A stretch of 60,567 bases of DNA. Origin: an uncultured virus (IMG/VR IMGVR_UViG_3300043772_002095) (lineage: Duplodnaviria; Heunggongvirae; Uroviricota; Caudoviricetes). How positions within the stretch are numbered: the first letter of the stretch is position 1; every line of letters begins with the position of its first letter. The stretch lies in the IMG/VR virus record IMGVR_UViG_3300043772_002095; one strand, given 5' to 3'. Position numbers and translations under genes: made by a program. The notes under the pieces are model-generated. The model was given only the letters and a program-made list of their open reading frames with translations, searched no databases and was not told the origin of the DNA. This document shows positions 1 through 60,567 of this stretch, one piece after another.

Positions 1-1
1 T

Positions 2-1918
2 TATTATAACCCTAATATTACTGATACTTGTGTTTGTACCGCAACAACAACGACTACTACCACAATACCAATAACGACTACCACAACCACATTTAATCCT
101 TGTTCACCTACCACTACAACAACGACAACGATTGAGCCGACAACCACAACAACGACAACAGAACCTTTTATACCAACACCACCTGTGGATTGTGTTATGA
201 ATGTCGATAGTTGCCATCCAATGATGACGTATAGAATAATCTCAATATGTAATAATGAGGTTACTTTAGATAGACCAACACCAAATTTATCAATTTTAGG
301 TGGAGATTGTTATGTTAGAGCTTTGGTATATCCACCAAATATGACCACCATTTATGATAGCACGGTACCAACATATAATGCTGGGGTAATAGACTTTCAA
401 TCAGAATGTAACGCGGGGGTAACATTTACAAATGTGTGGAATATGAACATTCCTTGGTCCGAAAATCCGGCAGGATTGAATCCGTCATTTTATGCTGGTT
501 ATACGAAATTTGGATCGATAAATTATTTGGGTTCTAAAGAATATTTTGGTTACTCTAATAGTAATGGTCAAAATGATACCGATTATGTTTATTATTATAA
601 TTCTTTAGGAGAAATAGTATTTGTTGAACCTAAAGAACAAAAAGCAATATCGATAGTTCATTATACCAATAATTCACCTGGTTTATATTATGGTGAAAAA
701 TTTGCGTTAGAGCCTTTTGATCAAGATAATCCTGGTAATACGGGACAGGCTAGAAATTTTAGAGTTCATATACCTTGGATTATGTGGCACAAAAACCCTG
801 AATGTTGTTATGGTCAAACATTTTGGGTTGACCCTCCAGGATTTGAGAATCTTAATCTGTTTCAAGTTTATTATTTAGAATCTAATAAAAATTTAGATAT
901 GAATAATCCCGGACATAGATATTATCACTTATGGGATACAAATGCTAATGATAGCAACGGAAGACCTAATAGAGTTGGTAAAGTATTTCCTGACCAAAAA
1001 ATGATTATTTTTGATGATGAAGAAATAATTGCCGCTATGTCTTATAAATCTAATAGAAATTGGACATTACCGGCACCAAAATTAGGGTTAATAACGCCAA
1101 ATGTTTGCGGAACATTAGGTAATTCAACAGGAATTCTACTTAATAGTGACGAATATTTGTATGTAACTTACAGATTTAATGATGACATTTTTTGTTTAAA
1201 TTCATTACATTGTAATTATTATACTAAAATTCAAGGACCGAATATTGATTGTACTAATTTAAGTTCTCAAAATGTTACTTTACAATTCGGACCCGAATTT
1301 AATTGTTTAAAACAACCATTTTCACCTTATGTCACAACAACTACAACATATGAACCATTAACCACAACAACAACATTATGTCCAACTTCTTGTGATACTA
1401 TTGAGGGTTATTACGCTAATAAATTTGAGATATTAGTACAAAAAGTTTCTGGAACCGGTAGACCTGACTCTTCTTTATGGAAAGTAATTGATTTTACCGA
1501 TCAATTAGATTCAACTATGATTAATGGTTATATAACTCAAGACGGATTAACTCAAAACACTTTTGTAATAACTAAAGATTTATACGATAGTGCTCCATTA
1601 TATAATTTGAATGATTATATAACTCTAACACCGGCCAATTATAGTGGAACATCACTTAACTTTGGAGACGAGTATTATTTTTACGGTTCAATTGAGGCCG
1701 ATATTGAGGCGACAATTTATGAAATGAGATATAAAGTAAATTTGAGTCAGACAGAATTTCAAACGCCTTCTAACCCTACTTGGAACGTTAGCGAACGTAG
1801 ATTTATTACCGAAATTGGTCTTTACGATAACGAAAAAAATCTTATGATTATATCTAAGATGCAATCACCTGTTTTAAGACAGGGAACTCAGCAATTCTTA
1901 GTAAAATTAGATTTTTAA
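2..1918 (+). CDS. Large virion structural protein (tail/baseplate-associated), 5' end outside window
   Basis: Frame stays open from position 2 through the track start at 185. Poly-Thr tracts. C-terminal 'FITEIGLYDNEKNLMIISK' resembles the tail-collar/baseplate ITEIGLYD motif. Confidence 0.6.
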   Translation, partial: YYNPNITDTCVCTATTTTTTTIPITTTTTTFNPCSPTTTTTTTIEPTTTTTTTEPFIPTPPVDCVMNVDSCHPMMTYRIISICNNEVTLDRPTPNLSILGGDCYVRALVYPPNMTTIYDSTVPTYNAGVIDFQSECNAGVTFTNVWNMNIPWSENPAGLNPSFYAGYTKFGSINYLGSKEYFGYSNSNGQNDTDYVYYYNSLGEIVFVEPKEQKAISIVHYTNNSPGLYYGEKFALEPFDQDNPGNTGQARNFRVHIPWIMWHKNPECCYGQTFWVDPPGFENLNLFQVYYLESNKNLDMNNPGHRYYHLWDTNANDSNGRPNRVGKVFPDQKMIIFDDEEIIAAMSYKSNRNWTLPAPKLGLITPNVCGTLGNSTGILLNSDEYLYVTYRFNDDIFCLNSLHCNYYTKIQGPNIDCTNLSSQNVTLQFGPEFNCLKQPFSPYVTTTTTYEPLTTTTTLCPTSCDTIEGYYANKFEILVQKVSGTGRPDSSLWKVIDFTDQLDSTMINGYITQDGLTQNTFVITKDLYDSAPLYNLNDYITLTPANYSGTSLNFGDEYYFYGSIEADIEATIYEMRYKVNLSQTEFQTPSNPTWNVSERRFITEIGLYDNEKNLMIISKMQSPVLRQGTQQFLVKLDF

Positions 1919-1919
1919 T

Positions 1920-2519
1920 ATGAGAAAAAATTTAAAGCAAAGTCCTAAAGTATTAGGGCTTGACATTTCCACTAGCACTATTGGTTGGGCATTATTCGAT
2001 ATTCAAACAAAAGAATTATTAGAATTAACTCACATTTCCCCTAAACCAAAACCAAAAGAAGATGATAAAATAAAAGAACTTCTTTTAAAGAGCGACATTT
2101 TTAAAACAAAATTAATACAATATACTGATTTAGGAATCACTAAGGTTATTATAGAAGAACCTTTACTTAATTCTAACAATATCTATACAATACAAACCTT
2201 ATTAAGGTTCAATAGTTTTCTATGTAAACTCATTTATGATTCTTTAGGTATTGTTCCTGAATTCATATCAACGTATAATTCAAGAAAAAATGCTTTTCCA
2301 CATTTGGTTCAACAAAATCAAAAGGGTAAATTTGTATTATTTGGCGGATATCCAAAAGATTGTGATAAAAAACAAATAATTTGGGATTTAGTCGCTAAAA
2401 GAGAACCACAAATACAATGGCAATATACCAAAAACAATACTCTTAAAAAAGAAAATTTCGACCAATCCGATGCTTATTGTTGTGTTTTAGGTTATATGAA
2501 ACAAGAAAAAATTTGGTGA
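1920..2519 (+). CDS. RuvC-like Holliday junction resolvase
   Basis: N-terminal 'VLGLDISTSTIGWA', 'IIEEP' and C-terminal 'DQSDA' match the RuvC acidic catalytic pattern. Confidence 0.8.
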   Translation: MRKNLKQSPKVLGLDISTSTIGWALFDIQTKELLELTHISPKPKPKEDDKIKELLLKSDIFKTKLIQYTDLGITKVIIEEPLLNSNNIYTIQTLLRFNSFLCKLIYDSLGIVPEFISTYNSRKNAFPHLVQQNQKGKFVLFGGYPKDCDKKQIIWDLVAKREPQIQWQYTKNNTLKKENFDQSDAYCCVLGYMKQEKIW

Positions 2520-2538
2520 TTATTTAGTCACCATTTTT

Positions 2539-3498
2539 TTAATCGGGAGGAGAGTAACAAGGCACTTCAAATAAATATTCCTCAAGTTCGCTAGAAATAA
2601 AATTAAAATCTTCAGTACCTAACACACAAAAATCGGGAGATGTTGTTGTGGTGGTAGTTGTTGGTGGTATACATTTATCACAATCACCTAAGTTAGAATA
2701 ACCAATAGGACCTTCAACTAATAAAATATTATTAACACCTGTATTACAAGTATTTTGACCTAAATAGGATATACATCTTGATTCTCCATTAACTATTGAC
2801 CTAAAAATCATAAATTTAGTTATAGTATCTCCACTTGGAGTTGCAATTGGAATTGGTGCGTATAATAATTCGCCAGTAAAACAATCTTGAAATTGTTCAC
2901 TAAGAGGATCACCATCAAGAGCGGGACATTCAATAATAGAATTTATAGTATTAAAAGTGACATCACCAAAAAATATACAATCTCTAACTACAGGAGCTAT
3001 TGTGGTTGTAGATGTGGTTGTGGTTGATGTTGGAATCGGATCAACATATTCGGCTATTGCGTTAACACCAACACCAACACATACGGTTGGAGGGGTTGTA
3101 GTCGTTGTGGTAGTTGTTGAAGTTGATGTAGTGGTTGTTGTAGGTGGAACATAACAATCAAAATACGCGTCAAAGTCAAAATCATTACAAGGATTGGTTG
3201 TTGTTGTCGTAGTTGTCGGACAATCACCAGAACTAAATAAAAATGGTGATAAATTAGGACAACTATTTGGTGACGGTGATGGTCCTGATAATAAACAAGC
3301 ACCCCCTAAAGTTGTGGATAAACACCATTGAGTTGTTGCACTATTATAATATATATAATATCCGTTACTTGATCCCGTCCAGTATAACTCACCATCGTAT
3401 GACGGTACGGTTGAACCCGTGTTAGCACTATAAACATCATCCCATATGGAATCAGTTCCTTGTATACAATATGTGGACGAACATCCTGTTGTTACCAT
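2539..3498 (-). CDS. Thr/Cys-rich putative virion protein
   Basis: 319 aa with several poly-Thr tracts; directly downstream of 3501-3725 on the same strand. Confidence 0.6.
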   Translation of the reverse strand: MVTTGCSSTYCIQGTDSIWDDVYSANTGSTVPSYDGELYWTGSSNGYYIYYNSATTQWCLSTTLGGACLLSGPSPSPNSCPNLSPFLFSSGDCPTTTTTTTNPCNDFDFDAYFDCYVPPTTTTTSTSTTTTTTTTPPTVCVGVGVNAIAEYVDPIPTSTTTTSTTTIAPVVRDCIFFGDVTFNTINSIIECPALDGDPLSEQFQDCFTGELLYAPIPIATPSGDTITKFMIFRSIVNGESRCISYLGQNTCNTGVNNILLVEGPIGYSNLGDCDKCIPPTTTTTTTSPDFCVLGTEDFNFISSELEEYLFEVPCYSPPD

Positions 3499-3500
3499 AA

Positions 3501-3725
3501 TTAGCTAACTATTAAATATGTGTAAAATTCACACTCATTACTATCCACAATTTTTAAATTGAATGAGAGATTATCTTCAACAATTGCGGGAACATTAAAC
3601 ACATAAGGTATTGAACCAGTTGTTATAGTATCTATATAAAAACAACTAGTAATTGGGTCGTCGCACAAATATACATCGTATGGAGACAATCCAGTTATTG
3701 AATTTATGGTTATTTGTACCGGCAT
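3501..3725 (-). CDS. Small beta-rich hypothetical protein (putative virion)
   Basis: 74-aa ORF preceded by the ATATTTAT motif (ATAAATAT on + at 3739-3746). Confidence 0.65.
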   Translation of the reverse strand: MPVQITINSITGLSPYDVYLCDDPITSCFYIDTITTGSIPYVFNVPAIVEDNLSFNLKIVDSNECEFYTYLIVS

Positions 3726-3805
3726 TTATTTATCATTAATAAATATAGAAGAATGAAAAATCTTGTGAAGTTTGAAATATTAATATTTTTTACTATATTT
3801 TAGAT

Positions 3806-4705
3806 ATGGACGAATTTCAAAGCGTTGTTGATTTAATAAGTGAATTTTTAGGGAGACCAAAAAAAATATATGAGAATCAATCTCAGGTTTCTTGGAACTG
3901 CCCAATATGTGACGAAGGTAAAAATAAAGGTAATCTTGAGATTAATATCGATAAATCTGTATTTCATTGTTGGTCTTGCGGGGATAGTGACGGTACTCAC
4001 GGAACTTTAGGTAAATTATTTGATAAATTCGGTAATAAAAAACAAAAAAAAATGTATGGTATTTTAAAGCCTGAAACCGTACAAATTAAAGAAGTAAAAA
4101 AGGTTAAATTAAAATTACCTGAATCATTCGTTAAATTTTCAGACTCAAGCCCAATATATCCCGTGAGAAAACAGGCGTATAATTACCTAAAAAGTAGAGG
4201 TATTACTGATGGTATGATAGAAAAGTATGATATCGGTTTTTGTGATAGTGGTTCTCATTCGGGTAGGATAGTTGTTCCATCATATAATAATGAGGATGAA
4301 TTAAATTATTATATCGCCAGAAGTTGGGATCCAAAATCGCGAGCCAAATACAAAAATCCGCAAGAAGAAAAAGACAAAATTATATTTTGGGAAAATCATA
4401 TTAATTGGAATGAAGACATACATCTTGTCGAAGGCGTTTTTGACGGACTATTTTTACCGAATTCAATTCCAATGTTGGGGAAACATATGTCGTCACTTTT
4501 ATTTGAGAATCTATATAATAAATCCAAAGGGAATATTATTATTTGTTTAGATGCTGATGCGTGGGAAAACGCGAAAAAACTTTATCACGAATTGAATGGT
4601 GGAGAGTTATATGGTAGGATAAAAATAATAAAATTAATGGATGACAAAGATGTTTGTGATTTAAAAGGTGAGATTAATGACTATTATGTTAATATTAAAG
4701 ATTGA
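3806..4705 (+). CDS. DNA primase (Zn finger + TOPRIM)
   Basis: CPIC...FHCWSC zinc finger; 'GRIVVP', 'KYKNP'; TOPRIM 'LVEGVFD' and 'LDAD'. Confidence 0.9.
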   Translation: MDEFQSVVDLISEFLGRPKKIYENQSQVSWNCPICDEGKNKGNLEINIDKSVFHCWSCGDSDGTHGTLGKLFDKFGNKKQKKMYGILKPETVQIKEVKKVKLKLPESFVKFSDSSPIYPVRKQAYNYLKSRGITDGMIEKYDIGFCDSGSHSGRIVVPSYNNEDELNYYIARSWDPKSRAKYKNPQEEKDKIIFWENHINWNEDIHLVEGVFDGLFLPNSIPMLGKHMSSLLFENLYNKSKGNIIICLDADAWENAKKLYHELNGGELYGRIKIIKLMDDKDVCDLKGEINDYYVNIKD

Positions 4706-5568
4706 TGGATTTAAAAATTATTGCACAAGAAATTAGGGAAATTTTACAAAAAAGAAGAGACAACCTAGACCTCACATTTGAGGAAGAATTACATAAGTAT
4801 AGTATGAGAGACACTAAAGGAGTCATTAAAGGTGACTGGCCTTCAGTTTCAAAGGTTTTAAAATCTTTCTACCAAGAATTCCCAACAGATGAAGCCGCAG
4901 AAAAGAAAAGTAAGGGAGACCCTGTTTTAAAAGAAAAGTTAATTAAAGAATGGGCGGAAGCAGGGACATACTCAACTAATATGGGTAGTAGAGTTCATTT
5001 TATGTTAGAAAAAAAATCTTTAGAGTTGTTTGATTATATGAAACTTATTAGACAACCAATATTTGAGTGCGATTTTACTCAAATATTAAAAAGTGATTCT
5101 ATGATTCATGCGGGGACTAACTTTCTTAATTTAATGAAAGAACGAGGAGCGGTTTTATTAGATACTGAGATTGTATTAGGTGACCCTGAACTTGGATATA
5201 CCGGACAGGGAGATACTGCTTGGCTAATCAAAAATAAAACAAATGATGATTGGGGGTTTATAATTACAGATTACAAAACAAACAAAAAGAAAAATTTTGA
5301 GGAAAATCAGTTCACTAAAAGAATGTATTATCCATTTACCAATCAACCAAACAACGCTTTAGGTCATTACTTCGTACAATTACCATTATACGGAAAATTA
5401 TTACTTAAAATGTTAAAAGGAACAAAATTTGAAGATAAAAAATTATATGGTTGTATAATCGTTCATTTAAAAGATGATTCACAATTTGAAGAATACAGAG
5501 TCCCTAAAGAAGTTGTAGGTACCGTATTAGATATGGACGTTAAAAAATATTTGACAAGTAAGAAATAA
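4702..5568 (+). CDS. PD-(D/E)xK exonuclease (Cas4/RecB-like phage family)
   Basis: 'GSRVH', 'TEIVL', 'GQGD', 'ITDYKT', 'YFVQLPLY' motifs. Confidence 0.75.
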   Translation: MMDLKIIAQEIREILQKRRDNLDLTFEEELHKYSMRDTKGVIKGDWPSVSKVLKSFYQEFPTDEAAEKKSKGDPVLKEKLIKEWAEAGTYSTNMGSRVHFMLEKKSLELFDYMKLIRQPIFECDFTQILKSDSMIHAGTNFLNLMKERGAVLLDTEIVLGDPELGYTGQGDTAWLIKNKTNDDWGFIITDYKTNKKKNFEENQFTKRMYYPFTNQPNNALGHYFVQLPLYGKLLLKMLKGTKFEDKKLYGCIIVHLKDDSQFEEYRVPKEVVGTVLDMDVKKYLTSKK

Positions 5569-5585
5569 ATTTATATATTTGTGTT

Positions 5586-5801
5586 ATGGAAAATATAGGA
5601 GGACCTAAAATAGATTTAAAAGAACAACCAACCGTTGTTTGTGAAAACCCTGAATGTGGGTCAAAATTCTTTAAAGAAGTTGTTTTAATTAAAAAAGTAT
5701 CAAAATTAATGACTGGAAGTAGCGAAGATACACTAGTACCGTTCCCAACTTATATGTGTAATAGTTGTAGTCACGTTAACAAAGATTTTGAATTATTCTA
5801 A
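5586..5801 (+). CDS. Small Zn-ribbon protein
   Basis: CENPEC and CNSC Cys pairs; TATATTTG box ends 4 nt before the ATG. Confidence 0.7.
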   Translation: MENIGGPKIDLKEQPTVVCENPECGSKFFKEVVLIKKVSKLMTGSSEDTLVPFPTYMCNSCSHVNKDFELF

Positions 5802-5806
5802 AATTT

Positions 5807-6589
5807 ATGATTAAAAAAATTGTTCACTTCTCAGATTTACATTTGAGGTTATTTAAGGATCATGATTTGTATCGTAAAATATTAACCGATATGTTAAATC
5901 AGTTTAGAGAAATTAAACCCGATAGAGTTATCTTCACTGGAGATTTATTACATTCAAAAAATAATATTAGTCCGGAATTAATTGAAATCTCGGTTTGGTT
6001 ATTAAATGAATGCTCTAAGATTAGTAAAACAATATTAATTTTTGGGAATCACGATGGACTTGTCAACAACAATCAAAGACTTGATAGTATAACACCAATC
6101 GTTGAATCAATGAGAAACCCAAATGTTGTTTATTACAAAGATAGAGGTATCTATGAGGATGAAAATGTTTCTTGGTGTGTATATTCTCAGTTTCAAGGAA
6201 ATATACCACCTGAAATATCTGAAGCTAAAGGTATTAAAGTAGGGTTATTTCACGGACCTGTGCAAGGACTTAAAACTGATTTAGGTTATGACTTTGGAGA
6301 CCATGCTTATGATGTTGAAAAGTTTAAAGGACTTGACATTGTATTATGTGGAGACATCCATAAGAGAAGTAGTTTTACAATACCTAACGGTAAAAAAGGT
6401 GAAATGATTGGATCGGTAATACAACAAAACTATGGAGAAGACATATATAATCACGGATACGGAATATTAGACATTCAAACATTAATTTACGAAACAAGAA
6501 ATTTGTCTAATCCAAAACCATTCCTATCTTTCAATATAAATTCTTTCGATGATATTATAAATGGAACAGAAAAACTCGCAAACATTTAA
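5807..6589 (+). CDS. Mre11/SbcD-like metallophosphoesterase nuclease (gp47-like)
   Basis: 'SDLH', 'TGD', 'GNHD', 'FHG', 'GDIH' motifs; Rad50-like gene nearby. Confidence 0.85.
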   Translation: MIKKIVHFSDLHLRLFKDHDLYRKILTDMLNQFREIKPDRVIFTGDLLHSKNNISPELIEISVWLLNECSKISKTILIFGNHDGLVNNNQRLDSITPIVESMRNPNVVYYKDRGIYEDENVSWCVYSQFQGNIPPEISEAKGIKVGLFHGPVQGLKTDLGYDFGDHAYDVEKFKGLDIVLCGDIHKRSSFTIPNGKKGEMIGSVIQQNYGEDIYNHGYGILDIQTLIYETRNLSNPKPFLSFNINSFDDIINGTEKLANI

Positions 6590-7196
6590 AATAGAGTTAA
6601 AAAACTTTAAAGAAGTTTATGATTATTGTTATCTTAATCAGATAATTGATATGAATTCGTTTGTTAATAAATGTTTTAAACAAGGGTTTGACATTCAAAA
6701 ATACGGAATGTTGGGTGGAGAAACACCACCCCAAGTCAAACCTGAAGTCGTAGAAAAGATTGTTGAGGTTGAGAAAATAGTTGAAGTCCCTGTTGATAGA
6801 ATTGTTGAAACGATTAAAGAAGTTGAAGTGATAAAATATGTTGATAAAGAAGTAATTAAGGAAGTTCCTGTTGAAAAAATTGTCTCAAAAATAGAATATA
6901 TTTACGACAAAACTGAACCTCAAATCATAGAGAAAGAAGTAATTAAAGAAGTTGAGAAAATAGTTGAAGTTCCTGTAGAAAAAGAGGTTATTAAGGAAAT
7001 AATAAAAGAAGTTCCTAGTAATGATTCAGATGAAAAAATAAAAATGTTGCAAAATACTTTGTTGAATCAGAAAAAAGAACTAACTTTGAAAACTCAAAAG
7101 ATTAGTGAACTTGAAGAAAAAATAAAACAATTAGAAAATTTAACAATAAACCAAGGGGCTGTATATATGAGAAGCTCCAATTTATATAAAGATTAA
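6561..7196 (+). CDS. Coiled-coil protein with VEK/VIKE repeats
   Basis: Repeated EVEKIVEVP / KEVIKEV units. Confidence 0.7.
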   Translation: MEQKNSQTFKIELKNFKEVYDYCYLNQIIDMNSFVNKCFKQGFDIQKYGMLGGETPPQVKPEVVEKIVEVEKIVEVPVDRIVETIKEVEVIKYVDKEVIKEVPVEKIVSKIEYIYDKTEPQIIEKEVIKEVEKIVEVPVEKEVIKEIIKEVPSNDSDEKIKMLQNTLLNQKKELTLKTQKISELEEKIKQLENLTINQGAVYMRSSNLYKD

Positions 7197-7201
7197 ACAA
7201 T

Positions 7202-7558
7202 ATGATAACAAAATTAATAGTTTGGTTCATTTTAAGTTACGGACTTATGAACATAATGGTATTTGGAAGTATATTCCAAGGATTTAGGGATTTTTTTAAC
7301 AGATGGGGGTCTAATTCATTCGCATCATTCCAAGGAGTTGGGATTTTTATATCGGGAATATTAAGTTGTCCTATGTGTTTTTCCACTTGGAGCGGTTTTG
7401 TGTTAAGTTTATTGATTTATTCTCCCACACATAATTTATTTTTACTACCTTTGTGGTGTTCTTGGTTTTTTGATGGTATTTTATCATCTGGAGCGGTATG
7501 GGCGATAAATTCGATAATTGAGTGGTTTGAAGAAAATAGACCAAATAATAACAACTAA
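7202..7558 (+). CDS. Membrane protein, DUF1360-like
   Basis: Hydrophobic segments around 'LSCPMCFSTW'. Confidence 0.55.
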   Translation: MITKLIVWFILSYGLMNIMVFGSIFQGFRDFFNRWGSNSFASFQGVGIFISGILSCPMCFSTWSGFVLSLLIYSPTHNLFLLPLWCSWFFDGILSSGAVWAINSIIEWFEENRPNNNN

Positions 7559-7569
7559 ATATAAATAAG

Positions 7570-7794
7570 ATGGCAAAATCAAGATTAAGAGGAGGGGCTA
7601 AGGCTCACAGAAAAAGAGTTCAGAAAAGAAACGAAAAAATGGGGCTTATGAAAAAACAATTTGAGAAGAAGTATAGTAAATTACTTGAAGAACAAATGAC
7701 CCTACTCAAAGAAAAAATGGAGCAAGAAGCTGCTAAGTCTAATGATGAAACGACTGAAGAAACACAAACAACAGAAGGATCCGAATCAGCTTAA
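7570..7794 (+). CDS. Small hypothetical protein with basic N-terminus
   Basis: 74-aa ORF in operon context. Confidence 0.65.
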   Translation: MAKSRLRGGAKAHRKRVQKRNEKMGLMKKQFEKKYSKLLEEQMTLLKEKMEQEAAKSNDETTEETQTTEGSESA

Positions 7795-10165
7795 TTTGTT
7801 TTTAAAACCTGTTGAATTTAATTATAAGATAATGAGTAAAGAATTGGACTATACGACTTTAGATAATCCCTACATTCGAGTTATTTGGGAAGATTATTCA
7901 GAAAATTTCACACAAGAAAAAATTAAAAGTGTTAGACATTATTTTCAGAAAAAATACAACTCAACTAATGTTAATGTAATTACAAAGACAAAGAAAACTG
8001 AGGAAACTGAAAATACTAATGTAGATATTTCTTTTAACATTCTCGATAAGAATTACCAACTTGAATTGGTTAAATCATATCTAATATCTAAGGGTAACGA
8101 AGATTTAATTGATGAGATTGTAAAGATAGATTCTTTAGTTGATAATAAAATATCTTTAGAAGACAATGAAGCAACACCATTTAAAAAATGGTATATTAAA
8201 AACATTGAGTTTTCAAACTTTTTATCTTATGGTGAAAATCAAAAAATAGATTTTGATAAATGTAGTGGGATAAATGTTGTAGAATCTAACCCACCTAATT
8301 TTGGAGGTAAGACGGTTCTAACGGTTGACCTACTACTTTTTCTTTTCTTTAATGAAACCACAAAGACAACTAAGGCAGAAGAAATCTTTAATAGATTTAC
8401 AGACAAGAATAAGGTTTTTGTTAAAGGTGAGATTACTATTGATGGTGAAGAATATATAATAGTAAGACAATTAGAGAGAAAAAAATCAAAATCAAATGAA
8501 TGGAGTGTAAAGACCGAATTGGATTTCTTTAAAAAGTTATCCGATGGGTCTTTACAAAACTTCACAGGTGAACAAAGAAGAGAAACTGAGGAATTCATCA
8601 AAACTTCTATCGGCTCTAAAGAAGATTTCTTAATGACTATCTTAACAACCGCAACAAACCTTGAAGATTTAATCGATTCAAAACCCACCGCAAGAGGACA
8701 GGTATTATCTAGGTTTATGGGATTAGACTTCTTAAAAAGAAAAGAAGAGGTCGGAAAAGAACTATATTCTGATTTCTCAAAATCAATGATATCAAATGTT
8801 TATAGTAGTGAAAAATTAAAGTCGGATAATGAGACATTTGAAAATAACATTATTGAGTTAAAAAATTCAAATGATGAGTTGAATAATAATTTAAAGGATA
8901 TTAATGAAAGATTAGGTAAGGGTAAAGAATATCGAGACCAATTATTAAGTAAAAAGAACGATGACATTGATAAAGAAATTAGTCTTTTAAAACCTGAAGA
9001 AATTAAAGAGGAGATTAAAGGACTTGATTCCAAAAAAGATTCTACCGAAAAACTTTTAAAAGAATTAAAAGTAGTTGAACCATCAGAATTTTATCACGAA
9101 GATAAACACGATAAAATTAAGGAAGAGCATAACATCCAACTTAAAAATAAGATAGAGGTTGAGACAAAGATAAAAGATATTGAGGAACTTCAAGAGTCGG
9201 TTAGTGGTGGTATTAAATGTGAACATTGTGGTATTGAGTTAATGAACGCGGCTATTACTCAAAACAAGATTAATGAACTTGCAGGATTTATCACGCATAA
9301 AACCCAAATTGAAGGGTTAATGCAGGATTTATCACGCAAAGATATTGAGTTTGTTAAACTTAAAAAAGAGTTTGATGAGTATGAAAAGAACAAACTTATT
9401 AAAGAAAAATATGAACTAAGTATTGAATCGTTTCAATTAAAAGTTGGCACCTTAAATGAAAAATTAAAAAAATATTACGAAGTCCAAGACAAAATTGCGG
9501 AAAATGCTAAGATAAGTTCATTGTTAATGAAGGCTAATGTTAGGTTAGACGAACTTGAATTTGAAAAAAATTCAACGGATAAGAAAATAAATGATAACTT
9601 ATCACAGATAAATTCGTATAACATTAAAATAAAGGAGAATCTAAATAAAATAGCATTAATATCCGAAGAATCTATAAAAGAGAAATATTATAAAATTTAT
9701 TTGGAAATTTATGGTAAAAATGGGATATCTAAAATGATAATGAGAACAATGATGCCATTAATAAATTCTGAATTACAAAGATTGATGGAGAATAGTGCTC
9801 ACTTTAGATTGGAAATTAGAATTAACGATAAAAACGAGGTTGAATTCATTATGATTGACAATAATACTCAAGTTGAAAAATTAATGGTTTCAGGTTCAGG
9901 TTATGAAAGAACAATAGCGTCATTGGCATTAAGAGCGGTTTTAAGTAAAATATGTTCATTACCAAAACCAAATTTGGTAGTATTTGACGAAGTTTTTGGT
10001 AAAATTTCTAATGAAAATCTTGATATGGTATCAGAATTTTTCAGTAAAATAAAGGAATATTTTGAAAAAATCTTCTTAATCACTCATAATCCGATGGTTA
10101 CAAATTGGGCGGATAATGTGATAAAAATTAAAAAAGAAGATAATATTAGTTTGGTGGATCAATAA
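7742..10165 (+). CDS. Rad50/SbcC-like SMC ATPase (gp46-like); exact start uncertain
   Basis: 'IEFSNFLSYG', Walker A-like 'NFGGKT', long coiled coil with CEHC zinc hook, 'SGSGYE' signature, Walker B 'VVFDEVF', 'LITH'. Confidence 0.9.
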   Translation: MMKRLKKHKQQKDPNQLNLFLKPVEFNYKIMSKELDYTTLDNPYIRVIWEDYSENFTQEKIKSVRHYFQKKYNSTNVNVITKTKKTEETENTNVDISFNILDKNYQLELVKSYLISKGNEDLIDEIVKIDSLVDNKISLEDNEATPFKKWYIKNIEFSNFLSYGENQKIDFDKCSGINVVESNPPNFGGKTVLTVDLLLFLFFNETTKTTKAEEIFNRFTDKNKVFVKGEITIDGEEYIIVRQLERKKSKSNEWSVKTELDFFKKLSDGSLQNFTGEQRRETEEFIKTSIGSKEDFLMTILTTATNLEDLIDSKPTARGQVLSRFMGLDFLKRKEEVGKELYSDFSKSMISNVYSSEKLKSDNETFENNIIELKNSNDELNNNLKDINERLGKGKEYRDQLLSKKNDDIDKEISLLKPEEIKEEIKGLDSKKDSTEKLLKELKVVEPSEFYHEDKHDKIKEEHNIQLKNKIEVETKIKDIEELQESVSGGIKCEHCGIELMNAAITQNKINELAGFITHKTQIEGLMQDLSRKDIEFVKLKKEFDEYEKNKLIKEKYELSIESFQLKVGTLNEKLKKYYEVQDKIAENAKISSLLMKANVRLDELEFEKNSTDKKINDNLSQINSYNIKIKENLNKIALISEESIKEKYYKIYLEIYGKNGISKMIMRTMMPLINSELQRLMENSAHFRLEIRINDKNEVEFIMIDNNTQVEKLMVSGSGYERTIASLALRAVLSKICSLPKPNLVVFDEVFGKISNENLDMVSEFFSKIKEYFEKIFLITHNPMVTNWADNVIKIKKEDNISLVDQ

Positions 10166-10199
10166 AAATTTTGTATCTTTGTATTATAAATAGAAAAAT

Positions 10200-10736
10200 A
10201 TGGAATATATCTTATTCGTTTTCGCGGCGCACGAGGAACAAGAAAAATTGGTAAAATCAATTGCAGAAGAGATATCGGCGGTCTCTGATTTATCGGATGT
10301 TAAATTTTATTTCGGTCCTGAATCGGCAATATATGTCTTTAAAAGTAGCGAATCATTTGACTCAGTTAAAGATTTTTTTAGGGTGATGTTAGGCCTCGGT
10401 AATGTTGTTTATTTTTTATCTGAATTAGATAAAGATAAAACTGATTATTATTTGACTGACGAAGTTAAAAAACATTTATTTGAATCTGAAGATTTTACAT
10501 ATAAAATGACCAATGAAGAAAAAGACGAAATTGACAATCTCTTATTAAGGGAGTTCAATGACGAGAAGTTTAAATTATTTTGTGAGGAATTGGAAGACGA
10601 AGATGATGATATTATGAAAATGAAGAAAAAAACAAAAGAACCCACACTAAATGATTTGTTAGATAAAATAAGCTCAGAAGGGATCAACTCATTAACCAAA
10701 AAAGAAAAAGAACTTTTAACCAAATACTCAAAATAA
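10200..10736 (+). CDS. Hypothetical protein with DUF6576-like C-terminus
   Basis: 'LNDLLDKISSEGINSLTKKEKELL' tail; host-type promoter at 10150-10181. Confidence 0.6.
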   Translation: MEYILFVFAAHEEQEKLVKSIAEEISAVSDLSDVKFYFGPESAIYVFKSSESFDSVKDFFRVMLGLGNVVYFLSELDKDKTDYYLTDEVKKHLFESEDFTYKMTNEEKDEIDNLLLREFNDEKFKLFCEELEDEDDDIMKMKKKTKEPTLNDLLDKISSEGINSLTKKEKELLTKYSK

Positions 10737-10737
10737 T

Positions 10738-11538
10738 ATGAAAGAGAAAAACACAGGAATGCCAATCAATCAAGAAGAAATTCAACATTACTTAAAAGAT
10801 ATTCGTAAAATAAAGGTAATGACACCTGAAAGAGAAAAGGAATTATCCAAAATGATGATGTCAAGTGAAATTACTGAAGAACAGAAAAGTAAAATAGAAC
10901 AAGAGTTATTAGTAGGTAATTTAAGGTTTGTTATCACCGTGGCTAAACAATACCAAAATCAAGGTTTAGATTTTCCAGACCTTATTGCTGAAGGTAACAT
11001 AGGCCTTTTAAAGGCGATAAAAAACTTTGATTGGTCTAAAAATTTAAGATTTATTTCTTACGCGGTTTGGTGGGTTAAACAATCAATATTACAATCATTG
11101 AACGACAACGCAAGAACCATTCGTTTACCGGTTAATGTTGTTCAGGATTTACACAGAGCTAAAAAAGAGATAGAACATACTGATGGTAGATTGGATGATA
11201 GATTTGCGGGATTACCATCAATAATTAATCTTGATGGAACAATTAATGAAGAGGGAGATACTTTATTTGATATTGTTAAAAATGATAATGCGGATATGCC
11301 CGATGAATCATTCAACACTAAAGACATATTAAAAACAAAATTGATGGGGTTGTTAGGATCTTTAGATGAAAGAGAAAGAGTTATTGTCGAAGATTACTTT
11401 GGGATATCAGGAACACCTAGAACATTGGAGGATATTGGAGAAGACTTTAATTTAACTAAAGAGAGGGTTAGACAAATTAAAGCGAAGGCACTTAGAAAAT
11501 TAAGAAACGAAAGTTCTGTTTTATTTGATTATATGTAA
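10738..11538 (+). CDS. RNA polymerase sigma70-family factor (RpoD/SigA-like, Bacteroidota type, no region 1.1)
   Basis: 'NLRFVITVAKQYQNQG', 'DLIAEGNIGL', 'FISYAVWWVKQSILQ', 'RTIRLP', HTH 'TLEDIG...LTKERVRQI'. Confidence 0.92.
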   Translation: MKEKNTGMPINQEEIQHYLKDIRKIKVMTPEREKELSKMMMSSEITEEQKSKIEQELLVGNLRFVITVAKQYQNQGLDFPDLIAEGNIGLLKAIKNFDWSKNLRFISYAVWWVKQSILQSLNDNARTIRLPVNVVQDLHRAKKEIEHTDGRLDDRFAGLPSIINLDGTINEEGDTLFDIVKNDNADMPDESFNTKDILKTKLMGLLGSLDERERVIVEDYFGISGTPRTLEDIGEDFNLTKERVRQIKAKALRKLRNESSVLFDYM

Positions 11539-11558
11539 AATATACTAACACAAAAAAT

Positions 11559-11600
11559 AAAAAACCTTCTATTTATTATGGTAGAAGGTTTTTTATTTTT
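11559..11600 (+). terminator. Intrinsic terminator-like hairpin (possibly bidirectional)
   Basis: AAAAAACCTTCTA (11559-11571) / TAGAAGGTTTTTT (11582-11594) inverted repeat after the sigma gene. Confidence 0.7.
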
Positions 11601-11612
11601 AAAAAAAAGAAT

Positions 11613-11924
11613 ATGAAAAAAATATTGTCATTTATAGATGTGTGGGGATTTAGAATAATTTTTCCGTTGAGTTTAATAGTTTTTTTAAAAACCTGTAATA
11701 CCAATTCTAAAATAGAATCTGTTGGTAAGAAGGTTGATAATACGATTAAAGAGTCAGACTCGATATATAATGTTATTGATAATTTAAAAAAAGAAATTAG
11801 AACTGAAATTAAAATTGAAGGTTTAAAATCTGAAAAAAGAATGATTCAGTCTACTGATAGAAAAATTTTAGATGTTAACCGACAATCTGAGATAGATAAA
11901 GAAATTGAAAATCTCCAAAAATGA
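11613..11924 (+). CDS. Hypothetical protein, N-terminal membrane anchor + coiled coil
   Basis: Hydrophobic N-terminus; first gene of the cluster that contains the amidase. Confidence 0.65.
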   Translation: MKKILSFIDVWGFRIIFPLSLIVFLKTCNTNSKIESVGKKVDNTIKESDSIYNVIDNLKKEIRTEIKIEGLKSEKRMIQSTDRKILDVNRQSEIDKEIENLQK

Positions 11925-12760
11925 AAAAAGTATGGGAATGGATTAAAAATAACCCCAATAGGGCTATGTTTATAATCCCTATTATTCTTGTTGCGATTAT
12001 ATCAATATCTCACGTAGTCTCTTGGTATGATATTATGAACCCTTATAATTGGGCGATATATCTGTCAATAGCGATAGAAATAGGTGCGATGACCGCTTTA
12101 GTCGCAGCAACCAATAAAATTAAAGGAGGTGTGTGGGTTATGTTTGGTTTGGTCACTTTCATACAAATGATAGGTAATATATTTTTCTCTTATAAAGAAA
12201 TAGATGCTACAGGAGATTTATTTAAATCCTGGATGGAGTTGACAGGGCCTCTTTGGGAAATGCTAGGTTCTGATATAAATGATGTTGTCGCGCACAAGAG
12301 GTGGTTAGCGTTTTTAGGTGGAGGTTTATTACCAATAATTTCATTAACATCCCTACATTTTTTTATAAAATATGAGAACCCTAATAATGAGTTAGAAAAT
12401 CTTTCCGAAAACAAAGAAAAGATTATAGTTCCTAATAAAATAAAAAAAGAATTTATCCCTAACGAAAAGGAGTTTATTAATAATGATTTATCTGAAGTCG
12501 AAATCGATAACAATAATCAAAATATTGAAAATAATGTAATTTTCTCAGATTCTATATTAGAGACATACAATGAAATAAAAACAATTGAAAAAAATGAAAT
12601 AAAGATAGATACGAAAGTTAATAATAATCCAATAGTAAGTGACGAACAAATAAATTTTAACGAAACTCAGATAAAAGAAGTTGGTGATATTCTTAATGAT
12701 GAAATTACAACAAAAACAATAGATAATAAAAGAGTTTTAACTTACACTAAAGACCAATAA
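11921..12760 (+). CDS. Multi-pass membrane protein
   Basis: About four hydrophobic segments followed by a low-complexity N/E/I tail. Confidence 0.7.
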   Translation: MKKVWEWIKNNPNRAMFIIPIILVAIISISHVVSWYDIMNPYNWAIYLSIAIEIGAMTALVAATNKIKGGVWVMFGLVTFIQMIGNIFFSYKEIDATGDLFKSWMELTGPLWEMLGSDINDVVAHKRWLAFLGGGLLPIISLTSLHFFIKYENPNNELENLSENKEKIIVPNKIKKEFIPNEKEFINNDLSEVEIDNNNQNIENNVIFSDSILETYNEIKTIEKNEIKIDTKVNNNPIVSDEQINFNETQIKEVGDILNDEITTKTIDNKRVLTYTKDQ

Positions 12761-12779
12761 ATTCCTTAATTATTTTTTT

Positions 12780-13373
12780 ATGGAAATTTTAAAATATGGG
12801 AATTTTAAACCTTTAGGTAAACAGAAGAAAAAACATCAAATAATTTTATGTCACTCATCAAGACCTATTGAAGAATATTTAAATTCTTTAAAGTTTAGAT
12901 TTAATAGTAAATTTAATAGAATACCAAATTATGTAATATCTAGACGAGGAGAAATCTTTAATCTACTTAAAGATATTGAGCACACTAATTTTTTTACTGA
13001 AGAAAAAATAAATAGGAATTCTATTATAGTTGTGCTTGAAAATTTGGGGTGGGTTCAAAAAGAACCACTAAAAGATTATTATGTTAACTGGAATGGTGAT
13101 ATTTATAATGGAGAGGTTTATGATAAAAAATGGAGAGATTATTTTTATTGGCAACCGTACACAACATCACAAATAAACTCAACGGTATTTTTGTGTGATA
13201 AATTGTTTAAGGAGATGTTAATTAAAAAAGAAGTTATAGGTCATAACACTAAAATAAATGGTATTGAAAAATTTCAAGGTGTGACAACAAGAAGTAATTA
13301 TGATTCTAATTTCACAGATTTAAGTCCGGCCTTTAATTTTGAAGAATTTATAAAAAAAATAGAAAATGAATAA
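12780..13373 (+). CDS. N-acetylmuramoyl-L-alanine amidase (Amidase_2-like), putative endolysin
   Basis: 'IILCHSS', 'PNYVISRRGEI', 'NSIIVVLEN', 'YTTSQ', 'TDLSPAF' pattern. Confidence 0.7.
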   Translation: MEILKYGNFKPLGKQKKKHQIILCHSSRPIEEYLNSLKFRFNSKFNRIPNYVISRRGEIFNLLKDIEHTNFFTEEKINRNSIIVVLENLGWVQKEPLKDYYVNWNGDIYNGEVYDKKWRDYFYWQPYTTSQINSTVFLCDKLFKEMLIKKEVIGHNTKINGIEKFQGVTTRSNYDSNFTDLSPAFNFEEFIKKIENE

Positions 13374-13989
13374 TACTCACGATGAAATTAAAAAGTTATT
13401 GAAGGCTTCAAGAACTATGCTTTCAAGTAAAAATTCTGTTAAAGAATCTTATGATATTAAGAAAAAATATAATTTAATTACTGAAGATAATGATATCAAA
13501 GATGATGGGGTTGATTTAGCTGAACCTGACGTATTAAACAGAATAAACACTGCTAAAGCGGTTGAAGATGAAATCGAAGACGATACTAAAACCGCTGAAG
13601 ATAAAAAACAAGGATATAGAATATCTGGAGGTATTTTAGTTTTACACGGAAAAGAACAAACAGATTTAGAACTAACTACCGATGAAAAAATTGCGTTCCA
13701 AGAGACTATGGACGAATTTGTAAATGAAGTTTCTGATTTGGCGGAATTCAATAAATTAAATGTTTATAACAATAATGTTGAATGGTCAGGTAAAATAATT
13801 GACTTTGATGTTGATTTTATAATTTCTATCGGTGAGGAAAATGGTTTATATTTAAATGGAGATATGATAAAGATTGATGATAAATTATTAGAGTTGATTG
13901 GTAAACTTAAATCTTATTTTGAAAAATTTAAATCTAAATGGGCTAAAATTATTTCCTCAAGAAAGAAAACCGCGAAAATAGAAAAATAA
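13366..13989 (+). CDS. Hypothetical protein
   Basis: 207-aa ORF overlapping its neighbours. Confidence 0.7.
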   Translation: MNNTHDEIKKLLKASRTMLSSKNSVKESYDIKKKYNLITEDNDIKDDGVDLAEPDVLNRINTAKAVEDEIEDDTKTAEDKKQGYRISGGILVLHGKEQTDLELTTDEKIAFQETMDEFVNEVSDLAEFNKLNVYNNNVEWSGKIIDFDVDFIISIGEENGLYLNGDMIKIDDKLLELIGKLKSYFEKFKSKWAKIISSRKKTAKIEK

Positions 13990-14618
13990 TGAAATTTCTA
14001 AATAAAATAGATTTTAAATTTTTAGTAATAGTAATATTGGTTTTAATTATTCTATTTCTGAGAATGTGTGATAATGATTTAATAGAAAAACCAAAAGACA
14101 CAATAAAAATCGATGGTAAAGAACACATTATTTTAAAACATACTAGAGACACTATTTACGAGCCTGTTATAGAAACGATTTACAAAAAAGGTGAAACAAT
14201 TTATAAAGACTCAATAATATATGTGGAAACTCCTAAAATAGTGGATACCGCTTTAATTATGAAAGATTACTACTCAATAAGAATCTATAAAGACACTTTA
14301 AAACTTAAAGATAGTTTAGGATTTATCACAATAACAGATAGTATCTCAAAAAATAAAATTAAAGGTAGGACTTTTTTATCTAATGTTAATAAAATTAAAA
14401 TATTTGACACTATAGTTGTTGAACCAATAAAACAAATTGAATTTTATATGGGTGGGACTATGGGAGTTGATAAAATTAACTTAGTTAATTTCATAGGACC
14501 AACTATAAATATTAAAACAAAAAAAGATAATGTTTATGGAGTATCGTTGGGACTTAATAATTCCAAATCAATAACAATACAGGGGTCAATACTATGTAAA
14601 ATAAAGTTTAAAAAATGA
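13989..14618 (+). CDS. Membrane-anchored hypothetical protein (DTIY repeats)
   Basis: N-terminal TM segment; RDTIY/ETIY/DSIIY repeats. Confidence 0.65.
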   Translation: MKFLNKIDFKFLVIVILVLIILFLRMCDNDLIEKPKDTIKIDGKEHIILKHTRDTIYEPVIETIYKKGETIYKDSIIYVETPKIVDTALIMKDYYSIRIYKDTLKLKDSLGFITITDSISKNKIKGRTFLSNVNKIKIFDTIVVEPIKQIEFYMGGTMGVDKINLVNFIGPTINIKTKKDNVYGVSLGLNNSKSITIQGSILCKIKFKK

Positions 14619-15271
14619 AAATATTCTTTTTATTTCTATTATTAAGTTTTTTAGGTTTCGGTCAAATAACCTTCAATGAACCCAAAACACAAATTAAGAA
14701 CGAAGTTTTAAATTTGTATTTAGATTATGACAATAATTCATTTATTAGTAAACAAGAATTAAAATTCGCAGATTTTTTAAAATTAGATTCAGAACGTGAT
14801 GATAATTGGTATTCGGAGTTTAAGGGAATATATACAAAAAAACCTTATGAATACTCAGGATATGATTTAGGTCATCTAACTCCATCACATATCACTTCTT
14901 ACGATAATAAGGTTAATCATCATTCGTTCAGTTTTTATAATCAAGCGCCCCAATTGGCGGGATTTAATCGAGGTAAATGGGCTAGATTAGAAAGATCGGT
15001 AGAGGATTCTATTTCTAAATACAAATCTGATGTAACAATTATTACAGGGGTTATTTATGATAATAATAAAAAATTATTTTTGGGTAAAAGTAAAATTAAA
15101 ATACCAATCTCTTTTTACAAAATAATTTTTATAAAAAATAAAAAAATAAGTTATGTTTGGATTGGGTCGAATATTAATGGGGAAATTATTAATGTTTCTA
15201 TTAAAGAATTAAACGAAATATTAAAACTTAATAAAAATGAATTAATTTTTAATTTAAAAAATGAAAAATAA
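14615..15271 (+). CDS. DNA/RNA non-specific endonuclease with signal peptide
   Basis: 'SGYDLGHL', 'NQAPQ...FNRGKW..LE', 'IITG', 'IP..FYKI' (NucA/EndoG family). Confidence 0.88.
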   Translation: MKIFFLFLLLSFLGFGQITFNEPKTQIKNEVLNLYLDYDNNSFISKQELKFADFLKLDSERDDNWYSEFKGIYTKKPYEYSGYDLGHLTPSHITSYDNKVNHHSFSFYNQAPQLAGFNRGKWARLERSVEDSISKYKSDVTIITGVIYDNNKKLFLGKSKIKIPISFYKIIFIKNKKISYVWIGSNINGEIINVSIKELNEILKLNKNELIFNLKNEK

Positions 15272-16517
15272 AAAAGAAACTAAAGAAGATATGATGACCG
15301 ATTTAAAAGGCCAAATACTTAATAATATTGGTAAAACTGAATTACCTCCAGATCCTGGTGTTGAATTATTAAATGCAACAAGTGATATGGTTAAAGGACT
15401 ATCTGAAGAAGAAAAAATGATTAAAAATAAAAAAATGAAGTTACCTATTGGAAAATTATTTTCCGCGAACAAATTAGAATCTAAAGAATCTATGGGTGCG
15501 GTAAGTGCTGGTGGTTATAGTGAACCTTTATTTTCAGAAACTAAGAAAGAAATGGAAGAAAAGTGGTCTAAAAAATATAAGGATAGTATTGATTGTAATA
15601 ACCCAAAAGGTTTTTCACAAAGAGCCCATTGTCAAGGGAAGAAAAAAAATGTTTCTGAGGAAAAATTAAAGGGAGGTAAATCTGATGAAATGACTCTTAA
15701 AGATATTGCAAAAAAACACGATAAAAAGGGTTATTATCATATTAACAATATGATTGATACCCTTAAAAAAGAACTTAATAAAGGAATTAAAGTTGAGATG
15801 GAACATACCGATAACAAGCAAAATGCTAAAGAAATTGCTATGGATCATTTATACGAAGACCCGAACTATTATACTAAATTGAAAAAAATTGAGACTAAAG
15901 AAGTAACATCGTCCTCTTCAGTCGGAATGTATGATGCTCCCGGATTTGAAGACGTTCAAATGAGAGGAAACCACCCAAAGGGATCTGGTAAAACACATAA
16001 AAAAACTTTATTACCGGGAGGGAAATTTGTATCTGAAAATACAAAAAAAGATATGAATGATATGACGGAAGATGAAATATATAATTTAAGGGATAGTGAA
16101 TATTTAAAACTTATTGATGTCATAGAAAGCGTAAATAAATTAACCCAAGTTAAAACTATGATTAATTTTTGGGAATTATTTCAGAAAAAATTTGATGGGT
16201 ACATATCAAAAAAATTAAAAGAAAAGATTGAAAATAAAATAAAAGACAAACAAAAAGAATTAAATAGAGGTAAAGAAGAGGTTGAAGAGAATGTTAAGAA
16301 TAGAAAACAAATACCGGGAGGAAAGTTTGTTAAAGTGAAGGAAAAGTGTAAAAAATTCCCTTATTGTAATCAAGGAGATATAAAGGCTCTTAAAATTTTT
16401 GAAAATGAAAAACTTAAAGAAGTCATTTCAAAGATAAGTAAAGAAAAACAAATTAGTGAAAATTTAATAAAGAAAATCCTAATCTCAAAAATAAATAAAA
16501 CCATTTATAAAAAATAA
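15261..16517 (+). CDS. Mosaic hypothetical protein with DUF5661-like module
   Basis: 'GIKVEMEHTD...AKEIAMDHLYEDPNYYTKL' module; duplicated PGGKFV motif. Confidence 0.6.
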   Translation: MKNKKETKEDMMTDLKGQILNNIGKTELPPDPGVELLNATSDMVKGLSEEEKMIKNKKMKLPIGKLFSANKLESKESMGAVSAGGYSEPLFSETKKEMEEKWSKKYKDSIDCNNPKGFSQRAHCQGKKKNVSEEKLKGGKSDEMTLKDIAKKHDKKGYYHINNMIDTLKKELNKGIKVEMEHTDNKQNAKEIAMDHLYEDPNYYTKLKKIETKEVTSSSSVGMYDAPGFEDVQMRGNHPKGSGKTHKKTLLPGGKFVSENTKKDMNDMTEDEIYNLRDSEYLKLIDVIESVNKLTQVKTMINFWELFQKKFDGYISKKLKEKIENKIKDKQKELNRGKEEVEENVKNRKQIPGGKFVKVKEKCKKFPYCNQGDIKALKIFENEKLKEVISKISKEKQISENLIKKILISKINKTIYKK

Positions 16518-16542
16518 GATATTTATAATAAAAAATACTGAT

Positions 16543-18207
16543 ATGAAAAAATTAAGTAACAAATCAATTGATAAATTAACATCAAAAATCCTTAAAGAAA
16601 CTCTTGAAGAAAAGGCGGATAATTTAGTATCTAAAATTCAAAATCTACAAGAATTAGGCGGTATGGAAGATGAACACGATATTTTTGGCGAAATGACGCC
16701 AGAGCAATTAGATTTTATCGGAAAATTAAATGATGATGAATTAAGAACTTTTTTAGCTCAAAAAAGAAAAGGTGATGAAGAATCCGATGATGAATTTGAA
16801 CTTGAATATGGTGATACTGAAGGAGATTCTGATGAGTTTTCGGGATATAGAGGGGATGAAGATTATGAAGAAGAGGATGAGTATGAGGAAAAACTGGAAG
16901 AAGGTTTTGACGATGAATCAATGAAAGATTTTAGAATGGGTAAAGATTATGATAGTAGAGAATTTAAACGTAACATACCATTAGGTAAAGTAGATTACAG
17001 CGATATTACCCATAAAAGATCAGGAATTACACCTGAAAAATATGTTGGTGACGAAATGATGGACGCACTTCTTAAAGCGTTAAAAAGAAAAAATAAAGAA
17101 GAGGAGCAAGGGGATGATTTACAAGATGAGTTTACTGAAGGTGAAGGTGAAACTTGTGAAATGTGTGGAGCTAAAGGAATAATGGAAAGTGAATGCACTG
17201 AGTGTGGTTATAAAATGAATGAAAATCTTTATGAAATTGAGGTCGATGATATAGAAAATGAATTTGATTATGTAGAAGGACATAAAGGACATTCATTTAA
17301 AGATGAATCCGCGCAAAGAGATATGTGCGAAAAATTATCTCCAGAGGAACTTAACGATAGACCATCTTGCTCAAGTTATGCTAATCGTAAAAAGTTTGGT
17401 GAGATGACAGAAAAACTGCATGGAGGTCAAAGAAAACTTGATAGAAACAAAAATAATAAAATAGACTCAGAAGATTTTAAAATGTTAAGATCTATGAGAC
17501 ATAAAAAAACTGAAACTAAAGAAGGTAAAAAATACGTTAAAGAATCCATTCAATTAACTGAAGAAGAAATTATAGATTTAATTGAGAATATTGTTTTAGA
17601 AGATAAGAAATTAAAATCAATGGGTAAAGTTAAAGGTCTTGAAGTCTATAATAAAGCCCATAAAGGGTCTGGAAAAGAAAATGAAGACTATATTAAATCC
17701 GTGTCTAAAAAAATGAAAGATTATTTAAAAGACGGATCTAAAGGGGATTTTCAAGAAAATCCAAAACAATTCCCAAAAGGAAATGGTCAATTAGCGAAAA
17801 TGAATTCTAAAAAATACAATATGTCTAATGACGGAAAAGAATTTATTGATACCTATATGAGACCCGGTATGGAAAATTTAAGTTATGATGAAATCCAACC
17901 CGAAGAAGAATGGATGAAGGACACCATTGAAGGTTCATCTAAAACCGGAAATAACCCTAAATGGGCAAACGCCGAAGAAACTGAAGTTAATGAAAAAATT
18001 AATAAAAAACGTAAAGAAAATAAATTGGCTAAAATTAAACAAGCCGCTTATAGAAAATCAAAACAACCAATTACAGATGGTGCTGGGGATAGTTCAGGAA
18101 AAGGATTGGATATTAAAGTTGAATCTATAACAAAACAAGAAAAGATTTTAAACGAAGAGTTTGAAAGAATGAAAGGATTAATTTCATACGACAGAAAGAC
18201 TCAATAA
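16543..18207 (+). CDS. Highly charged protein, putative prohead core/internal protein
   Basis: Very acidic N-half, many (L/I)xE motifs; ATATTTAT upstream at 16519-16526. Confidence 0.5.
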   Translation: MKKLSNKSIDKLTSKILKETLEEKADNLVSKIQNLQELGGMEDEHDIFGEMTPEQLDFIGKLNDDELRTFLAQKRKGDEESDDEFELEYGDTEGDSDEFSGYRGDEDYEEEDEYEEKLEEGFDDESMKDFRMGKDYDSREFKRNIPLGKVDYSDITHKRSGITPEKYVGDEMMDALLKALKRKNKEEEQGDDLQDEFTEGEGETCEMCGAKGIMESECTECGYKMNENLYEIEVDDIENEFDYVEGHKGHSFKDESAQRDMCEKLSPEELNDRPSCSSYANRKKFGEMTEKLHGGQRKLDRNKNNKIDSEDFKMLRSMRHKKTETKEGKKYVKESIQLTEEEIIDLIENIVLEDKKLKSMGKVKGLEVYNKAHKGSGKENEDYIKSVSKKMKDYLKDGSKGDFQENPKQFPKGNGQLAKMNSKKYNMSNDGKEFIDTYMRPGMENLSYDEIQPEEEWMKDTIEGSSKTGNNPKWANAEETEVNEKINKKRKENKLAKIKQAAYRKSKQPITDGAGDSSGKGLDIKVESITKQEKILNEEFERMKGLISYDRKTQ

Positions 18208-18255
18208 TATACATTTCTAAAAACTACTTTATATTTTCTCCATAAGACAACTCTT

Positions 18256-18726
18256 ATGGAGAATTTTTTTAATTACGTAACAAAACCATTAAATCCTGAT
18301 GATGTTGATGTTTGGTTTAGGGTAAATAACATCATACCTGAAAAATTAGAACTTTTTTCAGATTTTTCGCATTCTTTAAATATAACAATTGTTGACACTT
18401 ATTTAGGTGAGGAGTTAAAATCGAATGAGACTAAAATATCATTGTCCGATGAAGATAATGAAAAACATTTTGATTGGTGTTGGGACAAAGTTTTAGATAA
18501 TTTTAAGAAGGAGAAAATAAAGTTCACAAGAAAAGGTGATCACTATGAGTACTTCAAAACATTTTTTAATGATGTTTTTTACAAACAAAAAGATGATTTA
18601 ATTAAAAAATCTGTAGGGAACTTTTTTAATGATTTATTTGACTTAAACAAACCTTTTACTAAATCTGATCTTGATATGATACTAGCGATTTATAAATGTT
18701 TGGATAAAAATATGGGTAAATATTGA
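18256..18726 (+). CDS. Hypothetical protein
   Basis: 156-aa ORF. Confidence 0.7.
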   Translation: MENFFNYVTKPLNPDDVDVWFRVNNIIPEKLELFSDFSHSLNITIVDTYLGEELKSNETKISLSDEDNEKHFDWCWDKVLDNFKKEKIKFTRKGDHYEYFKTFFNDVFYKQKDDLIKKSVGNFFNDLFDLNKPFTKSDLDMILAIYKCLDKNMGKY

Positions 18727-18784
18727 CATTAAAAAAAATAGATGTTATATTATTAATACATAAATAAACTAAGATTAATTTAAA

Positions 18785-18961
18785 ATGGAAACACTAGAAA
18801 AAATCAAAACCTTAACAGAAGAATTATCTGTTGATGCTACAAAATTTTTTAATGGTAATAAAAGTGCTGGAACTAGAGCAAGAAAAACTTGCCAAGATTT
18901 AAAAGACTTATTACAAGGACTTAGAAAAGAAATTTTGGAACATAGAAAAACCGAAAAATAA
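18785..18961 (+). CDS. Histone H1-like protein Hc1 family (not in ORF track)
   Basis: 58 aa METLEKIKTLTEELSVDATKFFNGNKSAGTRARKTCQDLK...; GNKxAGTRARK is the Hc1 hallmark. TTGACA-17-TATATT upstream at 18723-18751. Confidence 0.8.
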   Translation: METLEKIKTLTEELSVDATKFFNGNKSAGTRARKTCQDLKDLLQGLRKEILEHRKTEK

Positions 18962-19150
18962 ATGATAAATTATAACGTAATATTTTTATTCGTATTTATA
19001 TTCTCAACGTTGATTATTTTGAGAACGGTTTTTAAATTTATTAGTTCCTTATTACTAAATCCGCCACAAAAAATGGTTATTAGTAGTAAGGAACTACTTT
19101 TAATAGGATTATCAACATCCTATTTTTTAACATATATTTTATCAAATTAA
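18962..19150 (+). CDS. Small two-TM membrane protein
   Basis: 62 aa with two hydrophobic segments. Confidence 0.65.
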   Translation: MINYNVIFLFVFIFSTLIILRTVFKFISSLLLNPPQKMVISSKELLLIGLSTSYFLTYILSN

Positions 19151-19151
19151 A

Positions 19152-19580
19152 ATGAGCTTATATAAAGAGTTTTCCGCATTGTTACCTTATTTACAATCGG
19201 TTAGAAAAATAAAAACACACTTGAGTTTCGATGTTAATTTTCCAAAAAATTGGAAATTACCAAAAAAGTTTGTCCAAGAGGATAAAGTAATGGAACATCA
19301 ATCACAAAATCCTGATGAAAGATTGATTTCTTTTGTTTCAGAAATAACTGAAATTGAAGTTGAATTAACTTCTAAAAATATTAAAAATGTCATTAGTTAT
19401 AACTTGGAAAGAGAACAAAAAGAAAGACTATTTAACGAAAAAGTTGAAGAACTTAAAGGTTTATTTGAAAAACAAACATTAAAAAATTTACAGAGTTTAA
19501 AATTCGATGTTAAAGTTAAAAAAATTGAACTAGAAGATGGAGAAGAAGAACTTAGAACCACAGGAGTGGTTGAAAAATGA
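19152..19580 (+). CDS. Hypothetical protein
   Basis: 142-aa ORF in operon. Confidence 0.7.
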   Translation: MSLYKEFSALLPYLQSVRKIKTHLSFDVNFPKNWKLPKKFVQEDKVMEHQSQNPDERLISFVSEITEIEVELTSKNIKNVISYNLEREQKERLFNEKVEELKGLFEKQTLKNLQSLKFDVKVKKIELEDGEEELRTTGVVEK

Positions 19581-19725
19581 GATTAATAAAGATGAAAGTT
19601 GGGTTTCAAAAGAAAAACAAAATTTCATTAATGAAATAAAAAAATATAAAAAAGAGGATATTCTACCTGAAAAACCTAAAAAATTAACTTTATGGCAAAG
19701 ACTAAAAAAAGTGTTAGCATCTTAG
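19537..19725 (+). CDS. Small hypothetical protein
   Basis: 62-aa ORF overlapping both neighbours. Confidence 0.55.
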   Translation: MEKKNLEPQEWLKNEINKDESWVSKEKQNFINEIKKYKKEDILPEKPKKLTLWQRLKKVLAS

Positions 19726-19943
19726 TAGAACAATTGGCCTTATTATCCGACCAAGCAGATAAACTTTATACTAAGGGTAAAAAAATGATAGTCTTCGAAT
19801 TAAGTAAAAATGATTTTCAAGATGCTAAATTGCAATTTGAAAATTATGATCCCAACGTAAAAAGATTTAATGTTGACATATCTGGTGTCGAAATAATCTT
19901 CATTGAAGATGAGTTGTTGACAACCTCTGAAGGTAAGTCTTAG
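19692..19943 (+). CDS. Hypothetical protein
   Basis: 83-aa ORF. Confidence 0.6.
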   Translation: MAKTKKSVSILVEQLALLSDQADKLYTKGKKMIVFELSKNDFQDAKLQFENYDPNVKRFNVDISGVEIIFIEDELLTTSEGKS

Positions 19944-20541
19944 AAAACCCTTTCTCAACCAAAATTTCATATAAATACTTTCTTTGATTTGTATTATAAT
20001 CTTTAACAATTAAAAAATCCGTTCTACCTAAAGACATTGAGTGATTATATAAAACATCTGCGAATCTATCACAATCAAAAACATTTTTTAAAGTATACAA
20101 TCTGTAATCGTCATCCACTTGAACAACAATTTTATTATTCAATTTTGAGATTAATTTATAACCATTAATTGAACTTAATTTTTTAAAAAAAGAATCGAAT
20201 GATAATTTCTTTTTTGTTTTATAATCCATTATAAATTCTTCAATTTTGTAATTTTCAATCCTTGTTATTGTAAAATCATTATCATCAAACTCAACTTTTA
20301 TCTGTCTACCAAAATCGTCTTTATAATATAATTTATCTAAAATAACTTTTTTAGGTTCTAATATACACAAATTATAGGTAACCTCACAACCATTTTCGTA
20401 TCTCCTTTCAAATTTAATCGAATTAGATTTATCCATAAGATTTTTAAAAAAATCATTACATTTCTTATCCGTTTTAAACTTATTTATTATTTTCTTTTTT
20501 ATTTTATTTTTAAATAAAACTACACTATAATTTTGTGTCAT
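19900..20541 (-). CDS. Hypothetical protein (start revised to MTQNY)
   Basis: The track start at 20673 overlaps the divergent DnaJ gene; ATG at 20541 removes the overlap. Confidence 0.65.
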   Translation of the reverse strand: MTQNYSVVLFKNKIKKKIINKFKTDKKCNDFFKNLMDKSNSIKFERRYENGCEVTYNLCILEPKKVILDKLYYKDDFGRQIKVEFDDNDFTITRIENYKIEEFIMDYKTKKKLSFDSFFKKLSSINGYKLISKLNNKIVVQVDDDYRLYTLKNVFDCDRFADVLYNHSMSLGRTDFLIVKDYNTNQRKYLYEILVEKGFSKTYLQRLSTTHLQ

Positions 20542-20574
20542 AAACAAATAATTTAATATTATTATAATAAGTAA

Positions 20575-21510
20575 ATGGGAATTGAAAATTTTTACGAAGT
20601 ACTTGAAGTTTCTGATAACGCGACTCAAGATGAAATCAAGAAGGCTTATAGAAAAAAGGCGGTGGAACACCATCCAGATAAAGGAGGTTCAGAAGAAAAA
20701 TTTAAAAAGATAAGCGAGGCTTATGATATATTGGGTGATGAGAATAAACGTAGAGATTATGATAATAGAAAGAATAATCCATTCCATAATAACCAAGGTG
20801 GTGGATTCGGTAATCCATTTGAAGATTTTTTTAATCAACATTTTGGAGGACAAAGGAGAAACGTAGTTCCTGATAAAATAGTTGAGGTTAATATTGGGGT
20901 TGTTGAATCATATAAATCTGTGGATAAAGAAATCACATTTAGTAGAAAAACATCTTGTGATAGTTGCAACGGAAATGGTGGTGAAAAAGATATTTGTGTT
21001 ACTTGTGGAGGTAATGGATTTTTTGAAAGAAGAATGGGTGGAGGATTTTTCACTCAGGTTGTAAGACACGCGTGTAACGATTGTAGAGGTGAAGGATTTA
21101 AATTTAAAACAAAATGTTATTCTTGCAACGGAGAAAGTACTAAGACTAATATGGAAACCGTTAAAATAAAAATTCCTCACGGGATTGATAATGGACAGAT
21201 GTTTAGGTTAAATGGTAAGGGGGATTTTATAAAAGGATTTTATGGTAATTTAGTTGTAAAATTTAATCTTTATTCGGAGTCTAATTTTGAAAAAGAAGGT
21301 AATGATTTAATATATAATTGTTTTTTAAATTTAGATGATTTAAAAAAAGAGAATGTAACTATACCACATCCAGATGGTAATTTGTTAATTAAATTACCGG
21401 TAGATTTCGATAGTTCAAAACCTTTAAGAGTTAAATCTAAAGGTTTTAAAAATAATGGGTTTGGTGATTTGTTTATTAGATTATACGTTAAGTTCAGAAG
21501 AACTCCTTAA
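20575..21510 (+). CDS. dnaJ: DnaJ chaperone (class A)
   Basis: J domain with HPD, G/F linker, four CxxCxGx(G) repeats, C-terminal domain. Confidence 0.93.
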
Positions 21511-21628
21511 ATAATTTAATTGTTCCATATATCGATGCAAACAAAAGATAGAAAGATAGGATTACAACCAACCAATGACGAAGTTTTAATCCTGTGTTAT
21601 TACATTTTTTACAATTTTTATTTTCCAT
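21494..21628 (-). CDS. 44-aa CxxC + TM peptide (not in ORF track)
   Basis: [44 protein letters not shown]; perfect TTGACA-17-TATAAT upstream. Confidence 0.6.
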
Positions 21629-21642
21629 AGGTTTTTTGTTTA

Positions 21643-21671
21643 ATTATAATTAAAAATTAAAAATATGTCAA
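21643..21671 (-). promoter_or_regulatory. Canonical sigma70 -35/-10 promoter
   Basis: Minus strand TTGACA (21671-21666), 17-nt spacer, TATAAT (21648-21643). Confidence 0.55.
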
Positions 21672-21724
21672 AGTGATGTTGATTTATCACGCACTTTTCT
21701 TATATTTTAGTATATTTATATAAT

Positions 21725-21889
21725 ATGAAAAAATCAGGAAGACCTAAAAAAGATGAAAAAGATAAAAAGGTTAAATATGGTATTAGTATTGACCGATATC
21801 TTTTCGATAAAATGAAAAATGAGGATATTAGCGTGTCCAAGTTTGTTCAGAATTTAGTGAAAGAGTATTATGAGAAAGTACAAAGTTAA
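21725..21889 (+). CDS. Small ribbon-helix-helix-like DNA-binding protein (not in ORF track)
   Basis: 54 aa MKKSGRPKKDEKDKKVKYGISIDRYLFDKM...SVSKFVQNLVKEYY; ATATTTAT at 21712-21719. Confidence 0.65.
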   Translation: MKKSGRPKKDEKDKKVKYGISIDRYLFDKMKNEDISVSKFVQNLVKEYYEKVQS

Positions 21890-22643
21890 TGAAAATTATT
21901 TTGATATATTAAATGAAGAGTCATCATATTGGTTAGGGTTTCTATACGCTGATGGGTATGTTAGAATGAAAGATGGTAAAAGCGGTGAATTAAAGTTGAA
22001 ATTAAAAAATACAGATGTTGATCATATTAAAAAACTACTAAAACATATGGAAAGTGACCACCCTATTAAATGTGGGTTAGACAATAAATCTTATTTTTGT
22101 CAAACATCAATAAATTCAAGTAAAGTTGTTAAACGACTTTTTGAGTTGGGATGTGTTAATAATAAGACTTTTAAAATAACTTTACCCGATTTACCATCAA
22201 ATTTAATAACTCACTTTATAAGAGGATATTTTGATGGTGATGGGTCTATCTCAAAGAGGAAAGACTCTGCCGGGTATAACGGAACTATTGTTGGTAATTA
22301 TAATTTTATATCGGGTGTTTACGAATTTTTAAAAATACAAGGTCTAACTAACATTGGATTTTATAAAATGGGTAAAATATATAGTATAACCATTGGTAAT
22401 TTAAGTGATTTATTTAAATTTAAGGAATTGTTATATAACAATAACGATAAAATTCTATGTTTAGAAAGAAAAAAACTAATATTTGACGGAATGATCAAAG
22501 ATTTTGTGAGTAAAGATGAGTTTTTAAAGTTGATTGTTGAAAAAAATATAACTACATTTAATCAATATAAAAGTTATTTATCGTTTAACAAACTCGATAA
22601 ATACCCTAGAAATCCGGAATCGGAATATAATTTTAAATTTTAA
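21870..22643 (+). CDS. Free-standing LAGLIDADG homing endonuclease
   Basis: Two motifs: 'YWLGFLYADG' and 'FIRGYFDGDG'. Confidence 0.88.
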   Translation: MRKYKVNENYFDILNEESSYWLGFLYADGYVRMKDGKSGELKLKLKNTDVDHIKKLLKHMESDHPIKCGLDNKSYFCQTSINSSKVVKRLFELGCVNNKTFKITLPDLPSNLITHFIRGYFDGDGSISKRKDSAGYNGTIVGNYNFISGVYEFLKIQGLTNIGFYKMGKIYSITIGNLSDLFKFKELLYNNNDKILCLERKKLIFDGMIKDFVSKDEFLKLIVEKNITTFNQYKSYLSFNKLDKYPRNPESEYNFKF

Positions 22644-22649
22644 TACGTT

Positions 22650-23486
22650 ATGTTGAGTTGGATCGGTGGAAAATCAAAAATTGGTAAGTGGATAGTTGAA
22701 TATTACCCTAAAGATATGGAAATTTATTTAGAGTCTTTTGGAGGGATGATGTGGTGTTATTTTAATATGGACTTAAAAGACTACCCAAATCTCAAAAAAA
22801 TAGTTTACAACGATTTTAATCGATTGAATTATAACTTATTTAAATGTGTTCAAAACCCATCTAATATGTTAAATGCTATAAATTCAATTGATTGTCAAAA
22901 ACAAGGGGTCGAAAAAACCCCTGAAATTTATAAAGAACAATTTGAGAGATTCCAAAGAGAAATTTTTAACGAAAATTTTATAATAGGTGAGTACGATTAT
23001 GAAACCGCTGCAAAATACGTATATGTGGTTACTCAAGTTTTTAGTGGGTCTAAACCCGAAAAATCTTCTTTTATTGATTTAAAAGGGAAATATAAATCTA
23101 AATATTTAACATTTAGGGATAAATTACTAAAACCTGATTGGATAGAACATTTCACAAAAATAACAGATGTTGAAAATTTAGATTTTGAAGATGTTATTAA
23201 AAAGTACGATGGGGTAAATACTTTTCATTATATTGACGCACCATATTGGAAAACTGAAAACTATTATTCTAAACACGATTTTGATAGGGATGACCACGAA
23301 AGATTGGCAAATGTTTTAAAAAATATTAAAGGTAAATTTAATATGTCGTACTACGATTTTCCTTTATTATCTGAATGGTTTCCCAAAACAGAATATAGAT
23401 GGGTAAGTAAAGATTTCGCAAAGGCCGCCGCAGCCAAAAAAGGTAAAACACAAAATGTTGGAACGGAATTACTAATAATGAATTAA
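22650..23486 (+). CDS. DNA adenine methyltransferase (Dam/D12 class), DAPY variant
   Basis: 'WIGGKS', 'YLESFGG', 'YNDFN', 'YIDAPY', 'ELLIMN'. Confidence 0.85.
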   Translation: MLSWIGGKSKIGKWIVEYYPKDMEIYLESFGGMMWCYFNMDLKDYPNLKKIVYNDFNRLNYNLFKCVQNPSNMLNAINSIDCQKQGVEKTPEIYKEQFERFQREIFNENFIIGEYDYETAAKYVYVVTQVFSGSKPEKSSFIDLKGKYKSKYLTFRDKLLKPDWIEHFTKITDVENLDFEDVIKKYDGVNTFHYIDAPYWKTENYYSKHDFDRDDHERLANVLKNIKGKFNMSYYDFPLLSEWFPKTEYRWVSKDFAKAAAAKKGKTQNVGTELLIMN

Positions 23487-23569
23487 ATTTTGTTTTTATA
23501 AATAAAATATTTAATTTTGTAATCCAAACAATTTCAAAAAACGAAATATTTATAAATAAAAATCTTAAA

Positions 23570-24949
23570 ATGAAAATTACATCTTTATTATCAAAACTAA
23601 TAGTTGAGAATTCTAGATTCCAAGTTTTATACGACAAAATGGTTAAAGCTCCTGAGAAAAAAACCGAAGGAGGTAAACCCACCAAAGGATTAATGGATTT
23701 TGATATCCTAAAACGAATTATAATGGCAGACCCAACGTCAAAGGCGCCTGAAAATTTTAACATTGAAGGGGCTAGTGTTGAAGATATGGAAAAAGTTAAA
23801 GTAGGTAACTATACCCAATGGTTATTAAAAAACTTTGTTAAACCCGTTTTAGACGCCGAACATCCTTTAAATACCTTAGACCCTAAATTACCACAATATA
23901 AAACGGCAAGAAAAGAATTTGAAAGATTATTCTTAGAAGATTTATATAAACAAACTGAAAGATTAGAGTTTTATACTAAAGCTAAACAATACCTTCCATT
24001 AGAAAAAAGAGATATTGGTAAACTATCAATTGCCGATTTATTTGATATTTTTTCTAATTTCCAATTACCTGAAAAGAAAAGAATAGAAACTGAAAAGAAA
24101 GAGGCTAAAAAGTCTAGGGAAGGATTCTCACACAAAGGTTCTGAAATTCTTTATCAAGGTACAGATTGGACATTAATTAAGATTAGTGACCCAGGACCTG
24201 CTGGTAAAGACGCTGCAATTTGGTATGGCGGATATAAAGACCATAGAAAAGGTGAAACCGAATGGTGTACTTCATCTCCAGGTTTAAATTGGTTTGACAG
24301 ATATATTGCAAAAGGTCCACTATACGTTGTATTTCCTAATGATGATAAAGGTGAGGTTGGAGAAAGAACAGGATTACCTAAAGAAAGATACCAATTCCAT
24401 TTCCAAGATGCTCAATTTATGGATAGAGATGACCACCAAATTAATTTAGTTGAGTTCTTAAATAAAAAGGCGCCTGAATTAAAACCTTTATTCAAACACG
24501 AATTTGCTAAAGGATTAACAACTAAAGGTGGAACAAAGGTGGAAATTATTTACCCTGAAAGTTCCGCAGGTAAATTCGTAGCGTTATACGGATTTGAAGA
24601 TTTATTCAAATCTTTACCTAAAGATATTAAAACTTTAAATATTATTAATAAAAGTAAAGAAGATGTTGCGTTAGACGTTCCTGATGAGATATCTCAATTT
24701 AAAGATTTACACACAATATTATTACAGAATATGGTTAAAACCATACCTGAATCTATTGGTAACTTACCTAACTTAGCGTTTATATCTTTACCTGATAATA
24801 AAGATTTAGAATCAATACCTGAGTCAATTAAAAATCTTAAAAATTTGACAATGCTTAATTTGAAAAATTCTAATCCTAATGTTAAAATACCTGAAAGTTT
24901 AAAAGATATTTTAGAAGACAACGGAGCGGGATTTTATTCAGTATTATAA
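23570..24949 (+). CDS. Protein with central WCT-motif domain and C-terminal leucine-rich repeats
   Basis: 'TEWCTS...GPLYV...YQFHF'; C-terminal 'IPESIGNLPNL', 'IPESIKNLKNL' LRR units; ATATTTAT at 23546-23553. Confidence 0.7.
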   Translation: MKITSLLSKLIVENSRFQVLYDKMVKAPEKKTEGGKPTKGLMDFDILKRIIMADPTSKAPENFNIEGASVEDMEKVKVGNYTQWLLKNFVKPVLDAEHPLNTLDPKLPQYKTARKEFERLFLEDLYKQTERLEFYTKAKQYLPLEKRDIGKLSIADLFDIFSNFQLPEKKRIETEKKEAKKSREGFSHKGSEILYQGTDWTLIKISDPGPAGKDAAIWYGGYKDHRKGETEWCTSSPGLNWFDRYIAKGPLYVVFPNDDKGEVGERTGLPKERYQFHFQDAQFMDRDDHQINLVEFLNKKAPELKPLFKHEFAKGLTTKGGTKVEIIYPESSAGKFVALYGFEDLFKSLPKDIKTLNIINKSKEDVALDVPDEISQFKDLHTILLQNMVKTIPESIGNLPNLAFISLPDNKDLESIPESIKNLKNLTMLNLKNSNPNVKIPESLKDILEDNGAGFYSVL

Positions 24950-24965
24950 TCAAAAAGAATTTCGT

Positions 24966-25256
24966 ATGAAAAACATCGAAATCGATATCTATATGAATCA
25001 GTTTATTGGGTTCTTCGATAAGAACCCAAAAGAACTGACAGAATTGATAGGTAAAATCGATAAGGACATCTTTTTTCAAAAAATAAGAGAACAATGTGAG
25101 AAAAATTTTGAAAAAGATGGTGAAGCTTCTTTAAAAAGAGAACAAGTCATTGAGATAATCGTTTCTTTACACAGAAACGATAATTTAACCCCCAAAATAG
25201 TTGAATTAGAGGAGATATTCCAAAACACCAAATTCGGTAAAATTTGTTTGAATTAA
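24966..25256 (+). CDS. Hypothetical protein
   Basis: 96-aa ORF. Confidence 0.7.
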   Translation: MKNIEIDIYMNQFIGFFDKNPKELTELIGKIDKDIFFQKIREQCEKNFEKDGEASLKREQVIEIIVSLHRNDNLTPKIVELEEIFQNTKFGKICLN

Positions 25257-25326
25257 TTTTATTTAAATAAATTTGGCCAGTTCAAATATATTTCATATCT
25301 TTGTATTATAATTAAAACACAATAAT

Positions 25327-26079
25327 ATGATAACATTAGAAACACTAAAACAAAACGTTCCGTCAATCTTCACAACAACACAATCACCAAAAATGTCAGA
25401 TAGATATGTGTTCGTTCCAACCTATGAAATTATGGAAAATTTCCAAAGAGAAGGGTGGGAATTATCAACCGCGAGACAATCAGGAAAAGGAATATATTCA
25501 ATGCACGAGTTAAGATTCCGTAATGGAGAATTACCAAAAGTTGGAGATTCTTTGGTTGAGGCGGTTATTAAAAACTCCCATAATGGTTTAACTACCTTTT
25601 CAGTATCCGCAGGTTTACATAGATTAGTATGTTCAAATGGTTTAACCGTACCAACAAGTGTTGCGGATTCGTTTAAAGTTAGACACAAAAACTTTGAACT
25701 TGATGATGTTAAAAGATTAACAGAAAGTTTTGCTGCTAAATTACCGATGATTCAGAATTCAGTTGAAAAAATGATGTCAAAAACAATGGATGAATCTGAA
25801 AAAGTATCTTTTGTTAGAGAGGCGACAAAATTAAGATGGAAAGTCGGTTCAGTTCCGGCAAGTTTAGAACCTAGTAAATTGTTAGTCCCTAACAGAGAAG
25901 GTGACAATGGTAATGACTTATGGAGTGTGTTTAATGTTGTTCAGGAAAAGTTTGTTAGAGGTGGGGTTAAATACACATCAAATAATGGTAAAAGAACCGA
26001 ACTTAAAGGTTTAAAAAACATTATGGCGGTTAATCAAGTTAATACCAAACTTTGGGAGTTAGCGGAATTGTATTATTAA
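25327..26079 (+). CDS. DUF932/DUF945-family protein
   Basis: 'NSHNG..TFSVSAGLHRLVCSNGL', 'LWSVFNVVQE', 'NTKLWELA'; host-type promoter at 25272-25303. Confidence 0.8.
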   Translation: MITLETLKQNVPSIFTTTQSPKMSDRYVFVPTYEIMENFQREGWELSTARQSGKGIYSMHELRFRNGELPKVGDSLVEAVIKNSHNGLTTFSVSAGLHRLVCSNGLTVPTSVADSFKVRHKNFELDDVKRLTESFAAKLPMIQNSVEKMMSKTMDESEKVSFVREATKLRWKVGSVPASLEPSKLLVPNREGDNGNDLWSVFNVVQEKFVRGGVKYTSNNGKRTELKGLKNIMAVNQVNTKLWELAELYY

Positions 26080-26088
26080 TAACTAAAA

Positions 26089-26119
26089 ATATGGCGAGGT
26101 AACTCTCGCCATATATTTT
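26089..26119 (+). terminator. Intrinsic terminator-like hairpin
   Basis: ATATGGCGAG (26089-26098) / CTCGCCATAT (26105-26114), perfect 10-bp stem. Confidence 0.65.
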
Positions 26120-26125
26120 AAATTT

Positions 26126-27793
26126 ATGAGTGAATTATTTAATTTTACGGGTAAAATTTATTATGTAGGCCTCTACAAAAATTTTTGTACTCTTTTACAC
26201 GATGATGACTCCAATGATTTTATTGGAATAAAATATGTCGGGACTAAAGAACATCCAAGATGGGAGTTTGATACTTCGGTAAATAAAGATGAAAATTGTT
26301 ATATTGAGAATTATGCTAATAAATTAGCCTCAGTATCCCTATCAAAAATTTCAATTATTGTAACCAAAAAAGATGATAAAATTAGTTTAAAACTATTCTT
26401 ATATCATAGAAATAGAGTCGTTGGAAAACCTTACTTCAAATTATCCACAATCTGTTACTTCTTCACTTATAATTTTAAAACCAACGCAATTTATAAAGGA
26501 TCTATACAAGATTACCACAAGAAAAGAAAATTTAAAAGAAAAATAAGAAGAATTTTAACTTATGGTGACCCATTATTAGAATTTAAACAAACATTGGTTA
26601 ATAATTTTAGATCTTATTTTATAGAAGAATATTCGGAAATTAAAAGAGACCAAATCATTGATGAGGCGATAAATTCTTTTATAAAAAATATACCTGATAT
26701 TGAAAAGTATAAAACGACTGGTTTAAAAAAAGAGCAAAATGTGTTTTATAAAATGTTCTTTGATAAGTATGAGGTTAAATTACCCAACAATTGGGAGAAC
26801 CTAATATTTGATAACCTACAACCAAAAAAAATTGATTACGTAAAGAATGATTACAAATATGTGGACAGCTTTATGTTGGCAAATAAAATTAAAGGTAGGA
26901 AACTTAGAAAGATAATTCATAATGTAGACAAATTAACATTAACTAATTTACATTTAGTTTTTAATAATTTTGGTGAAGAGTATGTAATGAATCAAAATGA
27001 GAGTTTAATTAAATCTATTTTAGAATGTAGTGAGTTAGTGAACCACAATCTTATTAACTTTAATAAGTTAATTAAAACTAAAAAAGAATTTGATAATGTT
27101 TTTGAAATATTTAAATTGGTTATTGATGGTAAAATTGGAAATCAAACTTTTAATGACCACGCTAATTTTTACGGAGTGGTAAATAAATATGAGGACATTA
27201 AATGGTTATCGAATACCTACGATGATTTCCAAAAAGAGCATTTAGATTGGACGGATAAAATGACTTTTTATACTATGGCGAATCACGATATAACTTATGA
27301 CCAAACATTGGTAAACGAGTTAAATAAACCTATTATAATTGACGAACAGGTATATTACCCGGTGTTATTAACAAATTCTAAAGAATATAATAGAGAGTCA
27401 ACAATTCAAAGTAATTGTGTTAGAACGTACATTGAAAGACCAACATCATTAATTATCTCGTTAAGAAAAAATAATATCGAATCACAAGATAGAGCAACCA
27501 TTGAATATAGAGTTCTTTTTGTAAATGAAAGGTTTAAATTTAATAGAGTTCAGACATTAGGTAGGTTTAATAAAACACTACCTGAAGAATGGAATGAACC
27601 TATTAGGGAGTTAGATGATGTGTTAAATACCATAACAAAATATAATAAACTAAAACCTCAAACCATAACAACCAAAAAAGGTAATAAAGAATTTAAAAGA
27701 GAGTTAATCATACAAAAAAATGAAACTTCTACAACTATAAGATGGGATAGTAATGTTGAAAATTCAGAAGATAGTATTTATTATTTAGTTTAA
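26126..27793 (+). CDS. Protein with C-terminal PcfJ-like domain
   Basis: 'EYNRESTIQSNCVRTY', 'RATIEY', 'QTLGRFN' pattern. Confidence 0.6.
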   Translation: MSELFNFTGKIYYVGLYKNFCTLLHDDDSNDFIGIKYVGTKEHPRWEFDTSVNKDENCYIENYANKLASVSLSKISIIVTKKDDKISLKLFLYHRNRVVGKPYFKLSTICYFFTYNFKTNAIYKGSIQDYHKKRKFKRKIRRILTYGDPLLEFKQTLVNNFRSYFIEEYSEIKRDQIIDEAINSFIKNIPDIEKYKTTGLKKEQNVFYKMFFDKYEVKLPNNWENLIFDNLQPKKIDYVKNDYKYVDSFMLANKIKGRKLRKIIHNVDKLTLTNLHLVFNNFGEEYVMNQNESLIKSILECSELVNHNLINFNKLIKTKKEFDNVFEIFKLVIDGKIGNQTFNDHANFYGVVNKYEDIKWLSNTYDDFQKEHLDWTDKMTFYTMANHDITYDQTLVNELNKPIIIDEQVYYPVLLTNSKEYNRESTIQSNCVRTYIERPTSLIISLRKNNIESQDRATIEYRVLFVNERFKFNRVQTLGRFNKTLPEEWNEPIRELDDVLNTITKYNKLKPQTITTKKGNKEFKRELIIQKNETSTTIRWDSNVENSEDSIYYLV

Positions 27794-28105
27794 ATGATAC
27801 CACAAAATTGTATAGATACATTTATCAAAAGATTTAACTACTACCCTTCAGTATTTGAAATTAAAGTTCACGATGATGTAATTGAAAAGATTAATTCTTT
27901 CGTGGATAAATACAATTTAATATGGTTCAAATCCACATTCAAACCAGAATTAAACAAAAACGTTTTCATTGAAAGATTATGTGAGTATGATCCAACAGGT
28001 ATTTTAATTTACCAAAATGATAGTGGTGGTCTATTTATATTAACAACAATTGATAGAAAAAACGTTTCAGAATATTTAATAAACATGATAAAAAAAATAA
28101 AATAA
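27794..28105 (+). CDS. Hypothetical protein
   Basis: 103-aa ORF. Confidence 0.65.
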   Translation: MIPQNCIDTFIKRFNYYPSVFEIKVHDDVIEKINSFVDKYNLIWFKSTFKPELNKNVFIERLCEYDPTGILIYQNDSGGLFILTTIDRKNVSEYLINMIKKIK

Positions 28106-28106
28106 A

Positions 28107-28421
28107 ATGGAGATTAGTAGCGTAGAATTACAAGAAAAAATAAATAATGGGGAAAAGATTATATTAAAATTAGGTGCGTCTTGGTGCGGCCCCTGCTCTA
28201 TCTTAAAACCTATATTTGAAAAAGTGGCTAAAGAAAATACAACTGAAGTTCAAATGTATTCTTTGGATGTTGATGTTAATAGAGAAGTGGCAATGTCTTT
28301 AGGGGTTAGAAGTGTACCAACAATTAAAACCTTCAATATGGGGGAAATTGTTGATACTAAAGTAGGGTTATTGAACGAAGAGCAAATAAAAAACCTTGTT
28401 AAAGAATTAGTAAATGGATAA
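28107..28421 (+). CDS. Thioredoxin
   Basis: WCGPC active site; 'VRSVPT'. Confidence 0.92.
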   Translation: MEISSVELQEKINNGEKIILKLGASWCGPCSILKPIFEKVAKENTTEVQMYSLDVDVNREVAMSLGVRSVPTIKTFNMGEIVDTKVGLLNEEQIKNLVKELVNG

Positions 28422-28698
28422 ATTATTATTAGTCTACACAATGAAGGGGTGTCCACATTGTGTAGACTTTAAAAAAATGTTGGACGAAAACAAAGTTGAC
28501 TATTATGAAAGAGACATTGATGAATATCAAGAAGAATATGATTTATTTGTTGAAATAACAGAAAATGAATACGTTCCGGCATTTATGATAGTTGAATCTC
28601 CTGAAGAAAATCCTAACACCTTATTGTTTGCTCCTGACAGAGACTTCAAAGACTTTGATGAAGGTCTTAAAATTATTAAAGAACATTTGGGTGAATAA
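28414..28698 (+). CDS. Glutaredoxin-like protein
   Basis: 'YTMKGCPHC' and 'YVP' motifs. Confidence 0.85.
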   Translation: MDKLLLVYTMKGCPHCVDFKKMLDENKVDYYERDIDEYQEEYDLFVEITENEYVPAFMIVESPEENPNTLLFAPDRDFKDFDEGLKIIKEHLGE

Positions 28699-28707
28699 TC
28701 ACCCAAA

Positions 28708-29520
28708 TTAAAATATTACCATATCATTCATTCTATCAACCTTATTCCAAGGTTTTTTCTCTAATTGAGAATCAATTTCATTTTTAACATCATAACCTGA
28801 TAAATTATCTAATACAAATTTATCAATATTAAAATCGAACACATCAAGTATTAAAGATTTAATATAATCATCAACATATATTGAATCAGTCTTAATTGAA
28901 ATTAACTGGTCATTTGTTTTCTCATCTTTTAAAGTTGAGAATTTGAAATTAACATACTCCATATTAATAGTTTTAAATAAATGATTACAAATATATTCAC
29001 AATAATATAGGTGGGACCTATTTGAATTTACACTATAACCATACGGATATTCAGAAGTGAATACGATCTCAGGTATAATTGTGAAATGATTAGTTATAAA
29101 TTTATTAGACTCAACAATAAACTCATTAAAGTAATTAATTGATTCGTATTCGGAGTCAAGATGTTTTATTAGATTAATTGTTTCTTTTTTAAATAAAACT
29201 CTATCTGAATTATAGAATTCAAAAAAATGTGTTGTTGGAACATCAGGTTTTTTATTATATTTGATAACATCAATAGTATTTGTTTGTTTAATTCCTAAAC
29301 CATTTAACGTGTTTTTATTTAGTTCAAAAAACTTTTCTTTAATAGGGTTAATATTTAATACTTTATCAGATTCGGTTATCCCATTAATAACAAAAAAAGA
29401 ATCTAAATATGTTACGTTTATTATACTTACAAAATTGTTGTCCTTTGATAATTCACTAACAATAAAGTCGGCAAATCTGTTTACCAAACCTCTTATACTT
29501 TTTGGATTAATATATTTCAT
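28708..29520 (-). CDS. Hypothetical protein (possible degenerate SAM-synthetase-like fold)
   Basis: 270-aa ORF; only faint resemblance to MetK termini. Confidence 0.55.
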   Translation of the reverse strand: MKYINPKSIRGLVNRFADFIVSELSKDNNFVSIINVTYLDSFFVINGITESDKVLNINPIKEKFFELNKNTLNGLGIKQTNTIDVIKYNKKPDVPTTHFFEFYNSDRVLFKKETINLIKHLDSEYESINYFNEFIVESNKFITNHFTIIPEIVFTSEYPYGYSVNSNRSHLYYCEYICNHLFKTINMEYVNFKFSTLKDEKTNDQLISIKTDSIYVDDYIKSLILDVFDFNIDKFVLDNLSGYDVKNEIDSQLEKKPWNKVDRMNDMVIF

Positions 29521-29612
29521 AACAAACTATAACGATTTTAATTTAAAATATAAATAAAAAAGGGAGTTAAAAACCCCCTTAAATTTTTTCTCAAAACAAA
29601 CATATCAAAGAA

Positions 29613-29759
29613 TTATCTTTTCTTGTAATATTTTTCAACAACCTTTTTAATAGATTCTTGAATTGTTGGAGAGTTTTGAGTGTTGTTTTGAACAGGTTGT
29701 GCAGTCTGAGGTTGTGAAACCTGATTACCATTGTTCTTATTCTTACATCCACAAGCCAT
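29613..29759 (-). CDS. 48-aa MACGCK peptide (not in ORF track)
   Basis: MACGCKNKNN...IQESIKKVVEKYYKKR; ATATTTAT motif upstream (29799-29806). Confidence 0.65.
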   Translation of the reverse strand: MACGCKNKNNGNQVSQPQTAQPVQNNTQNSPTIQESIKKVVEKYYKKR

Positions 29760-29897
29760 AGTAATTTGTTTTTAAAAGTTTATTTTAGGTTTATTATAAT
29801 AAATATATTGAATATTCCAAATCAAATAATAATTAATATTTTATTTTTTTAAATCCAAAAAAATGATTATATTTGTATCTTAAAATATTTATAATTT

Positions 29898-31343
29898 ATG
29901 AAGACAAATATTTTCTCAGAAAAAAAAGTTTTAAACATCCTTAAAACATTAAACGAACAAATAGATGACGAATATTATAGGATATCTCCTGAAGAATATT
30001 TGGAATTAATGAGACTGGCAAGTTACAATGGTCCTGGCCTAAGTAAAATAAAAACATTCCAAAAAAAACCACTATATATTACAGGTAAATTAACCATCTC
30101 AAACACTCCGACAGAAAGTTTAGGTAATGTTGCTTACATTGATGGTACTTTAGATATATCAAGAACCAATATACTTAGTTTAGGTAATACTATCGTTAAT
30201 GGTCATATATGGGATCATGGAACTCCTCGAGAAAGAAAAAGAATTGAAGATGAGATGGCGTCTGAGCTTGAAGAATTAAAAGAAAAAGAACTCAATAATG
30301 AAAGAGATGTTAACAATCCTAATATTGATAAAGAAGGATTGATGGCAAATGCTCTTATGGAATTTATAAGTGAAAATTATAGTAAAACAGATATTGAAGT
30401 CCTTTCAGATGAAGATAAAGACAGAGTTAATAGTATTAATAACGATATCCAATTACTAACCAACAAAATCGAAGAGTTAACAAAAAGATATAATGAAACT
30501 GGTGATGAATCGGTACAAGAAGAAATAGATGAACTCGAAGAAGAATTAGAGAATTTCAAAGACGAGTTAGAAGAAATTACCGATAATAAAATAGGATTAT
30601 ATGATTTATATCTTCAAGATCGTGGGTATTATGGTAATTTATCAGTTTTTATGATACCAAGATATGAATTTAAAGATTATGAATTTACCGTAGGTACTGA
30701 GAGTGAAATGGAAGAGGCGGCACTTGAATACGCTAAAAATTATATTGATGATATCGGACTTGATGGTTTTAACAAGGGATTTATTGATGATTATATTGAT
30801 AACGACCAAGTAGAACAGGTTGCTAGAGAATATTACGAGGATGATATTAGAGATAATCCTGAATCTTATTTTGATGACGATGACTTCCAATTAACTGATG
30901 AACAAGAAAAGAGAATTCAAAAATTGGAGAAATATATCGAAGATATGAAAACTTTAGAAAGTGAACTTGAAGATGAACTAGGAGATTTGGAGGATAGTGA
31001 TAGTGATGAATATAATGATTTAGAAGAAAAACTAGAAGAAATTTCAAATAATATTGATACCGCTCAAGAGGAATTAGACTCAATAGAAATTGATAAAGAA
31101 CCTACTGAAGATATGATTGAAGAAAAACTTAATAGAATAATTAGGGATGATGTTCTTTATGATCCGTCGGATTGGCTCAGAGATCATGGTTATGAAATTA
31201 AGTATTATATTAATGAAGATGATTTAGCTCAAGGATTAATAGATTCAGATGGATGGGGTATTATGAATAGTTATAATGGTGATTACTCCGGACCATATCA
31301 TTATGGGAATGAACGTTTTTATGTTATGATGGTTAATAAATAA
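29898..31343 (+). CDS. Very acidic coiled-coil hypothetical protein
   Basis: 481 aa, D/E-rich; ATATTTAT at 29885-29892. Confidence 0.75.
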   Translation: MKTNIFSEKKVLNILKTLNEQIDDEYYRISPEEYLELMRLASYNGPGLSKIKTFQKKPLYITGKLTISNTPTESLGNVAYIDGTLDISRTNILSLGNTIVNGHIWDHGTPRERKRIEDEMASELEELKEKELNNERDVNNPNIDKEGLMANALMEFISENYSKTDIEVLSDEDKDRVNSINNDIQLLTNKIEELTKRYNETGDESVQEEIDELEEELENFKDELEEITDNKIGLYDLYLQDRGYYGNLSVFMIPRYEFKDYEFTVGTESEMEEAALEYAKNYIDDIGLDGFNKGFIDDYIDNDQVEQVAREYYEDDIRDNPESYFDDDDFQLTDEQEKRIQKLEKYIEDMKTLESELEDELGDLEDSDSDEYNDLEEKLEEISNNIDTAQEELDSIEIDKEPTEDMIEEKLNRIIRDDVLYDPSDWLRDHGYEIKYYINEDDLAQGLIDSDGWGIMNSYNGDYSGPYHYGNERFYVMMVNK

Positions 31344-31378
31344 TTTAAAAAACTTTTATTGTTCTTTATAATTGGAAT

Positions 31379-32149
31379 ATGGAAAAAACACCAAAAATAA
31401 AATTTATGATGGATACCGACTGGATGTTTAAAGGCACCGTCGATTCTGAACATAAAGAATATATTTTATTAAATTATTTTCAAAAGTTAAATAACTCTCT
31501 TGAAGAGATGAAGTTATACCCAATGTTTACAGAATTATCTTTACATTTAGGAAATGTACAATCATTACTATCGCACCACAAAATTTTATATACCGATAAA
31601 AAGTTAGTATCACCTGATGAAGAAATATTAATTACGGATTTGAAATATAAAGATATTCCTGAAATGACCGATGAACAAAGAATCGAGTTTCAAAAAATAC
31701 TAAAAATGGCTCAACCAAAACTACTTGATTATTTTAATATAGTTAAAGCGTTTTGGTCAGTAGTTTATGACTCGATAGATATTGTCACTAGAAAAAATAA
31801 AGATAATATTAACTCAAAAAAAGGGTTCTTTTTTTATGTTAAAGGTGAAGAAGTTTATTTTTGGGAATACACAATTAGAAAAGTTAAAAACTCTGAATAC
31901 GTTACGAAATCAACCATAAAATTATTGTATAAGGAAAATAAAGAAAAATTGACAATATCAGAAGTTTTAAGTAGATTTGACAATGAGGAGAAGGTTATTA
32001 AATATCCTGTTTTTGAAATGGTATGCAATGATATGTTTCCATTTGAAGAAACACTAATACCTCTCTTTAAAAGAAAATTAATGTCTCAAATTAATCAAAG
32101 GTCAAAAAAATTTAAAACAACTAATATTAAAAATTATGGGATTCAATAG
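31379..32149 (+). CDS. Hypothetical protein
   Basis: 256 aa; 'VDSEHKEYILLNY' N-terminal block. Confidence 0.7.
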   Translation: MEKTPKIKFMMDTDWMFKGTVDSEHKEYILLNYFQKLNNSLEEMKLYPMFTELSLHLGNVQSLLSHHKILYTDKKLVSPDEEILITDLKYKDIPEMTDEQRIEFQKILKMAQPKLLDYFNIVKAFWSVVYDSIDIVTRKNKDNINSKKGFFFYVKGEEVYFWEYTIRKVKNSEYVTKSTIKLLYKENKEKLTISEVLSRFDNEEKVIKYPVFEMVCNDMFPFEETLIPLFKRKLMSQINQRSKKFKTTNIKNYGIQ

Positions 32150-32327
32150 TAGGTTCGTAAGTGAGAACACAATCAAAGAATACTTAGAAGAAAAAAAACA
32201 ACTTAAAAAATTATTTTCATCTGACGCATTCATCTTTATGGATGAAGTATCTTCAAAAGTTTTTGACCTACATAGAAATGGGGTATCGGATAAAGAAATA
32301 GAAAAAATTTTAAAACAAGAAATATGA
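32136..32327 (+). CDS. Small hypothetical protein
   Basis: 63-aa ORF overlapping neighbours. Confidence 0.6.
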   Translation: MGFNSRFVSENTIKEYLEEKKQLKKLFSSDAFIFMDEVSSKVFDLHRNGVSDKEIEKILKQEI

Positions 32328-32545
32328 GTAAAGAACAGGTTAATCACCCAGGTCATTATGGGGGAGAACATAACGTATACGAATCGATTAAGGTTATTGA
32401 TGCTTGGTCTTTGGGATTTAGTTTGGGTAATGCTGTAAAGTATATCTCAAGAGCGGGAAAAAAGAACTCAGATAAGGAAATCGAGGATTTAAAAAAGGCT
32501 ATCTGGTATATCCAACATCACATTGAAACTTTGGAGGGTAAATGA
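32324..32545 (+). CDS. DUF3310 family protein
   Basis: 'VNHPGHY', 'GNAVKYISRAGKK', 'EDLKKAIWY'. Confidence 0.88.
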   Translation: MSKEQVNHPGHYGGEHNVYESIKVIDAWSLGFSLGNAVKYISRAGKKNSDKEIEDLKKAIWYIQHHIETLEGK

Positions 32546-33330
32546 ACGCACCTATAAGATACTTTGGAAGTAAGGGAGGGTTCTATAATAAAATAATAGA
32601 ACACTTCCCTAAAGAACCATTTAAAACGTATGTAGAACCATTTGGAGGAACTTACATTGTAGGATTAAAGAAACCTATAGTTGAGGTTGAAATCTACAAC
32701 GATTTGGAGAAAAACGTTTATTCTTTATATAAGGTAATATCAGATAAAGAACTATTCAAAGAATTTAAAGAGAAATGTGATTTGGTATTTTATTCTGATG
32801 ATATACGAAAAGAATATAAGTTGGAATTAAATAAAGAACTTTCATTGGTTGAAAGAGCGTTTTACTTCTTCTATGTTAATAGAACTTCTCACAATGGAGT
32901 TGGAGGGTTCTCAATGAATACTCACGTAAGAAGAAGTATGAGTAAAGCGGTATCTGATTTTCTATCATCAATTGATAGATTACCGGAATTACACGATAGA
33001 TTATCTAAGGTTATAATTTCAAACGTAGATGGGGTTGATTTAATCAATAAGTATAGTAATCCTAACACTTTAATATATTGTGATCCTCCATACGAACAAT
33101 CAACAAGAACTGATGTTAGATATAAAGTTGATATGGATAGAGAAGGACATATTAAATTTTTAGATTCAGTTATCCAAAGTAAATCTAAAATATTAATTAG
33201 TGGATATGATTGCGAACTTTATAACAAGTTAACCGAAAATGGTTTTGAAAAAATTCAGTTTGAAGTTAAAACAATGGATGGCAACTTCAACAAAAAAACA
33301 AAGGTTGAAACTCTTTGGAAAAATTATTAA
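32542..33330 (+). CDS. DNA adenine methyltransferase (Dam/D12 class)
   Basis: 'YFGSK', 'YVEPFGG', 'EIYND', 'YCDPPY', 'ETLWKNY'. Confidence 0.9.
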   Translation: MNAPIRYFGSKGGFYNKIIEHFPKEPFKTYVEPFGGTYIVGLKKPIVEVEIYNDLEKNVYSLYKVISDKELFKEFKEKCDLVFYSDDIRKEYKLELNKELSLVERAFYFFYVNRTSHNGVGGFSMNTHVRRSMSKAVSDFLSSIDRLPELHDRLSKVIISNVDGVDLINKYSNPNTLIYCDPPYEQSTRTDVRYKVDMDREGHIKFLDSVIQSKSKILISGYDCELYNKLTENGFEKIQFEVKTMDGNFNKKTKVETLWKNY

Positions 33331-33339
33331 ATTTAAAAT

Positions 33340-34203
33340 ATGATAGAAACAGGTAAAATTATTAATGGTGATTGTATTCAGGTTATGAAAACATTACCGG
33401 AATCAAGTATTGATTTAGTGGTTACTAGCTGCCCTTATGGGGTGGGTATTAATTATGATGTTCATAACGATGATGTTGAATTTGAGGAATATAAAATATT
33501 TAGTAAAGATTGGTTAAGAGAAGTTTATAGACTTTTAAAGGATGATGGTAGAATAGCTTTAAATATTCCATATGAAATTAATAGACAAGAAAAAGGAGGA
33601 AGAATATTTTTTGTTTCTGAAGTTTGGCAGATAATGAAAGAAATAGGGTTTAAATTTTTTGGTATTGTTGATTTGGAAGAAGATTCTCCACATAGAAGTA
33701 AAACAACGGCTTGGGGTTCTTGGATGAGTCCTAGCTCCGCGTATATCTATAACCCGAAAGAATGTGTTATCCTGGCTTATAAAAAGAATCACATTAAAAA
33801 AATTAAAGGTGAACCACAATGGACACCTGAGATAGTTAAAGAAACTGATTTGTTTGGTGTTACAAAAGATAAGAAAGTTTATACTGATGAAGACAAAAAA
33901 GAATTTATGAGTCTTGTTTTTGGACAATGGAAATATCTAAACGATTCAAGACCACTAACAAAGGCGACTTTTAGTATGGACATACCCACAAAAGCAATTA
34001 AGATATTAACTTACAAAAATGACATTGTATTAGACCCTTTTATGGGTAGTGGAACATCAGCAGTCGCGGCAGAAATACTTGACAGGAGATGGATAGGGAT
34101 TGAATTATCTCCAAATTATATGGAAATTGCTAACGAGAGAATAAGTCATTTTATAAAAGAAAAACGACAAAGTAAAATTGAATTTGAAGAAGGGACTAAT
34201 TAA
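33340..34203 (+). CDS. N4-C/N6-A DNA methyltransferase (beta class), SCPY variant
   Basis: 'GDC', 'IDLVVTSCPY', 'VLDPFMGSGTS', 'IGIELS'. Confidence 0.88.
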   Translation: MIETGKIINGDCIQVMKTLPESSIDLVVTSCPYGVGINYDVHNDDVEFEEYKIFSKDWLREVYRLLKDDGRIALNIPYEINRQEKGGRIFFVSEVWQIMKEIGFKFFGIVDLEEDSPHRSKTTAWGSWMSPSSAYIYNPKECVILAYKKNHIKKIKGEPQWTPEIVKETDLFGVTKDKKVYTDEDKKEFMSLVFGQWKYLNDSRPLTKATFSMDIPTKAIKILTYKNDIVLDPFMGSGTSAVAAEILDRRWIGIELSPNYMEIANERISHFIKEKRQSKIEFEEGTN

Positions 34204-34214
34204 GTCCCTTTTTT
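34190..34214 (+). terminator. Intrinsic terminator
   Basis: AAGGGACT-AATTA-AGTCCCTT followed by a T run. Confidence 0.7.
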
Positions 34215-34236
34215 GTTTTTCAGATATTTATATGGC

Positions 34237-34896
34237 ATGAAAAAAACTATAAGATTAAATGAAACTGAGTTAACTAAACTTATTAAAAAAATTGTTAAAG
34301 AACAAACAATTCAAAGTTGTCCGGAGGTTAAAGTGACAAAACCTATTGTCGATAAACATATTCCTTTATTAAAATCTGATGTTAAATTTTATATAGATGA
34401 TTTAGATAGAGAACTTAGGGATGTTGATGATAAATACATTAATATTATAAAGGATGAAGTAAATAAACAAAGTGCGTTAATTGAAAAAATTAATCTAAAT
34501 ACAATGTACGCATTATATGGTATTATACCAACATATGATCGAAAAAATGATGTTATGATGTTGTTAAACTCTTTATATAATGTATTAATAAATAAGATTG
34601 AAGGTAACTTTTTATATAAAAATATTTTAAGAGCAACTATAGATAAAAGTAATATTAATAGCACTAAAAATGAGTTAAAATCAGTTTTAGACGGAATTTA
34701 TAGAGTGGTGAATAAGGCGACATACCAACCAGGTAAATCTGTTAGATTTAAAATAAGAGATAGTTTCCCAAATAAATGTAAACAGGGTCAACCAAATATA
34801 AAAATTTATGATACAGCCGTAATAGATACCGATACTAAACAAATACGTCAACAACAATTAACCAAACTTTACCAAGTTTTGGATTCATACGTTTAA
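34237..34896 (+). CDS. Hypothetical protein (start revised to MKKTIRLNETEL)
   Basis: ATATTTAT at 34224-34231, then ATG at 34237. Confidence 0.7.
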   Translation: MKKTIRLNETELTKLIKKIVKEQTIQSCPEVKVTKPIVDKHIPLLKSDVKFYIDDLDRELRDVDDKYINIIKDEVNKQSALIEKINLNTMYALYGIIPTYDRKNDVMMLLNSLYNVLINKIEGNFLYKNILRATIDKSNINSTKNELKSVLDGIYRVVNKATYQPGKSVRFKIRDSFPNKCKQGQPNIKIYDTAVIDTDTKQIRQQQLTKLYQVLDSYV

Positions 34897-34899
34897 TTA

Positions 34900-35343
34900 A
34901 TGAAATTATTTAAAAAAATATTAATCATTATTTCAATCCTATTCTCATTTTCTTTTATTGGGGATAAAAAGGATGTTTATATTAACTGGCAACCATCTAA
35001 TTCAGGTTATTGGACATACGGAATGGGATATAATGTTTATAATGACTTTGATTATTGTGTAACAAGAAATGTATATGATAAAAGCGGTTATTACTATTAT
35101 GATTTTTGGTTTTATAGTCAGAGTTATTATTGGGACGGAGCAAATGCGAAATACACATCAACCAATGTTAGAAACATATCAATATTCATTAATGAGGGTT
35201 ATGGTTTAAAATTAATTAATTACGACTATACACCTTTAGGTATAACTTTTTTTGGACAATTTTGTGCTAAAAATCTAACAATAAAATCTCGTTCATTTAA
35301 TCCTATATTAGTTATTAAATGGAATAATATGTCAGCTTTATGA
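34900..35343 (+). CDS. Secreted Tyr-rich hypothetical protein
   Basis: Signal-peptide-like N-terminus. Confidence 0.65.
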   Translation: MKLFKKILIIISILFSFSFIGDKKDVYINWQPSNSGYWTYGMGYNVYNDFDYCVTRNVYDKSGYYYYDFWFYSQSYYWDGANAKYTSTNVRNISIFINEGYGLKLINYDYTPLGITFFGQFCAKNLTIKSRSFNPILVIKWNNMSAL

Positions 35344-35720
35344 GTGATTTGGAAAACAACATAATGGATAAAAAATTTTCTTTTTCGGTAAAGGATATTA
35401 AATGGGTTATCTCAACATTAGTAGTTGTTATAGGATGGGTAATAACAATTGTTTTTTGGGTTCAAGATAAGAATAAACAAAAGGCGAGAATAGAAGTTCT
35501 TGAGTCTAAAAACGGAACTTTAGAAATACAAGTCGCAAAGTTAGAAGGTCAGATATCAGGAGTTAATTTGGCTACAGAAAATTTTATGAAAAATCCTCCG
35601 TCAGAAACTAAATTTAGAGTAGAATTATTAGAAAAAAGGGTTGATAAAATAGAACAACTAAATAATATAAGTAAATTTACCGAAATAAGTACAAATAAAC
35701 CTATAAGAAGAGATAGATAA
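35340..35720 (+). CDS. Single-TM coiled-coil protein
   Basis: TM segment 'WVISTLVVVIGWVITIVFW' followed by a heptad pattern. Confidence 0.65.
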   Translation: MSDLENNIMDKKFSFSVKDIKWVISTLVVVIGWVITIVFWVQDKNKQKARIEVLESKNGTLEIQVAKLEGQISGVNLATENFMKNPPSETKFRVELLEKRVDKIEQLNNISKFTEISTNKPIRRDR

Positions 35721-35736
35721 GTATATTTATTATAGT

Positions 35737-36783
35737 ATGAAACAAACAATATTAACTGAGACACAACTAAAATTTAGATTAGTTGAAATCTATAAGGAAG
35801 AGCAATTCAAAATACTTGAAGAAAAATGGGATAAATTATCTTCAAGTGATAAAAAATTTGTGGTTGAATTTATTAAAGAATTTTCACCAAAAAATTCAAA
35901 AAAAATAAATGAAGCGAGATGGTGGAATACTCTTGGAGATATTGTTGGGGTTTTTGACCCGACAGGAGTTGTTGATATTATTAACGCTCTTGATTATTTT
36001 AGACAAGGAGATAAATTATTTGGTATTATGTCTTTAATATCTGCGGTTCCATATGTTGGCGACCTAATAGGTAAGCCGATAATTGGTGTTTTAAAGGCCG
36101 GCGGATCGGCAGCTAAATTTTTTAAAGGATTAAAAACTTCAACTGAATGGGCTATGGCAGCTTCAAAATATCCTATTTTGGTTAAATTGTTTGAAAAAAT
36201 TGGTACTTTAGGACCTAAATTAGTTGAATTAATTAAAAGAGTACCTGGAGGTAAAGGGTTTGTTAAAACTATTGAAGAATGGGTTGATATGATAGTAAAG
36301 GCAACTAAAGAATATAAATCAGGTGTTAGACCTAAAATGTTTAGAGGTCACGGAACCGGTAAATGGTCTTATCTTAAATATATGACCTCAGCGGATAGAA
36401 CATTTTTAGAAAAATTTGCGGCTGGAGCACCAAGATTATTTGGAGGTAATCCGGCAACAAGATCTTTACTTAGACGCAGTAAATGGTATTTAAGACTTTT
36501 AGATAAAATAGGATTAACTAATTTTACAGGTTCTCCTGAAGAATTAGCTCAAAAAGTTCCTGATTTAGATGCTAAAATCGCTGAATACAATAAAACACCT
36601 GAAGGTCAGGCATTGGCGTTACAAGACTTTAGAAATACTGATTTGAGTAATTTATTTAAACAAGAGACTACCCCAGAAACACCAACCCAAACTCAACAAA
36701 CAACAAATAAATCTAACGTAGACGTTATTGGTGATTTAATTAATTTAATCGGTGGACCATCTGCAATAGGTAAATTAATGTAA
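35737..36783 (+). CDS. Hypothetical protein with pre-toxin-TG-like segment
   Basis: 'GDIVGVFDPTGVVDIINALDYFRQGD...SLISAVPYVG'; ATATTTAT at 35723-35730. Confidence 0.6.
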   Translation: MKQTILTETQLKFRLVEIYKEEQFKILEEKWDKLSSSDKKFVVEFIKEFSPKNSKKINEARWWNTLGDIVGVFDPTGVVDIINALDYFRQGDKLFGIMSLISAVPYVGDLIGKPIIGVLKAGGSAAKFFKGLKTSTEWAMAASKYPILVKLFEKIGTLGPKLVELIKRVPGGKGFVKTIEEWVDMIVKATKEYKSGVRPKMFRGHGTGKWSYLKYMTSADRTFLEKFAAGAPRLFGGNPATRSLLRRSKWYLRLLDKIGLTNFTGSPEELAQKVPDLDAKIAEYNKTPEGQALALQDFRNTDLSNLFKQETTPETPTQTQQTTNKSNVDVIGDLINLIGGPSAIGKLM

Positions 36784-36804
36784 TACGAAAAAAAGAATTT
36801 TATT

Positions 36805-37557
36805 ATGATATTGTCTGTTTGGAGACCAAAATTTGGTGTTTTTAATAAAAAAAAAATAATTTCTTACTATGAGTTAACAGAAACTAACGAATTAATTTCA
36901 AATAATCGAAAAGATTGGATTGTTATCTATATGTGCGACAAATGTAAAACTAATTTATCACATACAAGATCGCACGTTTTACTTAATAAAAATACAAAGT
37001 TAAATAAAATTAATTATCAGACGTGTAGAAGTTGTAGAAGTAAAATTTCTGAATACGAAATTAAAAAAAATTATATTAACTATGAAATTATAAAAGATTC
37101 TGTTGAAAAATCAGGATATAAACTTTTAACAGATGAAAAGGAGTATATGGATTCGAATAACAGGTCACAATATAGAATGAAATGTGTTTGCAATAATAAA
37201 CACGAACTATATATAACATGGAATAATTGGAGTAAAAATAAAAAATGTAGGGTTTGTTATGAGGAATCAAAATTTAAAAACGCGGTTAAATATAAAAATG
37301 GTTATGAAAGATATAAATTTTTGGTGAATCACTATACAGAAAAAAATTATAAAATATATTATCAAGTAATAAACCCAAATAAATATGATAGGGGCGAACA
37401 TTACCATTTAGACCATAAATTCTCAGTTTATGAAGGTTTCGTGCAAGGGATATCACCTAAAATAATTGGTGGTTATAAGAATTTGGACATAATAAATTCT
37501 AAGGAAAATATGAGTAAACAAAAAAAGTGTTCAGTCACGTTAAATGAAATATTATGA
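36805..37557 (+). CDS. HNH-type homing endonuclease with Zn-finger modules
   Basis: CDKC, CRSC, CxxxH/CRVC; C-terminal 'YHLDHKFS...NL....EN..K'. Confidence 0.7.
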   Translation: MILSVWRPKFGVFNKKKIISYYELTETNELISNNRKDWIVIYMCDKCKTNLSHTRSHVLLNKNTKLNKINYQTCRSCRSKISEYEIKKNYINYEIIKDSVEKSGYKLLTDEKEYMDSNNRSQYRMKCVCNNKHELYITWNNWSKNKKCRVCYEESKFKNAVKYKNGYERYKFLVNHYTEKNYKIYYQVINPNKYDRGEHYHLDHKFSVYEGFVQGISPKIIGGYKNLDIINSKENMSKQKKCSVTLNEIL

Positions 37558-39005
37558 AAAAAATAATAAAAGAGTCAGGAATAAGGGATTTAAACAAATT
37601 AAAAAAAGATTTCGATAAAGTTGTAATAGTGACGCACCAGGATATGGATGGAGTTTTTTCGGGAGTCGGGATGAAACATTATTTTGAAAATAATGGATTT
37701 AAAGTTATAGATGTTCAAATAATACAATATGGTGAAAAGGAGTGGTCTTTAAAAAAATCAAACCCTGATGAAAAAATTCTTTTTTGCCTTTGCGATTTTG
37801 CCCACGGAAAACCGATGTTTAAAATACATTTAGATCACCACGATAGACAAGCAGGTGTTGAGAAAGGAACATCAACAAGTTTCAGATCATCAAGGTCTAA
37901 TGTCGAAACAATATCTCAAATTGTATCACCAAAAGAGATATTCTCAGCCGAAGATATCGATTTAATTTCAACCGTAGATTCCGCAAACTTCGCCTCAAAA
38001 GATATTAGTGTTGATGAAGTAATCAATTATCTATTCAAGTTAGATAAAGATTCTTCATTAAAAAGAAATAAGATGATGTTAGGATTAGTAACAAACAAAT
38101 TGTTATTGGCATTTAAAAACAAACCGGGTTTTTTAGAAGAACTTGTAATGACATCGAAACCTTCAATACTTAGTATATTATTAAACATAAAACGTTTAAT
38201 GACTGAAAAAGGTTACGCAACAATTCCACAACTACAAAAAAATAAAGAATCGTATATTGAACAGATGAAATCTCACCCAAATGTTAAAGTTGATGGGAAT
38301 ATAATTGTTCAGTATGGTGGGGGTAAGATGACTTCTCCTGGTTCTTATGATAGATATACACCATTTAAAAACAATCCTGAAGCCGACTTTTTAGTTATTG
38401 CTTGGCCGTTAGGTTTAGTGCAAGCGTCTTGTAATCCATTTAAAAAAGAAAGAGAACTTAAAGGAGTTAATCTTGGTGAAGTCGCTCAAGAGGTTTTAAG
38501 TAAATGGGAAGGTAAATTAAAAGAAAAAGAAATTCCATTATCAACTATTAAGTGGATATCTGAAAGCTCAAAAGAATTTGGTGAAGAGTCGGTTGGATTT
38601 ACATCCAAAGATTTTAAGGCATTGTACGGAGAAAAGTTCAAATCAACCAATGAAGAATCGTTGTCAAGACTTGAAGAAATTATGGATAAACCATTTAAAG
38701 ATTTGACTGAAGAAGAAAAAACTTTACTTGATGGGGTCACCATAAATGCTTGGGATTTGATTCAGGCTAATAGTGGGGGACATAAATGTATCACTAATGT
38801 CAGTTCTCTAAATTATTTAGGGAGATCGAAAAGACCACCAGAAGGTAAGTATAAATACGATCCTAACGCTGAAGATGCTCCATATGTTAAGTTCACAAAA
38901 ATGATTCAATCTGAATTTGTTAATGTTTTAAAACAAAAAATAGAAGAAAATGGTCAAAATTTAAGAGAATCTATAAGACAAGAATTAAGAAAATATGTTA
39001 GGTGA
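37554..39005 (+). CDS. DHH-family phosphoesterase
   Basis: 'THQDMDG', 'CDFAHG', 'LDHHD', 'VDSA', C-terminal 'SGGH'. Confidence 0.8.
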   Translation: MKKIIKESGIRDLNKLKKDFDKVVIVTHQDMDGVFSGVGMKHYFENNGFKVIDVQIIQYGEKEWSLKKSNPDEKILFCLCDFAHGKPMFKIHLDHHDRQAGVEKGTSTSFRSSRSNVETISQIVSPKEIFSAEDIDLISTVDSANFASKDISVDEVINYLFKLDKDSSLKRNKMMLGLVTNKLLLAFKNKPGFLEELVMTSKPSILSILLNIKRLMTEKGYATIPQLQKNKESYIEQMKSHPNVKVDGNIIVQYGGGKMTSPGSYDRYTPFKNNPEADFLVIAWPLGLVQASCNPFKKERELKGVNLGEVAQEVLSKWEGKLKEKEIPLSTIKWISESSKEFGEESVGFTSKDFKALYGEKFKSTNEESLSRLEEIMDKPFKDLTEEEKTLLDGVTINAWDLIQANSGGHKCITNVSSLNYLGRSKRPPEGKYKYDPNAEDAPYVKFTKMIQSEFVNVLKQKIEENGQNLRESIRQELRKYVR

Positions 39006-39006
39006 T

Positions 39007-39345
39007 TTACTCAACTAAATCACCAACCTTAATACCTAATTTTTTACAAGTTCCGCCCTTTACTTCAAGAACATATTCACCATTACCACAATAGTTTTTA
39101 CAATCTTCTGTTTTACAAGGAGGACATTTGTGGTGAATTTTTGAAATCTTATCATCTTTAATAAAGATGATATCGAGAGGTATAATACAATTTTTCATCC
39201 AAAAACAATGTTCACCTTTACCCATATCGAATAACATTCCACTAAAAGATTTATCAAAATCTTTACCCATCATTCCTTTTCTAGTCTCTTCTTGGGTGTT
39301 TAATAGTTTAACTTTAAACTGAACATCATTGATAGTTACTAACAT
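39007..39345 (-). CDS. DUF192 family protein
   Basis: 'GMLF', 'FWMKNCIIPLDIIFI', 'YVLEVKGG...GIKVGD'. Confidence 0.88.
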   Translation of the reverse strand: MLVTINDVQFKVKLLNTQEETRKGMMGKDFDKSFSGMLFDMGKGEHCFWMKNCIIPLDIIFIKDDKISKIHHKCPPCKTEDCKNYCGNGEYVLEVKGGTCKKLGIKVGDLVE

Positions 39346-39466
39346 ACTATAATAAATATTTTGATTTTAATAAAAAAAAATAAATATTTTTTGAACTTTT
39401 AATTTTTTCGATATATTTATTTAATACCAAAACAAACAACCCTTTCTTATTTATTGGTTAATATTG

Positions 39467-39499
39467 ACCCCGAATTTGTAAAAAAATTTGGGGTTTTTT
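39467..39499 (+). terminator. Terminator-like hairpin
   Basis: ACCCCGAATTT (39467-39477) / AAATTTGGGGT (39484-39494) followed by a T run. Confidence 0.55.
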
Positions 39500-39551
39500 A
39501 TTTTGTGGATTAAAAAAAGTTTTATATCTTTGTATTCTAAAATTAAGAGAT

Positions 39552-39980
39552 ATGGCAACAAGGTCTAGAATTGGAATTGAAAATGAGGATGGAAGTGTAA
39601 GTTCTGTTTATTGTCATTGGGATGGTTATCCTAATAATAATGGGGTTATATTGGAAAGACACTATAAAAACAGGGATAAAGTTAAAAAATTAATTGAATT
39701 GGGTTCGTTATCTTCTTTGGCACCATTGGTTGAACCAACAAAAGAAGCTCATTCTTTTAACTGCCCTGAAGAAGATGTTGTCATAGCCTATCATAGAGAC
39801 AGGGGAGATTCTTATGATAAACCTGATATTGATAGTAGTAAAGAATCTTATTTTTCAGGGGATATTCAAGAGTATGGGTATTTATTTACAAAAGAGGGTA
39901 AATGGGTTGTCTGTGACGCTTATAGAAACAAAGAAATTACCGATTGTTCAAAATATCTTATGAAAAATTTGGTGGGTTAA
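39552..39980 (+). CDS. Conserved phage hypothetical protein (YCHWDGYP motif)
   Basis: 'MATRSRIG...SVYCHWDGYP', 'AYHRDRG', 'EYGYLF'. Confidence 0.75.
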   Translation: MATRSRIGIENEDGSVSSVYCHWDGYPNNNGVILERHYKNRDKVKKLIELGSLSSLAPLVEPTKEAHSFNCPEEDVVIAYHRDRGDSYDKPDIDSSKESYFSGDIQEYGYLFTKEGKWVVCDAYRNKEITDCSKYLMKNLVG

Positions 39981-40003
39981 AATAAATTTTGTATCTTCGT
40001 ATT

Positions 40004-40204
40004 ATGAAAAACAAGATAAAACCTTTCGAAGTAATTGAGGGAAACCTTAGAGCAGTAAAAGATACAAGTGATTTTGGTGGGATGAATAAGTGGCACTTAC
40101 ACATCAAAACCACCAATGGTGATTGGGACGATATTCAATGGATGAGCCGTTATAGTATACAAAAATTATTTACAACAAAATTACCCGAATACGAAGAAAA
40201 ATAA
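40004..40204 (+). CDS. Small hypothetical protein, paralog of 42637-42840
   Basis: ATG 4 nt after the -7 box; near-identical to the second copy. Confidence 0.75.
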   Translation: MKNKIKPFEVIEGNLRAVKDTSDFGGMNKWHLHIKTTNGDWDDIQWMSRYSIQKLFTTKLPEYEEK

Positions 40205-40256
40205 ATTTGGTAGATTAAAGTAAATTTTGTATCTTTGTATTATAAAAATAAAACAT

Positions 40257-40457
40257 ATGAGTTACGAGATAAATGTTAGTAAGAATGGTAGACACGTATT
40301 TGCAACACACGAAAAGTCTATTAATACATTGAGGGAAGCCACCGATATCATATTAAGATTAGATAAGGCTTTCCCTCAGAGTGAGGGATATTTCATTACC
40401 GTCTCAAGAAAGGTTGTGAGTTATGTTCCGGTTCCTGATAAAGATTTGGTAATGTAA
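40257..40457 (+). CDS. Small hypothetical protein (start revised)
   Basis: First ATG after promoter 40230. Confidence 0.7.
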   Translation: MSYEINVSKNGRHVFATHEKSINTLREATDIILRLDKAFPQSEGYFITVSRKVVSYVPVPDKDLVM

Positions 40458-40488
40458 AATAAAATTCTTATATAAAGAACAATATATT

Positions 40489-40562
40489 GGTTCCGTAACT
40501 CAACAGCATAGAGTATCGTCCTTCTAAGACGAGAGTTACAGGTTGGAATCCTGTCGGGACCA
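40489..40562 (+). tRNA. tRNA-Arg(TCT)
   Basis: Acceptor GGTTCCG/CGGGACC; anticodon arm TCGTC-CTTCTAA-GACGA; T arm ACAGG-TTGGAAT-CCTGT. No full CCA encoded. Confidence 0.88.
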
Positions 40563-40576
40563 CAAATAAAAATGAT

Positions 40577-40750
40577 ATGGAAAATAAACTTATAAAAATG
40601 TTTGACACGATAATCCTACTTGGAATTGTTGGGTTATTAATTATGGGGATGTATGGTTTGATTACAGAACAATATGTTATCACGTATGTCTCCTTTGTGA
40701 TGATGATGGTTTCAATTACTAAAGTTGTGTTAGACCCTTATAAAGATTAA
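40577..40750 (+). CDS. 57-aa membrane peptide (not in ORF track)
   Basis: MENKLIKMFDTIILLGIVGLLIMGMYG...; fills the gap between the tRNA and the next gene. Confidence 0.6.
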   Translation: MENKLIKMFDTIILLGIVGLLIMGMYGLITEQYVITYVSFVMMMVSITKVVLDPYKD

Positions 40751-40751
40751 T

Positions 40752-40949
40752 ATGACAAATAAAGATATAATAGAACACTTTGTATTTTGTGAAACACAAA
40801 GTAATTCACATAGTGAAGAATACTTGGAAGCAATCTCCTCAGAAGAATATTTGGAAGACCTTGTTGATACAATATCATTATGGGTTAGAGAATGTGAAGG
40901 GGATAGAAATAAATCGATGATGTACTTAATTCAAACTTTAGACGCTTAA
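40752..40949 (+). CDS. Small hypothetical protein
   Basis: 65-aa ORF. Confidence 0.65.
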   Translation: MTNKDIIEHFVFCETQSNSHSEEYLEAISSEEYLEDLVDTISLWVRECEGDRNKSMMYLIQTLDA

Positions 40950-40957
40950 AATAAATT

Positions 40958-41176
40958 ATGAAACTACTAGACTATTCAATCAGGGAAACATTTAACATAA
41001 TTGTATGTTATTTCTTAACCCTCCTTTTAATTAAATCATTTAACAATGGTGAGTACATTTGTTTGTTATATGCTTTTGTCGTATCAATCGAGATCGACTC
41101 AATGACAACAAGGTTTAATAAGTTTAAATTATACTATCCTGACTTTAAAAACGATTGGGTTAATATGATTGATTAA
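40958..41176 (+). CDS. Small membrane protein
   Basis: 72 aa, hydrophobic. Confidence 0.55.
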   Translation: MKLLDYSIRETFNIIVCYFLTLLLIKSFNNGEYICLLYAFVVSIEIDSMTTRFNKFKLYYPDFKNDWVNMID

Positions 41177-41300
41177 GGTTTGTTTATTTTTATTCAAATT
41201 TCAATACTAATAGTATAGTTTTGGGGGTAATTTTAAACAAAATAAATTTGGTGGATTAAAGTAAATTTTGTATATTTGTAAAACAATTAAAACAACAACA

Positions 41301-41594
41301 ATGACACAGAAAAAATTTACAGAATCGGAATTAGAAGAACAAAACTCAAAAATAATGTCAACCTTTAATTTTGAGAAGGTTCATCAACATATGGTAGAAA
41401 CCAACCACCAATGGTATATGGGTAGTTCAGCGGGTATGAAAGTTCCTGATATTCAAGACCTAAGAAATACCGCAAGGAGTTTACTGACACGAGCTGCGTA
41501 TAGTAATGAAGTTATTAATGTTGGTACAGGTGGGTTTATGGCTTACAAATTACCTTGGGGAATGAGTCTAACATTTCAATTGGCTTGGAGTTAA
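41301..41594 (+). CDS. Hypothetical protein (start revised)
   Basis: First ATG after promoter 41271. Confidence 0.7.
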   Translation: MTQKKFTESELEEQNSKIMSTFNFEKVHQHMVETNHQWYMGSSAGMKVPDIQDLRNTARSLLTRAAYSNEVINVGTGGFMAYKLPWGMSLTFQLAWS

Positions 41595-41657
41595 TTAAAA
41601 ATAAATTTGGCAGATTAAAGTAAATTTTGTATCTTTGTATTAATAAAAAATTAAACT

Positions 41658-41852
41658 ATGGAAGACAAATCAAATAACAATTTACAATATCAAGCTGAAC
41701 AAGTGGCAACAGAAGACATCGATGGAATGAGTGATGATGAGGTTGCCGATTATCTTGGGATTGAACTGGATGAAGTTAACTATCAATATCGAAACGATGC
41801 TATAGATAAAAGGATTGAGGAGTTATTGGAGATGTGGAAAGAAGTTGAATAA
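41658..41852 (+). CDS. Small acidic protein
   Basis: 64 aa after promoter 41630. Confidence 0.7.
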   Translation: MEDKSNNNLQYQAEQVATEDIDGMSDDEVADYLGIELDEVNYQYRNDAIDKRIEELLEMWKEVE

Positions 41853-41891
41853 AATTTTGGCAGATTAAAGTAAATTTTGTATCTTTGTATT

Positions 41892-42218
41892 ATGAGAACT
41901 AAAAAAACAACCACAACAAGTAAAATTAAAGTCATACACGAATCTAAAATAGTTAATCGTGATGTAGGAAGATTGTCAAGATTTTTTGAACTTAACGGTA
42001 GAAAATTCAAGTTAATCTATGACTTGAGAAACGGAGTTAGTAATGTTGATGTATATGTTATGGATTCTAACGGTGAATTTAAGTTTGTTCTGAACAAATA
42101 TGATATTGGTCATACACATAGCGTAAGTTATGTGGGGTATGAGAAGGATAAGGAAAGGGATATTCTAAATGCGGTTAAATTAGTTGATGAGGTTGTTTCT
42201 AAAATTTATCAGGATTAA
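41892..42218 (+). CDS. Hypothetical protein (start revised)
   Basis: ATG 4 nt after the -7 box at 41880. Confidence 0.7.
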   Translation: MRTKKTTTTSKIKVIHESKIVNRDVGRLSRFFELNGRKFKLIYDLRNGVSNVDVYVMDSNGEFKFVLNKYDIGHTHSVSYVGYEKDKERDILNAVKLVDEVVSKIYQD

Positions 42219-42244
42219 GAAATAATTAGTATCTTTGTGTTAGA

Positions 42245-42347
42245 GAATTAAGTAGTGAATAGTCCGATGTTCTAGACATCAAAGCCGAAACGGTTATGGT
42301 ACCTGAGACGGGTTTACATTGTGGGTTCGAGTCCCATCTTAGTTCCA
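42245..42347 (+). ncRNA. tRNA-like RNA with non-canonical body
   Basis: GAATTAAG/CTTAGTTC terminal stem ending in CCA; T arm GTGGG-TTCGAGT-CCCAT; three internal hairpins; no D arm; own promoter at 42230. Confidence 0.65.
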
Positions 42348-42364
42348 ATTAAAAAATAAAAGTT

Positions 42365-42613
42365 ATGAGTAAAATAATTTTAGAATTTGATAGTGAAACA
42401 GAATTTGAATCAGCTTCAGCCGCGTTAAATGGTTGGAAGTGGAGACACGTTGTGGATGAATTAGATAATAAACTTAGAGCTACCACAAAGTATGGAAATA
42501 GTGTAATAACTGAAGGACAAGAAGCGTCAGAAATGGAGTATCAGATTGCTGAGAAATATAGGGAGATGTTAAGAGACATTGTATATGAAAATGGTTTAAG
42601 TTTGGATTATTGA
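42365..42613 (+). CDS. Hypothetical protein
   Basis: 82-aa ORF. Confidence 0.7.
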   Translation: MSKIILEFDSETEFESASAALNGWKWRHVVDELDNKLRATTKYGNSVITEGQEASEMEYQIAEKYREMLRDIVYENGLSLDY

Positions 42614-42636
42614 AATAAATTTTGTATCTTCGTATT

Positions 42637-42840
42637 ATGAAAAATAAGATAAAACCTTTCGAAGTAATTGAGGGAAACCTTAGAGCGGTAAAAGATATGA
42701 GTGATTTTGGTGGGATGAATATGTTGCACTTATACATCAAAACCACCAACGGTTATTGGAGTGATAGTATTCAATGGATGAGTCGGTATAGAATACAAGA
42801 GTTATTTACAACAAAATTACCCAAATACGAAGAAAATTAA
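42637..42840 (+). CDS. Small hypothetical protein, paralog of 40004-40204
   Basis: MKNKIKPFEVIEGNLRAVKD...; same TATCTTCG promoter variant as the first copy. Confidence 0.75.
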   Translation: MKNKIKPFEVIEGNLRAVKDMSDFGGMNMLHLYIKTTNGYWSDSIQWMSRYRIQELFTTKLPKYEEN

Positions 42841-42877
42841 ATTTGACGAATTGAAATAATTTTTATATCTTTGTATT

Positions 42878-43327
42878 ATGAAAAAAATAATCTTATCACT
42901 ATCATTGTTGGGTTTATTAACCCTATCAAGTTGTTCAGAAAACTATTCAAATGGAGAACGAATCGGAGTAATAACACAATTCTCAGAGACAGGTTTAATT
43001 TGGAAAAGTTGGGAGGGACATTTAAACGTAACTCAAACAGGTATGAATAGTTCAATACCATTTGACTTCTCAATAGACAACGATAACCCAAATCAAGAGG
43101 TTATCAACAAATTGGATTCCGCAGCACAACACGGATGGAAAGTTAAATTGGTATATCATCAAACAAAAGGGTGGAACTGGTTTTCAAACAGAGGTCTTAC
43201 AAATCACTTTATAACAAAAGTTGAGGTATTGGAAAAAAACTTTGGTAATGTTTTTAATAACCAAGAACCGAAAGTGACAGGTAGAGTTATTGACACTATT
43301 TACGTTGTAATTGACAGAACAAAATAA
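42878..43327 (+). CDS. Lipoprotein
   Basis: Signal peptide with lipobox LSSC; 'YSNGERIG', 'GLIWKSWEG'. Confidence 0.75.
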   Translation: MKKIILSLSLLGLLTLSSCSENYSNGERIGVITQFSETGLIWKSWEGHLNVTQTGMNSSIPFDFSIDNDNPNQEVINKLDSAAQHGWKVKLVYHQTKGWNWFSNRGLTNHFITKVEVLEKNFGNVFNNQEPKVTGRVIDTIYVVIDRTK

Positions 43328-43364
43328 ATTTGGTGGATTAGAAAATAATTAGTATCTTTGTGTT

Positions 43365-43571
43365 ATGAAAATAATGATTAATATACCCGATGGAGTTTTA
43401 AATAGAATGAAAGAACTCGAAATTACTGACGAAAATATCCAAGAAGAGATGATAATTGAGTTTATTAATGACGCATTAGACTCCCACTACTTCAACGGAA
43501 TGTCTGAAAAATTCATAAAATGGACGTTTAAAAAAGATAATATTGAGTATTTTTTAGAAAAGTCAAAATAA
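43365..43571 (+). CDS. Small hypothetical protein
   Basis: ATG 4 nt after the -7 box. Confidence 0.7.
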   Translation: MKIMINIPDGVLNRMKELEITDENIQEEMIIEFINDALDSHYFNGMSEKFIKWTFKKDNIEYFLEKSK

Positions 43572-43929
43572 ATTTGGCAGATTAAAGTAAATTTTGTATC
43601 TTTGTATTATAAATAAAAACAATAACAATATGAGTAAACTAACGAAAAAAGAAAAACTAATATATTCGACAATTGATTCGGCAATAAATACAATTCCCCA
43701 AGAAGGTTATAGTGACGTATATGATTGGATGAATGTGGTGTTCAGTCAAGTTGAAAATGAACTTGAAGGTATTATCGATGAAGATACTTTTGATGATTTA
43801 AGAAGTGACTATGATGAATACGTTATGAGTAGTTGGGTTCAAGAAGATGAAGAATAAATTTGGCAGATTAAAATAAATTTTGTATCTTTGTATTATAAAT
43901 AAAAACAATAACAATATGAGTAAACTAAC
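43567..43929 (+). repeat. 77-bp direct repeat (promoter + leader + first codons)
   Basis: 43567-43643 and 43853-43929 differ at one position. Confidence 0.9.
43630..43857 (+). CDS. Small acidic protein (start revised, MSKLT)
   Basis: First ATG after promoter 43597. Confidence 0.7.
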   Translation: MSKLTKKEKLIYSTIDSAINTIPQEGYSDVYDWMNVVFSQVENELEGIIDEDTFDDLRSDYDEYVMSSWVQEDEE

Positions 43930-44248
43930 ACAAGAAACAATCAACAAAATTAAAGAAACAACATTACGTATTGAAGCATCATATAGAGGTGGTGGAGTTG
44001 AAATCGACCTAACTCAATGGGGTTACCCTGGTGAAAAAATGACTGCCTACCAAAATTATTTAGGTGGAGGAATGTTAGGTAGAATCAACAATGATTGTAC
44101 GATTAGAGGTTGGAGAAACGACCCAAAACTAATTGAAATTGCGGATAGTTTGTCAAGGTATTTTCATAACGTAACAAATCACGAAGACGATGAGTGGGAA
44201 AGTGCAACATTTGAAGAAAATCAATTAAGATCTAGTAGTAGTTATTAG
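43916..44248 (+). CDS. Hypothetical protein (start revised, MSKLT)
   Basis: First ATG after promoter 43883. Confidence 0.7.
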   Translation: MSKLTQETINKIKETTLRIEASYRGGGVEIDLTQWGYPGEKMTAYQNYLGGGMLGRINNDCTIRGWRNDPKLIEIADSLSRYFHNVTNHEDDEWESATFEENQLRSSSSY

Positions 44249-44266
44249 TGGTTATTACCACTTAAT

Positions 44267-44354
44267 AGTCAGGTGGCGGAATTGGTTAGACGTAATCAAT
44301 AGGAAAGCGACCAGCAACAACTGGTTTACATAGGTTCGAATCCTGTCCTGACTA
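44267..44354 (+). ncRNA. Class II (Leu-like) tRNA scaffold lacking a pairable anticodon arm
   Basis: Acceptor AGTCAGG/CCTGACT; D region TGGCGGAATTGGTTAGACG; hairpin ACCAG-CAACAA-CTGGT; T arm ATAGG-TTCGAAT-CCTGT. Confidence 0.7.
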
Positions 44355-44401
44355 CAAAAAATAAATTTGGTAAATTGAAATAAAGTTCTTATCTTTGTAT
44401 T

Positions 44402-44929
44402 ATGGAAAAATTAATAAACATACTACGAACCGAAACAACAACATTAAAAGAACAATTTATCGAAATGACTCAAAAATGGTCTGAAAAAAAATATGAGGAT
44501 CTGGTTAAAAAAAGTAAGTGGAGTGAAATCGATTGGTGTAAGTATTTTGGTTTAGAACCTGAATTAAAAAACAAACATTTACCAACAAGTAGTTTTTATT
44601 CTTTTCCAACAGGTTTTTATAATACAAAAGAATATGTTACCTATAAAAGAATTAAGGATGAGATTAGAAAGACTTTTAATATGGGTAAAGATAAGTTCAT
44701 TCAAAAAGAAATTAAAAAGGCTGAAGACCATTATGAGAGTTCTCTAATTAAACTTGCTCACAGAATCGAAGTTAAAAAATTGAATATTGATAATATGTCC
44801 GTTGTAACAGGACACGTTGGTGTTAATATCGAGATGACTTTAAGTGATGGTGAAAAAAGTGTTAGAGCGTTCACCATAATAGCGGAAGGAGAAATTCAAA
44901 GACCGCATTACAGATATCTAGTTAAATGA
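44402..44929 (+). CDS. Conserved phage hypothetical protein
   Basis: C-terminal 'TIIAEGEIQRPHYRYLVK'; leaderless-type start. Confidence 0.75.
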   Translation: MEKLINILRTETTTLKEQFIEMTQKWSEKKYEDLVKKSKWSEIDWCKYFGLEPELKNKHLPTSSFYSFPTGFYNTKEYVTYKRIKDEIRKTFNMGKDKFIQKEIKKAEDHYESSLIKLAHRIEVKKLNIDNMSVVTGHVGVNIEMTLSDGEKSVRAFTIIAEGEIQRPHYRYLVK

Positions 44930-44935
44930 AAAAAT

Positions 44936-45115
44936 ATGACAAAACTAATTTTAAAATCGACATTAGCAACAATAGGAACATTATTTCTACTTTATGGGTA
45001 TTTTCAATTGTGTCTGAAATACCCTATAACTATTTTAATAATTTTAGGAGTATTCCTTATAATATTAATTTTTCACGGGTTTTTCAAATTATTTAAAGGT
45101 AAAAATTTAAAATAA
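44936..45115 (+). CDS. 59-aa membrane peptide (not in ORF track)
   Basis: MTKLILKSTLATIGTLFLLYG...; two hydrophobic segments. Confidence 0.55.
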   Translation: MTKLILKSTLATIGTLFLLYGYFQLCLKYPITILIILGVFLIILIFHGFFKLFKGKNLK

Positions 45116-45152
45116 ATTTGGCGGATTAAACTAAATTTTGTATCTTTGTATT

Positions 45153-45392
45153 ATGAAAACAATAGGTAAAATATTATTCTTTGGAACATTTATTTTCTTC
45201 TTCTACCTTGTTGGTAGTACGGTTGTTAACTCAATAATGAGTTTATTTCCGGTTTCAGCATCTGAATGGTTTCCTTTGATTAGATTATTATTGTGGTTAT
45301 TTACATTCACAATAAATCTTTTTATTACTATCCTATTATATTTTGTATTTATCTATATAATTTCGGCTATCGCCAGTTTATTAGATCAATAG
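45153..45392 (+). CDS. Small membrane protein (start revised)
   Basis: ATG 4 nt after the -7 box at 45141. Confidence 0.7.
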   Translation: MKTIGKILFFGTFIFFFYLVGSTVVNSIMSLFPVSASEWFPLIRLLLWLFTFTINLFITILLYFVFIYIISAIASLLDQ

Positions 45393-45395
45393 AAT

Positions 45396-45710
45396 ATGAA
45401 AGATGAAAAAATAAAAATAGTTTGCCAAAATGTGATTGATTCAGAATTGGATTCAATCGTTAAAGAATCCGAAGAATGGGGTTTGGGTGAAATGGAGGAG
45501 TTAAGAATTATTAACTCAATAGATAAAATCGTGGTTGATAGAGTCACATCTCAAACAAGAGTAACGATATATGTTGACATATATTCTAACTCAAAAGAAG
45601 AAGATGAAATTGAATATGACGATTTTATGTCAGAATTAAGATATAGAATCGAGACAAAATGGATACCAAATTCGTTCATTCAATTAGAAAGTATTTTTTT
45701 TGTAGATTAA
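45396..45710 (+). CDS. Hypothetical protein
   Basis: 104-aa acidic ORF. Confidence 0.7.
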   Translation: MKDEKIKIVCQNVIDSELDSIVKESEEWGLGEMEELRIINSIDKIVVDRVTSQTRVTIYVDIYSNSKEEDEIEYDDFMSELRYRIETKWIPNSFIQLESIFFVD

Positions 45711-45733
45711 AAAAAATTTATTATCTTTGTATT

Positions 45734-45934
45734 ATGAAAATAAAATTTGTTGCAGATATTACCGATGAGAAAACTAACAAGTATTTAAAAACAATTTGGG
45801 AACATAGCACTTCAAATTCTCGTAAGAAACTTTTAAATGAGATGGGACATTCTGAGAAGTATTCTGATATGGACTATAATGACCTTACAGGAGAAATTCA
45901 AAGTAAAATAGTTATGATATCTAAAATGGTTTAA
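45734..45934 (+). CDS. Small hypothetical protein (start revised)
   Basis: ATG 4 nt after the -7 box at 45722. Confidence 0.65.
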   Translation: MKIKFVADITDEKTNKYLKTIWEHSTSNSRKKLLNEMGHSEKYSDMDYNDLTGEIQSKIVMISKMV

Positions 45935-45936
45935 AA

Positions 45937-46323
45937 ATGAAAGTATTTCTTGACGATTTAAGAACAATTGATATGGTTTATCCCGAATTTGATTCAAATG
46001 AGTGGGTAATTGTTCGTGACTTTCATCAGTTTGTTAATTATATTAACAAATACGGAATACCCGAATTTATTAGTTTTGACCACGATTTGGGTTTTGAACA
46101 TACAAGGTTCTTCTTTAATAATGGAGGACACGAAAATCCCCCAGATCCTATTAATGGAGATTTCAAAGAAAAGACCGGGTATGACGCGGCTAAATGGTTA
46201 GTGGAATATTGTATGGACAATAATGTGAAATTACCAAAATTTTCGGTACATTCCGCTAACCCAACAGGGGCAAAAAACATTAGAGAATATTTAAAAAACG
46301 CTGAAAAGTATATAAGTAAATGA
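45937..46323 (+). CDS. Cyclic-phosphate-processing receiver-like domain protein
   Basis: 'VFLDDLR', 'ISFDHDLG', 'TGYDAAKWL', 'VHSANPTG'. Confidence 0.8.
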   Translation: MKVFLDDLRTIDMVYPEFDSNEWVIVRDFHQFVNYINKYGIPEFISFDHDLGFEHTRFFFNNGGHENPPDPINGDFKEKTGYDAAKWLVEYCMDNNVKLPKFSVHSANPTGAKNIREYLKNAEKYISK

Positions 46324-46811
46324 GAACGTTAGATTTTTTAAAGACATTTAATTCACCATTTAAAAGACCAAAACTTAAATGGTATTTTGGAAAAACTGCG
46401 GTAGGAACACCATTCTTCTACCCGAGAAGATGGGTTAAAGACCCTCAAAATCCTAGATATCAGAAACCTGTACCAAAAAGAATTGGGTTCGATTTTGTTG
46501 GGTTGGGGTGGAAAACAAAATGGACTGAAACTGATTACAGATTTGAGTGGTCTCCAGTTTTTTCATTCGTGTTCTTTGGTTATCAAATCGCTGTAACTTT
46601 TGAACCACCTGAGTATCATCATTATTGGGAGGCTTGGTTATACTATGAAAAGAGTACAAGTAAACTTTTATCAAAAGAAGATAGAATTAAAAAATGTATT
46701 AAGGAATTTCCGTTGATTTATAAAGTAACATCCAAAGGCGAAACAAAAACCATTAATTATTACGAATTAATTTTAAAAGAAAAATACTCAAAATTTATAT
46801 ATGAATCCTGA
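46320..46811 (+). CDS. Trp/Phe-rich hypothetical protein
   Basis: 163-aa ORF. Confidence 0.7.
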   Translation: MRTLDFLKTFNSPFKRPKLKWYFGKTAVGTPFFYPRRWVKDPQNPRYQKPVPKRIGFDFVGLGWKTKWTETDYRFEWSPVFSFVFFGYQIAVTFEPPEYHHYWEAWLYYEKSTSKLLSKEDRIKKCIKEFPLIYKVTSKGETKTINYYELILKEKYSKFIYES

Positions 46812-46980
46812 AGAAAAAAAGAAAGATGAGTTGTTGTTAAAACACGAATCTCTTAGAATGGAAATGATAGAAATGTTGGTTAAAAATTATACAAATGACC
46901 AAGATTTAGGTAGAGAAGTTAGAAGATTTGTAACAATCAAAGAACGAATTAATAAACAAGAAGATGGACAAGGTAGTTGA
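46801..46980 (+). CDS. 59-aa hypothetical protein (not in ORF track)
   Basis: MNPEEKKKDE...NYTNDQDLGREVR...; fills the gap and overlaps both neighbours. Confidence 0.55.
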   Translation: MNPEEKKKDELLLKHESLRMEMIEMLVKNYTNDQDLGREVRRFVTIKERINKQEDGQGS

Positions 46981-47725
46981 TTTAAAAAATATATATTCAT
47001 TAAAAGACTTCATTAATTGTGGTTATGTTAGGGATAAGATTTCAGAATTTTATCAAAAAAAAACCTATTCATCAAAACTTAATGAATATAAACCTGGTTC
47101 TGAGAAATGGTTGAAAGTAAAAGAAAGGGATGAAGAAATATCAAAAATCCCAGACCATAATGTTAAAGACAATTATGAAGACCTTATAATTGAGTATGGA
47201 CATAAAAAAGTGGAATTTTCGATAGGAACAATAACTATTAAAAGAAGTGGTTATTGTTCTGAAACCGATGAATTTGAGGAAAAGGATGTTACACTTAACT
47301 TTTTAGTTGAGAATAGTTATTGGGGATATGGTTTAATATGTACTTTTGATGAATTAATTCTTCATAACAAAATTCAATCACTATTTGAAGAAATGTTAGA
47401 TGACCAAAGAAGGGGAGGGTGGAGAAAAAGATTAGAATCAATTAAAGATGGTGCTTTTATGTTGTTATTGGATAAAATTGTTAAATCTGAAAAAAATCTA
47501 ATTAAGTGTGATATTTGGAGTTCATACAATAGGGATGATATGTGGTGTCAAATAGGTGAAGAAAAGTATCATCTTAAAGATATGTTGGTTATTAACAAAG
47601 CTTATGACAATAATGACTACGAATTCTACGATGAAAATGATAGAAGAATAAAATATGTGTGGTATACCGATGAAAGTTTCCCCGACTTCTATTTAAAACA
47701 TTCAAAAATAAATTTGGCAAATTGA
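46964..47725 (+). CDS. Hypothetical protein
   Basis: 253-aa ORF. Confidence 0.7.
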   Translation: MDKVVDLKNIYSLKDFINCGYVRDKISEFYQKKTYSSKLNEYKPGSEKWLKVKERDEEISKIPDHNVKDNYEDLIIEYGHKKVEFSIGTITIKRSGYCSETDEFEEKDVTLNFLVENSYWGYGLICTFDELILHNKIQSLFEEMLDDQRRGGWRKRLESIKDGAFMLLLDKIVKSEKNLIKCDIWSSYNRDDMWCQIGEEKYHLKDMLVINKAYDNNDYEFYDENDRRIKYVWYTDESFPDFYLKHSKINLAN

Positions 47726-47748
47726 AATAATTTTCGTATCTTTGTATT

Positions 47749-48039
47749 ATGAAAAACAAAATAATGAACATAGTAAATTACACAATTAAAATTGAACACG
47801 AAAATTTTGGGGTTATCTTAAATGAAACTTTTGTGGATAAAACTCAGTTTAAGTTATTCTTAAAAATGATTCACGGATGTTTAGAATTAAAAAACGATTT
47901 GGTATTTTTTAATGGTGAGGATTTTTTGGTTAATATACCACATAAACATTTATCGCAATCAATAGTGATAACCACACTACAACCGTATGATTTTGCTGAC
48001 CACGTTAAAAGTAAAATCGAGGCGTTGGTGACAAAGTAA
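47749..48039 (+). CDS. Hypothetical protein
   Basis: ATG 4 nt after the -7 box at 47737. Confidence 0.7.
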   Translation: MKNKIMNIVNYTIKIEHENFGVILNETFVDKTQFKLFLKMIHGCLELKNDLVFFNGEDFLVNIPHKHLSQSIVITTLQPYDFADHVKSKIEALVTK

Positions 48040-48107
48040 TCACCTTTTAAAGTAAACGTTTCCTTGTTCGTTAAATAAGGTGGTGGACTAAACCCTGATG
48101 GGTCCGG

Positions 48108-48133
48108 TAAGGAGGTGAAAACCTCCTTATTTT
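48108..48133 (+). terminator. Intrinsic terminator
   Basis: TAAGGAGGT-GAAA-ACCTCCTTA followed by TTTT. Confidence 0.75.
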
Positions 48134-48148
48134 GTTATATTTATTATT

Positions 48149-48412
48149 ATGATAGAAGAAATAATTAAAAAACACAAAGAAACACCGATGGTAATAACTC
48201 TTTCCGATAATAAGAGTGTTTCAGTATATCTTACAGATAAAAACGTTTTGGATGATTATAATGACGAATATTACTTCGCTTTAATAATTAAAGGTTATAA
48301 CAATAAGACATCTAAAAAAATGATGGAGGATGAGGTATATAATTATTTTAAATACTACATAAGAAGTTTCTATATTGAAGGTAAAATTTTTGTCCGTTTT
48401 CAGTATGAGTAA
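48149..48412 (+). CDS. Hypothetical protein
   Basis: ATATTTAT at 48137-48144. Confidence 0.65.
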   Translation: MIEEIIKKHKETPMVITLSDNKSVSVYLTDKNVLDDYNDEYYFALIIKGYNNKTSKKMMEDEVYNYFKYYIRSFYIEGKIFVRFQYE

Positions 48413-48436
48413 TATTTATAGATTAAAATACGTCAT

Positions 48437-48877
48437 ATGAACGAGAATATTAAAAAGAAACTATTTGAAGAAGTTAAAAAAAGAGGATTAGTTGTTGAAC
48501 AAAAAAGCGGAACTTCTGATTTTACAGAGATGATATCTTTGATATTACATTCAAGAACTCAAATACATATATTACACCTACAAACAAAATCATTTGCGGA
48601 GCATAAAGCTCTTAACGAATATTACGATGAGATTGGAGACCTTGTTGATGGTCTTGTTGAATCGTATCAAGGTAAATATGAATTGTTAAAAGGTTATAAG
48701 TCATATGATATTATGAACTATAAGACACCTGAGATGACCATTAAATATTTACAGGATTTATGTTCAAAAGTAGAATCTTTAAGAAAATGTTGCGATGATT
48801 CCTACATACAAAATCAAATTGATAATGTGTGTCAGTTAATCAATTCGACATTATATAAATTAAGGTTTTTGAATTAA
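48437..48877 (+). CDS. Ferritin/Dps-like protein (DUF5856-like)
   Basis: 'HILHLQTKSFAEHKALNEYYD...DGLVESYQG', 'TLYKLRFL'. Confidence 0.75.
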   Translation: MNENIKKKLFEEVKKRGLVVEQKSGTSDFTEMISLILHSRTQIHILHLQTKSFAEHKALNEYYDEIGDLVDGLVESYQGKYELLKGYKSYDIMNYKTPEMTIKYLQDLCSKVESLRKCCDDSYIQNQIDNVCQLINSTLYKLRFLN

Positions 48878-49536
48878 AACTCAACGTAAAATACTTGACC
48901 ATTACTTTCTGTCGATTCCGTGTTCTCATTAAAATTTAATGTTACTGACATATCTTGAGTATCAAAAACAAATTCACCATAAGAACCCTCATTAATTTCC
49001 CAACCCCCGTAAAATTCACTTAACCAATTATACAGAAAATCTTCAACACCTCTAGGTATTCCATAAGATTCGACTTCACCACTATCTCCACCGCCATTAA
49101 AATAAATTTCTTTTGTAACCTCACCCGAATTTTTAAGTTCATTTAAAAATTCAATAACTGAAGGATAATTTTCAGATAATTGTTCTTCCTCAAATCTAGC
49201 ACCCATAGGATTAGATGATATAACATAACTATATCCAACAACTTTTAAGTTTCTTTCATTACAATCAAAATTAAAACTTAAATATCCTCTTTCTGTAGAA
49301 TCGTCATAAGCGTAATCGGATAAATCGTTTTCATCAATAATTCTTTGAATTAAATCGTTAATTGCATCATACATTTCAACTTTACTAGGTCCGTTTGATT
49401 CATAAGCATAAGCGTCAATATCAGAATCACCTCCACCGTAAAACTGAACTTGAACTTCCGCCTCATCAATACCATATGATTTACACATATATGCGAATAA
49501 TTTTAACGTTTTTAAATCTTCTTTACTTAGTTCCAT
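48874..49536 (-). CDS. DUF6878-like acidic protein with internal duplication
   Basis: Two 'F(Y/N)GGGDS' motifs; 'GWEINEGSYG'. Confidence 0.6.
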   Translation of the reverse strand: MELSKEDLKTLKLFAYMCKSYGIDEAEVQVQFYGGGDSDIDAYAYESNGPSKVEMYDAINDLIQRIIDENDLSDYAYDDSTERGYLSFNFDCNERNLKVVGYSYVISSNPMGARFEEEQLSENYPSVIEFLNELKNSGEVTKEIYFNGGGDSGEVESYGIPRGVEDFLYNWLSEFYGGWEINEGSYGEFVFDTQDMSVTLNFNENTESTESNGQVFYVEF

Positions 49537-49565
49537 ACTTAATAAATATTACAAATATAAAAAAA

Positions 49566-49913
49566 TTAATCAATTCCAATATCCATTGTTCTTATAATCC
49601 ACATAGGTCTTTGATTAGCCCGTAACGTATCAAAAAATTCTTTTGATGTTGGAATATGGTTATAGAGATCTTCTCTTACGTGTTGTTCTCCAATATATCT
49701 AGTGTACACTATTTTACCATCACTATTTTCAAAACTAGGACCAAAGAACTTCTCACATAAGAATATACCTTCAGAATGATGTAAAAATACTCTATGGTCG
49801 GTATTAGGTATCCATGCCTTTGTTTGGTCAAACCATTCGTGAATATGGATATAATCTTCCCATTTTCCACCGAATTTTTTTGCTGATGATTTTGCGTGTA
49901 TAATCGGGTGCAT
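49566..49913 (-). CDS. DUF6915-like His-rich protein (start revised, MHPII)
   Basis: 'HPIIHAKSSAKKFGG..EDY..IHEWFD.TK', 'HHSEG', 'IGEQHVRED'. Confidence 0.7.
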   Translation of the reverse strand: MHPIIHAKSSAKKFGGKWEDYIHIHEWFDQTKAWIPNTDHRVFLHHSEGIFLCEKFFGPSFENSDGKIVYTRYIGEQHVREDLYNHIPTSKEFFDTLRANQRPMWIIRTMDIGID

Positions 49914-49971
49914 AACTTTTTTTACAAATTTAAATATAAAAAAATAGATTATCAATTATATTTATTATCGT

Positions 49972-50343
49972 ATGAATGTTGAGAACGTTGAAAAAGTTGT
50001 ATTTAAATTCGTTGAGTTAATATCCAAAGAACCGTATGAAGATTGGATTTATAATACTTATGATGATGAAAGTATTCATTTTAAAATACATTTCTCACCT
50101 CTGAAGGTATCGTTAAAAGAAACTAGTTTACAATCAAGAATCGACCAAATTCCTTGCATATATAAAGGAACTATTCATTTAAAAATAAATAAATTGTCTG
50201 CAAATTTTGATAATGAATGGCAAGATTTTTATTATAAAGATGATTTACCTGAATATGGTTGGGATAAACTTTATGAGTATATTGATAGTGAACTTTTCAT
50301 TCATATACCTGATGTTTGTGTTAATATAGAGGCTAATTTTTAG
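49972..50343 (+). CDS. Hypothetical protein
   Basis: ATATTTAT at 49958-49965. Confidence 0.65.
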   Translation: MNVENVEKVVFKFVELISKEPYEDWIYNTYDDESIHFKIHFSPLKVSLKETSLQSRIDQIPCIYKGTIHLKINKLSANFDNEWQDFYYKDDLPEYGWDKLYEYIDSELFIHIPDVCVNIEANF

Positions 50344-50346
50344 ACT

Positions 50347-51039
50347 TTAATAAGTCAATCTACTACCTTTAAAAAAGTATATCGGACGAATTCTAGTGTA
50401 TGATGTTTCCATATCAAATACACGTTTGTCACCACTAATTAAATTTAAAATATTATGAGAAAAATCATCTTCTAAATCAAAAATATAACCATCGTCTATG
50501 AGTTTATTGATTATGTTAGAGATTTTTTCTTCATCATCTATAATTTCATCAGTTAAGTTATCTGTGGCATTTTTTAAAAAAACGTCTAACGATAAAACTA
50601 AATCATTACCCTCCGAAAATAAATCAATTACTTTAACCTTACAATCAGAATAAAACCCTGGTGATTTATTAATGGCGGGAAACTCAATATTTTTTATTTT
50701 AGAAGCTTCTTTATTTAACTCTTCAAAAAACTCATTAGTAATTTCATCTCCAAAATTAAAATAACAATAACTTGAAATTTTTCTAACTAACTCATTATAA
50801 CTAAGGTTTGATTCACCTAATAAAGCGTGGTATTCTAATAAAGAATCATATATGAAATTTGATGCGGCATAATTAGTAAAAGATAAATTTTTAGGATTTT
50901 CAACATTCCACACCATACCTTGATTATCGGTAATAGTTGGGATTAGTTTTACACCATAAAAATCTAACTCACCATTTATATATTTGTCAATATAGATTTT
51001 AAGCATTTTGTTACTTAGCGCACCACTTCTAAAACTCAT
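50347..51039 (-). CDS. Hypothetical protein
   Basis: 230 aa; ATATTTAT motif upstream (51046-51053). Confidence 0.7.
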   Translation of the reverse strand: MSFRSGALSNKMLKIYIDKYINGELDFYGVKLIPTITDNQGMVWNVENPKNLSFTNYAASNFIYDSLLEYHALLGESNLSYNELVRKISSYCYFNFGDEITNEFFEELNKEASKIKNIEFPAINKSPGFYSDCKVKVIDLFSEGNDLVLSLDVFLKNATDNLTDEIIDDEEKISNIINKLIDDGYIFDLEDDFSHNILNLISGDKRVFDMETSYTRIRPIYFFKGSRLTY

Positions 51040-51097
51040 ATCATTATAAATATTTTGTAAATCAAAATAAATTTAGTATCTTTGTATTATAAATAAA

Positions 51098-51331
51098 GTG
51101 AGTATGATAGTTGTAACATTTAACACAAAACTAAAAAATTTGGCAATCTATGCAAATTTAGAAACAACAACAAGATTAGTTTTTTACGAAAACGTACCGA
51201 CAGTACAATCAAGTCCCGAAGGTTATTACTTGGTATTACAAGATGTTCCCCATTCTAATGGTGAAAGTACGGTCAGAGTCCCCGTATTGAGACTCCCAAT
51301 CGCTAACACAATAATGAGAATTGTTAATTAA
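51098..51331 (+). CDS. Small hypothetical protein
   Basis: Follows promoter 51077. Confidence 0.6.
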   Translation: MSMIVVTFNTKLKNLAIYANLETTTRLVFYENVPTVQSSPEGYYLVLQDVPHSNGESTVRVPVLRLPIANTIMRIVN

Positions 51332-51336
51332 AAATT

Positions 51337-51522
51337 ATGATAGAATATATTGGTAATAACTACGTGGTAGTTAAAATTAACTTAGATAATGAGACCTTAA
51401 TAGGTCCGAGAGAAATTAGAACTTATGGAATAATAGTTTCAGAAACCGAACATAGTTTTCTTATTAGTTATTATAGTCCATTACCTCCAAATAACCTAAT
51501 AACACAAATTTTTGCTAAATAA
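51337..51522 (+). CDS. Small hypothetical protein
   Basis: 61-aa ORF. Confidence 0.55.
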   Translation: MIEYIGNNYVVVKINLDNETLIGPREIRTYGIIVSETEHSFLISYYSPLPPNNLITQIFAK

Positions 51523-51547
51523 TACCCTTGTAAGATATTTATTTGTT

Positions 51548-52567
51548 ATGAGTGAAAAATTTAAAAAAGTAGTTCAAATGTTTAATGATGGTGAGTGGGA
51601 TGAAACCCTACAACCTCATTTTGAAACAATTGAAAATTTTCTTAATATTATTGATAATGCAGGGTTAACGGAAATGATTGACCCATTTTCATATGACTTA
51701 GAGGACGTTCAAAACGAAATTTTATATAATTTATTACAAACACCAAAAAAACAAGAAATATTAAATAAGATTATTGAAAAATATTTATCCGACATCTCAA
51801 TTGAAAATGGTAAGATAATGTGTGATTTTAGAAGTAAGTCCGATTTATCTGAATTTTTTGATTCTGGTAGAAGTAGAGATTATGACTATGAGGCAATAGT
51901 TAAAAAACGAATTGATGGTGATTATGGTGATTATGATTTTTGGGACACAACCGATAATGTATATAGAGATGTTATTGAAGAATTAAATCCTGAAAATTTA
52001 AATTATTTAAAAGGGTTGATTTTAAAAAAATTGAACGGAGTACAAGTAGAATTGGATGGTAGAAGTTCTGATTGGATGGAAGAGGAGGCTCAAAGACAAG
52101 GACACGAAGAATATATTATAATAGACAATTCAAATATTGATAATGTATTAAAAGATGAAGATACGATGCTTTGGTTATTTAAAAATGATTTGGATGATAT
52201 TGAATCGGAGTTAAATAGTATTCATAGAAATGCTTATGAGTCTGCTTATAGTGATGAGGTTTATAATAATATTGTAAGTGAACTAAACGAATATTTTGTT
52301 TGGAATAATAAAGATGAATATAAATACGGAGATAAATATAGGTTTAAAATTGAAGTAAGACCTAAAACACTTGAAAATGCAATTATAGATTATTTATATA
52401 ATAATATCGGTTATAGTGAGAACTTAGGTTATCACGGAAATTTTGAAAGTTTATTTAAAACTTACCTTAAAGAAGGTGACGGACTTTTAACTTTTAGAGT
52501 TCCTGACTATCCAGACTCAAGGGAAGTCGATAAAATGGTAAACGAATATTTCGGAGACTACCTTTAA
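51548..52567 (+). CDS. Acidic hypothetical protein (start revised, MSEKF)
   Basis: ATATTTAT at 51535-51542, then ATG at 51548. Confidence 0.75.
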   Translation: MSEKFKKVVQMFNDGEWDETLQPHFETIENFLNIIDNAGLTEMIDPFSYDLEDVQNEILYNLLQTPKKQEILNKIIEKYLSDISIENGKIMCDFRSKSDLSEFFDSGRSRDYDYEAIVKKRIDGDYGDYDFWDTTDNVYRDVIEELNPENLNYLKGLILKKLNGVQVELDGRSSDWMEEEAQRQGHEEYIIIDNSNIDNVLKDEDTMLWLFKNDLDDIESELNSIHRNAYESAYSDEVYNNIVSELNEYFVWNNKDEYKYGDKYRFKIEVRPKTLENAIIDYLYNNIGYSENLGYHGNFESLFKTYLKEGDGLLTFRVPDYPDSREVDKMVNEYFGDYL

Positions 52568-52610
52568 AATTTGGTAAAATTAAATTTTTTTCCTACCTTT
52601 GTAATTCAAA

Positions 52611-53111
52611 ATGAAGTTAAAAAAACACTATAAAGATTACTTAAAACAAAATCCTAACACTAAAATAAGTGCTAAGGATTGGAAGAATTGGTTTGGAAAA
52701 AGAATTAAATTTAATATTATGAAGTTGGAGGAGAAAATTAAAAAAGAGAATTATTTAAAATCAAAAGGTTGGACAACATTTTCAGGAGAGGATAATTGGA
52801 TTGATACAAACAAAGAATATCGTAACCCAAAGTGGGTTGGAATGGATTTAGAAACGGCGTATCTTTACGTTAAAGAAAATGAACATTTGTATGAGAATGT
52901 TTTCGTATTAATTGGTAAAGTTTTGGTACCGAATAGATGGGACGATAAAGGTAATTTAATTGAAGGTGAAGTAATACAGAAAATTAAATCAACAACTATG
53001 GATGGAGTGTTTTACGAACAATTTATGGTTAAAACCCCAAAAGGAACTGGAAATTTTTATACCCACGAAGTTAAAGGATTAGAAACTAACGAAAAATTTA
53101 TTTACAATTAA
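52611..53111 (+). CDS. Hypothetical protein
   Basis: Follows promoter 52594. Confidence 0.65.
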   Translation: MKLKKHYKDYLKQNPNTKISAKDWKNWFGKRIKFNIMKLEEKIKKENYLKSKGWTTFSGEDNWIDTNKEYRNPKWVGMDLETAYLYVKENEHLYENVFVLIGKVLVPNRWDDKGNLIEGEVIQKIKSTTMDGVFYEQFMVKTPKGTGNFYTHEVKGLETNEKFIYN

Positions 53112-53113
53112 AT

Positions 53114-53275
53114 ATGACAACTAATTTAGGAGAATTAAGAATGAGCGAAGTAATTCCCCAATTAAAATTAATCGCAAAACAATATGATTTAAAATTAAAC
53201 AGAGTTGATGATTTTAAATGGGCGAAACTATTATTAATAAATTTATATCTATCACAAGAATTATGGAATATATAA
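53114..53275 (+). CDS. 53-aa hypothetical protein (not in ORF track)
   Basis: MTTNLGELRMSEVIPQLKLIAKQYDLKLNRVDDFKWAK... Confidence 0.55.
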   Translation: MTTNLGELRMSEVIPQLKLIAKQYDLKLNRVDDFKWAKLLLINLYLSQELWNI

Positions 53276-53496
53276 AGTATCTTTTAAAAAATAAAACTAG
53301 GTTATTGTTTGTGTTATTTGTTAATTTATTCACATTACCACTTTTAATTTTTCTTTTTTCAAATTACGAATATGTGGTTGATGAAAGTTCAGAATTTGTG
53401 TTTTTTGTTTTAACAATATTAACAATTTTAACATTTATTTTAGGAAATTATCAACCTTATAAAGAATGGAAAGATGGACTTAATCGTAAGCCTTAG
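53263..53496 (+). CDS. Small membrane protein (start revised, MEYIK)
   Basis: Two hydrophobic segments. Confidence 0.6.
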   Translation: MEYIKYLLKNKTRLLFVLFVNLFTLPLLIFLFSNYEYVVDESSEFVFFVLTILTILTFILGNYQPYKEWKDGLNRKP

Positions 53497-53863
53497 TTTT
53501 TTTATTTTAGCTTCCGTTTGTAATTCCATTATGGATACTTCCGCACACCATTTTAGTACATCAATATTTAAAAAACTAAATCCAATGTGGTGGAATGCTG
53601 AAATATCTTGGAAGAACAAATATGTTAATGGTGATCCTTCATTAGGGTTTAGAAAAATATGGAAAAATATTAACTATCCGGTACAATTAACAGATTGTTG
53701 GCATTTGTTTAAAACATTAATGATTATATTTTTAACCATTTCTGTTGTTACATTTAATAGTGAGTTAATTTTGAAACCATATTATTATATCATATATGTT
53801 GGATTATATGGTACTATTTGGAACATAACATTTAGTTTATTTTATAATAAAATTTTAAGATGA
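53474..53863 (+). CDS. Membrane protein
   Basis: 'SWKNKY', 'TDCWHLFK', TM segments. Confidence 0.7.
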   Translation: MDLIVSLSFFILASVCNSIMDTSAHHFSTSIFKKLNPMWWNAEISWKNKYVNGDPSLGFRKIWKNINYPVQLTDCWHLFKTLMIIFLTISVVTFNSELILKPYYYIIYVGLYGTIWNITFSLFYNKILR

Positions 53864-53962
53864 AAGAAGACAACACCATCACAATTAATAATGATGAATT
53901 TGAACACATTTGGTTTTTTGTAACCGAAAAAGATAAATTACCTGAAGAAAATATTTACACTT

Positions 53963-54481
53963 ATGAGCATCAAATTAGCGAATAGACTATTAGATAATTT
54001 CGAAGAAAACGGAGTAATTGACACCGCGAAGTTGTTTGGAGGTATAGAAGAACTTGAAAAGTTTATTGATAGTAATTTAAACAAACATCCTGAATTAAAG
54101 AAAATTTTTAATGAGGGTATTACAGGTGAATGGACAATTGCTGCCGGTAGAAGAGGTACTTTCCATATTCCTTTTAAAATAATACACGCCATTGCGGATG
54201 ATGGTAATCTAACATTAATTGTTGATATTAAATTAAATTTAGATAGAATCTCAAAAGGAGATAAACTCCAATTAGAGACTTGGTTAATGGCACTTGCTTT
54301 AGATTTAACGGGTGATATCTATCTTAACAGGGCTGACTATGAAATGGTTAAAATGCCAAAAATGATAGACATTGATAGTTTTAATGGTATCAAACCAACA
54401 CAACAACAAAGACATTACGCCGAAAATTTTGACGTAATTAAAGATTCTGAAGCTTTTAATCTTTTAAATAAGGTTATTTAA
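53963..54481 (+). CDS. Hypothetical protein
   Basis: 172 aa; ATATTTAC variant motif upstream. Confidence 0.65.
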   Translation: MSIKLANRLLDNFEENGVIDTAKLFGGIEELEKFIDSNLNKHPELKKIFNEGITGEWTIAAGRRGTFHIPFKIIHAIADDGNLTLIVDIKLNLDRISKGDKLQLETWLMALALDLTGDIYLNRADYEMVKMPKMIDIDSFNGIKPTQQQRHYAENFDVIKDSEAFNLLNKVI

Positions 54482-54503
54482 TTTTTTTTTGTATCTTTGT
54501 AAT

Positions 54504-55775
54504 GTGATAACAGAGAAACTAAAAAATATACCACAATTTCCTGGATGTTATTTATTCAAAGATGACAAAGACCAAATAATCTATGTTGGTATGTCAAAAT
54601 TCTTACCAAAAAGAGTTACATCCTATTTCCAAAAAAATCACGATAATCAAAAAACAAAATACCTTGTTGAACAAATTAAAGATGTTGATTTTGTTATAAC
54701 TTCTTCAGAACAAGAAGCAATTCTAATGGAAGAAGAACTTATTAAAGTTTACAAACCAAAGTTTAACATAAAAGGTAAAGATGATAAAACAAGAAAGTGG
54801 TCAATCTGTATAACAGATGAAAGATTTCCAAAACTTGAAATTGTTAGAAACAATACAGATAATAGAGATAGTTTAGATTTCACAAGTGGACTTCTTTGTA
54901 GAGAGGTTTATAACCTAATACACGACATTATAGACCTGAGAAGCTGTTCGTATGACCTTACCCAAGAAAACATTGATAAAGGTAAATTCAAAATTTGTTT
55001 AGAGTATCAAATGATGAGATGTTCAGGTCCTTGCGTAAACAAAATTACCGAGATAATATATCAATCAAAAATCCAATTGGTTAAAAAAATATTTGAATTG
55101 GATTTGAAATATGTTGAGAACAAATTGAAAAAACTTGTTAAGTATCATTCAGACAAATTGGAGTTTGAAATTGCGGGAAACTTACACTCAAAGGTAGAAA
55201 TGATTAAAGAACTTGAAAGTAAAGTTGAAACAATTAGAATCAGAAAATCAAATAAAAATGCTTTTGAACTTAAAAAGTTACTTAACCTTAACAACGTACC
55301 ATTAATCATTGAAGGTTTTGATAATTCACATAATCAGGGAGATTCTAATGTTGCCGCATCAGTTAGGTTTATAAATGAAATACCGAACAAGAATGATTAT
55401 AGAAAATATAATATAAAATCTTTTCAGGGTATTGATGACTATGCGTCTTTTGATGAGATTCTTAACAGAAGATTTGGTAAACTAATAAAAGAAAAACAAC
55501 AACTACCTAATCTTGTTTTGATTGATGGAGGTAAAGGACAATTGAATGTTGCAATAAAAGTATTTGAACGATTAGGTATTCTAAACAAAGTTGACTTGAT
55601 ATCCGTATCTAAAGATAGTAATCATAAATCATCTATAATACATACAATAGATGGTAAAACCCATTCAATATTAAGTAATACTACATTTACTATATTGGGT
55701 AAAGTTCAAGAAGAAGTTCACAGATTTGTGATTAATTTTCACAGACAAAAACAAAGTAAGAAATTACTTAACTAA
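54504..55775 (+). CDS. uvrC: UvrC-like excinuclease (GIY-YIG + UVR + RNase H-like, no HhH); GTG start
   Basis: 'PGCYLF...IIYVG', 'KPKFN', 'CLEYQMMRCSGPC', 'LEFEIA', 'IEGFDNSH', 'DDYA', 'LIDGGKGQL', 'EVHRF'. Confidence 0.88.
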   Translation: MITEKLKNIPQFPGCYLFKDDKDQIIYVGMSKFLPKRVTSYFQKNHDNQKTKYLVEQIKDVDFVITSSEQEAILMEEELIKVYKPKFNIKGKDDKTRKWSICITDERFPKLEIVRNNTDNRDSLDFTSGLLCREVYNLIHDIIDLRSCSYDLTQENIDKGKFKICLEYQMMRCSGPCVNKITEIIYQSKIQLVKKIFELDLKYVENKLKKLVKYHSDKLEFEIAGNLHSKVEMIKELESKVETIRIRKSNKNAFELKKLLNLNNVPLIIEGFDNSHNQGDSNVAASVRFINEIPNKNDYRKYNIKSFQGIDDYASFDEILNRRFGKLIKEKQQLPNLVLIDGGKGQLNVAIKVFERLGILNKVDLISVSKDSNHKSSIIHTIDGKTHSILSNTTFTILGKVQEEVHRFVINFHRQKQSKKLLN

Positions 55776-55986
55776 AAGAATGAGTTCCATTAGTTAAACT
55801 TACTCCGTGTCTAAAACCGAAAATGAACTCATTTATTTCTTTTTCTGACATATTTTTAAGTAAATTACCTAAAATATAACCTACTTCATTTCCAATGTCG
55901 GAAACATCACCATTATTATATTCGATTTTAGTTAAATTTTCACCTAACTCTTTAATAACTTTGTTAAATTCTAAATCCTTATTCAT
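55768..55986 (-). CDS. Small hypothetical protein
   Basis: 72 aa, last gene of a minus-strand operon. Confidence 0.65.
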   Translation of the reverse strand: MNKDLEFNKVIKELGENLTKIEYNNGDVSDIGNEVGYILGNLLKNMSEKEINEFIFGFRHGVSLTNGTHSFS

Positions 55987-56296
55987 TTTCTTTTACGTTT
56001 ATATATTCTGATATATCGGGATCACCACCTAATTCGATAATCCAATTTTTAATTCTATTAGCGATTTCATATTCCTCTAATTTAATTAGAAGAACAATTC
56101 TTAATTTTAACAATCTAATATCTAAAGATTCGTTACCATTCATCTCAATTAAAAAATTAACTAAATCCTCTAATTCTTCAATACGACTATTAATATTTTT
56201 TAAATCAATTTCGTTTGAAAGTACCAAAAAAGAATTAATTTCATTTTCAAGTTGATTAATTCTATTGTAGATAATTTCTAAAACTTTCTCAAGCAT
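55979..56296 (-). CDS. Hypothetical protein with UVR-like motif
   Basis: 'IKLEEYEIANRIK'. Confidence 0.6.
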   Translation of the reverse strand: MLEKVLEIIYNRINQLENEINSFLVLSNEIDLKNINSRIEELEDLVNFLIEMNGNESLDIRLLKLRIVLLIKLEEYEIANRIKNWIIELGGDPDISEYINVKENE

Positions 56297-56805
56297 TATT
56301 TAATTTTTCTTAAAGAGGCTCTATCATAATTTACATCAGTAGTTTCACCATCGTAATAGTCGGTATCAGTTTCAGGATAATCATAATATGATACCACACC
56401 TTCACCTTCTGCGTAACGGAAAGTATCAAAAACCAATTTTTCATCATACGAAAATACATCCACTTTATGAGTTCTTCTAACATATTCGGTTCTGTGTTCA
56501 TCAACATCAAAAGTATATAAAAAACCTTGAGGTCTTTTTAATTTTGAGGTTGGTTTATCCGATGAAAAATCATAACCATCATTTAATAAAATTAACGATG
56601 AAATGTAATTAATATCTTCAATATTTCCATTGTGATTACCTAATAATTTTAATGATGAATCTAATGCTGAAATAAAATCACTATCTTCCATTGGAGGATT
56701 ATTATGGTTAAAATCAAACTCTGAACCAAATTCGTCCATAGTTTTTTTAAGTAAAATGTGAATTACTTTATCTGAGTAATTTTCTAATTCTGATCTGTCT
56801 TCCAT
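56296..56805 (-). CDS. Hypothetical protein
   Basis: ATATTTAT motif upstream (56810-56817). Confidence 0.7.
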   Translation of the reverse strand: MEDRSELENYSDKVIHILLKKTMDEFGSEFDFNHNNPPMEDSDFISALDSSLKLLGNHNGNIEDINYISSLILLNDGYDFSSDKPTSKLKRPQGFLYTFDVDEHRTEYVRRTHKVDVFSYDEKLVFDTFRYAEGEGVVSYYDYPETDTDYYDGETTDVNYDRASLRKIK

Positions 56806-56818
56806 ACCTATAAATATA

Positions 56819-57205
56819 TTAATTATTATTTAAATAATCCAAAATGAAATCCAAATTTGAAGAAATTGACTTGCCTCTTAAATCCATAATTTGTTTATAT
56901 GAGAAAAAATCAAATTCAGAATGTTCTTCAGATAATTTAATATCGTTAGAATCAATATCGTCCTTCAAATAAAAAACATTAAGTTCTTTTTTACCTTTCA
57001 TATATTTTTTTAAAAAATGATAATTTTTGGATTTTATGTTAATACCCAATTCTTCTTTTATTTCTCTAACCAAACCTTGTTTTGGAGTTTCACCCGTGGT
57101 TAAGTGACCACCTGGCAAACCCCATTTACCGTCATCAGTTTTTTTAAGTAATAAAAACTTATTTTTTCTATCGAGAATTAATAATGAAACTACATTAATA
57201 TCCAT
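56819..57205 (-). CDS. NUDIX hydrolase
   Basis: Nudix box 'GGHLTTGETPKQGLVREIKEELG'; 'LSEEH'. Confidence 0.9.
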   Translation of the reverse strand: MDINVVSLLILDRKNKFLLLKKTDDGKWGLPGGHLTTGETPKQGLVREIKEELGINIKSKNYHFLKKYMKGKKELNVFYLKDDIDSNDIKLSEEHSEFDFFSYKQIMDLRGKSISSNLDFILDYLNNN

Positions 57206-57238
57206 AAATTGTTTTTGTTTTAGAATATTTCATAATCA

Positions 57239-57250
57239 ATAAATATTTAT
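57239..57250. promoter_or_regulatory. Palindromic double ATATTTAT motif between divergent genes
   Basis: ATAAATATTTAT supplies one motif copy per strand. Confidence 0.55.
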
Positions 57251-57255
57251 CATTA

Positions 57256-57645
57256 ATGAATTTAAGACAAACTATAAAGAAAATAATAAAAGAAGAAATA
57301 ACTAATAGGAGTCGTAAAATAGAAATGATTCAACACGTAGTTGATGAAGCTATCGATACTTTAAAATATATGTGTGAAAATCTTAATACTGAAGATGATG
57401 AATATGTTAGTTATAGTACTTGTGAGTTAGTAGATTCAGGTTTAAATGTTGAAGTTACTGACGTTAAAAAACATAACGAAAGTTTTATAATTGTTGTTGT
57501 AATTAAATATAATAATTATAGTTTTATCGATACGGATTTTTTACTTATTGAGCTTAGAAATGAGGTTAAAAAATTTGTACCTGTGATAAAAATAGAATCG
57601 GAAGATAGTATAAATACATTCCCTGAAGAAAAAAGACAATGGTAA
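57256..57645 (+). CDS. Hypothetical protein
   Basis: N-terminal 'LRQTIKKIIKEE'. Confidence 0.7.
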   Translation: MNLRQTIKKIIKEEITNRSRKIEMIQHVVDEAIDTLKYMCENLNTEDDEYVSYSTCELVDSGLNVEVTDVKKHNESFIIVVVIKYNNYSFIDTDFLLIELRNEVKKFVPVIKIESEDSINTFPEEKRQW

Positions 57646-57646
57646 T

Positions 57647-58060
57647 ATGAAATTAGACGGACACGAATTAAGAATGTTTAATTTAATATTAAACAAAGTA
57701 CTTAAACAACAATACGATTGGTTTGTCAGAATTGATGTTAGTTCCGCAGGGTTTAATGGTCATTATATAACTATGGAAGGTGAAATATTTGTTTATGAAG
57801 ACTGGGGTTATAAACAATGGAAAGAATATCATTATGGTGATCCACCTGACTTTGAAAATGGGGAAGATTTCGGTGATATTATCGGAGGTCTATTAGCGGA
57901 AGAATTAAGAGAAATATTTATTGATACTTTCAAAAGTATATACGGTTTTGTTAACACAATGTATTTAACTTTTTCAGGTATGAATGTTCGATTAGTAGAA
58001 GAAGAACAAATAGATGAAAGTGTTAATTTAATTAAAAAATTGACTAAGATATTAAAGTAG
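57647..58060 (+). CDS. Hypothetical protein
   Basis: 137-aa ORF. Confidence 0.7.
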   Translation: MKLDGHELRMFNLILNKVLKQQYDWFVRIDVSSAGFNGHYITMEGEIFVYEDWGYKQWKEYHYGDPPDFENGEDFGDIIGGLLAEELREIFIDTFKSIYGFVNTMYLTFSGMNVRLVEEEQIDESVNLIKKLTKILK

Positions 58061-58063
58061 AGT

Positions 58064-58657
58064 TTAAAACCCTAAAACATCTTTTCTATTTACGGTATCA
58101 ACAATATCTAAATAGAAGTCTTCAAGTTCTCTTTCACCCGACTCAATCATTTTAATAACTTCATTTTTCCTATATAATGTATTGTTAACGATAAAATCAA
58201 TCATTTCATCATCAGTAATTCCTTCGGGTTTTACAGGCTCGGGAATACATTGATGAATTCTATCAAGAGTACCAATTTCACTAATAAATAAACCCGATTC
58301 ACCAATAAGTTGTTCAAATTTCGGAACCATAATATCATCATACCACTCTTCAATAGAAGTAAGGACATATGATTTTCTAACACTAAATATTGATGATATT
58401 GTTTTAACCAATTCTTCATCAATAAAGACCATACCTTCATATATTTCATTATTTTCAAAGTAGTAAATGGCTGAAATTTCTTCCCTACCATTAATACACC
58501 AATCCTCACGAAGATTACCATAATTACGAGATTTTTTACCTATTTTTCTTTTACCGGTTGATATATAGTCATTTAGGTATTTGTATATCGAATTTTGTAT
58601 ATTAATAGAACTTTTTGCAAATTTCCTATATTGTGTTTCCGTAACAATAAATTTCAT
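58064..58657 (-). CDS. Hypothetical protein
   Basis: N-terminal 'MKFIVTETQY'; ATATTTAT motif upstream (58662-58669). Confidence 0.7.
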   Translation of the reverse strand: MKFIVTETQYRKFAKSSINIQNSIYKYLNDYISTGKRKIGKKSRNYGNLREDWCINGREEISAIYYFENNEIYEGMVFIDEELVKTISSIFSVRKSYVLTSIEEWYDDIMVPKFEQLIGESGLFISEIGTLDRIHQCIPEPVKPEGITDDEMIDFIVNNTLYRKNEVIKMIESGERELEDFYLDIVDTVNRKDVLGF

Positions 58658-58712
58658 ATTAATAAATATACATTTTTTTGGTTATTTGAGAATAATTTTG
58701 TATCTTTGTATT

Positions 58713-59390
58713 ATGAAAATTTGGCACATATCTGACACTCACACCTTTCACGGGTTATTAACAATACCTGAAAATATTGATATGGTCATCCATAGTGGAG
58801 ACGCGACCAACCCAAGAGAACCCTTTCCAAACAAGATTGAGATGGAAAACTTTATCGAGTGGTATAAATCTTTACCTATAAAGTATAAGATTTTTGTTTC
58901 GGGAAATCACGACACATCAATAGAAAGAAAATATATCACAAAAGATAATTTTAAGGATAATGGAATTATTTACTTGGAGAATGAGTCCGTTGAGATTGAA
59001 GGAATTAAGATATGGGGTTCTCCGATAACACCAACATTTGGTATAGGTTGGGCATTCAATAAAAACAGAATGAAAACCCACGAAGTTTGGAAACAGATTC
59101 CAAACGATACTGATATTGTTATCACTCACGGACCACCAAGTACAATCTTAGATTTATCTTATAATAGAGAAAACGAATTGGAGTTTTGTGGTGACACATC
59201 TTTAAGAAAACGTATCTTTGAGATTAAACCAAAGTTATCTTTATTCGGACACATACACAATTGTGAGGACATTATAAACTCTGGTGTTAGAAAGATACCA
59301 AATATCGATACAATATTCAGTAATGGTAGTGTGGTAACAGATGGTAAGTTTGGTAAATTATGTAGTGATGGAAATGTTTTTGATATATAA
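58713..59390 (+). CDS. Calcineurin-like metallophosphoesterase (start revised, MKIWH)
   Basis: 'ISDTH', 'HSGD', 'GNHD', 'THGPP', 'FGHIH'; ATG 4 nt after the -7 box at 58701. Confidence 0.88.
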   Translation: MKIWHISDTHTFHGLLTIPENIDMVIHSGDATNPREPFPNKIEMENFIEWYKSLPIKYKIFVSGNHDTSIERKYITKDNFKDNGIIYLENESVEIEGIKIWGSPITPTFGIGWAFNKNRMKTHEVWKQIPNDTDIVITHGPPSTILDLSYNRENELEFCGDTSLRKRIFEIKPKLSLFGHIHNCEDIINSGVRKIPNIDTIFSNGSVVTDGKFGKLCSDGNVFDI

Positions 59391-59448
59391 AGATTATAAA
59401 TGAAATTTTAAAAACGAAATGAACAAAGACTTATTTGTTATTGATATT

Positions 59449-59528
59449 GGTATATATGAAGTACCTAACGACAAAACTTAAAAATTAGTACAAACCTTAT
59501 GAGGTATTTCACATATACCTTGTTATAA
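59449..59528 (+). repeat. attC-like site 1 (long type, left TAAC end missing)
   Basis: GGTATATATGAAGTACCT (59449-59466) pairs 16/18 with AGGTATTTCACATATACC (59502-59519), then TT-GTTATAA. Confidence 0.6.
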
Positions 59529-59540
59529 AACGTTATTTAT

Positions 59541-59741
59541 ATGGAAATCAAATTTTATTGGAACGGAAGTTTTGCTGGAACTAATCACAGTATGACAATA
59601 AACGGAAAGAATATTAGATTAGGTGGTATTGTTTCAAATGAAAATGAAGCAAAACTGAAAGCAGTTGAGATATTGAAGCAAGATTATGGAATTGACTATA
59701 ATGTTGATGAAATAAAATTTGAGTGGGGTGGTCGTTTATAA
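59541..59741 (+). CDS. Cassette A hypothetical protein
   Basis: 66 aa; stop codon lies inside the cassette's right inverted repeat. Confidence 0.75.
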   Translation: MEIKFYWNGSFAGTNHSMTINGKNIRLGGIVSNENEAKLKAVEILKQDYGIDYNVDEIKFEWGGRL

Positions 59742-59745
59742 TGTT

Positions 59746-59799
59746 TTATAACGGCTGCAAATATATTGTCGTTTTAATGCAATATATTTGTTGTTAGCA
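59746..59799 (+). repeat. attC-like site 2
   Basis: TAAC-GGCTG-CAAATATATTG-TCGTTTTAATG-CAATATATTTG-TT-GTTA. Confidence 0.8.
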
Positions 59800-59816
59800 A
59801 TAGTTTATTTAATAAT

Positions 59817-60056
59817 GTAGATAGAATGCACAGTTGTGTTTTATCTTTGAAGATAACGGCAGGTGAGATGTATTATTCTCTGAAATAGGTTAGACTGCAC
59901 AGAACCGTAAATTCGGTTGTAGAGGTTGGTGATACCGTGACAAAAATCATCTATACTGCACACATACAGTATATCAGGATACGACAGAGGCTGAGAAGCG
60001 CATCTATGGGTGTAATAGCAGAGCCGACCTTGAGATATGTCGATACTGGTGCAGTG
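59817..60056 (+). ncRNA. Putative structured non-coding RNA carried as cassette B (strand and ends inferred)
   Basis: No long + strand ORF; visibly GC-richer than its surroundings; multiple stems including ACTGCAC/GTGCAGT and CAGTAT/ATACTG. Confidence 0.45.
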
Positions 60057-60071
60057 AATTTTTTTAATTAT

Positions 60072-60125
60072 TGCTAACGTCTGATGATAAACAATCGTTT
60101 TAATGTTGTTTATCATTTGTTATAT
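60072..60125 (+). repeat. attC-like site 3
   Basis: TAAC-GTCTG-ATGATAAACAA-TCGTTTTAATG-TTGTTTATCAT-TT-GTTA. Confidence 0.8.
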
Positions 60126-60148
60126 TTAGTATCAAAAATTTTATACAA

Positions 60149-60415
60149 ATGAAAAATATGAATTTACCAGAAAAGATTAAACTGAATGGTTATGGAGAAA
60201 TGATTGAATTTTCTTTGACCGACAAACGAGAAATAAAATACTACGGAAAAACAAAAACATCAAACGAAAGTTTATGGAGAACCGATAAATTAAAAGATAA
60301 TGAAGTATTTTATCAAACTGAATGGGGTTGGGGTGTTTTTGTTGATGTGGATAAAATGGAAACCATTTCTTATCATGGAACAGATTGGGGAGGTCAAAAA
60401 ATAATAAACTCATAA
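60149..60415 (+). CDS. Cassette C hypothetical protein
   Basis: 88 aa; stop codon inside the right inverted repeat. Confidence 0.75.
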   Translation: MKNMNLPEKIKLNGYGEMIEFSLTDKREIKYYGKTKTSNESLWRTDKLKDNEVFYQTEWGWGVFVDVDKMETISYHGTDWGGQKIINS

Positions 60416-60430
60416 AATTTTTGATATTGA

Positions 60431-60484
60431 ATATAACGTCTGATGATAAACAATCGTTTTAATGTTGTTTATCATTTGTTATAC
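60431..60484 (+). repeat. attC-like site 4
   Basis: 50 bp (60434-60483) identical to 60075-60124. Confidence 0.8.
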
Positions 60485-60538
60485 ACAGTATTTTGTGTGG
60501 TGGGTTGATATTAACAAAATAAATTAGTATTTTAGTAA

Positions 60539-60567
60539 ATGAAAATAGAAATACCTTTATATAATAT
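60539..60567 (+). CDS. Probable start of cassette D ORF (MKIEIPLYN..., truncated)
   Basis: First ATG after site 4; frame open to the window end. Confidence 0.4.

Follow-up and report, generated by a model that had tools for sequence, protein, structure and literature searches.

The question raised by this locus is whether the row of short units at the right end of a phage sequence, set apart from each other by hairpins, is an array of mobile gene cassettes comparable to that of an integron and, if so, which enzyme moves the cassettes. The window, which is the whole stretch of DNA analysed (60.6 kb), comes from a lake-water phage and has the array at its end. Pfam searches of its 103 ORFs recognise a primase, a sigma factor, an SbcC-like protein, DnaJ, three DNA methylases and a thioredoxin, and this content shows a large phage. 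We consider it quite likely that the stretch 59449-60567 belongs to an integron-like platform for gene cassettes carried by the phage, of which it would be the part distal to the recombinase. The features of the array and of the genes that precede it are listed below.

58697-58714, + strand: promoter-like phage motif TTTGTATCTTTGTATTAT, immediately 5′ of the phosphoesterase gene; putative promoter
58713-59390, + strand: calcineurin-like metallophosphoesterase gene, 225 aa (Pfam PF00149, E 4.5e-16)
59449-59525, + strand: site 1, long-class hairpin, the first junction of the array; right core TTGTTA, left core TAACGGTTG replaced
59522-59752, + strand: cassette unit A, GTTA...TAAC, 231 nt, with a 66-aa ORF at 59541-59741
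59749-59796, + strand: hairpin site 2, 48 nt, 74 bits with covariance model R1
59793-60078, + strand: cassette unit B, 286 nt, no convincing ORF
60075-60122, + strand: hairpin site 3, 48 nt, 72.6 bits with R1
60119-60437, + strand: cassette unit C, 319 nt, with an 88-aa ORF at 60149-60415
60434-60481, + strand: hairpin site 4, 48 nt, 72.6 bits with R1, same sequence as site 3
60478-60567, + strand: start of cassette unit D, cut off by the end of the window; ORF start at 60540

The hairpins belong to one family, the consensus of which opens with TAACG-NYY-G and closes with YTGTTA; the stem between these covaries, and the loop measures 9 to about 90 nt. The sequence shared by sites 3 and 4 is the commonest 48-mer of the family, with 60 copies when the loci and the window are counted together. 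Site 2 has the ends TAACG-N-CTG ... TTGTTA and the loop TCGTTTTAATG in common with these two sites, and its stem differs from theirs by compensatory changes that keep the pairing. In 11 variants all 18 pairs of the stem are 100% paired and 9 of the 13 inner pairs are changed on both sides, while pairing is 78% in shuffled controls and 33-61% in slid controls. Three G-T pairs in the core of the hairpin are invariant, and a 3-nt bulge is present on the 5′ arm only. The earlier note described four hairpin sites and suggested that a custom covariance model be run. The model R1, which was built from 11 hairpin variants, picks out sites 2, 3 and 4, the next-best match in the 60.6-kb window reaching 13.6 bits, and the same three sites rank top among all TAAC...GTTA stretches of the window in a fold scan. 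Their start-to-start spacings, 326 and 359 nt, are those given in that note for the units. Site 1 departs from the description, since it is of another class and its left core is replaced. It is not scored by R1; in a base-by-base comparison it is 90-92% identical to full long-class sites in three related loci (L037, L007 and L068), the long class being the longer (about 87 nt) members of the same family.

The family is found in many other viral contigs. A scan for its two conserved pieces gives 94 exact-pattern stretches in IMG/VR, and R1 gives 237 matches in 91 loci, often in rows at a spacing of about 200-800 nt. The sites are 48-125 nt long with the same ends throughout, and an identical 48-mer sits between quite different flanks in many contigs. 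Several of the IMG/VR contigs stop within an array. Among GenBank phages, megablast finds no match for 58000-60567, and blastn with a single hairpin finds one, in an uncultured 462-kb phage. In bacterial assemblies the pattern scan gives 101 stretches, against roughly 90 estimated by chance; once the model is applied as a filter, a hairpin of at least 40 bits remains in about 30 of the 80 loci retrieved, and an Xer-like gene lies near the hairpins in three of the bacterial loci. Canonical attC sites are imperfect palindromes with RYYYAAC/GTTRRRY cores and extrahelical bases, and they fold as single strands. The sites of this family have AAC/GTT cores, a covarying stem, a variable length, a one-sided 3-nt bulge and a strand-biased fold, and they may be akin to attC sites.

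The units between the hairpins are short, and their proteins are given no function by Pfam and PHROGs. Units A and C each hold one + strand ORF with a stop codon that falls within the right repeat, as the earlier note had it. The protein of unit A has no match in Pfam or PHROG, and the sole matches among cassette proteins are a weak one to a PHROG of unknown function and sub-threshold Pfam matches, all for proteins of unit D. In unit B, which has a G+C content of 38% compared with 28.5% across the window, the sole + strand ORF is 46 aa long with a GTG start; this unit folds as RNA with a z-score of -1.7, has no Rfam match and has no homologue among the fetched loci. The motif TTTGTATCTTTGTATTAT occurs 19 times in the window, every time on the + strand, where 0.06 copies are expected, and none of the 19 copies lies inside the array. 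The TATCTTTG within it fits the -7 pattern of Bacteroidota promoters, TAnnTTTG. The earlier note named a host-type promoter at 58701 as a possible source of transcription for the array; the motif found there is one of the 19 copies of this phage motif, and it may drive the array.

The two ends of each unit are complementary to each other, as expected of cassettes that are integrated from a circle. An inverted-repeat search finds 15 nt at 93% at the ends of unit A and 13 nt at 92% at the ends of unit B. In the first 12 nt past the GTTA/TAAC core, the ends of A, B and C match at 10, 9 and 10 positions, and those of C also at 18 of 20. When unit ends of related arrays are paired at random 20,000 times, such scores are reached with a probability of 0.008, 0.024 and 0.008, respectively, and of 0.00075 for C over 20 nt. 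The two flanks of the same site, in contrast, match at just 4, 4 and 7 of 12 positions in the window, so that the claim that unit ends match and site flanks do not is borne out. The same holds across related arrays, in which 231 full sites delimit 137 units, 103 of them distinct. The ends of the 102 units of at least 100 nt match at 7.3 of 12 positions on average, whereas the flanks of the same site (99 sites) match at 4.7 and random pairs (5000) at 4.64. When the circle junctions of the units in the window are rebuilt, they fold at -17 to -24 kcal/mol, compared with -10.7 to -11.5 kcal/mol for the junctions in their array form. A reading of the units as transposons with terminal inverted repeats or as MITEs was considered and rejected, since each unit has its own repeats, these abut a hairpin that is shared, and a transposase is absent.

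Related contigs carry different sets of cassettes in different orders. The metallophosphoesterase gene is the last conserved gene 5′ of the array. In the close relative L029, which is 95.4% and 96.9% identical to the window over 57000-59390 (96.9% in the phosphoesterase gene), the similarity ends at 59390, and four different units follow the stop codon of this gene. Unit A is 89% identical in L056, where the similarity runs exactly from GTTA to TAAC and the hairpins on both sides are different. The 5′ and 3′ end modules of unit C recur around other ORFs in six loci (L030, L036, L055, L059, L026 and L029). Positions 60426-60567 of the window, which include the start of unit D, are 100% identical to positions 575-716 of L080, and the unit is 99% identical in L066 and L079, where it lies behind another cassette; in all, it is found behind three different cassettes. 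With the distinct units numbered, the order is [17][18][19][20] in L066, [92][21][19][20] in L079 and [21][93][17][18] in L080. The comparison of cassette order that the earlier note proposed therefore gives no constant order, and the breakpoints lie exactly at GTTA/TAAC; its view of an array of shuffled cassettes agrees with these contexts. In L080, unit D is 916 nt long, has ORFs of 134, 90 and 49 aa and ends with ...AAAATATTGTGTATAAC, after which a hairpin follows. An end of about TACTGTGTATAAC followed by a hairpin had been predicted from the start of D, and the end found matches that start at 16 of 18 positions, one of the mismatches being a G-T pair. The window’s own cassette D is expected to end with ...TATTGTGTATAAC and a hairpin.

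The recombinase that such an array calls for is absent from the window, as the earlier note stated; neither Pfam searches of the 103 ORFs nor tblastn with the recombinase of the relatives (best E 1.5) finds one. The note placed the enzyme elsewhere, and it is indeed located just past the array in L029 and in most related loci. The contig of L029 encodes a 266-aa Xer/IntI-like tyrosine recombinase (P0001), which starts 147 nt past the last hairpin and about 1.1 kb 3′ of the stop codon of the phosphoesterase gene, and a PF00589 gene is present in all five of the array-bearing contigs searched. The nearest record, G001, has neither the array region nor the recombinase. The phage of the window presumably carries its own recombinase just past the window end. 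Around relatives of the recombinase, in 80 loci, all 114 hairpins are on the strand of the recombinase gene, and 113 of them are upstream of it and 1 downstream, the flanks searched amounting to 294 kb upstream and 365 kb downstream. Among loci with a recombinase identity of 70% or more and an upstream flank of 1 kb or longer, 34 of 37 have a hairpin; the corresponding figures are 8 of 24 at 50-70% identity and 0 of 6 below 50%.

The enzyme is Xer-like and lacks the insert that is specific to integron integrases. The best NCBIfam model for P0001 is the XerA-type NF040815, at 199 bits, although the cut-off of 220 is not reached; the integron-integrase models TIGR02249 and NF011946 give 169 bits (cut-off 265) and 110 bits (cut-off 435). 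Its best solved relative is the XerA-like 4a8e. The stretches GLRVSE, HQLRHSF, LGHS and EIYTH, which we take to carry the catalytic residues, are conserved relative to 4a8e, and all but the first can be aligned with IntI4 (2a3v) as well. The alignment with 2a3v consists of two stretches, 17-171 with 17-174 and 214-262 with 265-313. Since P0001 has 42 residues between these pieces where IntI4 has 90, about 48 fewer at the position of the IntI-specific insert, the insert is absent. This insert is reported to be essential for integron function in the part of PMC8138268 available to us, and its absence counts against the proposed platform.

A candidate counterpart of attI is located beside the recombinase gene. 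Of the 67 distinct regions upstream of the gene, 52 have TAAC followed by a sequence of the TATWWTATAT type (YA..TATAT) 49-59 nt 5′ of the start codon of the recombinase, and most of the remaining regions have close variants of this sequence. The left side of the junction is variable and cassette-like (X-TAAC), the right side is conserved, and there is no hairpin between them. Cassettes would be inserted at this docking site. In view of this asymmetry, the crossover is placed at TAAC, and a crossover on the TAAC side means that each hairpin would enter 5′ of its cassette. The earlier note had recognised the signature of integron cassettes with recombination at G^TT; the matching of the ends within a unit holds over the 102 units, while the crossover appears to be on the TAAC side and not at the G^TT of the right core. 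The cassette genes read toward the recombinase, and the longest ORF is on the top strand of the hairpin in 87 of 88 units. This strand folds better than the other at 35 of 44 short sites and 44 of 48 long sites. The non-Watson-Crick pairs in well-paired outer stems are 71 G-T and 3 A-C, and position 7 of the outer stem is a G-T pair in 61 of 102 units. Because the ORFs are on the top strand and G-T pairs prevail over A-C pairs, the folding strand would be the sense strand.

The hairpin cores themselves appear to assort nearly independently of both flanks, with a weak link to the downstream unit. The core is shared in 4 of 84 junction pairs that have the same left flank and different right flanks and in 43 of 330 pairs that have the same right flank and different left flanks, compared with a baseline of 982 of 19,424. 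Since the cores are nearly independent of the flanks and unit A is found with other hairpins on both sides, a single one-sided crossover cannot account for all of the observations. Three loci (L025, L051 and L061) have a chimeric hairpin with the arms of two variants, which points to recombination inside the loop. Taken together, the assortment of cores, the contexts of unit A and the chimeric hairpin suggest that two-sided crossovers, conversion of the core or homologous exchange must contribute.

In the platform proposed here, the mobile unit would be a short gene or non-coding stretch that begins with GTTA-X′ and ends with X-TAAC. Once the unit is a free circle, X and X′ would extend the core into one long hairpin, folded from a single strand, and the phage-encoded Xer/IntI-like tyrosine recombinase would join this hairpin to the docking site near its own gene. 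The crossover would take place at TAAC on the sense strand of the genes, and the circle, in the form X-TAAC-hairpin-GTTA-X′, would thus enter beside the recombinase gene with the hairpin on the 5′ side of the new unit. The role of the recombinase as the catalyst, like the circular intermediates, is deduced from the arrangement of sites and genes.

Stem-loops that punctuate the variable regions of phages have been described before. PeSLs are conserved intergenic stem-loops, each a composite of an early promoter and a terminator, that flank small novel ORFs in T4-type phages; they are reported to mark points of insertion, deletion and replacement and are thought to act by homologous recombination (PMC2839356, PMC4122927, in the parts of these papers available). 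The hairpins could accordingly belong to PeSL-like regulatory cassettes, in which they act as promoter/terminator or transcript-stabilising elements and the units are shuffled by homologous recombination between identical hairpins, with no dedicated recombinase. Identical 48-mers in many contigs would provide the substrate for such exchange, and the chimeric hairpin and the common orientation of hairpins and genes are in keeping with it. So is the motif TAnnTTTG. Within the opening 70 nt of the units it occurs in 20 of 88 cases, the other strand giving 3 of 88, and 14 of the 48 long loops contain it as well. Homologous exchange, however, gives no cause for complementary ends within a unit. Nor does it fit with a recombinase-side junction that lacks a hairpin and has TAAC alone in common, or with the polar linkage of the hairpins to a tyrosine recombinase. 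In addition, no intrinsic-terminator-like site is found in 58500-60567, and the promoter motif that is repeated elsewhere in the window is absent from the array. This account is therefore unlikely. A role in RNA would account for the G-T pairs and the bias toward the sense strand just as well as a role in DNA, and the hairpins could be RNA-level devices alone, such as processing sites or 5′-3′ closing stems that protect the mRNA, with a neighbouring recombinase that serves lysogeny, dimer resolution or another purpose. The pairs that are compatible with G-U on the sense strand, including the three invariant ones of the core and that at position 7, and the ORFs on the folding strand all agree with such a device. 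It leaves unexplained, however, both a turnover of cassettes with breakpoints exactly at GTTA/TAAC and a docking junction that is variable on the left and conserved on the right. For other roles that the enzyme might have, a single resolution or attachment site would be enough, but in 34 of 37 loci it comes with an array. Searches of the array against Rfam find nothing, either at the gathering threshold or with E up to 1. We regard an RNA role alone as quite unlikely.

The array could also be an ordinary CALIN, with canonical attC sites that come from a host integron and are recombined, if at all, by the IntI of the host. A CALIN has at least two attC sites and no integron integrase within the usual 4 kb. 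The window has 3-4 sites and no recombinase, but it ends inside cassette D, and L029 has the recombinase. The AAC/GTT cores and the variable length of the sites resemble attC. Clusters of attC sites and integrons are reported in virulent phages, including a phage of Polaribacter (Bacteroidota), and five of six phage attC sites tested recombined with IntI1 (PMC9892861, in the part available). The arrays described here are nevertheless tied to a phage-encoded recombinase that is not an IntI, their polarity is opposite to that of classical cassettes, and the hairpin is common to just one GenBank phage record, which together make a CALIN very improbable. It is hardly conceivable that the hairpins are static, as fossil repeats or terminators that no longer move. 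In four public lake-water runs, seen as short contigs, neither excision products nor circles are found. The contigs of these runs end at hairpins, the depth being 164-517 in hairpin bins and at most 64, mostly below 30, elsewhere, and the joints have short sides (21-38 nt) that are ambiguous as to excision. Against this stands L029, the flank of which is 95-97% identical and which carries an entirely different cassette set, together with the identical cassettes in different contexts.

On the sequence evidence, the array is a real integron-like cassette array that lies outside the integron family. The likeness to an integron extends to several features. The tyrosine recombinase gene adjoins a docking site, a counterpart of attI that is found in the relatives and not in the window itself. 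The cassettes mostly carry a single gene; the imperfect palindromes that join them fold, have AAC/GTT cores and vary in length; and the ends of each cassette regain full complementarity in the circle alone. The bottom strand of attC, which is the one that is recombined, carries 5′-..TAAC at its 5′ arm, and the folding strand of the present hairpins also has 5′-TAAC on the 5′ arm. The differences concern both the enzyme and the polarity. The recombinase falls below both NCBIfam cut-offs for integron integrases, and since it is Xer-like and has no IntI insert, the system is integron-like and not an integron. In an integron, the cassette genes are oriented as the attC top strand and a promoter at the integrase/attI end expresses them; here the folding strand carries the genes, which point to the recombinase, so that the other strand reads as a classical integron with its genes reversed, and the hairpin would enter 5′ of the gene. 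About a quarter of the cassettes bring a promoter-like motif, the extra bases form a 3-nt bulge on the 5′ arm, and the carrier is a large phage.

Each of the other known systems also differs from the platform. In CTX phage, XerCD, an Xer-type enzyme that has no IntI insert, recombines at dif the attP hairpin folded from one strand of the phage genome; there, a single site serves for integration of the whole phage by host enzymes, whereas here an array of cassettes is associated with a phage-encoded enzyme. PeSLs differ in that the present array has a linked tyrosine recombinase, a docking junction that shares only TAAC and complementarity between the ends of a unit. The phage clusters of PMC9892861 comprise 2-3 sites that canonical attC tools detected, and IntI1 was the enzyme used to test them; neither an Xer-type partner encoded by the phage nor a docking site nor a reversed polarity is described in the available part of that paper. 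A full-text search of the literature found no description of a phage Xer-type cassette platform. Since integron finders key on IntI and canonical attC sites, they would probably miss it.

It seems moderately likely that large Bacteroidota phages and some bacteria have an integron analogue of their own, in which an Xer-type enzyme that lacks the insert recognises hairpins of the sense strand and docks hairpin-plus-gene units beside its own gene. Such a system would drive the exchange of accessory genes between otherwise unrelated phages of lakes and seas, genes of unknown function, some of which would bring their own promoters. It would offer a definite mechanism behind the variable, small-ORF regions of large phages, and it would account for contigs that end at arrays, both those of the public runs, which break at hairpins, and those of IMG/VR, which stop inside. 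The recombinase and its site would form a compact pair that could be tested as a tool. Integrons are generally viewed as devices of bacteria that require the specific insert of IntI. If this reading is correct, the capture of cassettes through a single strand evolved, or persists, without the protein domain that was supposed to define it, and cassette capture would be a more general strategy than has been believed.

The hairpins that separate the cassette units exist in several sequence variants. A chimera of two of them, with its left arm from one variant (ATGATAAACAA) and its right arm from another (CAAATAAAACA), is found in three loci from other contigs:

L025 5001-5048, chimeric hairpin
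L051 4984-5031, chimeric hairpin
L061 5001-5048, chimeric hairpin

Because the arms come from two variants, stem pairing is lost in this hairpin, which scores 46.4 bits with the covariance model; its composition suggests that it is the product of an exchange within the conserved loop. A further class of sites, starting TAACG(G/A)T.CAGATATAT, is represented in L094 (3357-3060, - strand) and in L115, L129, L164 and L122. The loop in this class contains a promoter-like stretch together with the beginning of a gene (start codon and initial codons), whose reading frame crosses the right arm (ATATATCTGATGTTA) and continues in the unit.

Some units contain no ORF:

L094 ~2420-2310, - strand, unit without ORF
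L139 and L166, units without ORF immediately before the docking site that precedes the recombinase gene
Window 59793-60078, unit B, without ORF

These units have a higher G+C content and complementary ends, and are possible small-RNA cassettes; the fold z-score of window unit B is only -1.7.

In the close relative L029, an additional gene of 218 aa (6657-7313) separates the homologue of window 58064-58657 from that of the phosphoesterase gene; it has similar 'catattaata' start regions on its flanks and no hairpin. The window has no equivalent of this gene between 58654 and 58687.

The motif TTTGTATCTTTGTATTAT has 19 copies between 10170 and 58714 of the window, all on the + strand, against a chance expectation of 0.06, and probably represents a family of Bacteroidota-type phage promoters. 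Its copies are concentrated in 39521-47750, and most are directly followed by small ORFs. Other features of the window include:

18785-18958, histone H1-like Hc1 protein
21870-22640, LAGLIDADG endonuclease, encoded between DnaJ and a Dam-type methylase
44267-44354, second tRNA according to Rfam (37.1 bits), absent from the ARAGORN output
45937-46320, cyclic-phosphate-processing receiver (cREC_REC) domain protein

Related hairpins, scoring 43-60 bits, are also present in bacteria, both in isolates (Marivirga aurantiaca S37H4, L231; Putridiphycobacter roseus SM1701, L259; Aquimarina, L238) and in MAGs (L181, L216 and L242). In three of these loci there is also a gene for a recombinase relative, 33-42% identical; in two of the three it lies downstream on the strand of the hairpin, matching the phage arrangement.

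Follow-up and report, generated by a model that had tools for sequence, protein, structure and literature searches.

In phages T4 and T5, stable non-tRNA species are cut from the transcripts of tRNA clusters. GOLLD and ROOL are larger RNAs. Phage tRNA clusters also hold RNAs to which no function has been assigned, one class of which (theta) proved to be a ribozyme. The RNA described here is predicted near the end of a 60,567-nt stretch of DNA from an uncultured Caudoviricetes virus (IMG/VR record IMGVR_UViG_3300043772_002095), which is referred to as a whole as the window. Like the theta ribozymes, as described in excerpts of PMC10879173, it is a small RNA at phage tRNA 3′ ends, with probable Bacteroidota hosts and mostly CCA-less tRNAs. 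Unlike theta, described from the gut in the same excerpts, the present family is of freshwater origin, includes stand-alone copies with a predicted promoter and has appended 3′ modules; neither a nested double pseudoknot nor the P1.1/J4/2 cytosine was found in it (0/43 homologs). With GOLLD and ROOL (excerpts of PMC5737381; see also PMC12286853) it shares a structured nature, proximity to tRNAs and occurrence in phages, but it is 70–205 nt long, abuts the tRNA end exactly and has no Rfam match to either. The small stable RNAs of T4 and T5 are also tRNA-cluster products; neither the full element nor its core matched any of 50,697 GenBank phage records.

The copy in the window lies between attC-like sites, for which the closest described system is Polaribacter phage P12002L, with a phage-borne attC array lacking an integrase. 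The attC sites of P12002L were predicted and, of six, P12002L_attC1 is the sole site without IntI1 recombination (excerpts of PMC9892861). The window sites match this phage with 79% identity over 52 nt, between its methyltransferase genes, and have the ends and the central motif in common with P12002L_attC1. Unlike the P12002L array, the cargo here is a putative RNA gene, and the site that appears to travel with it is on its 5′ side. Gene-less cassettes of the Vibrio superintegron have documented promoter activity (bioRxiv 2023.11.21.568050); sRNA, ncRNA and Rfam do not occur as whole words in the text of that preprint. The present cassette is likewise one without an ORF and with a putative promoter, but this promoter is predicted to serve a conserved structured RNA that has relatives outside cassettes.

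No description of the family was found in the literature on such phage RNAs, and the passages returned from the Minerva preprint and from PMC7162821 contain nothing on it. A total of 8,495 unnamed IMG/VR RNA candidates have been catalogued (PMC10690425); its tables, as distinct from its alignments, contain no matching motif or contig identifier, and the RNA may be an unnamed entry among these candidates. We conclude that these modular phage RNAs, linked to the ends of tRNAs, form a real family that has not been named, here with a putative promoter in an attC-like cassette. It is a compact, covariation-supported family outside Rfam, placed exactly at tRNA ends. The window also suggests that an attC-like cassette can carry a full RNA gene with its own promoter, and RNA cassettes are one explanation for some 'empty' cassettes.

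The window and its attC-like cassette

The window has a GC content of 28.5% and contains PHROG matches to a sigma factor, a primase and an SbcC-like protein. A repeat containing TAnnTTTG, the sigmaA −7 box of flavobacteria (excerpts of PMC9723704), is dispersed through it, ahead of many genes. From these genes and promoter-like repeats, we infer that the source is a large phage of a Bacteroidota host; the hosts of the related large freshwater phages are probably Bacteroidota as well. The nearest virus record shares 45% of sampled words with the window, and the RNA locus is outside the part that this record covers. At least half of the words of the window are present in 11 sequencing runs and, with the possible source run excluded, nine of the ten are labelled as lake water or freshwater. 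Copies of the repeat are found directly 5′ of start codons at 45109, 45690, 47705, 51045, 54476 and 58669. The window also encodes a UvrC-like protein (54489–55775) with GIY-YIG and UvrC RNase H domains, in a phage-like contig.

The initial annotation proposed a cassette with intact ends, GC-richer than its surroundings and devoid of a long plus-strand ORF, that carries a structured RNA. These points are borne out. The cargo is located between palindromic TAAC..GTTA sites at 59749–59796 (site 1) and 60075–60122 (site 2) and is bounded by complementary R boxes, GTTAGC at 59793 and GCTAAC at 60073, the same as in a related cassette at locus L219. Its GC content is 0.396 against 0.285 for the window, a value reached by 0.23% of 260-nt windows, and its longest plus-strand ORF has 46 aa. 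A third site, at 60434–60481, is near-identical in its letters to site 2. The neighbouring plus-strand ORFs, of 66 aa (59541–59741) and 88 aa (60149–60415, itself in a cassette), belong to no Pfam or PHROG family.

Among 45 entries examined, an attC-like site lies upstream of the RNA in two, the window and L219. The two loci are alike in site 1 and the cargo (88.6% identity over 370 nt, ending where site 2 begins) and differ in the upstream DNA and in the downstream site (n = 2), the body of site 2 being replaced by a different site in L219. The unit thus appears, from these two loci, to travel together with the site that lies 5′ of it, an arrangement in which the RNA gene would be inverted relative to a classical attC. 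Its presence in two neighbourhoods between such sites agrees with carriage as a cassette. Capture in a cassette is likely but secondary: most homologs are located in phage tRNA clusters without such sites. The first 31 nt of site 2 have exact matches in 61 IMG/VR stretches, and no cargo homolog was found within 1.5 kb of these 61 loci. In large IMG/VR contigs (L007–L067), many short units with small ORFs, unrelated to one another, are delimited by this repeat. Among five phage records searched, a PF00589 match was found in one, as a short tyrosine-recombinase match (L272, G004:C1:61698-62066) in the 318-kb record G004, which carries a type C RNA; no PF00589 match was found in the nearest virus record, which is 24% complete.

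Structure and modular composition of the RNA

The putative non-coding RNA is predicted to span 59854 to ~60058 on the plus strand, about 205 nt rather than the roughly 240 nt given in the initial annotation, whose stems are nevertheless all present in the sequence. It begins with a 5′ core (59854–59918) with a fixed 5′ end, YAACGG. The core comprises P1 (59859–62/59895–98), P2 (59865–68/59877–80), a UGAAA motif (59881–85), which we take to be T-loop-like, and hairpin P3 (59903–07/59914–18), listed earlier as AACCG/CGGTT. In the window, the core is followed by hairpin P4 (59928–59951), which has an invariant 12-nt loop and compensatory changes in two of six pairs and is found in type A only, and by a 3′ rod domain (59955–60055). 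The rod is built from P5 (59955–61/60049–55; two compensatory pairs), P6 (CAGTAT/ATACTG, 59967–72/60043–48), P7 (59982–86/60038–42; one compensatory pair), P8 (GGCT/AGCC, 59989–92/60022–25; one compensatory pair) and P9 (60000–04/60009–13), with a possible pseudoknot between two large bulges (59974–78/60028–33). The T run reported after the stems is present, as seven T at 60059–60065 following P5, and may be a terminator tail of this lineage; it is absent from most homologs, and a terminator scan found none there.

Stems in excess of chance emerge from the comparison of homologs, for which folding energy alone is insufficient: the cargo does not fold more stably than shuffled sequences (z = −0.18 for the plus and −0.87 for the minus strand; −0.7 to +0.4 for separate domains). 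Across 13 distinct type A rows, 99.4% of the cells are paired under a ten-helix model, as against 35–45% in slid controls. Nine pairs (17 cells) change on both sides, a level reached by none of 500 shuffles, although the model was drawn from the same related rows that tested it. As the homologs are close (mean column identity of 93%) and related, these changes are not independent. Compensatory changes occur in seven of ten proposed helices, P1, P2, P3, P4, P5, P7 and P8. P6, the pseudoknot and P9 are proposed but unproven, because the first two never vary and P9 changes on one side only; for P6, covariation thus speaks neither for nor against. In the core, aligned over 35 distinct rows, six of 12 pairs covary, with 48 cells changed on both sides against a shuffled mean of 13.4. 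G-U frequently replaces A-U in the helices, and an independent DNA run contains a P3 variant with a new loop and the stem kept. An RNAalifold alternative, pairing the core with the 3′ end and adding a local hairpin, has no compensatory change and three broken pairs, and P1 and P5 were therefore preferred to it.

The initial annotation named as grounds for doubt a lack of covariation and the conservation of a minus-strand frame of 91 aa (59841–60116). Compensatory changes are found in the homologs, and the frame is judged spurious, being interrupted by stops in 13 of 13 homolog rows; its variable columns (17/22/15 by codon position) have no third-position bias. Stops also occur in the 46-aa plus-strand frame in nine of 13 rows. 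A protein-coding gene was rejected on the grounds of the interrupted frames and the absence of third-position bias. The comparison of homologs indicates that the cargo is almost certainly a real, conserved, folded non-coding RNA.

Motif scans revealed full-length relatives in IMG/VR at 86–87% identity, and homologs in viral and metagenome contigs are 86–93% identical across the element. A gapped 5′ pattern was found in 89 stretches of metagenomes and 14 of viruses. When loci L102–L237 were filtered more strictly, 68 loci remained with duplicates, 40 of them distinct, or 47 distinct entries including the window when the upstream flank is counted. About 20 bases of the core were specified in the search patterns, and their invariance is therefore built in. 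The ~70-nt core is common to all 47 entries, and what comes after it varies: 17 entries, the window among them, are of type A, 22 of type B, two of type C and six have other 3′ parts. The RNA is modular, a widespread 5′ core being fused to a rarer, interchangeable 3′ module. L151 and L203 have the core alone, the next tRNA starting 69–70 nt from the core start. The 3′ domain of type A turned up solely behind the core (three of five records, all type A; five matches in 44 sources), and each of the five phage records searched contains one strong copy.

Type B (L142, L158, L183, L140, L214, L105) extends ~115 nt from the core start. It comprises the core, an invariant 5-bp hairpin, a small pseudoknot with one covarying pair and a segment that may form a closing stem with the 5′ end, in which no compensatory change was found. 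A hairpin comes next, in most cases followed by tRNA-Arg. Type C (L181/L230, L201) has a different hairpin loop but shares the 3′ tail motif of type B. Three exact-motif scans gave chance matches only (six of six unrelated; 34 of 34; 12 of 14 unrelated and two already known). Ten pattern matches in GTDB genomes contained none homologous by eye, and a core model run on 151 genomes of one Bacteroidota order, with 30 candidates per genome scored and no positive control, found nothing.

The 5′ end, putative promoter and expression

Of the 47 entries, 33 have a T-arm motif upstream of the core. Without exception, the element in these 33 begins at tRNA position 74, the base next to the discriminator, and P1 begins at position 79. 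Twenty-two of the 33 follow one tRNA-Leu-like acceptor strand and 11 follow nine others. An adjacent upstream tRNA was called by ARAGORN in 16 of 46 entries, and CCA follows the discriminator base in only three of 46 other tRNA-like ends at these loci. In CCA-less precursors, the tRNase Z cut falls just 3′ of the discriminator base. At L193, a tRNA 5′ half precedes the core and a full tRNA follows it, a possible trace of recombination. A tRNA-Leu-like gene with atypical central arms (37 bits) is located at 44267–44354 of the window with no core behind it; similar genes with odd central arms are found upstream of L134, L148, L165, L172 and L207, and ARAGORN misses many such genes or labels them Pyl, Stop, Phe or Gly.

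Among the other 14 entries, L198 and L203 are cut by the contig end inside a tRNA-like tail, and L193 follows its truncated tRNA half. TAnnTTTG is found at offset 14–15 in five of the 14 entries without a detected upstream tRNA arm, including the window; three of these five loci represent one lineage. A TATTTAT motif occurs at offset 14 in two entries, and L102, L127, L138 and L211 lack both a tRNA and a recognised box. In the window, the putative sigmaA −7 box is located at 59842–59849 on the plus strand. According to excerpts of PMC9723704, TAnnTTTG occupies positions −12 to −5, which places the predicted +1 on 59854, the equivalent of tRNA position 74. The first stem of the initial annotation, TTATCT/AGATAA (59841–59856), exists as a sequence; as an RNA stem it is lost in most homologs and it overlaps this box, so it is reassigned as a probable promoter element. 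An inverted repeat over the box (59818–59846 in the window) is intact in L219 and L166 and decayed in the window.

Runs with small word shares were left out of the search for transcripts. One freshwater metatranscriptome contig matches 59748–59978 at a depth of 3.3; it begins upstream of the predicted start at 59854 and indicates presence in an RNA library only, where DNA carry-over is possible. The flanking genes are not covered in RNA run X9 (six of 30 bins), and run X18 touched only a site; with contigs at a depth of 2–3, these runs are too shallow to be informative.

Candidate identities and possible functions

The family was not recognised in the initial annotation, and a scan of the cargo against Rfam 15 agrees with this, with no match at the gathering score. 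Weak matches at E up to 10 are at chance level (14–18.5 bits, against gathering scores of 40–91), and at E up to 1 the scan of 20 homolog loci gave only tRNA and reverse-strand tRNA look-alikes. With its start at tRNA position 74 and P1 at position 79, the element is placed like theta/HDV-like ribozymes, whose cleavage-site G is within 5 nt of a tRNA 3′ end, a likeness of position only; the nested double pseudoknot with the J4/2 cytosine is present in 0/43 homologs, according to our own descriptor, which accepted 0/43 shuffles and 50/50 synthetic controls. A hammerhead was rejected, the CUGANGA and GAAA core being present in 0/14 type A rows, with no Rfam match. So was a tRNA or tmRNA, as the element matches neither RF00005 nor a tmRNA model and ARAGORN gave no gene in L102. 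A retron or other reverse transcriptase template RNA was likewise rejected, PF00078 (RVT_1) being found in none of five records, 70–96% complete, and in three of 14 controls. Twister-, pistol- and T-box-like motifs, considered by eye, do not fit the covariation and have no Rfam match. A suspected likeness between the 3′ domain and the 23S L11-binding domain (H43/H44) was also discarded as mimicry. Its score against that domain alone was reached by 10–250 of 1000 shuffles in a post-hoc comparison; against the whole E. coli rRNA set, 35–121 of 200 shuffles scored as high, as did 258–500 of 500 when two rRNAs of the order to which a Crocinitomicaceae genome belongs were used.

The best explanation, with a probability of about 0.5, is that the element is a stable trans-acting RNA, made either by tRNA 3′ processing or from its own promoter, that binds a host factor; the part of this that concerns trans action and two routes is slightly the safer bet. 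In tRNA clusters, the RNA would be co-transcribed with an upstream, mostly CCA-less tRNA, and the cut of host tRNase Z after the discriminator base would free its 5′ end. Outside clusters, as in the window, a sigmaA-type promoter would give the same 5′ end, which would make the RNA self-sufficient and open to capture as a cassette with a promoter and no protein. That a single 5′ end would be reached by two routes suggests that what matters is the RNA itself. The conserved unpaired junctions and the T-loop-like motif might form a tertiary surface for a host protein with a role in translation or tRNA metabolism (a nuclease or a defence protein, for example), to which the RNA would act as decoy or scaffold, although this part is a guess that we hold as doubtful; the 3′ modules would adjust stability or the partner.

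The exact tRNA register at all 33 linked loci would favour the main alternative, a 70-nt core that is a new self-cleaving ribozyme, functionally analogous to theta but with another fold, freeing the 3′ end of the upstream tRNA, with the 3′ modules as passengers. Its size and conserved junctions suit a small ribozyme, the hosts are probably Bacteroidota with mostly CCA-less tRNAs, as for theta (excerpts of PMC10879173), and in type B the two ends of the RNA may pair with each other right at the junction, though the closing stem so formed has no compensatory change. The lack of an HDV-like fold in 43/43 homologs excludes the theta class only; cleavage is made unlikely by the absence of Rfam ribozyme matches at E up to 1 in 20 loci and of a hammerhead core in 14/14 type A rows, and by promoter-driven copies with 0–5 nt before the core, where there is little to cut. 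A shade less likely still is a ribozyme class unlike HDV and theta that matures tRNA 3′ ends and is also carried as an RNA-only promoter cassette. Type B fills the space between tRNAs, the next one, mostly tRNA-Arg, being 136–146 nt from its start, which would suit an element that acts in cis on the processing or stability of tRNA operons, as a protein-binding or nuclease-guiding spacer, and does not exist as an RNA in its own right. In the cassette, it would then act mainly as a promoter for downstream genes, an activity known for gene-less Vibrio cassettes (excerpts of bioRxiv 2023.11.21.568050), and the start of the RNA-library contig upstream of the predicted start agrees with this. Yet copies far from tRNAs (the window, L102, L127, L166 and L219) retain all of the 205-nt structure and have compensatory changes in it, which is more than a pure promoter cassette needs, and we rate a cis-acting module below either form of ribozyme. 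Quite improbable is a non-autonomous mobile element with tRNA 3′ ends as its insertion target, whose structure serves mobility by being recognised, as ssDNA or RNA, by a recombinase or reverse transcriptase. The fixed register behind different tRNAs, the resemblance of the RNA 5′ end to the TAAC start of attC-like sites and the truncated tRNA 5′ half upstream at L193 would accord with insertion, but the element is single-copy in 5/5 records, RVT_1 is found in 0/5, most homologs have no closing GTTA, and the exchange of A-U for G-U fits an RNA.

At L102, one of the copies distant from tRNAs, a short intergenic hairpin with complementary ends is located ~60 nt upstream of the element and is possibly a further small RNA.
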